A DNA stretch of 64,000 nucleotides from Podarcis cretensis (taxonomy: Eukaryota), in the NCBI GenBank assembly GCA_951804945.1, contig OX638155.1, positions 5,642,001 through 5,706,000 on the forward strand. The letters are read 5' to 3'. A model generated the notes under the pieces. The model was not told the origin of the DNA. It saw only the letters and a program-made list of their open reading frames with translations, and ran no database searches. The translations under genes were made by a program, and so were the position numbers. Positions 1-64,000 of this stretch are shown here, piece by piece; position 1 is the first letter of the stretch, and every line of letters begins with the position of its first letter.

Positions 1-274
1 CAATATTTTGGAACCCAACTTTACTTGTGCCCTGTTATACAGTACTTCCCACCAACATCAGACACGTGAAAGTTTATTGCGGTGACTTAGCAATAAAAGA
101 CAGGCAGTCTACACATACTCAAAAGTGCGTTCCTCATATTCTGGGGCTCTTTAAAATGGTGTTGTGGCCAAATCATGGTCAGCTCTAACAGTAATTAAAG
201 GGAGAACTGTGGCTTCAGTAGTAGAGTGCATGCTTCTTCTGCACAAATGAGATGAGACTGGATATAAGAGATCT

Positions 275-1733
275 TTCAGAGAGAGGTGTACATTGTTTTC
301 ACAATATAGGTCTCAGTATTTTACTCTGAAGCTGGTCATTTACACACCACAGACCAAATATATGGAGAGGAATTTGTGGCGAGGTAGAGAAGTGTGTGAT
401 GAATTTTGTGATTATATGTGGAGGGGTCAATGAAAATTTATGGAGTGGAAATTGAAATGATAGCTATTAATGACAATGGGCCCAGGTTCCCATCAGAAGA
501 ACCAGAAACAAAAGTTGGTGAGAATAAAGCAAGAGAACTCCAATTTGCCATCTATAAGGCACAAGACACTGATTTGGAAACCAATTCTCTCTAGAACTAC
601 AAAATCAGCTAAAAGAATAATTTTTTCCTGGACATGAAAATAGCAGCTGGAGGTGCCAGATATGTTGAACTGGTGGTAGAAAGAATTCTTAATCACAAAG
701 AGGAAGCTGCTCACCATCTGCTCCTCACAGTATATTAAGGAGGAGAGTCAGAAAGGTCTGGTACTTCAAAAACCTGAGTCACATTTCTTGATGCAATGAC
801 AGTGCCTTGGGCTTTAAACAAGCCTCCATTATTCAGTGAGTCCAGGCTCAATATGGAGATTGTTAATATTTGTTATCCTTGTTACCTGTGTATGGCTATG
901 CTCCTTAATTAGCCATATCCTCACATATTGTACTGCCAAAAAAAAAACCCCAAAGAAATCTCTATCAAGATGACAACAGAAGCCCTCCTAAACATGCAAA
1001 ATCAGGATTAAAGAATCCATAGAGAAATCCTGTGTTCAGTTCTGACAGTCTCCCTTTCAAACTGAAGAAATCGATCAGCAATCATTACAGTTTGGTGCCA
1101 GACTGAAGAGGAGATGGGAGCTGTTGCTTCAGCAGTGAAGGAACTTAGACTGGGAACTTATACAGGAGCTAGAGGATCCACCCCTTCCGCGATCTCAGTC
1201 AGGACTTGTTTCCATTTGATTCCTTCTCATGAGTAGCCTCTGCAGCAGCTAGCCAGGCACTGTGGCAACTCTTATGTTCCTGCCTGGTTCACCTTCTTCT
1301 CTGAGTCTGTGGCCCCCAAAGAGATGAGGAAGAGTCTGAGAGCCAGCCAGGATCTCAGCTATCCAGTCCTGGGGCAGGGTTGTGAGGTCCATGAAGAACA
1401 ACTTATCCAGACTGAGAATAACTTATTAAAAATGAGATCAGTAATTTGTCTATATAACTCTATTAATTCTGTCTGGGGTTATTTATGCCTGATGTTCCTT
1501 CATTTATGAAAAGTTCCAGGAGATTAAGTTCCATGGAAGGATGGAGGCTCTCCACCACTCAGCTCCAAGGTCTCAGTGACTCTCTTCATCCTGGACCAAA
1601 ATGACAGTGCTCCCCAAATCCTGTACCCCTCCCCTCCCATTGATGGTTCCACAGGGATAGAGCTGGCCCCTCGCTCCTCTGAGCTAGGCTACCTACCTTG
1701 TCATTAAGGTAGTGGCCATGGATGTGGACTCAG
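275..1733 (+). pseudogene. Decayed protocadherin gamma-A-like variable exon (relic)
   Basis: Broken-frame cadherin fragments in correct order: YGVEIEMIAINDNGPRFP (~439-492, end of EC1), NSL*NYKIS (in-frame stop ~593), GARYVELVVER and EEAAHHLLLT (EC2), PFKLKKSISNHYSLV (~1053-1097, EC4), and [51 protein letters not shown] (~1540-1692). The last is the gamma-A-type EC5/EC6 junction. A TACC duplication then frameshifts it, and similarity stops after ...VVAMDVDS at ~1733. No TM segment or donor. Confidence 0.85.
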
Positions 1734-2283
1734 ACATATATTCCTGTATGGCCCATACTGATTTTAGGAACATATTTCAAACTCTGTGATTTTGTTATCA
1801 GTGACTACAATTATCATTTGCAACTTGTCTGTTTATATAACGTTCTTGCCTATCCTCAGTCTCTGTAGATTGAATAGGATATAAGGCTAGAAAACAAAAT
1901 TGTTGCAATTATTGCAGAAGTATCGCATGCAATATCCTAGAGAGAGATGGGCAGGTGGTGGGTCAGGATCTACTGATAGATCTTTGGGTGATTTTCAGCA
2001 GAATGGCAAGGAAACCCTCTTAAATTAAGTGCTGAGTGCTATATATCTGCCTCAGAAACTTTGTTCATAAAGTTCTTGATACAAAGCCCACTGATAGTTA
2101 AGGTAATAACTTCAGAGTGTTTCCTGTATGCACCATATGTGTGCTCACTCTTGCACATACTGCCTTAGAGAGAATTGTGAAATGCACACACAACCAAATA
2201 ATTTCATAAACCTGTGCACATCTCATGAGAAATGTTGCTACCCTGTCAGCCACTGAACTCTTATCAGCATGTGCCAGTAGGTG

Positions 2284-2329
2284 CTCCTGCAGTTTTCCAG
2301 CAGAGACTCAGAGTGCCGCTGTTGGCCAA
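2284..2329 (+). promoter_or_regulatory. Pcdh conserved sequence element (CSE, CGCT box / CTCF site) of the gamma-B-like promoter
   Basis: CTCCTGCAGTT...GACTCAGAGTGCCGCTGTTGG about 240 bp upstream of the ATG. Same layout as the element upstream of gammaC3. CGCT-box CSEs are the known cPcdh promoter CTCF sites. Confidence 0.75.
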
Positions 2330-2558
2330 TACGGGATAAGGATAGAAATCAGGGGTCCATTCACTTTTCCTGTGATGCAACAATTACTGAGTTAAGTTCT
2401 GCAAATCTGAAGGAGCTGGAATTGAGGGACAACAATATAGCATCCTGCCAAAAATGGATCCCTCCCCGTTGAGACTGCATCACGGAATGATGCCTGCTCC
2501 TGACAACAACTTCTTGCAGCATGAAAGAAACTTGAAGACCCGAATCAGAAAAGAAAAG

Positions 2559-5000
2559 ATGCAAACAAAGCAGCCGAGGAAATGGCTGAAGATCACAGGA
2601 AGCAGGGAGCCACTCCGGCGGCAAGTACAGCTTTCCTTGTTATTCTCTTTGTTCTGCCTGACAATGTCGGAAGAGGTCTGGTATTCAATTCCTGAGGAAA
2701 GGGAGAAGGGTTCTCTTGTGGGAAATCTGGCCAAGGATTTGGGTCTGAGTAAGAGAGACCTGGTGAAGAGGAAGCTCCGTATTGTTTCTGCAGCTAATGC
2801 TCAGTTCTTTACTGTGAATGAGGAACATGGAGACTTCTATGTCAGAGACCAAATAGATCGAGAAGCAATCTGTGGGAAATCACCACGTTGTGTCCTTAAC
2901 TTTGAAACTGTGGTTGAAAACCCTCTAAATGTTTTTCATATAAGCATCACCATAGAGGATATTAATGATAATGCACCACAATTTTTAAAAGATGATATCA
3001 AGCTAGAAATAAGTGAATCTAGCTTGACTGGAGCCATATTCCCCCTTGCAAGTGCTGAAGATCCTGATGTTGGAATAAATTCTCTGCAAAATTACCAGCT
3101 GAGCAGTAATCAGTACTTCACCTTGGAAGTTAAAGAAAGTCCAGATGGAAATAAATACCCTATTTTAGTGCAAAGCAAACCTCTGGATCGGGAAAGTGAG
3201 CACAAACTCCATTTGATCCTTACAGGCCTGGATGGTGGAGAACCAAGAAAAACTGGAACAGCCCAGATATGGATTAATGTCACTGATGCCAATGACAACC
3301 CACCTGTTTTCACTGAGGAAGTCTATAAACTCAGCCTAAAAGAGAGTGCACCAAAAGGATTGTTAGTGATCCAGGTGAAAGCCTTTGATGCAGATGAAGG
3401 TCCTTATGCACAGATAAGATACAGTTTTAGCAATATCCCAGCTAAAACAAGCCAGAAATTCAGCCTGGATCCAGAAAGTGGAGCAATTTTAGTTAGGGAG
3501 ACTTTAGACTTTGAAGAATCCAGAAGCTATATGATGTTAGTGGAAGCCAAAGATGGTGGTGGACTACTGGCACATTGTAAAGTTGAGATTGAAGTTCTGG
3601 ATGAGAATGACAATGCTCCAGAGATTTTGCTAACATCTATGTTTAGTCCAGTTCCCGAAGACTCTCTACCAGGAACTGTGATAGCTTTGATCAATGTGGA
3701 TGATAGAGATGAAGGAGAAAATGGGAAGGTTACTTGCCACATACAATATAATTTGCCTTTTAAAATTCTTTCTTCATCTAACAGTTACTACAAGCTACTT
3801 ACAGAGAGCCCCCTAGACAGAGAAAAAGCCTCAGAGTACAACATCACAATCACGGCCATGGACAAAGGTAGCCCCCCTCTTTCCTCCAACAAAACCATCT
3901 CCCTGCAGATTTCAGATATCAATGACAACCCCCCTGCCTTTGAAAAATCAACTTATAGTGTCTTTGTGCCTGAAAACAATCCCTCAGGTGCCTCCATTTT
4001 TGCCATCAAAGCCTCGGACCCAGATCTGGACCGCAACTCATGTATCACTTACTCCATCCTCAACAGCAACATGGAGGAGCTGCCTCTCTCCTCTTACGTC
4101 TCCATCAACTCTGAGACGGGAACTATCTATGCACAGCGCTCCTTTGACTATGAGCAATTCAGGGAGTTTCAGATCCAAGTGAAGGCCCAAGATGGCGGCT
4201 CTCCCTCTCTCAGCAACAACGCCACCGTGTGGGTGTACATTTTGGATCAGAATGATAACAGTCCTCGCGTTCTGTATCCTGTCCCGGGTGTTGAGGGCTC
4301 TGCCTTGTTTGAGATGGTTCCTCACTCGGCAGAGCCAGGCTACCTAGTGACCAAAGTGGTGGCTGTGGACGCAGACTCTGGGCACAATGCCTGGCTCTCC
4401 TACCAAGTGCTGCAGGCCACGGAGCCGGCCCTCTTCACCATTGGGACCCACACAGGAGAGATCAGGACATCACGAGCCCTTCTGGAGAAAGATGCTGTGA
4501 AACAGAAGCTGGTCATCTTGGTGAAGGACAATGGGAAGGCTCCGCGCTCAGCTACTGTGGTCCTCAACCTCGTGGTTGCCGAGAACTTCCAAGAGGCACT
4601 TCCGGAAATGAGCAAACCAGCCATTGACTCTAAGTATCAGTCTGATATGAATGCCATTTTAGTTATAGCCTTGGCTTTGGTCTCATTCTTATTCCTTTTT
4701 ACAGTCTTAACAGTTTTAATACTTAAATGTCGGAGACAGAGAAGCCCAACAGTGCTTGGATCCTACAATACTGACTTGTACTCTAGCTTGGGCCACAAAT
4801 TTTCCTGCAATTACAATAATGGGACATTGACATTGCCCTATTCATATGAAGTGTGCTTAGCGTCTAAGGCAGACCGGAATGAGTTTGCCTTTCTGAAACC
4901 AAACCTCTCAGTGGCCACAGATGATCCCATTCTGAAGGACGATTCTGGAATTGGGAATGAATCTCTGGGTGAAAATCTCATCCCTGATAACAGTGTACAG
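2559..5000 (+). CDS. PCDHGB: Protocadherin gamma-B-like variable exon (signal, EC1-6, TM, variable cytoplasmic domain); splices to constant exons
   Basis: ORF 2454-5024. YSIPEE...[11 protein letters not shown], six cadherin repeats (DRE, DxNDNxP) and a hydrophobic TM. Gamma-B diagnostics: [40 protein letters not shown]. Phase-0 donor CAG|GTGAGA at 5000/5001. ATG 2559 chosen as it precedes the signal peptide. Confidence 0.93.
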
Positions 5001-5587
5001 GTGAGAATCACAGATACATTTTAAGACCTAGACTGCAAGGCTGTAATATTTTCGTTTTCTAACCTGCTTGTTCAGAATGAAGAAAAGCTGTTTGGTGGCA
5101 CCCACTTTTCAGCTACATTTCGAACACTGTTTAGTTAAGATCCCTGATGAACAATGTAAGCAAAAGGTGATATCTTGGCATAGAATATACAGTAGTCTTC
5201 TGCACCTATAAGGTATGGATGTTTCCATAAAGTTAGATATTTTCATGGAACCTGGTAAGCTTGAACTTTCCTTTAGATCTGAGGGTAATGGACCCAAGAA
5301 GACATTTAACAATGTCAGAATTGTCCCTTTATTCTTCAAAGGTAACAGGACGATCATTCTATCGCAATAATGTAATTTCTTCTTTGGTACAGATTTCTTG
5401 GGTTATGTCTGCCCTCTACTGATCAGATGTTATACTGCAGTTCTGGGTTTAGCATAGTGTTCCTAGACTTTATTACAAGCGCAACCAACTTAATAATATT
5501 TAGCTACAAATCAGTTTTACTTTGTGTTGATTTTAAATACCTTGTCTTATTTGTTGCAGGGTGTGTGTGTGAAGAATACTGTCACAA

Positions 5588-5750
5588 TCTTCTCTTCTTC
5601 AGGCTAAACATACCCAGTCATAGGGCTTGTCTTTTATACCATGGACCATATCTACGTGGCCCTTCTCTGCACCTGTTCCAAATTATCTAAATTCTTCTAA
5701 ATATGCAATGTCCAGGACTGGGCATCATCCTTCAGATGCAATATGACTAG
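5588..5750 (-). mobile_element. Degenerate CR1 LINE 3' fragment
   Basis: CTTCTCTTCTTCAGGCTAAACATACCCAG is the reverse complement of the CR1 LGMFSLEKRR segment seen at 13753-13780. Confidence 0.6.
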
Positions 5751-5779
5751 TACATGAGTTTTGTTTGTTTTCCTTTTGG

Positions 5780-6010
5780 CTATATTTCCAAATCTGAAAG
5801 GTTGTGCTCGTTTAAGCAGGTGGCAACAGGTTTTTCAAGGCTTGTGTGTGTGCGACTACTCATTTGTGATTTTTTGAAATTGTAACAAAGGTCTGCCCTC
5901 GTTTTTCCAACATGGTGTATATGGCACACCGGGTACTTACATTCTGTAACGCAGGTGAAACTGTATAACACGGAATTTAAAGTGTTATGATCAGTGATAG
6001 AGTTTTGCAA
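5780..6010 (-). mobile_element. Degenerate GIY-YIG endonuclease fragment of a Penelope-like retroelement
   Basis: Translation NSVLYSFTC...C...HVGKTRADL...RTHTSLEKPVATCLNEHNLSDLEI resembles the PLE GIY-YIG pattern NxxYxIxC..C...YVGxT...L...KPVAxHFN..HxxxDLx. Confidence 0.55.
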
Positions 6011-6470
6011 GAATACTGGCTATCAAGGGTGATGGAGGGAAGATGCTGGATCAAAGCATGCTATAAATGGGATATGATATTGCATGTTTCTATCTTCCAC
6101 ACCCAGAGAGCGTCTCTTCCACAAAGGTGGGACAAATACTTAGAAGCAGCACCTATCTCCATTTTTTTTAGTATGTGTGCATTCAGCATCCATCTATACC
6201 TTGTGATCAAGAAGATCTTACAGACTTATCAATGTCTACTACTCCCTTCTGCACATTGCATCTGTTTAAAAATAGTAATCTTGAAATGTGATTCTGCCTT
6301 TTTAAAAATTGGATTATAGGAATTGTAAAGAGGCATAAGACTCATTTGAATGGATTGACTCTGCTAAAGATAATATTTGTCATCTGTTAGGACTAAGTCA
6401 TCTGTAAGCTAGGGAAAGACTGTAAGACTGAGAAAGAAGGAGAGGCAGTGATAAAATATTTTTAATATTT

Positions 6471-6587
6471 TGTTGGAAGCCGCCCAGAGTGGCTGGGGAA
6501 ACCCAGCCAGATGGGCGGGGTATAAATAATAAATTATCATTATCATTATCATCATTATCATTATATCATTATCATTATCATTATATC
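6471..6587 (+). mobile_element. LINE (probably L2-clade) 3' terminus with (ATCATT)n-like tail
   Basis: TGTTGGAAGCCGCCCAGAGTGGCTGGGG...GATGGGCGGGGTATAAATAATAAA followed by a simple-repeat tail. Typical squamate LINE end. Confidence 0.6.
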
Positions 6588-8353
6588 AAATAAGGTTTCA
6601 AGCAGGAGACAGGACCTAATAACATCAGCCATGCCATCAGAGTTCATTCACCTGCCCATAAAACACCATTGCCAACAATGCCTTTGTCTGAATAGGCCTG
6701 GCCCACCCATGAGACAAGTAGAGGCAACAGCCTCAGGTGGCAGGTTCTAAAGGGGCAGCAGATCCCAAAATAGATCTTTATTCCTTCCTTGTTCCTGGTG
6801 TAGATATTCACTCACCCCTTCTTCCCTGGCAGGGAGGGGGTGCCATTTTGTGGTTTGCCTCAGGTGCCAAAAAGTATTAGGCTGGCCCATAAACAGGCCA
6901 TTTGTACTAAAGAACACAAATCTGATATAAAAAATGGCAACATTCAGTGGAAGAGCAGGATCCCCTGCTGGTGACCCCAAATTAACAATACTCTGGCAAA
7001 AAGACTTAAACAGGCAGTTACAGCTTGGAGTTGCTGTACTAGAATTTCTCAGCAAGTTTCATACTGTTCTGTTCTGGCTCAGCTGAATCAATTGATTTGC
7101 TTCATAGTACGAAAACAACAGAGAATTCTTTGGCAGCTAACATATGTATTGTGGAATAAGCTTTCATGGTGGACTCTAGCCCACAAAAACTTTCGCCATA
7201 ATAAATTTGCTAGGCTTAAAAAGACTCTGTTGTTTTCAGGCAACAAATTTCAGTCTTTGAGGTGCCACAAGACATTTTGTTCTTTTTATGGGCTTCTCTT
7301 GAATCATCAAATCACATGTGTAATTTTGTATCAGGACCAACTTTTTGATATAAAGGCAGGCCACTTAAAAATGGCAGGCAAAAGGAGACATTTGGCAGCC
7401 AAGTTTGGGTGTTACTCAGTTGATCTTAAGATAAATGTGAGTCATCCGTTGCTGCAACAGTGGACAAATAAAGGTGGCAGCTTAACACAGGATGATGCTT
7501 TCTGACTGAACATGTTTTAAAAGGCTTCTCAGATTTTGGCAGGAACTGCAGGCAACCAGTTTCTAAAGTTATATCTACAATGGTAAATTAGCATTTACTG
7601 AATGGCCTGTTGTTGTTAAAATTTGTATACCACCCTTCATCTGAAAGATCACAAGTTGATTTAATTAAAACCACTCTGCAGAGAATAATGGAATATGATA
7701 CCAAAGGCATGAAAAGCAAACTAGTGGATTCCTGATATATTTGTTATTATCTCTTCTATGTAGCTGAGAATTCACATAGAAAATGTTCTGCTCTCTAGCT
7801 TACTCCAGAATGTCAGCAGTTTTTTGTTTGTTGCAGCAAAACCCACAATGACTACCTTAAAAGTTTATTGTGGCATACAGGTTATATATTTTATTGCTTC
7901 AGTTGAGGCGATGTTCTTATCACTATGCAAAGCATGAGCAGGGAGCGAATTTCCCCCTACCTCTCATCTCATAATTCAAGGTCTTCAAAGAAGTGGTCTG
8001 CATACAGTTCAAGGCTGACATAAGAAAATACTTCTGTACAAAGTTAATAATTAACTCAGCATCCTAAGATGTGATGAGATTGCTTTATGAAAAATGGTTG
8101 AACCTACATAGATGAAGGCAGTATACCTCAAAGGAACAGCTGGTCCCTTTCATTTCTATGCCTTGCTTGACAGCTTGCAGAGATCTTTGCTTTCTGATAT
8201 TAACAGCAGAATGCTGATCTAGATGGATTTTGCTTTGATTCAGCAAGGCAACTCTTGATCTTAGGTTCCCCAAGTGACTTGTGAATGTTCCAGGGAAATG
8301 AACATTTTTATTATGAACTATTATTATTATGCACACAGGTGTAAAACAATATA

Positions 8354-8897
8354 CCGTATTTTTCTGTGTATTGGACGAGGGTTTTTGACTCAAAAATCAC
8401 TTCAGAAAACGGAGGTCGTCCAATACATGGATAGTGGCATGGCAGCGGGGAGAAGGGCGGTGTGACGCCAGGCATTCGGTGGGCTGGAGCGCGGCTTCCC
8501 CTGATGCAGCAGCGAGCGGGGAGCGATCTAGGGGGTGTTTACTGCCCACAGCTGCGTGGTGGGGAGAAGCAGCGTGCTGCCAGCCAGCTCTTTGACGGGA
8601 TCGCAAATTCACCCGATGCCGCTGCGCACAGGATCATTTCCCTGGATCATTTCCCATGCATGGCGGCATTGGGGGAGGTTGCTCTCCTGCAAACCGGATG
8701 GCTGGAGGGAGCACAAATTCATCCAATGCTGTTGCGTGTGGGGAATGATCTAGGGAGTGTTTTCTGCCCACAGCTGCGTGGGGGGAGAGGGTGAACAACT
8801 TTGGGCCATCTCCCCTCATTTTCTTAAAATTTAGTCTCTCAAAATGGGGGGTGGGGTGTCTTCTACAAGGGGACGTCTTATAGACAGAAAAGTACGG
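8354..8897. mobile_element. Non-autonomous Tc1/mariner-type DNA transposon
   Basis: TIRs (TA)CCGTATTTTTCTGT...ACAGAAAAGTACGG, GC-rich interior with an internal duplication. Confidence 0.7.
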
Positions 8898-9902
8898 TCA
8901 CTTGGTCAGCAATAAAGGCAAACTAGAAAATTGAAAAAGCCACCAGGTGAGGGTAATGCTGAAACTATTGTAGTCATTAGTTTGGTAATAGCTCAATCCT
9001 ATACATGTTTACTTGGAAGTAAGGGTGAAAATAGACACAATGGTGGTCAATTTGTAAACAGCTACTGGGAGCGGTGATCTGGATCAGGACCACAACAGGA
9101 GCAAAGGCTTGAATCTTCTCTCTCTCCCAGCCCCAGTCTGGATTGGGCTTTCCTATACTTGTTATTTAGTAAACAAGAAACAATCATTAACATGCCGTTG
9201 TCATTCTCTATTTTGGTTCTTCTTTCCCACAAGTTCAACGGATTTTACTCCCAACAGTAAGTGTGCACAGGATTGCAACCTTACAGCCCTGTTTCATAAA
9301 TTTCAATGTACTTATCTACATACAGCCTGTGCACAATCTATGCAGGATTTGGCTGTTAACCCCTTAAAGCTAGCTATAATGCATTTCACATACAAGCTGT
9401 TGAGAGAGGTTTTGTCAATCGTGGGCCTAAGAACTATGGTCTTAGCCCACAAAAGACAAGAGGGCAAAGGATGTGATGATACTACTTCATATGAACAGGT
9501 TTTTGGCTGGTAGTGGATGTGAGGGGACCGTTAACCACACTGACTTTTGCTGTGCTCTGAGTTGCATTTTGTGTGGGATGTATATGACTATAAATCCAAT
9601 CCAACCATCAGCAGAAAATGATGGGGCAGGACAGTGGTGAGATTAATGATATATCCTGCATCATTTTAAGGCAACGTTTAACCATGTGCTGAGCCTCAAA
9701 CTATGTGTGGTAGTTTGGTCTGAAGATTTTGTTTTGTTAGGGAAATGTGGTCAAAGGACTAAAAATTGATTGCAGGAAAGAGGCTTAGGAGGAAGCAGTG
9801 ATTAACATTCTCCCTTCTAATTCTTTTTGTAATCAAAAATGCCCCCCTCCCACAGCACTCCCCCTATTGTTTCATGTGGGGGGGGGGGAGAGAAGTTAGT
9901 GT

Positions 9903-10075
9903 CATACCCTCCAATATATCTTTGATGAAAATAGGGACGTCCTATTTAATAGTAGTAGTAGTAGTAGTAGTAGACTGGGTTGCCCTAGCAACTCTGGTGG
10001 CTTCCAACATATATAAAAACATACAACATAAAAAAATACTTCCCTATGCAGGGCTGCCTTCAGATATTTTCTAAA
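9903..10075. mobile_element. Partial copy of composite MITE family (related copies at 21121-21545 and 53693-54033)
   Basis: CATACCCTCCAA...GATGAAAATAGGGACGTCC...GCTTCCAACATATATAAAAAC...CTTCCCTAT.CAGG..TGCCTTC is shared between the copies. Confidence 0.55.
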
Positions 10076-13059
10076 GGTTGTATAGTGGTGTTGCCATATT
10101 TCAAGAGGTAAAAATCCGGACACAAAACGTTGTTGAGCTTTTTTATGGCAATTACCTGATAGCCTCTCTGCCACCACAGAGCCCAAGCCACCCATGCCAG
10201 AGCCAGAGCCCCATTCAACGAGGACTAGAGACTTGTTTCTTTATTTTAAATTGAAATCTGGGGAACATGGCCAGTTAAGGGTTCAAACAGACAATGGGTG
10301 GCATGTCTAGAATCCAGGAAAACCTGACAGATAAGGCTACAGAGACAACTTTATTTTGACCTCAGTCGGAGAGATTAAACATATGCTTACCTCTCCCATC
10401 CAAAGTGCTTAATTTTTTCTAAGACTGCTTCTACTGCATTTTACAGTGTCTTTAGAATTTGTTCACAATTTTGGTTTTATCATTTCCTTCTAAATAATCT
10501 TGAGGTTGTTAAAATTTGCCTCTGTGTGACAAAAAAGCTGTTCATAAATCACAAAAATATTAATAAAATGGATATGATTGACACTATTTTTAGAAAGAAG
10601 ACAATGAAAATCCACTTTAAATTATGAAAGAAATGACATTTGTGAGTGCTGAGGTGGGACTCGTGTCTCCATAGGAAAAAGCAAAGGCAAAGATCCCTTG
10701 CAGTGCAGAAAATAGTGCGCTCCTCCCTGCTACCAGCTGCATATATCAGGGAGAAGCTGTACGTAGGTAGAAGCTTGCTTGTCACCCAGGAGGCTCTCTC
10801 TCACACAATCCAAAGAGACTAGGGAAGAAGTCAAGAGCTAATCATGAATAGATTTGCATGGTTGCATCAGATTTGGGATATTCCTCAAGCATATGTTTCC
10901 AAAGGATATTTGCTGCACACCCACACAGACCTTTTAACATGACTGATTTTAGTCTAATGACCCATAGAATATGGAAAGATATTTTAGCCTGTGGTGTTTT
11001 CCTGATATAAATTTCCTCCATTGCCAGCAACTTGTTATATTTTCAGTAGGTGTTCCTTCGTTACTTCTTTGCCTTCTATGCAACCTGATACATTTGCACA
11101 AGGCAAAGGTCCATTCAAGACTGTAAAACACACAAACACACACACATCCTCTATTTCTCAATTAAGACTGAAATAAATTGCAGTCAGAGATCAACACTAT
11201 GTGCCTCATTCAGAAACATAAAAAGTAGCCTGATGAAGAATTTGGCTCAGTTCAAAGGTTTGTGAGCAGCACTGGTTGGAATTGTTGTTGTTCTTACATT
11301 AGTAATTTACAATATGAAAACAGCACCAAAAAAATAGAATAAATAATCCAAGTCACAGCAGCAGCGGCGGCAGCAACCTGTCATAATGCAGACAATAAAA
11401 CCCCTCAGCATAAGCCACAGCTCCTACAATAAGCATAGTCATAAAAACAATGCAAAAGTAAGAGCAATGGCCAATAAAAGCAGAGAGTGTGCATGGCATT
11501 AAGGCTGCTAACCAAAACTGCAGTGCTAGCTGCCAACAAAGGCCTTTTGGAACAAATATATATGGGGCACTCATGAAGGTGGCATGTGGGCTTCCTTGGT
11601 AAGGGGTTCAATAGTATAGGTGCCCCACAGTGGTGCTTTAAAGAAAAGACCTAGCATTTATCTTGCAAGCAAACAGTGCCTAGGGCAACTGAGACAGAAC
11701 TGAAGGGCCTCGTTCCTTTTCAGGAGATGAGCCACATGGTTCTGCTGTGGCTTTAAGGATAGGCCTGCATAGAACTCGCTGCAGTGGTGATGGGAATCAG
11801 ATGCTTAGCGTTTGCTCACAGTGTGATAGGACTGTGACTGGTCGTCACCAATAAATTTACTGGCCTAGGTCAGCAGGGGTGGGGTGGGGACATTTGGATC
11901 AGGGCCAGTAGCCAAGCTGCCAGTAACCAAAGAGGGGGAAAGCATGCTGTCATAATACAGCAGTTCCAGGAAGGCAAGTTTGAGTAGAGCCATAAGGCCA
12001 CAATAAAGATTTTTAGGTCTTGCTCCCATTCTGTGGCACTGATCCAAACTAGGAAAAGCAAAGTGTATGGGGTGATCCAATCACAGATCTCCCATTGAAT
12101 TCTCACTTTGGCTAGTCATATGCTATCACTATTGCTTGCTAATTTTTTCCATTGTTGTTGACCTTCAATTCAGAATCAACAGGCTGGGGTACATAGAAGC
12201 ACATCCGCTGCAAAAAGTCTTATCTAGTGGCCTTGTGGGGGGAAAGTAACATTTTTGCCTTGTCATGGAACTTGGATAGCCGAGCTGTTAGCATTAACAT
12301 TTCCTCTGTGCTGAATATTTACCCCCTGCTGCACCATTCTGTTCTTTTCACGTGCTTTCTGTGCTCTCTCTGTTGTATTATGCTGGGTGTACATTTCATC
12401 CTTTTAAGTGTATGCCACCTTGGGGGTTCTTATTTGGGTCAGAAGGTGGACAGTTTTTTGTTTGTTGTTTAAAGCAGAAGAAGAGAGTGAGAGAATGTTT
12501 AAAAAGGGAGAAGATGTGAAAATAACAGTCATTCTGGTACTGTCCAGTGTGGTGTAGAATGCCGACAGACACAAGCTCTTTTACACCATTAACATGGTGC
12601 AGCCTCAATTGATTTTCAGACTTTATATCTTTGAACTGTCCATCCTTCGATGTGCCTTATGAAATTGCTGCACTTCAAATAATCTGTCTTTCAGCTCCAT
12701 TTTCTGCGCTATTAATGTTTATGAAGAAGCTTCTCCATTCCTGTATTTAGCATTGGCATTAACGCTCATGCCATTTTCTGGCCATTTAATTTTGTTCTTT
12801 AGAAGCTAGGCCTTTGGTGGGAAATTCTGTTAAAGTGGGATTTGGAAGAGTATCACATTAAGCCTAAGATTCAGTACAAACTTGCTTTCTTCAAGTCTAT
12901 AAAAAAGCATCCCTGAACAGATATTTGAGACCAAAGTCCAACTTTCCTGGTTTTCCTGCTGGTGGATAGGAAGAAATATGGGGTCTTTGGTACTTTTTAT
13001 ATGGAAGGTCCTCCATTCCTATTCCTCCCACTGCCAGCTAAAGAGGTTATTGTGGCTCC

Positions 13060-13137
13060 TGCTTTGCAGGGGGTTGGACTAGATGACCATTTGGGTCCCT
13101 TCCAGCTCTACAATTCTTTGATTCTATGATTCTATGA
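13060..13137 (+). mobile_element. CR1 3' end fragment
   Basis: GGGGGTTGGACTAGATGACC...GGTCCCTTCCA...(ATTCTATG)n tail. Confidence 0.75.
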
Positions 13138-13659
13138 AAGATGTTCTCCCAAGGTCTTTGACCTGCTGCCTGTTGGAGTAGTCAATGATGGGCTAATGGT
13201 CTGATACACTGTCAGCCAGTTTTACATATTCCAGCAATTCTTTAACTGATAGGCACTCTACTGTTGCATAATGGAAACAGCTACCTGTGATCATAAATGG
13301 GATGTGCATAATGTTTCCAATACCAGCTGCTAAGAACTCCCATTGGCAGGGAAGCAGGATAGGTAGGTGATCAGTTGCATTGAGCGCTGGCCAGTTGAAC
13401 AGGGTGGGTAGAGATGCAGGAGTGAGCAGGTAGGGGCAAGCAGGGACAAGAGCAATGCTTCAAGACTGTTGCTCAACCCCTTGGAGGGTAAATCTATGAT
13501 TTAGCTGCAGCTGAAGAAGGGAAGGGCTCAGCTTAAGCACTGCTCCATCCTAGAAATTGTTGGTAAACATACATCAGTGTACCTCCCAACACTGTTTAAT
13601 GGCTTGTATCACATAACACCAAATTTGCATCAGGTATTGCAAGATCCCACAGAGGCCTC

Positions 13660-14115
13660 TGGACACTGACAAACTAGAACGTGTCCAGAGGAGGGCAACC
13701 AAAATGGTCAAAGGCCTGGAAACGATGCCTTATGAGGAACGGCTAAGGGAGCTGGGCATGTTTAGCCTGGAGAAGAGGAGGTTAAGGGGTGATGTGATAG
13801 CCATGTTCAAATATATAAAAGGATGTCACACAGAAGAGGGAGAAAGGTTGTTTTCTGCTGCTCCAGAGAAGCGGACACGGAGCAATGGATCCAAACTACA
13901 AGAAAAAAGATTCCACCTAAACATTAGGAAGAACTTCCTGACAGTAAGAGCTTGGAATTTGCTGCCAAGGAGTGTGGTGGAGTCTCCTTCTTTGGAGGTC
14001 TTTAAGCAGAGGCTTGACAACCATATGTCAGGAGTGCTCTGATGGTGTTTCCTGCTTGGCAGGGGGTTGGACTCGATGGCCCTTGTGGTCTCTTCCAACT
14101 CTATGATTCTATGAT
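13660..14115 (+). mobile_element. 5'-truncated CR1 LINE (end of ORF2, 3'UTR and tail)
   Basis: ORF 13704-14042 MVKGLETMPYEERLRELGMFSLEKRRLRGD...RFHLNIRKNFLTVRA is the CR1 ORF2 C-terminus. Ends in CTATGATTCTATGA. Confidence 0.92.
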
Positions 14116-14737
14116 ACTTCAGGTTCATTCATCTGGAATACCGGTAACTACTATTCCTGTCCCATAGTCACAAAGCTAGACTGAAGAAAAGGAAGCATCC
14201 TGAGACTTGGCTGTTCTAATCCCCCTTATCTGAGAAGGACGACTCTGTGACTACTTGCAGTCTCTAGCTGGTGCAGCTTGGCTGCCCCAGTCTTCACAGT
14301 GTCCAAACTCAGAGCAGAAATGTGCAAGTGGTTGCTCATATCAGAAGCAGCCTCCTCTTCCTCTCATTAACTCCCCTGCATTCTGTGGGATGGTGCAATG
14401 CTGGAGATTGGAGCCAATCCTCCCCACTGTGCCATCTAGATCAAGAGGAAGGGTAAGCAAGCAAGTACAGGCCCCACCAGAGGTGCCCATCTCATTTTGC
14501 CCCTACATATGTGCCACCTGCTGCCCCCACGCAAGGCTCACTTATGGGGTCATGTAGCTGTGGCTTCTGGGTTCCAGCCAGGGGTGGACTTTGATAATAT
14601 GGTGCCCTGAGCAAGTACAAAATTTTGTGTGTGTCTCCCCACCCCACCCCCAAGAAAAAAACATTTCTTATCTTCACAATAATTCCTTTTTGTATTTTTT
14701 TTGCTGATCTTCTTAGTAGGAACACATATAAATAAAT

Positions 14738-14738
14738 G

Positions 14739-14775
<37 letters not shown>

Positions 14776-14787
14776 TACTACTATTAC

Positions 14788-14830
<43 letters not shown>
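14738..14830. repeat. (TAT)n/(TAC) trinucleotide microsatellite
   Basis: About 30 TAT/TAC units, visible directly. Confidence 0.95.
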
Positions 14831-15293
14831 TTGCGCACCCTTGGCTCAGAGCCCTGTACAGGAGAACTGCTTGCACTCCCCTAATCTGGCACTGTTCTAG
14901 TGAGAGCCCCATGAGAAGGCCTCCAGAGGCCTCTGTGGGATCTTGCAATACCTCACTGGAACTTGGAAGACACTGCCGCTGCTTCTCTTCACTACTCTGG
15001 TGGCAACAGGGGGCGGGGGCATCTCTGCAGGGATTCCACCACCTGAGGTGACTTCTTTAGACTGTCTCATGCCCTGGCTCCCACGCATTCTCTTCTAGGG
15101 TGGGGTTTGCAGATGAGCAAACTGAAGCAGCAGTGGCTTCTTCTTGTGATGATCACTGGCCTAAACCTTCTTGCCATACTCCTGAGAGAGAGAGAGAGAG
15201 AGCTAAGCAAGCTTTGGTGCAGGGTAATGGTTGCTTCTGCCCTTTGCCTGTGCTCTCCCTGTGGAGCCAAATCCCACCACCTATGGTGAAAGC

Positions 15294-15446
15294 CAGTGGC
15301 ATAGCGTGGGTTGTCAGCACCCAGGGCAAGGCAAGTAATTTGCGCCCCCTAATCCGTGGATTTTAGCACTCAAGTGCAAGCGCCCCCCCCCAGATGTTGC
15401 GCCCGGTGCCGCCGGCCCCCCCTGCACCCCCCACGCTATGCCACTG
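15294..15446. mobile_element. hAT-type MITE
   Basis: TIR CAGTGGCATAGCGTGGG / CCCACGCTATGCCACTG. Flanked by an 8-bp TSD GTGAAAGC / GTGAGAGC (1 mismatch). Confidence 0.8.
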
Positions 15447-15691
15447 GTGAGAGCAAAGGCAAGTGAGAGGAGCAGACACTACTTCCCCAGGTCCCCTCAC
15501 CTTCTGTCTCTGGCCAGTGTATCAGGGAGTTGAGAGTACTCTGATAACTTCCAAGTTCATAGGAGCCAGCTCCTAGGGACTGAGGTCCCTTAGACTCCCC
15601 TAAAATATTTGAGGGGACTGGGGCCCCCCAAAGTTCATAGGCATTGCCATTGAAATGGTGTGTGTATGTCATGTCTTGTGATTGATTATGC

Positions 15692-16150
15692 TGTACCAGG
15701 TTAGACTACTGTGATACACTCTCTGTGGGGTTGCCTCTGAAATATGGCTTGGAAATTGCTGCTAGTTCAGAATGCAGCTGCTGGATCACCAACCTGGGTA
15801 GGCTTATTAGGATAGTGTAACAGTGGTGCTATATGCCAGCTGCATTGGCTCCCAATTTCTGAGCCCAAGTGCTGGCTTTGACAGAACGACTTCTGGGGGC
15901 AGCCATACAAACTGAGACAAGGCAGCTGCTCCCCAAAGAAAGGGTCTTCTCAGTGGTGGTGCCTCAGCTGTGAAATGCTATCTGTAGAGGGGTCCACTTG
16001 GTACCTGTTTTGTCATCCTTCCAGCACCAGGTAGACTTTTACTTTCCCCCAGCCCTTTTAGAGCTGATTTTAGCCCTGTGGATTCTTTGCTTGCTTGCAT
16101 AAGATCCCTGGGTTTTATTACTGTTCTGCTGTATATTGTCTGCATTTTAA
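15692..16150 (+). mobile_element. Degenerate L2-clade LINE 3' fragment
   Basis: Encodes relics of RLDYC...GLPL...LVQNAAA and LHWLP...AQ, characteristic of the L2 ORF2 C-terminus. Confidence 0.7.
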
Positions 16151-16299
16151 TCCATGCACACGCACACACAAACTATCCTGGGGGTTTCCAGTGAAGGTTA
16201 GTATAGAAAGTCCTGTAACAAAATCATAATAAAATAACCTGCCATCTTCCTGCTCACCCCTTTCCCTTTGGGCAGCAGACTGGGGAGCAGAGAGAGGGG

Positions 16300-17800
16300 G
16301 GAAGCTTACACCGCCTTGCGGGGCTTGCGGGTTCTCCCTGAGCAGTGCTGTGCATGGGGAGCACCGGGCTGCCCCACAGAGCCGCCACGCCGGGAGGGCG
16401 TAAGCGAGGGAGCCAGAGGCGGAGGCACCGCAGGCAGGCAGGCAGGCAGGCATCTCTCTCCCGATCCCTGGGAAGCGTCCGGGGTCCAGCCCTTCCTCCA
16501 CGCTCCCCAGCGAGAACAATGAGCCCTTGCTGCCTCCTTGGTCCGCGCTTCCCTTCGCCCCTTCTCGCGGCGGCAGAGCGGGGAGGGCTGTGCAGCCTAG
16601 CGGGCAGCCTCCACAAGCCTTTCACCGAGGAACACCCCCGCCCCCCCCCGAAAAAAGAAGTCCACCGGGCCCCGCCGGCCCAGCTTGGATGGAGCCGTGC
16701 GCCTCGTGCCTGGGAGTCCCGGCGGCGAGCCGGGGAGGCGGAGCGGGAGCGGCCTCTCCTGCAGTTAATGGTCGCGACTCTGCGCGCCGCTGTTGACCCG
16801 GCGATGCTGGCGGCGAAGCAGCGCGAAGTGGGACGCCGCCGCCGCCGCCGCGAGTTGAGCGCCAGCAACAGACGGAGCGCAGTCCCGCCGCCGGAGCGCC
16901 GCGCCGCCGAGCAATGCCCGACCCGCAAAGTCCGCGCGAGGCGAGCCTGGACCGGGCAGGGTCGCGGCCGCATGGAAGGGACGGCTGAAAACTTTTAGAG
17001 GGACCTCCCCGCCGCTGCCGCAAAAAGAAAGAAACTTTGCGAGGCCGGGAGATGAGAGGCGCCGCGGGAAGGAGCCGGCCGAGAGCGCGCTGGCTGCCCG
17101 TCGTGGGCTTCTGGCTGTGGCTGGGCGTCTCGGAGCGGGCGCTCGCCGCCACGCGCTACGCCATCCCCGAGGAGATGCCCAGGGGCTCTTCGGTGGGCAA
17201 CGTGGTGGGCGACCTGGGCCTGGATCTCGCCCAGCTGCCCGCGAGGAACCTCCGCGTGGTGTCGGGCGGCGGACGAAAGTACTTCGAGGTGGACCTGGGC
17301 AGCGGGAAGTTGCTGGTGAGCGAGCGCATCGACCGCGAGGAACTTTGCGGGGCCCTCTCGCCGTGCGCGCTGAGCCTGGAGGTGGTGGCCGAGAGCCCGC
17401 TGGTGCTGTACGGCGTGACCGTGGAGATCCAGGACGTCAACGACAACGACCCGGCTTTCCAGAGCAAGCAAATGAAGCTGGAGATCAGCGAGTCGGTGAC
17501 CCCCGGAGCGCGTTTCCCCTTGGAGAGCGCGCAGGACCCCGACGTGGGAAGCAACTCTCTGCAGACCTACCAGCTCAGCGCCAACCCGCACTTCGTGCTG
17601 GACGTGCAGACGCGAGGCGACGGGACGAAGTATGCGGAGCTGGTGCTGGAGAAAGAGCTGGACCGGGAGCAGCAGCGGGAAGTGCAGCTGGTTCTCACGG
17701 CGATGGATGGAGGGACCCCACCCCGATCGGCCAGCTTGCAGGTGCTGGTTGACGTCCTGGATGCAAATGACAACGCCCCTGTCTTCAACCAGTCCATCTA
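16300..17800. promoter_or_regulatory. CpG island over the gammaC3 promoter and 5' part of the exon
   Basis: Abrupt very high GC and CpG density, GC boxes, (CCG)n run at ~16835-16851. Confidence 0.85.
16756..16800 (+). promoter_or_regulatory. Pcdh CSE (CGCT box / CTCF site) of gammaC3
   Basis: CTCCTGCAGTT...GACTCTGCGCGCCGCTGTTGACC about 260 bp upstream of the ATG. Mammalian gammaC3 is the gamma C-type gene known to carry a CSE. Confidence 0.78.
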
Positions 17801-19496
17801 CAGAGCCAGCGTGAAAGAAGACACACCCTTGAACACCCTGGTTGTCCAAACCAGAGCTTTCGACCTGGATGAAGGCCCCAATGGGGAGATTGTGTACTCT
17901 TTCAGCAGTCACACCCCTGCCAGAGTCCGACAGCTCTTTGCCTTAGACTCTGCCACTGGAGAACTGAGGCTGAAGGGGTTGCTGGATTTTGAAGAAGCCA
18001 AATTTTATGAGATTTATATCCAGGCAAAAGATAAGGGTTCAAATCCTGGTGTCGCTCATTGCAAAGTGCTGGTAGAGATTGTGGATGTGAACGACAACAC
18101 CCCAGAAATAACAGTGACGTCAGTGTACAGCCCAATACCAGAAGACGCAGCTCCAGGGACTGTGATTGCGTTGCTGAGTGTCACGGATCAGGACTCTGGT
18201 GATAATGGCCTAGTAAATTGCTTTATACCTTCTGGGATCCCTTTTGCCCTCAGCTCTTCCCTTAAAAACTATTATACCTTACAGACCAAAGGACCCTTGG
18301 ACAGGGAACTTGTCTCTGAGTACAACATCACCATCACAGCTCAGGATGCAGGCACACCCTCACTCATGGCAGAAAAGCAAATACTGGTTAAAGTATCTGA
18401 TGTAAATGACAACCCTCCTAAATTTCCACAATCCTCCTATGATGTATATGTGGAGGAAAACAACCTTCCAGGGGCCCTGATCTTTAACATCAGTGCCTCT
18501 GACCCGGATCTGAACCGGAATTCCCACCTTTCCTACTCCATCCTGGATAGTCCCACGTCCTCGGGAGACTTGGCGGGCAGGTATTTTTCTATTAACCGGG
18601 AAAATGGCAGCATATATGTCCTAGTCCCCTTGGACCATGAGGGCACCATGGAGTTCAGGCTTGTGGTCCAGGTTCGTGATGCCGGCCTCCCGCCTCTCGC
18701 CACTAACATCACTGTCAATGTTTTTGTCACAGATCAGAATGACAATGCACCCAGGCTCTTATACCCAAACTCAAACAACAGTTCTTCACTCTCAGAAGTC
18801 ATCTCACCCACAGTCAGCCCTGGTTACATGGTCACAAAAATTGTGGCCTGGGATGCAGATTCTGGTTACAATGCCTGGCTCTCGTATTCCTTCCTTCAGG
18901 TCACTGACCCAGGGCTGTTCACTGTGGGGCTGCATTCTGGGGAGATAAGCACAGCTCGTTCTCTGCAAGAGGAAGATTCTCGCAAGCAAACATTGCTCAT
19001 CTTAATAAAAGACAATGGGGAGCCTGCCTTGTCCTCCACAGTGACCCTTGCTGTAGATGTAGCAGAGACATCTAGGGAGACACTGACAGACTTGACTGCT
19101 GTGTCCACTACACCCCAAACAAAGAAGCACTTGACTTTCTATTTAATCATTGCTGTCATCTTGATCTCAGTGGCCTTCTTTGTCACCGTGGTTGGGGTGG
19201 GGATTTATAAATTTTACAAGTGGAGGCAATCCAAGGATATATTCAAAGCCTCCAGAAGCTCCCTTTATAGAACCCCGGGGCCTTTCAACCACATAGACAC
19301 TGTGCGGAGTGGATTTACTCCTCCAAACTTCTACCAGCAGGTCCTCACCACGGACTCTCGCCAGAGTGAACTTCTGTACAAAATGCCCTTTGCTCCCAGC
19401 CCTATGGGGAGCCGCCAGAGCACTATCACAAGATGTGACCCTGCAATATATAACCAGCTAATAAGCACAAATAAGAGGCTTCTGGTGTCCTCTGAG
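17052..19496 (+). CDS. PCDHGC3: Protocadherin gamma-C3 variable exon
   Basis: C3-diagnostic segments: EIYIQAKDKGSNP..AHCKVLVE, SSSLKNYYTL, SYDVYVEENNLPGA, GRYFSINRENG, VAWDADSG, YKWRQSKD...SSLYRTPGP, LTTDSRQS, SRQSTITRCDP. Phase-0 donor GAG|GTAATG at 19496/19497. Confidence 0.95.
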
Positions 19497-21120
19497 GTAA
19501 TGTATGCTTGTTGTCCTTCTCCAGCAAAGTTGGGAAATCCCAGCTCTGAGCTTAAGTTAGAAAGACATTTAAGTCAAGGCAGACCACTCAATGTCTTTCT
19601 ACCCGGAAACAGGGTAGTTCCTGTAGAAGACATTCTTTTTCCTGTTTTCTGTCTCCATCTAGTGCTGTGTCATTTAATAGCATGATTAAGAGCCCCGCCT
19701 GTTTAACTCCTGTGCATGTGTTGTTTCCTTCCTACATTACATGGAGTTGGGTGGTTTGTTCTTTCTGCTCTGGCTCAGATCAATGTGGTCAGCTGTTGTT
19801 GGGTTGCATAGTCATTGCCTCTGAAGAATGATAGCTCCCAGTAAGTTTATGTTTTACGAAAAATCATACGCAAGGAAACAGTAATGCTGTGTAAATAATG
19901 GGTTGGATATGTATTGGGAGGCTTTTTGGCTTGGGTGCTTCTTCAAGACACTAAAGGGAGATCACCTTCAACATTTCCTTGGGGGCCTAGCCTCTGATGT
20001 ATGTCTGTTTGATTTTCATCTATGATGGGGTGGAAATGTAAGACTTATTCCTTTTCCTTATGTGTATGGTGGAATTGAACCTATTCTCTATGTAGCCAAA
20101 CATGAGTAGGAGTAGCAGAAGAAGAGACATTGGAACAGGGCTCTGATGGCTTCTCATTCAGACTAATTTGGTAGGGGGAAATGGCACTTTCTATGGAAGC
20201 AATGGCAGCAGCCTTCCAGGGAAGATGCTCTTCTATACAAAAGAGACTTCTGGGAAAGAGCCTGAGCATGGATGCCTTTCAGAAGGAGGCCTACACACAG
20301 GACCAGCCACCAGGTGTGCACCCCCAAATTAGTTTACCTGGAGGCCGCAGCAGGTGGAGGCAAGGATGGGCAGCAGCATGGGGGTGGTGAGGAGAGATGG
20401 TGCTCCCTTGCCCTGATGCTGAGAAATGCCGTTTTCATTTCCCCTCAGTGCTTCTGGGCCCCAATATAGCACCACTATGTTGAAGTGAGGCCCAGAGGCC
20501 CTAGGACCGTTGGAGAAGGTGGCAGCTGTTGCCACTTGGTTTGGTGCTTCTGTTCCCAATGAAGGGCCCTGTGCTTGTTATTTTAAGAAATCGAGGGGGT
20601 TGCGGATATTGCTCTGGGGCCTATGCTTGTCAGAGGACCCAGACTTTGAGTTTTCATTTAAAAAATGTAAGAGCCTAGCCCTTCTAGAAATGAAGTTATC
20701 AAGCAAAATGTGTGAGTACCCTTCTAAGTGAGTGAGCCAGCCCAGCTATCCCCACCTTTCAGTGTTTTTAGCAAATGAGTGACGTCTGAGCTGTGGTTGA
20801 TGAGTAAGTTGTTTGGACACCAGGCTATAGAATAACTGGTGTCTTAAAGAGCTGCCATTTCCCTCTTCCATCCAGTGCACTTTTCTGCCCTGCTTGTTTC
20901 ATTTTCTAGTCCTTGGAATTTCTGTTATTTAGCCAATCTGTTCTTTCTACAAAACAGGATGCATCTTTCCTGTGGTGAGTTGGTCTAAGATCAGGTACTC
21001 ACTATAAGTTATTTTCTGTAAATATTATTACACAATAAGTGTGGGTAGATGTTAAAGAATACCCCACCCTATAGCAAGTGCAAAATGTGAAAAGTATGCA
21101 AAGAGGCTTGGGCATTCTGT

Positions 21121-21545
21121 CATACCAACATTTCTCCAATGAAAATAGGGACGTCCCATTCCATAATGATAATTTTACTATTTACCATATTTTTTGCTCT
21201 ATAAGACTCACTTTTTCCCTCCTAAAAAGTAAGGGGAAATGTGTGTGCATCTTATGGAGCGAATGCAGGCTGCGCAGCTATCCCAGAAGCCAGAACAGCA
21301 AGAGGGATTGCTGCTTTCACTGCGCAGCGATCCCTCTTGCTGTTCTGGCTTCTGAGATTCAAAATATTTTGTTTCTTGTTTTTCTCCCCCCAAAACTAGG
21401 TGCATCTTGTGGTCTGGTGCGCCTTATAGAGCGAAAAATACGGTATATCCACACTTCTTACTGAGTTGTCCCAGCCACTCTGGGCAGCTTCCAACATATA
21501 TAAAAAACTTCCCTTCCCTATACAGGATTGCCTTCTGATGGCTTG
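21121..21545. mobile_element. Composite MITE copy interrupted by a Tc1/mariner MITE
   Basis: The flanks match the family at 9903 and 53693. They are split at a TA by the element at 21185-21443. Confidence 0.6.
21185..21443. mobile_element. Tc1/mariner-type MITE (nested)
   Basis: TA-CCATATTTTTTGCTCTATAAG ... CTTATAGAGCGAAAAATACGG-TA. Internal palindrome (AGAAGCCAGAACAGCAAGAGGGAT / ATCCCTCTTGCTGTTCTGGCTTCT). Confidence 0.8.
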
Positions 21546-24500
21546 CAGGCTGCATAAAATTGAGGGGGCCCAGTCCCCTGCTTAATTGGAGGGGCTCAGC
21601 TCCCCCCCCCCATGTTGTCCCTGATCAGGTGGGAGATAGTAGAGTTGCTACGATACTAAGATAATGTGTTCCCTGTTGAATGTCCAGGAAAACATAGGCA
21701 GCCCCATCATAGAGTTCATATCAAAAGTCAATAAGTGAAAAGATAATGCAATATGTTATTGTATGAAAGTGAATATTAACGAGAGATTTTGCCTGCAATC
21801 CAGAAAAGCTACTGTTTAGAGAGGAGAAGGAGGAGTAATAACAACAACAATAGCCAGGTTCTTTCTCACAATGCCTACAAAGCACACCGGTCAACACCTA
21901 CATAGGTAAGCTTTTTCCTGACTCTTCCAGCAGCTGCACAAAGCTATTGTGCTTTAGGGTTTCTGAGTCTCAAGGTTTTACCTAAAGTTTCAGGCTTCAG
22001 CTTTCTTTTGGGAATCACAAGTGGCAGGCTACTTTCAGCTTGACTTAAATGTTGTCTTGCACTCCATCCCTATTCTGTCCAACAGTCTTCCCCCCCTAAA
22101 ATACCAGGCATAGGCAAACTGCCCAGGAGGCATCAAATTCCCTTCATTCCCAGGCTCCTCTCATATTCTGATCACTGATAACATTAGGTAGCACTCGTGT
22201 GACACTCATTTTATCTTGTTATTGTGTAACAGCAGAAGGCTGGCAGTGAATATGTTAATTGCTGGGATTGTATGTACATGCTAGTTTCCTTTGAAATATT
22301 CATGAACATTTTCACTCTGAAGAGAGCACGTTGTGTGTCTTGTTTGTAAGATTTCCTCACAGAGGCCCAGTTCTCACCAAGATGGTTAATCTGTTTCTAG
22401 GCTGTACCATTTCAGATTGCAGATGAAACCCACATCTTTGAATGTTCCTGCGTACAAAGAATTCAGAGCTCTTTCAAAGCTAGATGTCAGGAAGAAGGAT
22501 CCTAACCGTGGGGTGGCTGGCATGGAGGAGCATGCAGCCATCTTGAGTCCCCACCCGCAGTCTGAAGTGGTACAGCCCAGACTCAGGTGTACAACCTCAT
22601 TGAGAACTGAGCCAGAAGCACAATTCCTAGAATTCCTATAATTCCTTGGGAATGATTGCTGCACCAGTTTGAATCTGCAGTGTAGATACATGCTCAGGGT
22701 GCATTCTGCTACACAATTAGATTCTATAGGCAGGAAGTTGTTTTAGGGTATAGTGATAAACTGCAGCTTTATGTGGAGAGGGTGCTGGAAGAAGGACCAG
22801 GAAGCCCAGAGATTGCAAGAGTAAAGGAGAGGTTGCCAAGAAAGCGTCTGGCTCCAGGCCAGTTCTCACCCCTGATAGTTTGTGAATAGCTTTCAGGGCC
22901 ATCATTTCAGTGACCTGGTTTTGAGTCTTTATACCTGGTTAATTTGGCATTTAGTATTTGGCATCTGATATCCGAACATGTTTTAGAGCAATGTGGTACC
23001 TAACCTTTCGGCTGTGTGGGAAATATATATACACATTCACAACAGTAATTGATATTTTGTATGTAGCTTGCTTTTATTTTATACCTTGAGTTGTAAATTG
23101 TGCATCAACTTTTAATTAATTCATCATAGGTTTTTAATATACTGTATTTTACTGCTTGGTTTGGTTTGTGAGCCACCCAGAAAACTGCTATAGGGCAGCC
23201 TTATAAATGATGATGATGATGATGATGTTAATTCATCGATAACTGATTAGTGATTTCATCTGTACTTTTAATTTGTTGTTGAGATTTAAATTATTATTGT
23301 TTATTATTACTATTCTGATGCCAAAAGGGTTGCATTGCGGTTATCAATTCATAATTAGGCTTCCTTAACTGCCATACATGTTGCTTTGCTTGAAATGGTT
23401 GACATGTGAACCCTGAGATCCTTGGAAATTGTTTTAGCTACGTTTTCCTACCCAAAATTACATAGTCTGGGAGATTGTTAAGAAAATGACTATGATCAGA
23501 AAAATAGGGCGGGCAAAAGAGACAGCGGAAGAGAGGTGTGTTTGTGTGTCCGTGTGTGTCTTGTCAATAGGCATTAGCAATTCCAGCACAATATGATGAC
23601 CTTAAGCTGATGTACTCTTAAAGCTGCACCAGATCCCACACTTAATCTGTACAGGCAGAACCATTAGTTTCTTTAGTGTTTTTTAACAAAAGTTAGAATG
23701 ATGCAGAGAGGCTTTTCATTAGTAGGCCATCTGGCTCTAAAATATGCAAAACCAGGGCAGACTCTCACCAAATATAATCAGGGCTCCTTCACATATTACT
23801 GAAACAATGTGAACATTTAGTGTGTCCATTACATTTTCAGTTGAGGAGGCTGTACTTATTAAAATCATATGTGCTTGAAAATATGTTGCAAGGGGCCAGA
23901 ACCTGCTGCGCTTTGTGCACTGAAATAAACGCAAGCGGCAGCTTCATATGCTGTGGGGTTTATTGCCAAACACACTGGTCTTCTAGTTTGTAACAAGTAT
24001 CCCTGAATTATAGGGCGTTGAGATTGGAAAGAAGAAATCTCACTTTGAAAATTAAGATGAGCATATATGCAGCCAAAGCAACACAGGAGAATCCAAGATC
24101 AGAAACTTTATGATTAAATGCATCTAATCTAGAGCAATGCAAGAAAGTTACCATATTTGTTTTTCTGTAAAGATAATGGAAGACAAAGAGTGGAAAGAGC
24201 TGGCTAACATCATGCTGTCTAGCCATCTGCCACTGGATGAGATTTGACAGCAATAAACATACACAATCCCTGCCCAGAGACCCCACTCAAGATCTTATGG
24301 TGCCTTTCACAAACGAGTTTAGTGTAGGGGGATGGGAGAATGTAATGAAACTTACTGTATGTTGACCCCCAACATTTAAAATTTCCCTCTTGCTTGCTTG
24401 TCTACAATCTTGAACCTAGAAAATAGTCATTGACTGTCCAAAAAGTCTAAAGCAATCAAACTCAATCACATTTCAGATTTTGAAGTGAGATATCAGTCTC

Positions 24501-27480
24501 CCCACTCTTCTCAAATCCTAATTACAAGGTCTCCCATTTCTATTGTTGAAATGTTTTCCTTTGCACCAAATATTTATTGGGATTTCATTAAAGACAAGGG
24601 TTTAGAATACAGAATTTCTTTTCCATTCCATTAAGTTAAGTGGCACAAGTGTGCATTAGGAACTGATTTGAATGCTTCTCATCAAATACTGTTTCCTGTG
24701 AAGTTTAGCACAGTGTCCTGTAGTATAATTCATGTGTGTTAGTTAAACCAAGCCAAGTGGCTTTGCATCTTTCAAAGCCACTTAGCTTGCTATGCAGCGT
24801 TCGTAGCTCTGTGAACCAAGACTGTATATAACTAGTTAGAAATATCTGTACAGTATGCGTGCTATTTGCGACTAAATGGATTCTGAAAATAAATAGGATT
24901 GCAAAGTTGAATGTTATGTGCAGGTGAATTCAAGATAAGCAAGAGTGTATAAAGACATTGGTATTATCAAGATAACAACATTCATTATAAACAATAGTAT
25001 CCTTAAGTTTTTTAATGTGTATCCTCAGGCATTAGAAAAGGCAGAATCAGTAAGTCAAGGAATGTATTTGATATTGTGATTTTTGGTGTTGTAATATACA
25101 AATACAAACTCTTGAGCTGAAGAAAATTGCTCTTGATGTAGCCTGAGTCCAGAATCTCAAGGTGCTTCCACCCTGCAGGAGTTTTGTGGATGCTGCTAAT
25201 TGTTCTGCGCTCTCTGCCCAGACACTGTGCCAATCCCTGACCATCACTAGTCCAAGTGGACTAGAAGGGTGAGTTTAGGTTACATAGAAATCATAGCAAA
25301 GAACGGGAAATTGCATCCCCAAACAACTGCTATATAATAGTTGATTAGTGAGATGATAACTGTGGAAATAGATTTTTACTGCTTTGAAAGGAACCTGTAA
25401 ACTGTGATTCCCTGTGTACATGTGAGCCAAGCTCCTTCATGGAGTCAAGATGGATGTAAGATCCATGGAAATGTATCAGGCAGAAGTTGGAAATGCAGTT
25501 GTTGACGATTCCTACCCTCTCCAGGGCCTGTGACGCAGAGAGATATTTAGAATCAGAGAAAATAACATTCTTTGGTTAGTAGAACAAGCAGCAGTTCCAT
25601 CATCACTTACTTGTTAAGACTTTCTTTTCTGTTGATGTGAAGAGATCTGAACTTGCTTCTTTGGAAAACATTGACCGGGAATTAAGGAAGTTGAGCATTG
25701 CTTGGTCCTGAAAGCTCTATATTGGAGCAACACCTTACTTAGTATGGCAATTCCGTATATAGGGGGACTCCACCCGATGCAACTATACTCCAGCTGGGGC
25801 ATTATGTGACTATTAGGAAGTCACAGCTGTGGTGAAAAGGAGGCTTGCCTATAAAATAGAAGCTATAAGTTTAATGTTAAAATGAGGTGGACGTCTTTGC
25901 CATGGAACATATGGTGGTGCACATTTTTTATGTCCCCAAATACCCAAAAGATTGTACCTTGGTCAAAACAAACTTTGTCCATGCCAGAGAGCATGTCTCT
26001 GCACATAGCAAGCAGCTCACTCCAGAGGCAGTGGAGCAGCAGTGATTGCCAGTATTCCCAGATGCCTGCGTTTAAAGCCATGGGCCATGTTTCAAAACCA
26101 GGTTTTAGTCACAAATACTCCTCTGGACAGTGAAGACCAATCTAGCTAACAGAATAACAAACGCAATACGAACAACCTGTGATCATTGCCCTATATTATC
26201 TGCACAGTACTCCTGGAGAAGAACCATCACCGTAAATACATTCTGTCTGTTTCATTTCTACTGTGAAATCTCACACACGGGAGGTGCCCAGCTTCTCATC
26301 CTCACATGATGCCACTAGGAGCAAATCCAGGTGCTTCTAATGCACATAAGACAGAGGACACCACTTTTTCAACAGCAGTGTGCCTCATCTGCCTCTTCAC
26401 TGAAGTCCACCATGACAACATTCAGAAGGCATTGTCTACCTTTAGGGGAGAGAAAATACTTCTATTCATAGATTTCTTTCATCTTTTCCAGGAAGTCCAT
26501 GAATCTCCTTGACCTGACCCCTTCCCTAACTATTATCTTAGTTGTCTCCACTATGGAAGCTGTTTGTTGGGAACCTCAGGGACCAGGTTCTTGCTCATAA
26601 AACTCTTTTTAACCTTGCTCCTCCTAACCTTTGACTCCAGAGGCTTAAAAATTTCCTTTGTGATGTCATGGTTTATTCTGTTTTGTGCACTGGCTGCAAA
26701 ACTCCTGAAATTTAGGAAAGGAAATATGGAGAGACTCTTAGTATACTCCATTTGGAGAACAAAGGCCATAGTGGGAATGAGCTTTGAAGAGCTCTCCTGC
26801 ATCGGTTATTGAATGCCATTCATTTAAAGGAAATTCAGGCAGACAGTCAATGGGTCTTTTAACGTGATCTTATATCCAGCAAATGGCAGTATATCACTTA
26901 ATTGTGCAGCCACTGGTGTTTGTTGCATTCTGTTTTTTAAAAAATCTGCAAAATATGCAGTTTGCTGGTTTAGCTTATAACCCCAACCATTCCAAACAAA
27001 GAGTGTTCATTATTGAATTTAAATGCTTGTGACATTCATTAATGAATTCAAAAGCTTGTAATGACATAGGATTTATTGTTCATATAATTATCTTGGGAAA
27101 TCCAGTCACTGACAGCTGGCGAATGGGCTCCCAGCTCTTCTTCAACATTTGCACTGGCGCTTTAAGACCTCCCCCACACCATTGCTGGAACTGGGGAGGG
27201 GGAGAATGGGTGGTCCATTGCAAACAGCCAGGCGCTTCCTTGATTCCAGGAGCCCTGTATCTGCTCTGATGGACAACAAAGCTCCTCCCCTCTTGATTCC
27301 GATACAGACTAGGCACCGCCGCTGTTTTCTGTGGAAGAAAAACAGAGAAAAGATGCAGATGGTGCGCCGCTTTCTCATCCCTTGCGCGATCTAACCCGGG
27401 ATTCTGTGTTGTTTCCTTGGCTGTGCTGGAATCAGAGAGGACAGAGGTCCAGCAAAGGAAGAGGAAATTTTGGCGACATT

Positions 27481-29931
27481 ATGCTGTCTCTGGAAGAAAG
27501 ACTACTCCTGCCATGGCAAGTAAGAGCTTTGCTTTTGGTTTCTGTCTCTCTCCAGTGTGCTGGAGAGATGACCCAGCTCCGTTATTCAATTCCTGAGGAG
27601 TTAGCTCCTGGGGCCTTTGTTGGGGATGTGGCTAAAGACTTGGGTCTAGATGCTGCCCGGGTGGTCTCCCGACAGCTGCAGATCATGGCTGGCTCTGCTG
27701 AAAAGTACTTCAAAGCCAAGGTGCCAAATGGTGTCTTGGTCGTGAAAGAACGGCTGGACCGAGAGCAGCTTTGTGGGCCCAGCTTACACTGCCTGCTCTA
27801 TCTGGAGCTCCTACTTGCAAACCCAACAGCCTCCCATCGTGTGGAAGTTGAGCTCTTGGATGTGAATGACAACGACCCAGTTTTTCTTACCAGTCTCACC
27901 CATTTGGAGATAGCAGAGTCTGCAATGCCAGGGGCCCGCTTCCCCCTGGAAAGTGCTGAAGATTTGGACATTGGCATGAATTCAGTCAGCACCTACCAGC
28001 TGAGTCCACGTGGACAATTCAGCCTCAGTGTTAAGTCACATAAAGGCGGCAGCAAACCTGAGCTGGTGTTAGAGAAGGCACTGGATAGAGAACAACAGCA
28101 GCGCTACCCACTGGTGCTTACAGCCCTGGATGGAGGAGTTCCTGCTAAATCCGGGACAGCAAAGATTCTCGTGTCAGTCATAGACGCCAATGACAATCCA
28201 CCTGTCTTTAACCAGTCGGTGTACAAAGTTAGCCTTCTAGAAAATGCCCCAGTGGGGGCCCTTGTGATACATTTACAAGCTACAGACAACGATGAGGGGG
28301 CAAATGGGAAAGTTTCCTACTCCTTCAGCAGCCACACTCCACAGAAAATCCGGAAAATGTTCAGCCTTAATGAGGAGACTGGGGAGATAAGAGTACTGGG
28401 AAGTGTGGATTATGAAGATGACACATTGTATGAAATTGATGTGAGGGCCAAAGACCAAGGGTCACCTTCCATGGATGCACACTGCAACATCTTAGTGGAG
28501 GTAGTGGATGTGAATGACAATGAGCCTATCATTAGGTTCACTTCCCTCACCACCACCATACCAGAAGATGCTCCCCCAGGTACCACAGCAGGGCTCCTCA
28601 GAGTCAGTGATGCAGATTCTGGGGGAAATGGAGAAGTACAGCTTCATCTCCCTGCAGATGTCCCCTTCCAGATTGTACCTTCCTTTAAGAACCACTACTC
28701 TTTGATCACCAGTGGCCCCCTAGATCGGGAGGAAATCTCACAGTACAAAGTTATGATCACAGCTACGGATTCTGGTTCTCCACCTCTCTCCAGTCAAAGA
28801 AACTTCCTTATAAATATATCTGACCTGAACGATAACCCACCCCACTTCTCACAGCCTGCATATGAGACCCTCGTAACTGAGAACAATGCTCTGGGGCTGC
28901 CAATCATTTCTATATCTGCCTTTGACCCTGATCTGGGGCAGAACTCACACCTGTCTTATTCGTTAGTGGAGCATATCATAAATGGAATGCCCATTTCCTC
29001 CTATGTCTATGTTATGGAGAACGGTACTATCTACAGTGGCTGCTCATTTGACTATGAGCAAACCCAGCAACTGGTTTTCCAGATTCAAGCTAAGGATAAT
29101 GGTTCTCCTCCACTCTGTGCCAACGTGACTGTCTCCATCTTCATCATAGACCAGAATGATAATGCTCCTCTCGTTGTATACCCTGTAACCAAGAAGGGGG
29201 TCCTAGCCCAGCAGCCAGTCCCTTTTTCTGCACAAGGAGGTTACCTGGTAACCAAAGTCACAGCTGTGGATGCAGACTCTGGGCAGAATGCATGGGTTTC
29301 TTATAAGTTGCAACAAGCCACAGACCCAAGCCTTTTCCAAGTCTCGGCGTTCACAGGAGAGATCCGAACCGTCCGAGCCCTCCTGAAACAAGACGCCCCT
29401 TCCCAAGAGTTGGTTGTTGAGATCTTGGACAATGGGAAGCCACCTCTGTCTGCCACAGCCACTCTGATTCTTAATCTAGAGCATGAGCATGAGTTGGGCA
29501 CAGCAGACCTCAGAGAGTCCAGCATGGAACAAGAAGGGCTATCTCACCTGACCTTGCAACTCATTATTGCTCTAATCACAATCTCAGGACTTTCTGCTCT
29601 AGCCTTTGTGTTTTTAGCTATGAAGTGTCTTAAAAGATTGAAAGGAAGACACTCAGATGTGGGTTGGACCAGCGACCTGAAGGGTAGGAACTCTATTCCT
29701 GTGGGAGGACACTTTGACACGTTCTCAGTACGCTTGAGCCAGGAGGAAAAAATGGAATTCCCTACAGCCTTCATTGGGGGAGATGTTGTTTCTCCTTTTA
29801 CCCTCCTAAGGCCTGGCCAGACCCACTTTTCAGTAGGGAGGAATTTCAGGATAGCTACACCAGTCACTCAGCAGGATATCAACAGCACAGGCACACTTCT
29901 GGCCTGCAGCCTTTCCCAAGAGCCAAACGAG
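27481..29931 (+). CDS. PCDHGC4: Protocadherin gamma C-type variable exon, gammaC4-like (positional and partial sequence match)
   Basis: Six EC repeats and a TM, lying between C3 and C5. C4-like segments: FSSHTPQKIRKMFSL, SFDYEQTQQL, NAWVSY, DLRESS..EG.S.LTL. Phase-0 donor GAG|GTGAGG at 29931/29932. The CDS is secure; the symbol is tentative. Confidence 0.8.
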
Positions 29932-31459
29932 GTGAGGCATGAAATACTGTTCTATAACTATGTCGTGTAGCACCCTGTGATTCTGTAACAATCTCCAGAG
30001 ATAAGGTCACAGATGCAATGGCAATGTCAGGCAGCATTTGTGTTAAGGTGGTCAGTTTGTAAATTAAAAAGCATTTTGTTGGATTTGAGATTCTTCAAGG
30101 AGATAGGCTATTTTAGAAGAAGCTTGGGAAGATTAGCAGTTGTTCACCCTGTGGATATTTGGCAAGAAGTAATGCTTTTAAACTACTGGTACTTAGATTT
30201 AGGTTAACAAGCAGCAAAAAGTTTCTAACCGAAAAATAAATCCAGCAGTTAAATGATTTTCCAGGGGAGGTTGTCAAATATTTGTTTTTCTGATGTTTTT
30301 GAAAGCTTGGTGGAAAGAGGGGAAAGAAAAAGTGCTAAGGATCATAAGTCGGGAGTGCATCAAGAATGAGGCACCCCATCTTAAGAAAAATGGTCCACTC
30401 ACTGAGTCCATCACAGTTCTGTGAATCTGTACTTGGGTGTCGCATTATTGGAAAGTGCCTTAACACCACAGCTTAAAAACTACTTGGTATGTGGGTCCCT
30501 GACATTCAAAGCCACACCATGGTCTTTGGGTTACAATGGTTCTACTTAGAAATACTGCTGCATTGATTGTGGTGTTCTAATTTTGGAAAGGCCAATGAAT
30601 AGAGCTGGGAGGCCTTAAGCAATTTTGAAGATTGTGCATTCTTCACAGTGTGGTGGAGGTTCCCATGTCTGCATTTGAAAATGAACATTCTGAAAGGGTC
30701 TGTTTTGCCTTGGTAATGACTAAGAGTTTTAAATGCATTTATTGAAGCTGCGTTGCAAAATGCTAAAGCACTTTCTGTGAGAGTTTCTCCCTATCTTTCC
30801 TCTTTTCGACTGTAACAAATACCTTTTTCACTGCAAGTGAAAAATCAGACCAGTTGTTCGCCAGAGAGACTATGATTCTGTATCCCCTACAGCTGAGAGT
30901 TTGTCTTTTGTTCAGATGAGATGGAATGAATCTAGCTAATGTGAACAATGAGGATTTGTACCGTTCATGCTTCCCGGACGTGCTGTTTCCTTGAGAACAA
31001 GAATCTGAGCTGCTAAACTTAGCTGCCAAAACCAGTGGCAAACCAGCCTCTTGGTTACATTTAGGGTTGAGGTATGGGGGTGATCAGTCCTGGTCTCCCA
31101 ACTTCATGTGCTGCAGCAGCTTTAAGAGTGGAGGTGGACTTGTCACTGGTGGAGAGTGGATGGAGCTGTCATCTAGTCAGGTGCTGATCCAGATTTTGGG
31201 GGGAGGGGGGACCAGCTCTTTCTGCCTTGACTTTCCTCCTCCGTCGCTATGGCTGTAATTCAGCTTCCCTCCCCTAATCCACCCCCTCAACTCTCTGACT
31301 AACATTCTGTTGCTGCAGCTAGGCAAGCTCAAAAGCTACTTTAACTCATTTGGAAGGAAATACCGAGGGATTTAAAAAACAGCATTCGTCCAGGTCCTGG
31401 AGCCTCCTTATCCCTGGGATATCACAAAGACTCCTTCTGGAGGGGGACTTTTTTCTGAA

Positions 31460-33910
31460 ATGGAGCCACATTTGTCCCGGCAACCCTCTTTCAAATGGCA
31501 AGTACTGGGTTTGTTTTTCCTGTTCAGCCGGGCGTTGGTTACAGGACAGATCCACTATTCCGTGGTGGAGGAATCGGAGCTGGGCACCGTGGTGGGAAAG
31601 GTGGCTCAGGACTTGGGCTTAACGGTGGCAGACCTTTCCCGTCGCAGGCTGAGGCTGGGCTCTGAGGAGAGCAAGAGGTACTTTGCAGTTAACTTGGCCA
31701 ACGGTGCTCTGATAGTGAATGAAAAGATAGACCGAGAGACCCTGTGTGGAGCAAGCTCGGGGTGCATTTTGCCAGTCCAAGTAGTCATAGAAAATCCCTT
31801 GGAGCTCTTTCACCTGGAGGTAGAGATCCTGGACTTAAATGACAATTCCCCCGGTTTCCTCACCCCCAAGCTTGTGCTGAGGATAGCAGAGTCTGCCGCC
31901 ACAGGGTCTCGCTTTCCACTGGAGAGCGCTCATGATGCGGACGTGGGGACCAATGCAGTCAGTGTCTACCGACTCAGCCCCAACCCCCACTTCTCACTTA
32001 ATGTAAAGAATGTGAACGATGGCAAGCTTTTACCTGAGCTGGTGCTAGAGCAACCTTTGGACCGAGAGCAACAATCGGAACACCAGCTCATCCTGACTGC
32101 CTGTGATGGGGGGGATCCTGTACTGTCAGGAACAGCTCTGATCACCATTGTGGTCCTGGATAATAATGATAATGAGCCTGCATTTGACCTTCCTTTGTAC
32201 AAAATAAGATTTTTGGAGAACATCCCTGTAGGCTCTTTGCTTTTCAGACTTAATGCAACTGACCCTGATGCAGGTTCTAATGGGGAAATACAGTATTCCT
32301 TTGGAATCCACACACCTGATTCCATCCAGAAGTTGTTTGGCTTGGATCCCCACACAGGTGAGATCCGTGTCCAAGGAGTTGTGGATTTCGAAGAATCTCA
32401 TTTTTATGAGCTTCATGTAAGGGCCAGGGACAAGGGCATTCCTCAAATGGAAGGCCATTGTGTAATCCAAATGGAAGTTGAAGATGAGAACGACCACCCC
32501 CCAGAGGTTCTCCTTACCTCTCTGGTAAACCCCGTGCCAGAAAACACCCCTTTAGAGACAGTGGTAGGGCTTTTCAATGTGCGAGACCAAGATTCAGGTG
32601 CCAATGGAAAGGTGAGCTTACAAATATCACCCAACTTGCCCTTTAAAATTAAATCTTTTGAAAACCACTATTCTTTGATTACCTCTGAGAAGCTGGATAG
32701 AGAAACAGTTTCTCGATACACTATCAAGTTGACGGCCCAAGATTCAGGGTCCCCACCTCTAACCACAGATGTCACCATCTTGCTGAACATTTCAGATGTT
32801 AATGACAATGCCCCGTACTTCTCTCAGCCCTTCTATAACTCCTTCTTGAAGGAGAACAATCCACCTGGCTCTCTCCTATGCACTGTGGCGGCCTCTGATC
32901 CTGACGAGGGGGACAATTCCCGGCTCACGTACTCAGTGGCAGGAAGCCCAATTCAAGATGCTCCAGTCTCTTCTTTCATTTACGTCAACCCAGACAATGG
33001 GAATGTCTATGCCCAGCACTCTTTTGACTATGAAATGCTGCAGGTGCTGCAAATCCCCATCATGGTGCATGATGCTGGGTCACCCCAACTGAGCTCCAGT
33101 GTCACTGTCTACCTCTTCATAATGGATCAGAATGATAACACGCCTGTTGTTTTGCACCCAGTGACTGGTCAGGAACTGTCTGCAATCCAGAGGATCCCTC
33201 AGTCTGCATCGGCAGGCTACGTGGTCACCAAAGTCACTGCCGTGGATGCAGACTCGGGCCACAATGCCTGGCTTTCTTACTCCTTGCTTTCCCAGTCTAC
33301 TGACCCCTCCTTGTTCCGAGTGGCTCCCTACACTGGGGAAATTTGGACTGTTCGGGAGTTCCAGGAAACAGATCTCCCGGCACAGAAAATCCTTGTACTA
33401 GTGAAGGACAATGGAGAACCACCTTTGTCTACCACCGTCACCATCGTGGTCTCATTGGAGGATAAAGTAACTGAGGAAAGGCCCCAGTCTCATGATTTCC
33501 TGACTCACCCTAAAGAAAAATCTGACCTGACCCTCTATCTGATTATTGCGCTGGTGGCAGTTAGCATTGTGTCCCTCGTTACGTTCATAATCCTGTCTGC
33601 AAAATGCTTTCGGAATAAAAAAGCCAGGGGTTCTTCTTGCTGCAGCCTGAGTGGTGCTCCTGCCAGGGATGTTTTCAAACAATCCAGCCCTAAGCTTCAA
33701 CTGAACTCAGATGGCACATTGAAATACATGGAGGTCACACTCAGGCCCACAGACTCCCAGAGCCAGTGCTATAGAGCCAGCTATTCTCCCGGCTCGGACA
33801 GAAGTGATTTCACCTTTATGAGGCCTGTGGATTACCCTCAACCAAGTACTCTGACGAGAGACTTTGACACTTTCTTATCTCGTACTGATACACTGAACCA
33901 TCACAGGCAG
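31460..33910 (+). CDS. PCDHGC5: Protocadherin gamma-C5 variable exon
   Basis: KWQVL signal, YSVVEESE.GT.VG.VAQDLGL, LCGASSGCILPVQVV, MEGHCVIQ, VVGLFNVRD, SDLTLYLI, KQSSPKLQLNSDGTLKYMEVTLRPTDSQSQCY all match mammalian gammaC5. Donor CAG|GTGAGG at 33910/33911. Confidence 0.95.
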
Positions 33911-34732
33911 GTGAGGTGGCATTTTGTCCTTTTTCTCCTTTCCCACATGAATCTGGTGTCTCCAGTAACACTTTGAAACTTGACTGAGGGCTGATTCATC
34001 AGTTATCAGAATAGGGTGGGGCCTCCTTCTTCATAATTTAACCCTGCAGCACATAGTCAGAACGCCTTGGGAAAGAGAGAGCAGGAGAGTGGGGAAAATT
34101 ACATTGATTTCTTCCCAAAAATTGCTGCCTTTTAATGAGAGAAAGTGGGTAGGGGAGCAGGGACTGGAACTAGGATGTGAACAATAAGAAAATGATAATT
34201 TAAAATCATCCCTCAAATGCTGCCTGTCACAAAGTTAGCTTTTTGTATTTTTGCAACTGCTAAGTCTCTCTCCCCCCCCCCCATACAATTAGATTTCTTT
34301 CTCTAAGAAAAACCAATCACTCCCCTGAGTTTTTACATTGGAAGGGTGGAGTCTAAGGCTTCTGAAATACCGGTAAATAAAGCTAGATATTAATTTGGTA
34401 GCCTAGAAATACCTAAAAGAGATTGATCTGGAAGCTTAGGGTGGGGTAAGAGGAACTATTGTTTCCTAGAATTCATTGAATTATCTTTGCTCATAAAAAT
34501 GACAAATCAGCTGTTCTGTTGTGGATGTAATACGTGAGGAGTCAGTGTGCTTTTCGAGCAAACATTTCTTTGCAGCGTATGCTTCTAAGAGTCCTATAGC
34601 TAGCACAGAAGCCAAAACCAGACAAGATTTTGGGCTTTGTTTTCCATTGTCTGCCGTTTAGCCTGGTGTCTCTAGGTTAAAAACAGCAGGTTACGCGGTC
34701 CTTTTTCACACAGTAGCAACTTCCAGACTTGG

Positions 34733-34803
34733 ATTGGTGCGTGTGTTGCTGTCCTGGGAAGGAGGCTGCTGATTGGATAAATAGAAAGGCAGTCTCAGCC
34801 AAT
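34733..34803. promoter_or_regulatory. Three CCAAT boxes upstream of extra C-type exon 1
   Basis: ATTGG 34733-37, ATTGG 34772-76, CCAAT 34799-803, located 240-310 bp upstream of ATG 35043. Confidence 0.5.
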
Positions 34804-35042
34804 GAGCAGGAGGTTAGCATTGAAGATCTGCGGTGTGTACCACTCCCCTCCTGTGTCAATCTCTCTCAAACCAAAACAATGAATGAGAGAGGTAAACACT
34901 GACCACAGACCCTTTTCCTCTCATATATTTCATATTTCTTCGAGATAGGTGGTGAATCCTCCAGAGGTTTAAAGAGATACTGCCTGCTATATTTAGCTCC
35001 TGTTTTGCAGTTTTAGAGCTTCCTGCTGTGGATTTCAGAAAG

Positions 35043-37481
35043 ATGCTCAGAACAGAAAACTCTGCCTGGCGTTTGGGACTCGTGCATGCCTTTGCCTTCT
35101 GTCTGTTTCTGAGTGACTGTTTTGCACAGATCCGTTACTCTGTCCCAGAGGAACTCACTCGAGGAGCCTTTGTAGGAAATGTTGCTAAGGACTTAGGAAT
35201 GGATGTGACAAAGCTTGCAGCTGCCAATCTGCAGGTGCTTTCTGATTCTGACTCCCAGTATTTCTCTGTGAATGTGAACACTGGAATCATAATAGTCAAT
35301 GACAGAATAGACAGGGAGCAGCTCTGTGGGCAGAACCTGCGCTGTTTCTTGCATCTCAAACTTGCTATTGAAAACCCAGTGGAGTTCTATCGCATCGAAG
35401 TGGAGATTCTGGATATCAACGACAATGCGCCTGTGTTCTCAAGTAGCACAATATCTCTGCAGATCTATGAACTGGCTGCACTGGGTGCCCGTTTCCCCAT
35501 CCCACACGCACAGGATTCAGATGTAGGAACTAACACTTTACAGACCTACCACCTCAGCGCCAATGAGAACTTCAACCTCAACGTGAAGGCACGTACAGAT
35601 GGCACCAAATTCCCAGAGCTAGTACTGGAGAAACCCCTGGACAGGGAGCACATCGCTGTCCACCACTTGGTCCTGACAGCTGAAGATGGGGGCATATCAC
35701 CCAAATCTAGCGCTATTCGAATTGCTGTCCACATTCTGGATGCCAATGATAATCATCCGGTTTTTGACAAACCTACTTATTATACCCGCTTAGTAGAAAA
35801 CTCTCCTCCAGGAACTCTGGTGATTAAGCTGAACGCAACAGACTTGGATGAAGGGCCTAACGGAGAGGTGCAGTATTCCCTCAGCAGCCATAACTCAGAA
35901 GCCTTGCGCAGGATATTTGCTATCAATGAGACTACGGGAGAGATCCGTGTCCAAGGGAATCTGGATTTTGAAGAGGCTAATGTCTATGAGATCGAAGTGG
36001 AGGCTAAGGACATGGGCTCCCCTACTATGGAGGAACACTGCAGTGTTATGGTAGAAGTCACGGATGTCAACGACAATGCACCTGAAGTTATTCTCACCTC
36101 TTTCTCCAGCTCTATGGGTGAAGATGCGCCTCCTGGCACTGTGGTTGCTGTGATACATGTCAAGGATAGAGACTCTGGGGATCAAGGGAAAGTCCGGTGT
36201 GATCTGCCCAGAAACCTTCCTTTCAAACTTCGGAAAGACTTTGAGCACCAGTATTCCTTGCTCACCAGTGAGCAGCTAGATCGTGAGAGCACTCCGCAAT
36301 ACAACGTCACCATCTATGCCTTTGACTTGGGGAATCCACCTCTTTCTGAGCACACCTCTTTCTCCATAACTCTGGCAGATGTCAATGACAACCCACCTCA
36401 TTTTGACAGGCCATTTTATGAAGCCGTCATAGAAGAGAACAATCCAGTGGGGGTGGTACTGCTTAGAGTTTCTGCAACAGATTCTGATAAGGACCAGAAC
36501 TCCCGTTTGTCTTATTCTGTTTTGGCGAGCCCAGGGCAAGGATTGATTGAGGACCTCACCTCTTATGTCTCCATCAACCCAACAAATGGAGATGTCTTTG
36601 CAGAGAGCCCTTTTGATTACGAGCATACAAATCATTTTCAGTTCCTGGTGGAGGCATGTGATGGTGGCTCCCCTCCTCTCTGCAGCAGAATCATGGTGCA
36701 CATCTACCTCCTAGATCAGAATGACAATGCACCCTGGATTCGATTCCCCTTTACTGGGAAAGATTCTGTTGTACAGTTCAGAATTCCACGATCTACTGCA
36801 GCCAATGCCTTAATCACAAAAATTATGGCAGTGGACTTGGACTCTGGGCGAAATGCTTGGCTCTCTTACCATGTAGAGCAAGCCACAGACCCTGGTATTT
36901 TCAGCATGGCCCTCCGTAGCGGGGAGGTGAGGACTACACGAGCATTACAGGACATAGACAATCCTACCCAGGACCTTGTCCTGGTTGTCAAAGACTCAGG
37001 TGATCCTTCCTTGTCCACCTCAGTCACTGTGATGGTGCTCTTGGAGGAGAGCAGCCCTGAAACCTTTCTGGGGTTAACAGCTCACTCAGTGGAAACTGAG
37101 GGACCTCCCACATTGACTGTGTACCTTATCATCTCCTTGGCAGCAATTTCCACCATCTCGCTGATGGCTTTGGTGGCCTTGGGAGTCCGATGCCTCCGCC
37201 GTGATTCACGTGCAACATCTACCATCTTTGGATGCTGTGGAAGCAAAGCTGGTGGGCTTCAAGATGCTTCAGATCACGTGATGGGACATTGCCATTATCA
37301 GCTGAGCCCTGGAGATGCCATGATAGGAGTGCAAGTGGCCACTTCTGGACCCCCTGCCCGCGGATACAGATCCTGCTTTTCTCCTGTCTCAGACATTAGC
37401 GAATTTGTATTCATGAAACCTAATCTGACACTTAGGACAGCCTCTTGCAGCAATCTCACTGAACCCAGCTTCTTTGGCAAG
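35043..37481 (+). CDS. Additional protocadherin gamma C-type variable exon (extra 1, downstream of gammaC5)
   Basis: Intact 813-codon frame: signal (..FAFCLFLSDCFA|QIRYSVPEE), six EC repeats, TM, and VCD motif YRSCFSPVSDISEFVFMKP. Phase-0 donor AAG|GTGAGA at 37481/37482. Confidence 0.93.
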
Positions 37482-37849
37482 GTGAGAATTTTCCATGTAG
37501 TGTCCCTATTTTGTTCCAGCCATGGCGCCACCTTCCTTTTCTTTTGAGTTTCCCTGCACCTAGGAGAAGTGCCTGGGGTGGGGAGGAGGAATCAGTGCGT
37601 GGTTTCAAGCATAGGCTGTGATACATTGCACCTATCTGCTCCAAAGCTTTGTGTGCCTAATTTTCCTCTCTTTCTTTATGAGCGGGGGGGGGGGGAGGGG
37701 GGAGGGGATTGAAGTGAAGAGGTTGCAGGAGGGTAGAGTAGCCCCCTCCCCCCTCCTGGAGTTACAGCTGCCGTCAGCAGCTCGCCCTGTCTGCGTTCTG
37801 CACCTTCGATTCCTGCTTTTCCACCAAAGGGGCATCAAGGGAGCTCTTC

Positions 37850-38870
37850 TGGCCAATGGCTCCCTTGGGTCAGCCCTCCCAATCTCTCTGCTGCGCTGGG
37901 AAAGGAATGGGAAGCGCAGGGAGGGAAAACTGGTGGCAAGAGAGATTGGGGAGGGGGGAGCAGCAGGGTGTGTGTGCGTTTCGGGGAAGGGGCTTCTCTG
38001 CTGCTGCTGCCGCCGCCGCCGCCGCCGAGGAGGGAATTGCCGCTTGTCTGTATCCATTTCACAGCCCCATTTCTCTGCTGCTCCTTTTGCCAATGAGCTG
38101 CTGCTGATCCGAGCGCTTTAAAATCCCCCCGCTCCCCCCTCCCGCCTCTCCAGCTGCAGCCCGCGCCTTTCCGCTGCACAGCACCTCTCAGGTCACCCCG
38201 GAGCCGCCAGGAGCAGACCTGGGGGGCGGGGCGGGGGGCACCGGACTGCGGCGGGGTCCGGAGGCAGCAGCGGCCACCCCCGGGCTGGATACCTGGAGCA
38301 GAGGCAGCCGCTGGAGACGGCCATCCTTGCGCGCAAAGGAGCCAGGCATGGGCGGCGGGCAGAGCTGGTCGTGGCAGCTGCTGGCGCTGGTGGCTGCCGT
38401 CTTGTCCCTGCCAGGGCTCATCCCCGCGCAGATTCGCTACTCCATCCCAGAGGACCGGGACCCAGGCTCTTCCGTGGGGAACGTGGCCAAGGACCTAGGC
38501 GTGGACGTGCGGAGCTTGTCCGCTCGCCGCCTGCAGCTGGTCAGCGACGGGATGCGCCACTACTTCCATGTCAACCTCGCCGACGGCATGTTGCTGGTCC
38601 ACGAGAGGCTGGACCGCGAAGCTCTGTGCAGCTCCAGCCCCACGTGCTCCTTCCCTCTCCAGCTGGTGCTGGAGAACCCCCTGCAGCTCCACCGGGTGGA
38701 GGTGGAGATCCTGGACGTGAACGACAACGCCCCCAAGTTCCCGAAGGACAGGGTTTCCCTGGAAATCACCGAGGTGGCCAACCCGGGCACCCGCTTGCGC
38801 CTGGAAGCCGCCGAAGACCCGGACACGGGCTCCAACTCCATCGCCACCTATGAGCTTAGCCCAAGCGAAC
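37850..38870. promoter_or_regulatory. CpG-island promoter of extra C-type exon 2
   Basis: High GC and CpG, four CCAAT/ATTGG boxes (37853, 37879, 37945, 38090), GC boxes ~38221-38239, (CTG)4(CCG)6 at 37998-38027. Confidence 0.75.
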
Positions 38871-40783
38871 ATTTTGCCTTGAGCATTAACGTCAGGGGGG
38901 ACGGGGTCAAAATGCCCGAAATTGTGCTGGAGAAGCTTCTAGACAGGGAAAAAGCCGCTGTCCATCACTTAGTCCTGACAGCCCTGGATAGTGGGAATCC
39001 TGTTCAGTCTGGGACTGCCCAGGTGACAGTCCACGTCCTGGATGCAAATGACAACCCCCCTGTGTGTGACCCGCCAGTGTCCAAAGTTTATTTGGAGGAA
39101 AATGTCCAGGTGGGGACTGTCGTAACTAAGCTCAATGTTACGGACTTAGATGAAGGTCCTAATGGAGAGATGGAGTATTTCCTCAAAGCCAGCAATAGCG
39201 CACCTCTGAAGCTCCTTGACTTATTTAGCTTGGATCCCCAGACAGGGGAGATCAGGACCAAAGCTTTGCTGGACTACGAAGAAGCCAATGCTTACGAGAT
39301 AGCTATCTACATAAAAGACAAGGGGTCCCCTGCCATGGAGGGTCACTGCAACATCAGAGTGGAACTTGTTGATGTCAATGACAACCGCCCAGAGATTATG
39401 CTGACCTCCCTCTCTAGCCCAGTGCAAGAAGATGCACCCACAGGAACAGTCATTGCCCTGATCCAAGCAAAGGACAACGACTCTGAGGAAAATGGGCAAG
39501 TCCACTTGGAGATTACCAGGCACATCCCATTCAAACTGGTGTCTTCCTTTAAGGGACATTATTCACTGGTGACCAATGGGCCCCTGGACCGAGAGAAGGC
39601 TGCTAGATATAATATCACAATTAAAGCAACAGATTCTGGAATGCCTCCAAAATCCACCCACAAAAACATATTTATTCAAGTCTCAGATGTCAATGACAAT
39701 GCACCCACTTTCTCCATCCCTTCATACACTGCCCATGTGGAGGAAAATACTTCCCCTGGGACTCTAGTTTTTTCTCTGTCAGCCTCAGATCCGGATGCAG
39801 GTGTCAACTCCAAGCTGTCTTATTCCATTGTGGACAATGGAAATCATGGCTTACCCATTTCGACCTATTTCCACATCAACCAAGAGAATGGCAGCATTTA
39901 CACATCCAGGATGCTTGACTATGAGCAAGAGAAAGTCTTTCAAGTTGCCGTGGAGGTGAAGGATTCGGGTTTCCCACCCCTGAGCAGCACAGCCACTCTT
40001 CACTTGTTTGTTGTGGACCAGAACGACAACGCCCCGGTGATTGTGCACCCGCAAGTCTCCAAGGGCTCTGCCTTTCACCAGCCAGTTCTGCTCCCGGTGG
40101 AACCTGGATTCCTGGTGACCAAAGTGGTGGCTGTGGATGCTGACAGTGGCCACAATGCTTGGCTGTCCTATAGTTTGCTTCAGGATGCCAATGAAGCCAC
40201 CCCGTTCAAAGTGGAACGCCACTCAGGAGAGATCCGGGCTGTTCGGGCATTGAGGGAGCCTGGGGTGTCCCACAGGTTGGTGATAGAAGTAAGAGACAAT
40301 GGAGTGCCGTCTCTCTCAGCCTCTCTGGTTCTTGTGATTTCCTCAGAGGATAATGCTGTGCAGGACTTTTCCAAGTCCTTGGACCTTCTCCCCAAATCAC
40401 CTTCCAGAGCCCCCAGCCTAACTCTCTACCTTATCATCTCTCTTGTGGCCATCTCTCTGGTCTCTTGCGTAATGTTGGTTATTGTGGGGGCCAGGTGCTT
40501 CAGATCTGGCCTCTGTGTCCCCAGCTGGTTCATGTCACACTGCTGTAGTAAGAGGACAGACAGGAAATCCACCATAAATTTCACTGGGCGCCCACATCCC
40601 GAAGGCTTTATCAGATACCTTGAAGTGGGCGGAGCTGGAGCTCAGCACTACAAGTCTTGTCTCTCTCCAATGTCTGAACAGGGCGAATTCTTTTTTGTTA
40701 AACCTTTCAGTCATTCCACTACAGCAGAAAGCATGCTTGCCTTTGAGCAGGCAGGCAGTGTTTTGCAGAGTCCCTCTGATGGG
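38348..40783 (+). CDS. Additional protocadherin gamma C-type variable exon (extra 2, last variable exon before the constant region)
   Basis: Intact 812-codon frame: signal WQLLALVAAVLSLPGLIPA|QIRYSIPED, six EC repeats, TM, and VCD motif YKSCLSPMSEQGEFFFVKP. Phase-0 donor GGG|GTAAGA at 40783/40784. Confidence 0.93.
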
Positions 40784-43700
40784 GTAAGACACACTAAAGT
40801 GATTCTTAAAACATTTCTGCTTGCAATCCATAAATCCATATTTATCTACCATATTTATCTACCATAGACTTCCATCTGCTAGGTGTAAAGAGGTAAATGA
40901 GGTGTGTATGCCTGTGTGTGTGTGTGTGTGTTGTGGAGGGTGACATCCCGGGGTTCCTTCATTTTGCAGCTATTATGCTTTTTACAAGGTGCATGTAGGG
41001 CTTTCATTTCTTTCCATGCTACACTCTCTCCAACTGCCTCCCCCCCCCCAGGATGTTCTATGGTAAATTGGGGTGAGAGGAGAATGCATGTGCAGTGGTT
41101 GCTCTTGACTGGGACTTCTGGGAATATGATTAAAGGGTGGTATAAAAATATTATAATAAAACAAATATATAGGGTGATAATCCAACACATGCATCCCATC
41201 CATGCAAGGATTTCTGCTTGTGAAATGGGGTCTGCCCCCTTCCCTCCCCCATTCTTCCTCTCCACATGCTCCACAAACTCTCCCCAAATCTGCTCCAGAG
41301 AGTTGAGGAACCTCCAGACAGAGTTAGGTGGTGCACAGCGAGTGGGACGGGGGGGGGGGGAGGCAAGAGGCAAGGGGAGTCCTGTTGTGCAAGAGGAAAC
41401 CCATGTGCTGATGGGATGCTTAGGTAGCCCTAAGCTGGACATAAGGTCAGGTGGATCCACAGTCCTGTTTGGGTTGCTACAGTTGCTTGTCAGTTAGGCT
41501 TTTTAAAACCCAGTAGAATTATTATTATGCCACCCGTGTGCACAGCACTTTACAGAGTAAAGAAAAGCACAACCCATGGCCCTTCCACAAGAAGCTCTCG
41601 ACCTAAATGTAGTCAGAGAAAAGGGGGAGGCAAGTTTAGCGAAGGATGAATGAAAGCAGATGCAGCTACAAATGAGCTCTGCTCCAGACCTTCTCTACAT
41701 GTGCAGCAAACATTTGGGGAAGAAGCCAGATCTGAACAGACTTTGACTCCACTCTCATCTCAGCTGGAGAGGGAAGCCAGAGGTTTAAACCAAAGGCTTT
41801 ATGGAAGAAGTTAGTTCTGAGCAGAGGTTCAAAGGAAGAGACTGAAATGGGACCACATGGGTGTATATGTTGAGGCATCTTTAGCTGCATGGTTTTGCAC
41901 ATATGTGCTTAATGGATCCTTTAGCAAAAGAGACTGTGATGGTGATGATGGTGAGAGGATATGGGTCAAAAGGTGAGGGTTGCTGGATTCATTTTAAAAA
42001 GTACTCCCTACTCACCTCACTGCTACCATTATCAGAGTTCTGTAAAACTGTCAGGCAAATCCAGATCTATCACCATCTTAAGGTAATATTGTGGAAAAAC
42101 TGTGAAGCTGCTGATGTTACTTTGCCATTTTGAGCATGTTTTAATTTTGACATGTTGCGCCGGGGGTCTTTGCCCCAAAAGCAGCCTGCAAGTGTTTGAA
42201 ACAAGTATGTCCTATAAATACATGATTCTGTGACATCACAGTTACACTTAAGCAGCACCTTAGGGAAAACTTCTTATGACCATTCACTGGGAAGTTCTCC
42301 TGTGCAAGTCCCGTTGAAGTGAATGTGCATTTCAGAAGCGTACAGGAAGGCATCATCAAGCCCTTTCTATATGAGTGACAGGAGCTAGGAGTGAATGCAA
42401 ATGAGACGGTATATTTTTAACTGAATTACTTGGATGTGTTATAATGTGAGCAAGAATACATTTTAAAATATAAATTAAAAAAAAAATAACATATTTTTAA
42501 AAATGAAAAATCCCCATTGGGTTAACACAAGGGACAGGAAGCAGTGAGCCCTTGGTGAAAGGGGCAGGCTCAGCTTATTTAAGAAAAAGCAACAACACAA
42601 AATTTACATTTCAGTAATTTTAACAAACTGTTCTTACTTCATTTTTGCTTCTTTCCTGCTTCTAAATTTTGCTGGCACTATGAAGATACTATGTGCAGAA
42701 AGAATGCAGTATTTTGCAACACATGACACTCTGTTTTGCAATCCTTATCGTACACAGCTTTCACATTCCAGCTTTTGCCACCTCGTAAAGAAATATAGCT
42801 GAAATTTGAGCTTTTTGAGACTTGGGGACAGGAACTTAACCATTTTAGGAATGTCTAAATCCACATTTAGAAACTTAAATAAACAGGTGCCATTTTCTAA
42901 ACTTCAGAAAAACCACAGGTTGTGTGTGAGGGTTTTTTTAATTCAGTGTGTGCTGAAGATGCTCAAAATATATTTAAAGAACTGCCTGTATTTAGGTGTT
43001 TAAATTTAGGATTTAAGGTTTGATTATTGTAGCCTCTGGCTCTGCAAATTATAGAAGCAACTGAGGAAGTAAGTGTTCACAATGAATAACTCAAAGGAGG
43101 AGGCTTGTTTCTTCATATTTAGTCTGCAGAGAAATATAATACATGCTATCTACTGTTATATATGATAATTTTACACATACACATACATAAATAGATTTAT
43201 GAACTTGTTTAACTGACACCAGTAGTATATTTTAATCCTTTTGCGTTCACAGATCAATAATCAGAAAAGCTGGAATCCTCCTATTGTAGTAGGACACATT
43301 GTCTCAACCCTAGCTATGTCTACTCAGAAATGAGTCCTATTGAATTTAATTGGGCTTACTCTCAGGCAAGTGGGGTTTGGATTGCAGGCATATAGTTTTT
43401 TATTTGCAGGGTTCTTGGAGTCCAGATTCACCTGAATCAATTCTAATTTTGACATTGATTTAATAAGATGTCGATTACACCTTGTATCCTGATCTTAAAA
43501 CATGTTTATCCATTTTGTTAAGGACACATAAACAACAGTTTGGGTGCAAATCTCTCTAATGGTGTGGAGTATTATTACTGAAGGATTAATGGAGGAGACT
43601 GACAGGATATCTGGAGTTTTGCAGCATGCATCAACCACAGTGTGTCTTTCAGCTGTGATCACAAAGAGCCATTCAGACATGCTGCTCATAGTGGCATTTT

Positions 43701-44309
43701 ATGTACTCCTTTATTTACAAAATGTCCATTGTTCTAATAATACAACAATGTGGGTGGAAAGTAATACATGGCTCAGTCTATTCTGATATAGTGTCTTCTG
43801 TTGCGCCTTCAAATAAATCATTATTGTTGTGGGAAATGGAATTTTTAATCTCAGTGGGCGAAAAAGATTGCAAAGCTCCAAAGATCAAAGGAAACAGAAG
43901 ACATTAAATCAAAGCCCTAACACTGACCTGTTTCAGAAAAGATTATAAATTAGGAAATTCTATTAGCATTTCAGATGTTGGTATTCTCTCAGTACCAATT
44001 AATTCTGGTCTTCTCCCCCCCCCAAAAAAAAAAAAAAAAATTCCTGATGTTCTGGTGTTCTCTGGTTTAAATGATGCCCCTTCAAGCTTATTTCATGCTT
44101 CATTTATTCATGGATAGTTTGACTGTCTTATCTTCTGCAAGATTATTTAGATTACTTTCTTATCATGTTAACCAATCACGCTTCTTTAGAAGTATTTTGG
44201 AACATATAATGGTGTTCTCTGCTTGTGTGTGCATGTGTGTGTATATTTTATAGCTGAGCTTCATTTTAGGAATAGAAGCATTAAACCTCTCTTTGTGTTT
44301 CTCTTGCAG

Positions 44310-44368
44310 CAAGCACAACCTAACACAGACTGGCGTTTCTCTCAGGCCCAGAGACCAGGAACCAGTGG
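44310..44368 (+). CDS. PCDHG: Protocadherin gamma constant exon 1
   Basis: Polypyrimidine tract then CAG|CAA GCA CAA CCT AAC ACA GAC TGG... = [20 protein letters not shown]. 59 bp; donor GG|GTGAGT. Confidence 0.97.
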
Positions 44369-44635
44369 GTGAGTTATTTATTTTCTCATCTTCTGCAAAG
44401 CTTTTTCAAAGTTCCAACTATGGATTTTAGTTCTGTGCTGTTGTGGAAATGCACTGAATATATGGATGCGTAGCTGAGGCAGCAGCAGCCTGATCTTTCT
44501 CTACAGCTGTTCTGCCACCATTTCTATAATATATCGTGCTAAAAAAAATCGAAAAGGGTTGTGTGAGTTTGAGTCTATGTTATCTCACACTTCAGTTTTC
44601 TATATGCAGTGAATGAACTAACCTATGGATTAAGG

Positions 44636-44773
44636 CAGGAATGGGGAACCCATGGTCCTCCAGATATGTCCAGACTACAGCTCCTATCATCCCTGACTGT
44701 TGACCACCCTGGCTGAGACTGATGGGAGTTGGAGTCTAACAACATCTGGAGGGTCACAGATACCCTATCCCTG
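44636..44773. mobile_element. hAT-type MITE
   Basis: CAGGAATGGGGAAC...CCCTATCCCTG termini, palindromic interior, 8-bp TSD GATTAAGG / GGTTAAGG. Confidence 0.7.
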
Positions 44774-45599
44774 GGTTAAGGCATATTCCTGAGCTTCTTG
44801 TTATACTGGTTGTCTGGTTCTATCTATTGTTACCAAAAAAGGAAGAAGCTGGGTTGTAAATGAGAGGATTAAATGACTTACCAACAATCTCTTGTCAAGC
44901 TATTAAGCAAATCCAACTGAGCTGAATTGGTTATTATTAAAATAGGGTTGCCAGTTGGCCAAAAAAGAAAGCTCTCACTCTGTGCCTCTGCAAAAGTCAT
45001 CAAGTGGCAGTATGGAGCAAAGTGTTTCACCATTAATTCGCTGCAGAACAAATTGCAGTTAAAGGGGCTGGCCAAAACTTGGAATACACAGTCATGTAGA
45101 TTGGAGGAGGATGCTGGATGATGAAAACATGGTCTGGTAGCACTTTCTGCCTCCCTCAGATAATGAATATCTGAGATAGCTGGAGAAAGCCAGCAGCACC
45201 CCAAACCACAGACAACCATGCTAGAATGAAGCAACACCTTGAAAACTCCTTGACATTGTCACCATATGATAAAGTTGGGCTCTAGCCTGCAAAAGATTCT
45301 GCCGTTAACAAACACAATAGCTTTTGAAGGTGCCACAGGACTCCTTTTGTAGGTTTTGCTTCCCTCTATGGACCCGACACACTTATAGTTCTGAAAACTG
45401 TCCTCTTATTAATCAAGGATGTCAAGTTCAATATTGTCCAAAATAAATTGAATATATAGAATATGAATAGCTTTGGGGTGTTGTAACAAATGAACAAAAG
45501 TTACAAAGGATGGAATGGTGACAATTTAGTAGCTTTGTAAATAGAAGCTATTATCCTCTTATTGAAAGTTGCATGTGAGTCTGTGACTCAGGTGACTAT

Positions 45600-45900
45600 A
45601 ATTGATCGATTTAGCAAAATTTATATACTGCTTGTTTATAAATAAAACTTCTAAGCGGTTTACAAAAAATATTATTTATTAAATTTCTATACCCACAGTG
45701 CCTCTGTCTTGCCAGGATTCGAGCACAGTTTATTTTCCCTCATGAAGTCCACCATTGTATTCAGGCCTGCATGACCTCCCCTGATTCAGATGTTTTCAAA
45801 AAATAGACCTGAGCATCATTAGCATACGAATGGCATCCTGCCCCCAAACTCCTAATGACTACTCCCAGTGGTTTCATAGCATTGGGGATAAAACAGTGGC
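45600..45900 (-). mobile_element. L2-clade LINE fragment (RT region)
   Basis: Minus-strand MKPLGVVIRSLGAGCHSYANDAQVYF is a degenerate YMKPLG..I...G..C.QYADDTQLY RT motif. Confidence 0.7.
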
Positions 45901-46036
45901 CTGTGGCATAACTGCCAGGGAGCCAAAAAGCACTTTTCCAGTGCTCCTTTCTGAACTTGGTCCCATAGGTGGGACCAGGACAACTGTAGTGCAGTGATCC
46001 CCACTTCACAGAGCCAGTCCAGGAGGATTCCATATC

Positions 46037-46126
46037 CAGAGGTATTCATAGTCCAGTGTGCCGTGGCATCCCAGGGTGCCTTGAATGATGGTCAGGGGTG
46101 CTGTGGGCAACACTGGCCTCTGTCCC

Positions 46127-46182
<56 letters not shown>

Positions 46183-46510
46183 TCCCTCCCTTCTTTGATG
46201 CCTTCTCAAGTCTCAGCCTCCCAAAGATTTGCACAGCTGTTTGTTGCAGCAGCCCGGGCTATAAGCCCTGCAGGTGAAAGGTGCCTCTGGGAGACACCTC
46301 TCTTTGGGGCAGGGGGACCAGGGGTGGCAGCAGTGGCTGCCCAGAGGACTCCCAAGGAGAGGGGAGGGGAGAGGAGAACAGGTTGAGGGGAGGCTGCCAA
46401 CTCTGCAGGCAAGGGGTGACACAACTGGGCATCTGAGCCCCACAGGGGTCCTGCAGAAAGAATGTGGTTGGTCAAGGGAGCCGTGGACTCCAAAAGGTTG
46501 AAAACCTCTG
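46037..46510. mobile_element. hAT-type non-autonomous element containing a (TTTC)n microsatellite
   Basis: Termini CAGAGGT... / ...AAAACCTCTG, similar flanks CCATATC / CCATAGTC. (TTTC)n at ~46128-46184. Confidence 0.55.
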
Positions 46511-47641
46511 CCATAGTCAATGGTATTGAAAACTGCAGAAATACTGAGAAGTGGGTGCAAAGTTGCACTGCTCTCAGCCCATTCTCTTTGGAGTGCCCCT
46601 GGACACCTCCATCCATAGGCGCCAGCTACTGAGGGCTGAGGCACTTTGCCCCCCCCCCATAAATGTTTGGGTTTTCTGCAGATTGATGTTTGTTCTGATT
46701 AAGCAGTAAGCAACGGGTTTTCCTGGGGGAAACAGCAGGACCAAAAAAACCCCTCTCTGACACTTGAAATCATGAGACAAAGGGAAGTGCAGATGGACCC
46801 TGAGCCACAAATGTCTTAACTCTAGAACCAGGCACTTGTTTTTCAAGTTGCCAATAGCAGGGTTGCGTACTTTTTAAAAAAGGGTTCTGCTCCAGTGTCT
46901 TTTACTAGGGTAATCAGAAGCTTTTAAAAGAAAGCTGATGTAGAGCCATGGCAAAGAGACAGAGTGCTGACTCAGGAAGACCCTGGTTCAAATGTCACCT
47001 GTGCCATGAAGTCATAATAAGGTAGCCCCAGGCAAGCCAGCCTCGCTCTCATCCTCTGCCTTCCCACCCACCTGCCACTGCAATCTGGAGGCTAACACTT
47101 ACAGACGTGTTGTAAGGATTACATCAAAACAATGCAGGTGGAGCACTGGTACAGATGTCTCTTATCTCTGCCCCTACTCTTTGTACCTTTAACATCAGCC
47201 TGACATGGAGAAATATCTGGCATAAATATTCATGATGGGGTGAGCTTTACCAGTTGTGGTCACCCTAGTACCTTGTACCCAATTACATTGAAAGAAGTAA
47301 CTTGGGCCATTAAAAATAATAATTATGGCAATATGCCTACTTTTGTCATTCAGAAAACTCTGCATTTAGTAACAGATGTTCAAGCATCTATTGGCCAATT
47401 GAACTTGACAGTCTTTTGATTGCGAAACCAACGGAGACACACCTGTCCTTGAGCAGAGTTTTTTAGAACTTCCAGAGCAAGAGAACAGACAAAGTGGATC
47501 TACTGGATATACATTCTGATATATTCTTATTTTGCTTAGGGAATTGACACAAGAAAGCTGGTGTCCACCAGAGTTGTGTTGCACCCCCTGCCCACCCAAC
47601 TCATAAAAATACTGCAAATTGGATAAATCACCTGGCTGTTT

Positions 47642-47642
<1 letters not shown>

Positions 47643-47683
<41 letters not shown>
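47643..47683. repeat. (AAT)n microsatellite
   Basis: Visible directly. Confidence 0.9.
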
Positions 47684-47821
47684 TCCTACAAAAGATGGAA
47701 TATATTAAAGAGGTAGCTTAGGGTAAAAAAAGGAGGCACGTAATGCCTGCATCTGAATATATCTGAGATTCTTGTCCCAGCAGGCTTCTGCAAACTGAAC
47801 TGCAGCTGTACAAGCAGGAAT

Positions 47822-47905
47822 GTTGTTGTTGTTGTTTAGTCGTTTAGTCGTGTCCGACTCTTCGTGACCCCATGGACCAGAGAACGCCAGGCACTCCTGT
47901 CCTCC
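47822..47905 (-). mobile_element. Short 5'-truncated BovB (RTE) LINE 3' end
   Basis: Reverse complement reads ...CCATGGGGTCACGAAGAGTCGGACACGACTAAACGACTAAACAACAACAAC. Flanked by direct repeat ACAAGCAGGAAT. Confidence 0.8.
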
Positions 47906-48844
47906 ACAAGCAGGAATACATACAAGCAGGAATACATTATGTGAAACCTTTTGCTCTCATCACCACATCTGCATAATTGGGGAAAGTGCCAGTAGTTGAA
48001 ACTTTTCCCAATTCCACAGATGCCTAATGAGAGGGAAAGGCTTCACTTGCAGAAATCTTCTTACACACCTGTTAAAGGCTCAGAAAATCTGCCAGAAAAT
48101 GTTGGCAACTCCAATCCAGAATGCAGTAAATATACTGTACTGTAGTAAAATAGGTCACTGAGTGTTTGATAAAGGGCTTTTTGTTCCTAGATTAGAAGCA
48201 ACATCATCATAGAAGGCAGCATTCTTCAGCCCTCAAGGAAAAGCTCAGTTTGAGCTTCCTGGTTGCCCAGACTTGCTGCTGCTGCTGCTGCCGCAGAGCT
48301 GCCAACTTTTCAGCCAGTCCTTTTAGCTCTTCCTTAACCATTTGAACTACAGCAGGTGATTTGCTCCATGGCATGGAAAGCTTCACTTCTGATTTCTTCC
48401 AGTCAGACTCCTGTTAATGGCACAGGAGCATTTCCCCCCCTGAGCAGTTGCACATATGGCCACTTCCAAATTTTAGATCAGTATTTGGCACGATCAGTGT
48501 ATATTCTCAGTGGTTTAATTTCATTTCATCTTGGTCTACTGTTTCTGCCCCAGTTCAGCAAAGCTTGTAGATAAAAATGGGGAGGGGGAGGCTCAAGATA
48601 CTCAGGGGTTTGTCTGTTGACTTTTGGGTTGGGAGAGGCAGTGGAGATTGGACAAGATGGGCCCACATCCTCTTTGGTGGCATCTGTGCTGCCCATTTGC
48701 TTGCTCTCCTCCTTTGGGTCCAGCCCCACACTACTGCTGAAAGAGAGAGGTGGGGGTGGCTGCTGTTTCTGTGACTTCTCCTCCTCCTTGCTCTTGCCCC
48801 TGCTCACACGCCTGGAGTGGCAGGTGTGGTTCAGCTCCTGTTGA

Positions 48845-48996
48845 TTTGTGGTGGTGGTTAGATCATGGTGCTGATAATGCCAGGGTTGCCATTTCAGTCT
48901 TCATAGGGGCAGCTGAATAATCCTGCACTGCAGCGGATTGGACTAGATGACACTCAGGGTCTCTTCCAACTCTACAAGTCTACGATTCTATGATTC
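48845..48996 (+). mobile_element. Degenerate SINE or short retroposon with CR1-type 3' end
   Basis: tRNA-like head relic (GGTTAGA.CATGGTGCTGATAATGCCAGGGTTG) followed by TTGGACTAGATGAC...TTCCAACTCTAC...ATTCTATGATTC. Confidence 0.55.
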
Positions 48997-51900
48997 CTTC
49001 ACATTGCTGGATGCTTCCTGGGGTTGTGTGTGCTTGTGTGTTTCCTAGAGTGGCAGAGGACCCGATAGCAACAGCCAGACAGGGCCTTCTCACTTGTAGC
49101 ACCCCTTGTGGGGCTCTCTCCTAAGGAGGCTTGCCTAGTGCCTGTGTTAATATCTGCTAGGCACCAGACAAATACCTTTTTATTTCCCCAGGTTTTTAAT
49201 TTCTGGTGCATTTTTATATATCCGCTTGGATTGTTTGTTGTGCTCTCTCAACCATTTTATTGATGCTGTTGTAATACTTCCTTGGAAACTCTTAACTGAA
49301 GAGCAGTATAGAAATGTTTTAAGCCAATGAATAGGATTTAGCGGTGGACCCTCTTCTGTTGGGGCTTCGGTCTCTGTGGGTGCCTAGTAATACTGATCCA
49401 TGGCACCTTGTCCTCGAGTCGACTACTTCCACTGCATTTTCTAAGCATTTCCTTAAGTAGTAACTAGGACCTAATACCTCTTTCTCCAGTCTTATGCTCC
49501 CTTTAAATGGAAATAAATCTGCAGTTTTTAGCACTCTTACACAATTGTCTGCAGTCCTGTTCTCCCAAATAAGTGATCTCCTGCAGATTTGAAAACTGTG
49601 TAGTAATCTGTGCGATTGTCTGTATTTTTTCTAGTGAATCACCTGTGCCTTTTAAGTGTATGAAAGCAGAAATTCTGCAAGTGAAGTTTTTCCCCCCTTG
49701 CATGGAGTGATAATGAACACCTCCAATAACTGTGATGAGGCAGAGGAGCACTGCTAAGGGGGGAAATGTGGCGATCCTAATTGTCTATAATCGCCTGCAA
49801 TCTACTGTCTATATTTAAAGCAGCTTCTTATCATTGGGACAGTGCTAATGAGGGATTTTACTAGAAGCTTAACAGCAGCTGTCCATTAGTTTCCCTGGGC
49901 AAAGGTGACCACTTGTATCCTTACAACGTGTAGGGTTGCCACCTTTCTCACTGGCACTGCTTCTCCACCTTTAATAGCAGGTGAAGCTTCTCTTGGCAGG
50001 AAGAGAAAATTATGGGGAAAGCTCCACCCAATACTATTTTTGAAGGTACAGAAACAGTATTGCTGTTTTTAAAGTAGCAGTCCATTCCTCCCCGCCCCCA
50101 CACATACACACATTTCCCCCCTTCACACAACTGCATTTTAATAAATCAGTCTAACATGATATTTCTTGAAATCTGATTGCAAATGGTGTCTGTTGCTCAC
50201 AGTGCAGTTCAGAGATTTTTTTCCCCGGGGCAAGAGAAACTCAGTGGATACTGAGAGACATAATTAGCAGGCAGGTGCTTGGAATCATTTGTGCCATACC
50301 AGAATTCTCTGGAGTTACCAATGAAGTACTCCAGGAGTAAGGCTGCCACCTTGTCTTACTTGCCTTTAACAGCCAACCTTGCACTAGAATTGCCCATTTT
50401 TCAACTGACCGATGTAGCTGTGCTGTGTGTCCGTATGCAAGCTCCTTGGGGTCAGAGTCTTTTCTTCACAGTCAGTAACCCAGGAGTTTGTAGGTGGCAT
50501 CTCCAGAGGTACTTGCAGTGCAAGATCTGCTCAGTGTTTGAAATTGCTCTCTTCCCTCCCTCCCTACCATCCACTGCCACTCCATTGCCTTTCTGTTCTG
50601 AAAGGTGTTCCCCCTCCTTATACAGGCAAACATAGACAATGAAGGACCTCTAGAAAGCCTCGTTTCCTTTTCCGATCCCTGCCTTGACCTGTGTGAGGAG
50701 GCCATTGGTCCACTGAGCTCACCCTAACTGGCAGTGGCTCCCCAAGGTTCTCAGCAAAGGTTTTCTGTCCTTCTGGCCAACATCCTTTTAATGAAAACCT
50801 TGAACCAGGGACCTTCAGCATAACAGCACATCCTCCGCCATGGCCTCTCCTCTTCTTTCGCAAAAGAAAATCCAGCGGAACTAACACATTCCATAGAAAA
50901 TGCCAGTTAAATGCAGCACAGACATACAGTGGTTTAATGGAAGAAGTGTTTGTGATGCAATTGATGTAGGACGCATACACAGCAGGTTGCCATAGAAACT
51001 GCCAGTGTGCTAGATACAGGAGGGCCTCCTAGCCTTCGGAAGATGCTGAGCTGTAATGGCTAGAGCTCTGCCAAATCAGGAAGCATTTCTTGGTTTTATT
51101 TAAGCCGAAGAGCGGATTAATTCATACCAGTACTTTGCATTCCTGTTCTCGCCCCCCTCTGTCTTTCACACCAAGGATGTGAAAATAACACAGTGACAGA
51201 GGAAGGCAGGGTTGTACTTTACATTATATATAGCATAACTGCATAACCTAACATATAATATTTTCTAGTTTGTTCTAATTCTGTCTGCTAACTAGCCTGA
51301 CAGCTTCTTCCTTTTCTGGGTTGCCCTCACTGTGTGAGGAGACACGGCTTTTTGGGTTTGAGCACCCCAACGGGAGGACATTTGCCTATGCGGGAAACAT
51401 AGTCAAGAGTGCTGCCTATGTGCCAAGCTTCTTTGTCATATCCTGCAATTTTTGGCACAGTAACTGATTTGCTGTTCCACCCTTTTTGAACGTAGGATGA
51501 TTCTGAAGAGTACAAGGCAGTATACACACTCATACAAAGCAGCCTTATATTTTTATTCTGCTTTCCCACTTGTTTATTAGATCCTCTACTTTTATTGATT
51601 GCACTATTTCTATTAGTTTCATTTAAGCCTCCCTAAGCACTTGGCTGGCTGAAAGGCAGAGTAAAAATGTATGGCAGTAAGTCCCATTGAGGTCAACAGG
51701 GCTTTCTCCCGGGTAACTGGGCATAGGATTACACCCTAATAAAGACAAGCAATTACTCTGGTAGCTGGCAGTCTGTTTTATGTTCAGACTTTTCTACTAT
51801 CTTCTAAACAAACTTAAGATGGCAAGTTTTATTTCCTTGTTTTTAATTAGAAACTATCTCAGTTAAGTTTTCTCTTTTTTAGAACAATAATGATTATTTT

Positions 51901-52139
51901 CTTAATAAATGTTCCTTTGGGAATAACTGAAAATATCATTTCAGCCAACAGCATATTTGGAGTTCTAAACATAGACACTGCATTATTCTCAGCAAAAAAA
52001 CCCAACACTATTCCTGGTGTTGAGCCAAAGAAATAGATGGGGGATACTGCTGGTGTACAGTTGTCATGGCCAGACTACCTTTTGGTGAGGCTTTGGCCTC
52101 ATAGCAATAGCTATCTCCTGTGTGAGCTCATTAAGATGA

Positions 52140-52425
52140 TATTGACAAGCTGGAACGTGTGTAGAGGAGGGTCTGGAAACCAAGCCTTATGAGGAATGGT
52201 TGAGAGAGTTGGGTATGTTTAGCCTAGAGAAGAGGAGACTGAGAGAAGATAGGTTAGCCATTGTCAAATCTCACTCGGGAGGTTGTGGACTCTCCTTCCT
52301 TGGAGGTTTTTAAGTAGAGTTTGGACAGCAATCTTGTCATGGATGTTTTAGCTGAGATTCCTGCTGCATCGTAGGGAGTTGGACTCAATGCCCCTTGGGT
52401 CCCTTCCAACTCTATGATTCTATGA
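52140..52425 (+). mobile_element. Degenerate CR1 3' fragment
   Basis: GACAAGCTGGAACG...CCTTATGAGGAA...GGGTATGTTTAGCCTAGAGAAGAGGAGACT ... CTCTATGATTCTATGA. Confidence 0.8.
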
Positions 52426-52852
52426 AATATCTAAAGGGCAGCAGTGTGCCCATTCTTGAAGGATCCTACCCTGGACCCAGAGTTTTATGACAATACTGCA
52501 TTGTCACAAACACCCTGTTTTAGGTGAAGGTTCTAGAGAAGCTAATGACAGCTCAACTCCAGGTACTATTGGAAGAAGCAGATTATCTGGACCCGTTCCA
52601 ATCTGGGTTTGGGAAATGAACTGGCCTCAGTCACCATGGTGGATTGTACTCTTAGTAAGTGCCCAGTGATTACTTTTTTAAAAGTATTTTAGAGTATATT
52701 GCGGACATTGGGAAAGCATTGAAGGACAAGCAGTGATGGAGTTGCATGGTTGTCCCTACAGCTGCACTTATTTGGAAGTAAGTTCTGATTACTTTGAATC
52801 AGTGGGACCTGCTTGTAAGTATACAAATAAGGTCAGACTATAAATCAATGCA

Positions 52853-53215
52853 GGGACGCGGGTGGCGCTGTGGGTAAAAGCCTCAGCGCCTAGGGCTTGC
52901 TGATCGAAAGGTCGGCGGTTCGAATCCCCGCGGCAGGGTGCACTCCTGTCGTTCGGTCCCAGCGCCTGCCAACCTAGCAATTCGAAAGCACCCCCGGGTG
53001 CAAGTAGATAAATAGGGACCGCTTACCAGCGGGAAGGTAAACTGCGTTTCCGTGTGTGGCTCTGGCTCGCCAGAGCAGCGATGTCACGCTGGCCACGTGA
53101 CCCGGAAGTGTCTCCGGACAGCGCTGGCCCCCGGCCTCTTGAGTGAGATGGGCGCACAACCCCAGAGTCTGTCAAGACTGGCCCGTACGGGCAGGGGTAC
53201 CTTTACCTTTACCTT
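52853..53215 (+). mobile_element. Full-length Sauria SINE
   Basis: GGGACGCGGGTGGCGCTGTGG head with B box GGTTCGAATCC, (ACCTTT)n tail, and a perfect 14-bp TSD TATAAATCAATGCA (52839-52852 / 53216-53229). Confidence 0.9.
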
Positions 53216-53692
53216 TATAAATCAATGCAAGAAGTAGACACCAGGATATTAGAATTAGCTGAGTCAACAGCTCAAGTAACAGTTTTACAGGCAGTCTAAA
53301 GTGGTTCTACAGCTGAAGGGATCTGTTTTGGCATCTTGATTTGGTAGAAAGTGCTGCCAATTTCCCCGTCTCCCATACTGCCTTTTGTTTTAATGTAAGC
53401 AGCAAATAGAGCTTTGTGGGCCCAAAAGCCTTTGATTGCACCCCTTCATGGATGTGACTTGATAGAAGGGGGGAGTTTTATTTTCCAGTGGCATTGTGCT
53501 ACTTATTGTTAAAAAATGAAATATATATGAAACACGGCTTTTCAAGAATGAGAGAGAAACAGTGGGTCTCCTAATCCACCTGGATCCTTGCACCCTGACA
53601 TGAAACTCCTGGCTCACAGTTTCAGAAGAGAGGAGTAAGAATCTACCATTACTTATTGTCAGGATACAGAGGTACATACTCAGGCCCAAATG

Positions 53693-54033
53693 CATTCCAG
53701 ACTCTCCAAGTGTCCCTATTTTCCAGGGATGTCCCTGATTTAGAGACGCCATCCAGGTTTCTCATTTGATCCCGGAATGTCCCACTTTTCCTTAGAATGC
53801 CCCTATTTTCATTGGAGAAATGTTGGAGGTTGTGGAGTTATCTGACCCCTGAGCCATCTGAAGGCAATCCTGTATAGGGAAGTTTTTTTAATGTGTCATG
53901 TTTTATTATGTTTTTATATATGTTGGAAGCTGCCTGGAGTGCCTGAGGCAACCCTGTAAGATGTGTGGGGTATAAATAGTAAAAATATCATTATGGAATG
54001 GAATTTCTCATCAGAGAAATTTTGGAGGGTATG
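53693..54033. mobile_element. Composite MITE copy carrying a LINE-like 3' end
   Basis: Repeated GTCCC(T)ATTTT subterminal motifs, end TTGGAGGGTATG. Interior TGTTGGAAGCTGCC...GGGGTATAAATA resembles the LINE end at 6471. Confidence 0.6.
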
Positions 54034-54679
54034 ACAACATAATGTGTAACTTATGTGTTGAGCTTCTTAACTGTGTTCAGCAAGTTATTGTCAGTATCCT
54101 AAGTACACTAAGCGGGCAACATGCCCTGCTAAACAACATGCCCAGTTATTGGGGATTGGGGCTCCAATAACAGTAAATTCCAGAGGGGTAGACCTGTGAG
54201 CAACAAAAATAACAGATGTTTTTGTCATTATTGAGGCATGTGCTTTGTGAATCAAGAGTTTCATGAAATACTGAGGAGAAAACTTCATGCATCTGCCAAA
54301 GTAGGCTCTAGTCCACAAAAGCTAATGTCACAATAAATCTGTTTTAATGTGCCATAAGACACTGTTGTGTACCAGAGAGAATGTCTGTAGGAAAAGTTTT
54401 TTTCTTTTCCTTGCATAACAAGCACTCTTGCACAACTTTTAAAGGGACAGTAGGTTTGCTTTGAGGTTCCAAGTTAAGAGTACACCCATGAAGAAATTAG
54501 TCCCTCAAAAAAGGATACCTCCCTTGTACTTTCTCCCCCACTCCCCACCCCCCAAAAAAAACAATACTAAGAATAGACTGTGCTGTGTGTGCTTTGTGGA
54601 GGAAGCAATCCCTTAGATTGTTAACACTGTGTCTACTCTACCTCGTTTTAATGTTTCATTTGCTTTGTTTTCTCCTTAG

Positions 54680-54768
54680 GTCTCAGAATGGGGATGAGAA
54701 TGGGACTTGGCCAAACAACCAGTTTGATACAGAAATGCTTCAAGCCATGATTCTTGCATCAGCAAATG
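54680..54768 (+). CDS. PCDHG: Protocadherin gamma constant exon 2
   Basis: TAG|G TCT CAG AAT GGG... = [29 protein letters not shown]. 89 bp; donor G|GTCAGT. Phases are compatible with exons 1 and 3. Confidence 0.97.
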
Positions 54769-55636
54769 GTCAGTTGCAGCTAACATGTTCACTAATGTTA
54801 TTACTTTCAGCTGTGCTGGGAGTGAGCGGAGGGTGTGTGTGTGTGTGTGGAGGATATTTAATGTACATGCCTGTAAAATTTTATACAGAAAGCTTGTACT
54901 AAAACAGCTTCAGGGTTATGGCAAGAGAGCCAAGGTTTGCGTGCTTCCTGAATAGCTGTGCCGCTATTTATCACCATACAGAATTCCATGGCAAATGGGC
55001 AGCTGGCTGGTTTGCAACTCTTTGTAGATTAAAGGGCTTCTTTGTTCTTAGAAGAACTCTAATCTCTTAGTCAATTAATGTTTGTATACAGGATTTTTTC
55101 TTTTAAAAAAAAACTCAACATAAAAATAGCTGGAGGCGGGTTCCCAAATATTGTTCGCATAGCTGCCTACACATCTTAAACAGTCCTGGTTAACAGTTGC
55201 TCAGGCTGGTTTAGGACACTGACACGCATGTTTGGAATTAAAGCATTTACATTTTAAAACAGAGAGGGTTAGAATGCGGAAGTTCAGTTCAGCTCTGAAA
55301 TGTGTCTTGGTAAAAATAGCTTTAGGGGGTCCATATGTTCACCACTGTCTCTCAGCAAATCCAGATCCAATTTCCTTGCTTTGCGAATTAAAGGATTGCT
55401 TTTGAGCTGTCTTCTGCACAGTTCCAGGGACCAGGAAGTCGGAAGCTGCCCCACAAATTGCAGATTGCCTGATGAGCAGTGGCAGACAAGCCAGCATTTA
55501 ACTTTATAAAGAGAATCTCAGACAAAAGTCACACAATTTTGTTGTTGTTGTTAATGTTTATTTGTCACTTTTCTAACACAGAAGAGTGTCCCAAAGCAAC
55601 TTAACTGGATAAGACATTAAAACTCTGTATAAAATA

Positions 55637-55838
55637 CAGTCATACCTCGGGTTGAAGTCGCTTCAGGTTAAGCCTTTTCAGGTTGCGCTCGGCGGTGACC
55701 CAGAAGTAATGGAGTGTGTTATTTCCGGGTTTCGCTGCTCGCGCATGTGCGGACGCCCAAAATGACGCCATGCGCCTGCGCTTCAGAATGCGAATGGGGC
55801 TCCGGAACGGAACCCGTTCGCATCCAGAGGTACCACTG
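55637..55838. mobile_element. Tc1/mariner (Tigger-like) MITE
   Basis: TA-CAGTCATACCTCGG ... GAGGTACCACTG-TA. Confidence 0.75.
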
Positions 55839-55899
55839 TACAATACCTTAGCATTCTGACCTATGAATATGAAAGCATCACTTACTACCCTCCCAATTA

Positions 55900-56790
55900 A
55901 TAGTCACATCCCTGGGCAAACAAATAGGTTTTAGTCTGGTGCCTAAAAGCAAACAACAGTGGTACCTGGTGAACTTCCCAGGTGCATTTCACAAACGGGA
56001 AGCCGCCAAACTCCACACCTCCCTCAGAGAAGGCACACCAAGAAGGACCTCTGTTGATATTTATGTGGGGTCTCATGAAGAGTGGTGGTTCTTAGGTATT
56101 GAGGTCCTGAGCCACATATGGCTGTGTTAGTAAAAACCAGCACTTTGAATTGAGCCCAGAAACCAATTGGCAGCCCCTGCAGCCAGGCCAGAATTGGTGT
56201 TATATACTCAGACTGCCTTATCCCAATCAGCAATCTGGCTGCCAGCTTCTGAACTAGCTACAGTTTCCAAACCATCTTCAAAGGCAGTCCTGTGCGTAAC
56301 ACATTAATCTAATTTAGAGGTTACCAGAGTGTGGATGACAGAAGTTATCACTGTCCAGAGGTTATCACTTGTGCCTCAAGTGACACTAAAAGATCCAGAA
56401 GTAGCCCCAAACTGTGTACCTGTTCCTTCAGGAGGAGTGTTAACCCCATGCAGAACAGGCTGAACCCCAGCCATCCGGTTTAGTGAAGCACCCAGTAACA
56501 GCACCACAGTCTTATCTAAATCAAGGTTGTTGGCTCCCATCTAATCCATTTATCAGTGCTAGACACTTGTCTAGCATATCCATCACAACTCCTGCAGCTG
56601 CAAAGAGGGAAACAGAGGTGCAGATCATCAGCATAGTGCTAGCACTGCACTCCAAAATGCAAGGGGACCTTACTCAGTCAGAGGTTTCATGTAGATGCTA
56701 AATGGCACAGGGGATACAATTGACCCCTGTAGAACCCCACTTTGGAGGCTCCATGGGGACAAACAACAATCCACAAGCATTCCATTCTGT
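55900..56790 (-). mobile_element. Degenerate L2-clade LINE fragment
   Basis: Minus-strand YITPILAWLQGLPIGFWAQFKVLVF...GSGPQYL and a GV.QGS relic at ~56710-56740. Confidence 0.8.
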
Positions 56791-58858
56791 CAGTGCAGCA
56801 CATTCCCATCCACACTGGATCCAAAACACCACAAAATTAGGCAATCACTTCACAAACTGGCTGTAATCTGAATGTTGAAATCCCTGACAATTGCTTATTT
56901 AATTACGTAGTTAAAATTGCAAAATGCACATAAAACTAATACTTCTGAAGACAATGTGTTTTCTGGATCAGGTTATTCAGAGGCTGACCTCAGTGGGACT
57001 TACTGTCAAGGAAATGTGCAGAATTGCAGCATGCTTGCAAGTTTTAGATGTGATATCTTGCCTGGGGGTAAATACGGCTAGCTAATCATCACATTTATCC
57101 TTGCTGAGCTGACACCTCCAAGTGGCTTGTCCACACGGAGCATTATTTAGCTGTTAATCCACTTTCCCCATGCTCATAGGGCCAGCAGCATTGCCTCTGC
57201 CCATGGAGCTAACTCCCACAGGAGCCAAGGCACCCAAAGGTCTCTTTAGCTCCCTCCCACCCAGCGAGACCAGCCAGGAGGAAGTGATCTAGCAGCTGCT
57301 TGCTCTGTGGGCAAGTCCAGACACAGACAAAGAGGAGTAAGTTGTGTAAGGAAAGAACACTGCCAAAGTCTGTCTTCCTTTGGCACCTTAGAGAGGATGG
57401 AGGTAAAGGAGCTGCATGTTAGGAGGCAAAGAGGAGGACCAGTGCTTTGCTGGGACCAAATGGGGAGCCCCCTAGCAAGGCTGGACAGATCTCCCAGGCG
57501 GGCCACCTGTTTTCTACCAGAGAGAGCCACTCTGGATCTACAAAGGGGATCTGGTAGAAAGGGAAACAGAGAAGCTGTAGCAGTTCCTGGGGTGGGGGGG
57601 GAGGCAGAATCTAGCTGCCTGTGCAGCACACACATTTAAGAGATTTCGGTGCCTGCTATTTGCGGAACCTCTCTCCCAAGCCACATAATGGGCTTAGTTC
57701 AGCAAAGCACACAAGCAAGCGAGATGCATTCAAGCAATCATGCTGTTCACGTCAGTGCTTTCTAATGTCCATTTAAGCAGATTTCCCCCATTATTTTTGT
57801 CAAATGGAGGTGGGAGGGGTTTATTAAGCATTCACCTCTTGTCTTAGCTGTAGCCTCTGCAAATCAACATGGATAGTGGTTAACGTCTGCTCCAACAGGC
57901 CCTGTTTGCCAAGTCCCTCTTCACAGTCAGGGTTCATCCAGACTTTATTTGGTGCTGTGTTTCTAAGCACAGGTCTGAGCTTCAAAGCTCTGTGTCCAAG
58001 CAGTTTGGTTTTTTTGTTTTGGGTCCTGGTGCTTACCCCACAGAAACCTGCTCTTCACCGCTGAATCAGAGCAAAAGGCAATCGGAGTTTCTATGGATTG
58101 ACATTTAATCAGATTCAGTGGTAAAACGTGGGTTTTCCCCAGGGAAAGCGCCAGGACAAAAAACAAAAACAAACGCTGCTTGGCTATGGAGCTTTAGAGT
58201 GCGGACATATGCCTGGAAAGTGCAACACAAAAGAAAGCCTGGGTGAGCCCTAAATCACTGTCCTGAGTTTGTATTCCAGGGAGCGTGGCTTTTAAAAAAT
58301 AGGTTACTGTGTCTATACATTCACTGGATTTGCTGCTCGCTTTAGCTCCCCCCACCAAAGGCTCTGGAGATCACATCTCTGCCAAGCAACTGATGACTAT
58401 CCAAATGCTTCCAAATGTATTTGAGTTGCAGCTATTCTGCAGTAACTACAAGCAGATGCATTTGTCTAATAAAACGGTCTGTAATGTTGGGATGTTGTTT
58501 CTTTCAAAGGAAAGCTATTTTTGTTGCGCAGTTTTAGCCCAACGTAACACCAGTACTGAATAGTGAATGTGAACAGCCATTCAGTCCATGGTGTGAGAAT
58601 AGTGTCTGTATTTTTATCTTTTGAGGCTATGGGGTTAATCTATTAGTTTCAAATGAAACTGCATTGAAATATTGACAATGCTGATTAAAATGCATTTGTT
58701 TATATTTGACTCAGGTACAAACGCAGATCAATTTTTTATTTTCACCTTATCCTTCAAAAAAATGTGACGGTGCTGTGAGCTACCTATCTATGTGCAGGGA
58801 GGTTTTGGCAGCGGAGCATTCAAAAAACAAATAAACAATAATGGTTGTTTCCCCCATA

Positions 58859-59075
58859 CAGTGGTACCTCGGGCTAAGTACTTAATTCATTCCGGAAGTC
58901 TGTTCTTAACCTGAAGCACCACTTTAGCTAATGGGGCCTCCTGCTGCTGCCGCTGCAGAATTTCTGTTCTCATCTTGAAGCAAAGTTCTTAACCCGAGGT
59001 ACTATTTCTGGGTTAGCAGAGACTGTAACCTGAAGTGTATATAACCTGAAGCGTATGTAACCCGAGGTACCACTG
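58859..59075. mobile_element. Tc1/mariner (Tigger-like) MITE
   Basis: TA-CAGTGGTACCTCGGG ... CCCGAGGTACCACTG-TA, perfect 15-bp TIR. Confidence 0.85.
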
Positions 59076-59427
59076 TATTTTTAAAATACAAAAATATGAA
59101 GTGGCTGCTACATTTTATATTTACAAAATATGGGGGGGGGCAGCTATGGTTGTTTTCTTGTCCCAGTAGCTGTTGGTGCAACCTGAAATCTGTTTTGCAC
59201 CCAACGGAGACTAATCTAAACATTCCCTGCACTCAAAAGTAACATTTTAGTTTATCCTAAGAAAATTAATGTACTATGGATGATATCCAGCTAAGACAGG
59301 GTAGATCCATTAAAATCAATAGACCTAGTTAATCCACTGATTTCACTGAGTCTAATCTGTGAATGAATAATGTTGGCTATCACCCTTTCCTTACAAGCGT
59401 TGTGCAGGATCCCATCATCTTCTAAGC

Positions 59428-60128
59428 CAGTGTTTGTCACACAGTGGCCCTTGGGCCACTTTTGGGGGGCCTCATTGCCACAGTTTGCCCTGGCCCCTAG
59501 CCATGCCACAGCCTTTGGGCTGGACCAACACCTCCATTCCTGCTGAGTAAAGGTGACCAGGAGACAAAGAAATTGGAGAGGGGAAGCAGGGAGGAGAGGA
59601 GGAAGGTTTCCTTCCTCTGAAGGGAAAAGGCCAGGGGAGGTGTTGAATGAAATTAGAAAGCAAGATAACTGGGAATAGAAAGGAGGAAAAAGGAAAGAAA
59701 CTGGCAAGGGAAGAGGGGAGAGTTAAGTTGCAAGTTGTCTGTGAAAGGAGAATGGGAGATGAAATTAGAGGAGATGAGTGGGAAGGAAAGTATATAAAAG
59801 CAAAGCTTTCTCCACCTAGATCCTCTGGATCAGCAAATTCTACCTAAAATGGGGGGGGGGGGGTTTGAGTCATAATACCTCCAGTGTCAGTCCTTAGCCT
59901 GAGTAGAGCTGAGTTTTGAAGCATCTTGCCGCAAGGAAAGGGCTTTGATAAAGAATCTAGCAGTTTCCAAAGATGGATAAGATATCAGTAGAAAATATCA
60001 ATCTTGGCCTTCATCTGCCACCACATTGTGACTGGCTCTGCCTGTACTGCCATTTTGTGACTGGTGGGCCTCAGTAATTTTCAGCCATCTCAAGGGGGTC
60101 CTGAGCACAAAAAGTCTGAGAAGCCTTG
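59428..60128. mobile_element. Possible old hAT-type element
   Basis: Degenerate termini CAGTGTTTGTCA / TGAGAAGCCTTG with flanking TTCTAAGC / TTCTAAAC (8 bp, 1 mismatch). Confidence 0.4.
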
Positions 60129-60311
60129 TTCTAAACACTTTCTATGGTCACTTGGAAAAACTGTGCTTAACTACAGAGACTGGGGTGACATCCATCATTA
60201 GCCATATTCAGAGGTCATTCATAGATTGCATGTTTAATGAAGCACAATGGAATGGTCAATCCATGTTTCTCTTTTTATTAAGTCTCGTCCTCATCCATTA
60301 GCATGGTTGTT

Positions 60312-60336
60312 GAGAGAGAGAGAGAGAGAGAGAGAG
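60312..60336. repeat. (GA)n microsatellite
   Basis: Visible directly. Confidence 0.9.
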
Positions 60337-63300
60337 CTCTGTGAGAAACTATTATTTGCAAAGGTTCTGAAGAGCTTAGGAATCTCTTAAATTAGTTTTA
60401 AAAATGAGTTCTTTTGAAGCATCAAAGAGAAACCCTCTGGGCCCATATCCTAAGGCAGGCAAATAGGGAAGTACAGCACAGATTAGAATTAAAGCACCGT
60501 AGAAAATTAGAAATTCCAAAGGGCCTAATTTTTACATCCTGAGTGGATATTTTAGAGATAGATTATTTATTTATTTATTTGGTTGGTTAAAGAAAAAAAA
60601 GAGAACTTTAAGAGGATCTAAGCAGATGAGCTAAGATTGCATGGGGGCAGATGGGAGAGAACCTGGCTTCTGTGCACATAGGAGACTTGCATTCTGTGAT
60701 AAAAGGAAACTGCCTGGTGGAATGTTGTTGCCTGGATTTTTAGACACCACCTGTCTGCAGGCCCCAGCAGGTCTCCCTGAACTGAACTGTCTGCTGTTAA
60801 ATAAAGGTCCAAGCATTTGTGGTGGTCAAAGCTCAGGCAACAGACATAAGTGTCCATAGCGCCAGTGATAAGCCCTTGAGCTCTCTGGGCAGGTTCTGTT
60901 TCGGAAACAAGCAGAGACACAAGCTCATTTATTTTTGCCTGTTCTAAGATTTGCTTTCCTAGCCTCCTGTTGGCCATAAGAGGTGAGACACAAAAATTCA
61001 GGTCAATGTGAGCATGAAATAAATCAGAGTCTACCTGGGGGGGGGGGAGGAGGAGGAGGAGGAAGACTTCTTAACCCTTTCATCTGCTCTAAAATGCTTC
61101 CCTAGTCATCTGTTCCACATCTTCTCAGGCTGTTTCTCCCCACAGGGAGCCACAGGAGGAAGAGAGGCACCTTGAGTAAAGGATTAGGCAGCCCCTTTCC
61201 CCTTGGGACCCTGCCTGTGGTCCTCTCAAGATTTTAGCCTCTCACAGGTGCTTTCCCTTCAAATCAAACTGTTGTATGAAAAAAGATCTGCAACTGTAGG
61301 AGTATAGAAAGCAGTCAGCATAAAAACCAGAATGAGAAGCTAAGGCTCTGCAAACAAGAAAACAAAAGAAAGTTACGTTTTCAAGGTGCCCCATAAAAGT
61401 TTATTGTGGTGATTGATTCTCAGCACATTTCTGAAAAAGTTTGCATATTTTTAGGGGCATTTATTTTTGTTGGAACACTGGTGTGCATAATATGCATATA
61501 AGATACAATAATTGCTAATGTTTTTAAGCAGAACTGTGGGGGAAGCTGGTTTCCCATTGAGATTAAGGAGGGAAACAAGATTTTTTTTGGGGGGGGGGAC
61601 CTGTGCATATTGAAAATCAAGACTCCATCCATACCCAAGATCCACCAACTGAAGCCAGGCGCAACAGGGGTTTACAGAAAAGAGCTACATATAATTAAGA
61701 AATAGAGCCTCTCTTAGCATGGTCATCTCAGGATTATTATTTTTTTTTTTTCGTACCAGAACTGAGCTCACAGTTCTGTCTCAGAAAAATCTACTCTGGG
61801 TCCTGCACTCTGCCTAAACATTCTTCCCCTTCGCAGCCAAATTGAGAACGAAAACAACAGCTGCTTGTTAAACAATTGGGAGTCAGGAACCCTCCCCAGA
61901 CAATCTACTGCAAATAACCCAGACGTCTGCCAGTAGATCTGGACATACCTTCTGCCCACCTCAGAGCTAGAGCAAGGCTAGGCAGAGGGCGAGTGGTGAG
62001 TGACTGGCAGAGTTCCTGCAGACCCTCTGTTGCCTGGTAGTTGCTGGACTTACATGGGTCTTGATACATGAAAGCACTTCTCACGTTCTCTAGCAAGAGG
62101 GCATAGAGGGGTTCAATCATGCGATTGACACAGACTGATCACTCAGTATCTTTTAACAGTTAAAGTATATGTGCTCTCTTTCTTTACAAATTTAATCTTC
62201 TGTGTGGGGCAACTGACGTTTGACTTAATAAATAAATTAACCAAAGACCATACAAAACTAGAGTCTGCCATTCCATGGACTTGGATGTTATTCTGGCACC
62301 CAGCTGCTATTTTTTATTTGAGGAGCCTGCTGTGCATAATAATCAAAGCCCATCTCATGCCAGAGGGCAGAAAAGCTTTAGCAGGGCAGCTCAATTGGAC
62401 GGTCTTTTCTCATTCGAGTTCCTCAGTCAAATTACAGCACAGAAGTGGGTTGGTAGGTCACTAAGAAGAGATAAGGCAGCGGAGAAGACAGATTGTCCTT
62501 TCCCGTTTTAAAAACACAACATGTTTAGGGGTATGTGTACCCCTGCATCCCCCCGGAAAAAGCACTATTTTAAACCCTTTATTAAAAACCCATGCATAAC
62601 TGCTAACTCCTGGACAGACTGTCTCTCCTCTAGCCAAAATCAAAATAGTTAAGTCCATTGGCACAATTTTATACCTCTTCCTGTTCCTCCTTGCTCTATT
62701 GTTGCTACACATTCAGTATTTTCATAGATTCTTCGTATTTTGGGAAGTCAAATGAAAAGGAAGCTCCAGAAATAAGCGTGGCACAAAGAAGTCCATAGAA
62801 GGGTATACAGGCAAATGTATTCATCACCAACAAAAGCTGAGTTTCAGGCCACAGATGGCTCATCTTCAGTGAATCTAAAATAAGTAGAAGCATTTGTATT
62901 TTATAAAATACAAATATGTCATTGTTTACTGTAAAAGGAGTGTTTATCTCTCATTAAAGCCAACTGTTAAAAAATGGAAAACTTAAGTCTATAGTGCAAA
63001 AATTACAGGGACACACCCCTAACCCACACGCCTGCACACACGCACCACTGCTGCAGTAACACAGCCGATTACAATGCAAGGCATACAAATGAGAGGTCAC
63101 AGAAGACACACAACACAGCACCCATGTGGCTCCCTGGCCATGAGGCTCCCTGCAAAAAGCACACAGCCTTTTTGGGATGAGGGTTCAACACCCACCTTTT
63201 TGCCAAGCATCCCAGGCATGCAACAAGGGCATAGTAAGATTGCTCCTAAGAGCTCTGAGTGTGCTAGCAAGCCTCTATTTGTTCTTGCCTAGAGTTTTCC

Positions 63301-63603
63301 CTTCCTCTCCACTCGGATCCTCTGGGCTTCAGGGGAAAGCAGGGATTTATTTTTGCCGGACTGCAGGATGCCACTTCTTCAAACCAGAGCTCTCTGCCTT
63401 GTGCGCATGCCAAAGAGCTTGCTGTTCATAAGAATTCTGGGGGTGGGGAGGTCGGCTGAGTGCATCTTCCCTAGATGATGTGTAGTCAAGACCCTAAAAT
63501 TATACATTGACATCTAGCAACGACTATGCTAAGAATTCGCCCTTCTGACTTTTCTCCCCCTTCCAATCTCCTTCTCTCAATCCCCCTCCCTGTGGTGGTG
63601 TAG

Positions 63604-63860
63604 AAGCCGCTGCCGCCGCCGCTGCAAATCCTGATGGAAATTCTACTCTGGGAGGAGGAGCAACAGCAGCAGGCACAATGGGCCTCAGCACCAGGTATGG
63701 CCCCCAGTTCACCCTGCAGCACGTCCCTGACTACAGACAGAACGTGTACATCCCTGGCAGCACAGCCACTCTCTCCAATTCTGCCGCCAAGCGGGATGGG
63801 AAACCTGCAGCCTCCGGAGGTGGAAACAAGAAGAAGTCAGGGAAGAAGGAGAAGAAGTAA
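63604..63860 (+). CDS. PCDHG: Protocadherin gamma constant exon 3 (coding part, to stop)
   Basis: TAG|AA GCC... gives [53 protein letters not shown]...KRDGK...[11 protein letters not shown], the hallmark Pcdh-gamma C-terminus. Confidence 0.97.
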
Positions 63861-64000
63861 GATTCGCAGGATGACATCGCTGCCACCTTAGATCTAAAGG
63901 GCAGACTCTTCCAGCATTCCCCCAATTCATAGCCTAGGATGGAGGATGAATGTGAATTTGTGGTTAACCATTTTTAAAAAATAAAAAAGTGTGGAACATG

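Follow-up and report, generated by a model that had tools for sequence, protein, structure and literature searches.

The gamma-protocadherin cluster of the lizard Podarcis cretensis very probably retains two C-type genes, gamma-c6 and gamma-c7 (c6 and c7), that are orthologs of the anole genes of the same names and were likely lost in mammals; c7, and likely also c6, is spliced, and both are predicted to encode self-binding recognition proteins. The window, i.e., the whole stretch of 64,000 nucleotides analysed here, covers the 3′ end of the cluster and holds six long frames, all on the + strand. c6 and c7 follow the gamma-C5 ortholog, precede the constant exons and close the variable array on its 3′ side, where C-type exons lie. 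No additional cadherin exon was found by tblastn between 40867 and constant exon 1 (44310), and a CpG island lies upstream of the gamma-C3 ortholog (exon 17052). The features are:

17052..19496, + strand: gamma-C3 ortholog (433.5 bits to 4ZI8, Pcdhgc3; W562 and S595 as in mouse gamma-C3)
27481..29931, + strand: second C-type exon, in the position of anole gamma-c4 (spliced contig in run X8; clade in the tree)
31460..33910, + strand: gamma-C5 ortholog (458 bits to 4ZPO; spliced contigs)
35043..37481, + strand: gamma-c6 variable exon (813 codons, phase-0 donor; 89.1% identity to DAA06629; clade support 100/100)
37848..38347, + strand: GC-rich region upstream of gamma-c7, likely promoter and 5′ UTR (GC 0.67, CpG o/e 0.57)
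38348..40783, + strand: gamma-c7 variable exon (812 codons, phase-0 donor; 90.9% identity to DAA06630; spliced contig in run X1)
40289..40294, + strand: donor-like GAA/GTAAGA inside c7 EC6, in frame after residue 647 (RefSeq models without transmembrane segment)
44310..44368, + strand: gamma constant exon 1 (acceptor and donor read in the sequence; tblastn)
54681..54767, + strand: gamma constant exon 2, approximate edges (tblastn)
63603..63857, + strand: gamma constant exon 3, coding part, approximate edges (tblastn)

Both variable exons are intact, as originally predicted. Their open frames span 35043-37547 (c6) and 38348-40867 (c7), and the donors AAG/GTGAGA after 37481 and GGG/GTAAGA after 40783 lie in frame and in phase 0. 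Each exon encodes a hydrophobic N-terminus, five DxNDN linkers and one transmembrane segment near residue 695. Pfam finds six cadherin domains in either product (Cadherin_2 plus five Cadherin stretches) and a Cadherin_C_2 tail on both, that of c7 scoring 30.4 bits, slightly below the cut-off of 31.5. This is the layout of clustered gamma-protocadherins, with signal, EC1-6, transmembrane segment and variable tail in one large exon. Identity is 45.4% between the two exons, 43.5-43.6% between either of them and exon 31460, and 41.5-45.4% across the other four exons of the window, which bears out the claim that they are strongly diverged and not recent tandem copies. A genome search with c7 EC1-3, in which 123 of 437 candidates were scored, indicated a single copy and showed no paralog closer than 53% identity. 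The proposal that each exon has its own promoter-like region finds weak backing in the GC-rich region upstream of c7; the sequence upstream of c6 is not GC-rich (GC 0.45, CpG o/e 0.32). A search for upstream CGCT boxes did not tell C-types apart from alternate exons.

The record matched by c6, DAA06629.1, is named 'protocadherin gamma c6 isoform [Anolis carolinensis]', and the one matched by c7, DAA06630.1, is the anole 'gamma c7 isoform'. Identity, tree and gene order agree on one-to-one orthology with these two genes. Lacertid models match the two exons at 99.5-99.7% (Podarcis) and about 99% (Zootoca) identity. Records and names stem from Jiang et al. 2009 (PMC2764143), the one paper that a literature search for the c6/c7 names brought up. 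According to that study, the anole carries five gamma C-types, c3-c7, of which c3 and c5 are orthologous to human genes and c4, c6, and c7 are without human orthologs. It further identified anole c7 as the ortholog of coelacanth Lm gamma 24, concluded that the group was shaped by differential loss, and verified by RT-PCR on brain that 'selected' variable exons are spliced. As Jiang et al. report both the observation and the loss, what the original prediction saw and inferred here has been in print since 2009; its own caveat that extra C-types may already be catalogued was justified.

The phylogenetic spread of c6 and c7 extends well beyond lizards. Each homolog search scored about 7,980 candidates, of which the best 120 were listed. 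Ortholog-level matches to c7 came from squamates (agamid 92%, gecko 87%, monitor 85%, snake 84%) and from tortoise (73%), crocodile (71%), birds (67-72%), and a caecilian (59%). Those to c6 came from anole (89%), gecko (85%), and monitor (83%), and, beyond squamates, from sea turtle (82% over part of the sequence), gharial (68%), birds (66-71%), and salamanders (60-61%). The original prediction of retention in squamates is therefore right for squamates, but retention is not exclusive to them, as turtles, crocodilians, birds, and amphibians have the genes too. Mammalian entries among the best 120 numbered three for c7, at 40-42% identity, and 13 for c6, at 36-45%; none of these annotated proteins was an ortholog-level match, in agreement with the predicted loss in mammals. 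As an aside, many bird entries near 60% scored alike against two exons of the window and resemble fused models. From one such fused-looking bird entry, P0036, EC1-3 alone was placed in the tree, where it falls with C5.

The phylogeny was calculated from 73 EC1-3 segments, after 13 duplicate, fused or long-branch segments had been dropped from a set of 86, and is a tree without mammalian C-types and without coelacanth gamma C-types; an earlier fast tree of all 86 segments gave identical clades. The c6 clade (100/100) unites gecko, agamid, anole, monitor, sea turtle, gharial, two birds, and three salamander sequences. The c7 clade (99.2/99) contains squamates, tortoise, crocodile, birds, and a caecilian, and its sister group consists of six segments from one lungfish model (99.2/100). 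C5 forms a separate clade with frog and teleost sequences (95/99 including teleosts), as does exon 27481 with squamates and turtles. Together with L001 and L002, two upstream exons of the same genome, c6, exon 27481, C5, and c7 group at 95.8/93, with weak deeper nodes, and c6 and c7 are placed apart from the A, B, alpha, and beta alternate types.

It could be argued that c6 and c7 arose in the reptile lineage by duplication of C5 or exon 27481, as c7 and its lungfish relatives are sister to the C5 clade (97.1/99). However, both genes have amphibian orthologs and teleosts fall inside the C5 clade, so that the splits predate reptiles, and paralog identity is merely 43-45%. Such a duplication is contradicted by the 73-segment tree, in which neither gene is nested as a duplicate inside the C5 or the exon-27481 clade, and we consider it almost certainly wrong. 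As judged from the sequences, c6 and c7 thus likely represent the ancient C-type lineages that had been proposed. Given the amphibian orthologs, the absence from annotated mammalian proteins speaks for loss, for which database absence, gene order and the tree of Jiang et al. form the basis; a literature search on the platypus and opossum clusters returned nothing relevant.

Because the tree holds no mammalian C-type sequence, orthology to mouse was judged by bit scores against PDB chains. On 4ZPO, identified as mouse gamma-C5 EC1-3 in an excerpt of PMC8901172, exon 31460 clearly exceeds the other four C-types (314-342 bits), in keeping with the prediction that the exon preceding c6 is a gamma-C5 ortholog. 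This pair and that of exon 17052 with Pcdhgc3 reach about 1.4 bits per residue, and the two residues W562 and S595 of exon 17052 are C3-specific in mouse. All five lizard C-type exons score 438-470 bits on gamma-C4 EC1-4, or about 1.0-1.1 per residue. Exon 27481, which occupies the C4 position, is not the top scorer (462.5 bits) and shows no ortholog-level match to this chain. At about 1.0 bits per residue, c6 and c7 likewise stay below the level of orthologs against both mouse C4 and mouse C5. Only C3 and C5 of the lizard match mouse clearly, and mouse gamma-C4 appears to have no clear lizard counterpart, a point also made by Jiang et al. (PMC2764143). Of the claim of five C-types instead of three, the number five stands; since the second C-type is no clear gamma-C4 ortholog, the lizard set is not the mammalian three plus two.

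An alternative hypothesis is that c7 (or c6) does have a mammalian ortholog, namely gamma-C4, which would have evolved fast and changed its place in the cluster, in which case only one of the two was lost. Clade profiles do put c7 slightly first on mouse gamma-C4 EC1-4 (525 bits vs 508 for c6 and 504 for the exon-27481 clade), but the gap is small and the profiles, being of unequal depth, are not strictly comparable. When single sequences are scored on gamma-C4, the two lowest values among the five exons belong to c6 and c7 (441.5 and 438.3 bits vs 462-470). Moreover, mammalian C4 lies 5′ of C5, whereas c6 and c7 lie 3′ of it. We therefore regard a relocated ortholog as very unlikely and favor the loss of both genes.

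None of the runs covering the region is registered as RNA, and splice junctions served as the criterion for assessing contigs. The assembled contigs of run X1 differ from the window by about 1%. One of these (2,297 bases) covers 38516-40783 and continues with 29 letters that match the start of constant exon 1, i.e., c7 is spliced in frame to the gamma constant region by the predicted junction from 40783 to 44310. A second X1 contig (1,084 bases) covers 36426-37481 and leaves the genome exactly at the c6 donor, its 28 further letters being unread, and a contig of run X8 crosses this donor into the intron. The start of the constant exon also follows 33910 (X1) and 29931 (X8). Raw-read runs X20 and X22 yielded 66 and 46 aligned reads, mostly partial and uninformative on level and tissue. 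In RefSeq, c6 passes into the constant region after residue 813 in four lacertid models; for c7, two models, one lacertid and one agamid, have the junction where the 40783 donor lies. c6 is thus likely spliced to the shared constant exon as well. Five of the six listed differences between c6 and run X1 are synonymous, which are too few for dN/dS.

A donor-like site inside EC6 complicates the picture for c7. RefSeq models of six lizard species (P0206-P0209, P0211, P0212) end the variable part at residue 647/648 and are 780-781 residues long, with no transmembrane segment. In a 15-member c7 cluster, both Podarcis RefSeq entries are solely of this form, and the site ranks third among the 124 GT sites of the exon. 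We consider it improbable, though worth noting, that c7 additionally makes a conserved secreted form through this donor. That lizard c7 is mainly produced without a membrane anchor and acts as a secreted decoy is far less probable still. The shared cut in six species and the anchorless Podarcis entries would fit such a role, but the X1 contig crosses 40288 unbroken and is spliced at 40783, with no loose end at 40288 among the rows listed, so that the EC6-cut form is not dominant in run X1. Three other models are cut elsewhere (residues 631, 630, and 626), one of them at a poor donor, and two 237-residue models begin in the membrane segment. The anchorless forms are computed models throughout, and EC6 of their product would be broken. 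Among the papers listed by literature searches, none relevant to secreted splice forms was found.

The trans-binding part of clustered protocadherins is EC1-4, and expression of mouse C-types is set by cell type, not by random choice. Transcription of c6 and c7 would be driven by an upstream promoter of each exon, and the transcript would join the variable exon in frame to the three constant exons. Besides six cadherin domains and a membrane anchor, the product would carry a short tail unique to the isoform, followed by the shared one. By analogy with mouse, each isoform would recognize only copies of itself on other cells, by way of EC1-4, and EC5-6 would pair sideways with other isoforms; expression would likely follow cell type rather than random choice. 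For mouse, excerpts of PMC8901172 and PMC7811963 describe that the proteins bind their own kind across cells and pair sideways by EC5-6. That c6 and c7 provide two extra recognition specificities, as the original prediction held, may reasonably be inferred. At the cis-interface, both keep L555, K558, V562, A570, and R595. Position 560 is V in c7 and M in c6, and neither has the alpha-type R560. V560 was found in all 14 of the 15 c7 orthologs in which the motif was located; 14 of 18 c6 orthologs have the motif, with V in seven, M in five, I in one, and T in one. As the five residues are kept and R560 is missing, we weakly predict that both proteins reach the surface without a carrier.

It has been established since 2019 that neuronal survival in mice depends on one gamma isoform only, gamma-C4 (PMC6957209). 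As gamma-C4 is without clear counterpart in Podarcis, c6 or c7 might carry the survival role in reptiles and birds, although we hold this to be rather unlikely. Taken as one joint reading, a survival role on c6/c7 and, separately, a secreted c7 is a possibility that we entertain only tentatively. Because birds carry orthologs of both genes, chick embryos could show which C-type holds this role outside mammals. The observation itself repeats the 2009 result in a second lizard family; added here are the spread across turtles, crocodilians, birds, and amphibians, and direct evidence for splicing of c7. The question is also sharpened: three C-types of this lizard lack clear mammalian orthologs, and a clear C4 is absent from its set.

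Compared with known systems, the lizard genes share exon size, domain layout, three constant exons, and 3′ cluster position with mouse and human C3, C4, and C5, but c6 and c7 differ in having no ortholog-level match in mammals. The coelacanth has five gamma C-types, Lm gamma 20-24, with Lm gamma 24 as the c7 ortholog (PMC2764143), and Xenopus tropicalis has 23 C-type-like isoforms, pcdh-gamma2 14-36, according to an excerpt of PMC4978886; for both species the relation to lizard c6 and c7 is taken from these papers, outside the present tree. Anolis carolinensis belongs to a different lizard family from Podarcis. In its c7 record, the junction with the constant region falls nine codons downstream of the 40783 donor, the one used in the X1 contig, whereas position, order, count (five gamma C-types), and clades of its c6 and c7 are all as in Podarcis.

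The 5' part of the window and its C-type exons hold the following features.

268-1746: protocadherin variable exon that has decayed and carries many stop codons, located 5' of the final B-like exon
2454-5000: the final alternate exon, which groups as B-like in the tree
16550-17550: GC-rich DNA upstream of C3 (GC 0.72)
27481-29931: exon in the C4 position, compared with mouse gamma-C4
37850-38850: GC-rich DNA upstream of gamma-c7 (GC 0.67)
40288-40294: in-frame donor-like site within the EC6 domain of gamma-c7, which RefSeq models from six lizard species take as the splice donor

The last alternate exon is separated from C3 by 12 kb, in which no cadherin exon was found. Among the five C-types, only C3 and gamma-c7 are preceded by GC-rich DNA. 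For the exon at the C4 position, orthology to mouse gamma-C4 is not clear. In a list of 120 matches crowded with fused models, those close to this exon came from squamates (82-99%) and turtles (74-76%), and none came from birds or crocodilians.

Splicing from the EC6 site, as computed in the six lizard models, would yield a gamma-c7 form that lacks the transmembrane segment, and no such form was seen in the sequencing runs aligned to the window. Two 237-residue models, P0205 (Anolis) and P0214 (Pogona), begin within the membrane segment of gamma-c7 and splice at the normal donor; they reflect either an internal start or 5'-incomplete models.

In the tree of EC1-3 segments, six tandem exons of a Protopterus annectens model (P0304) form the sister group of gamma-c7 and represent an expansion, in lungfish, of a C-type lineage. 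The 2009 anole gamma c7 record (P0217, DAA06630.1) differs from the Podarcis exon in that its junction to the constant region lies nine codons 3' of the donor seen spliced here, and its tail may therefore be mis-predicted.
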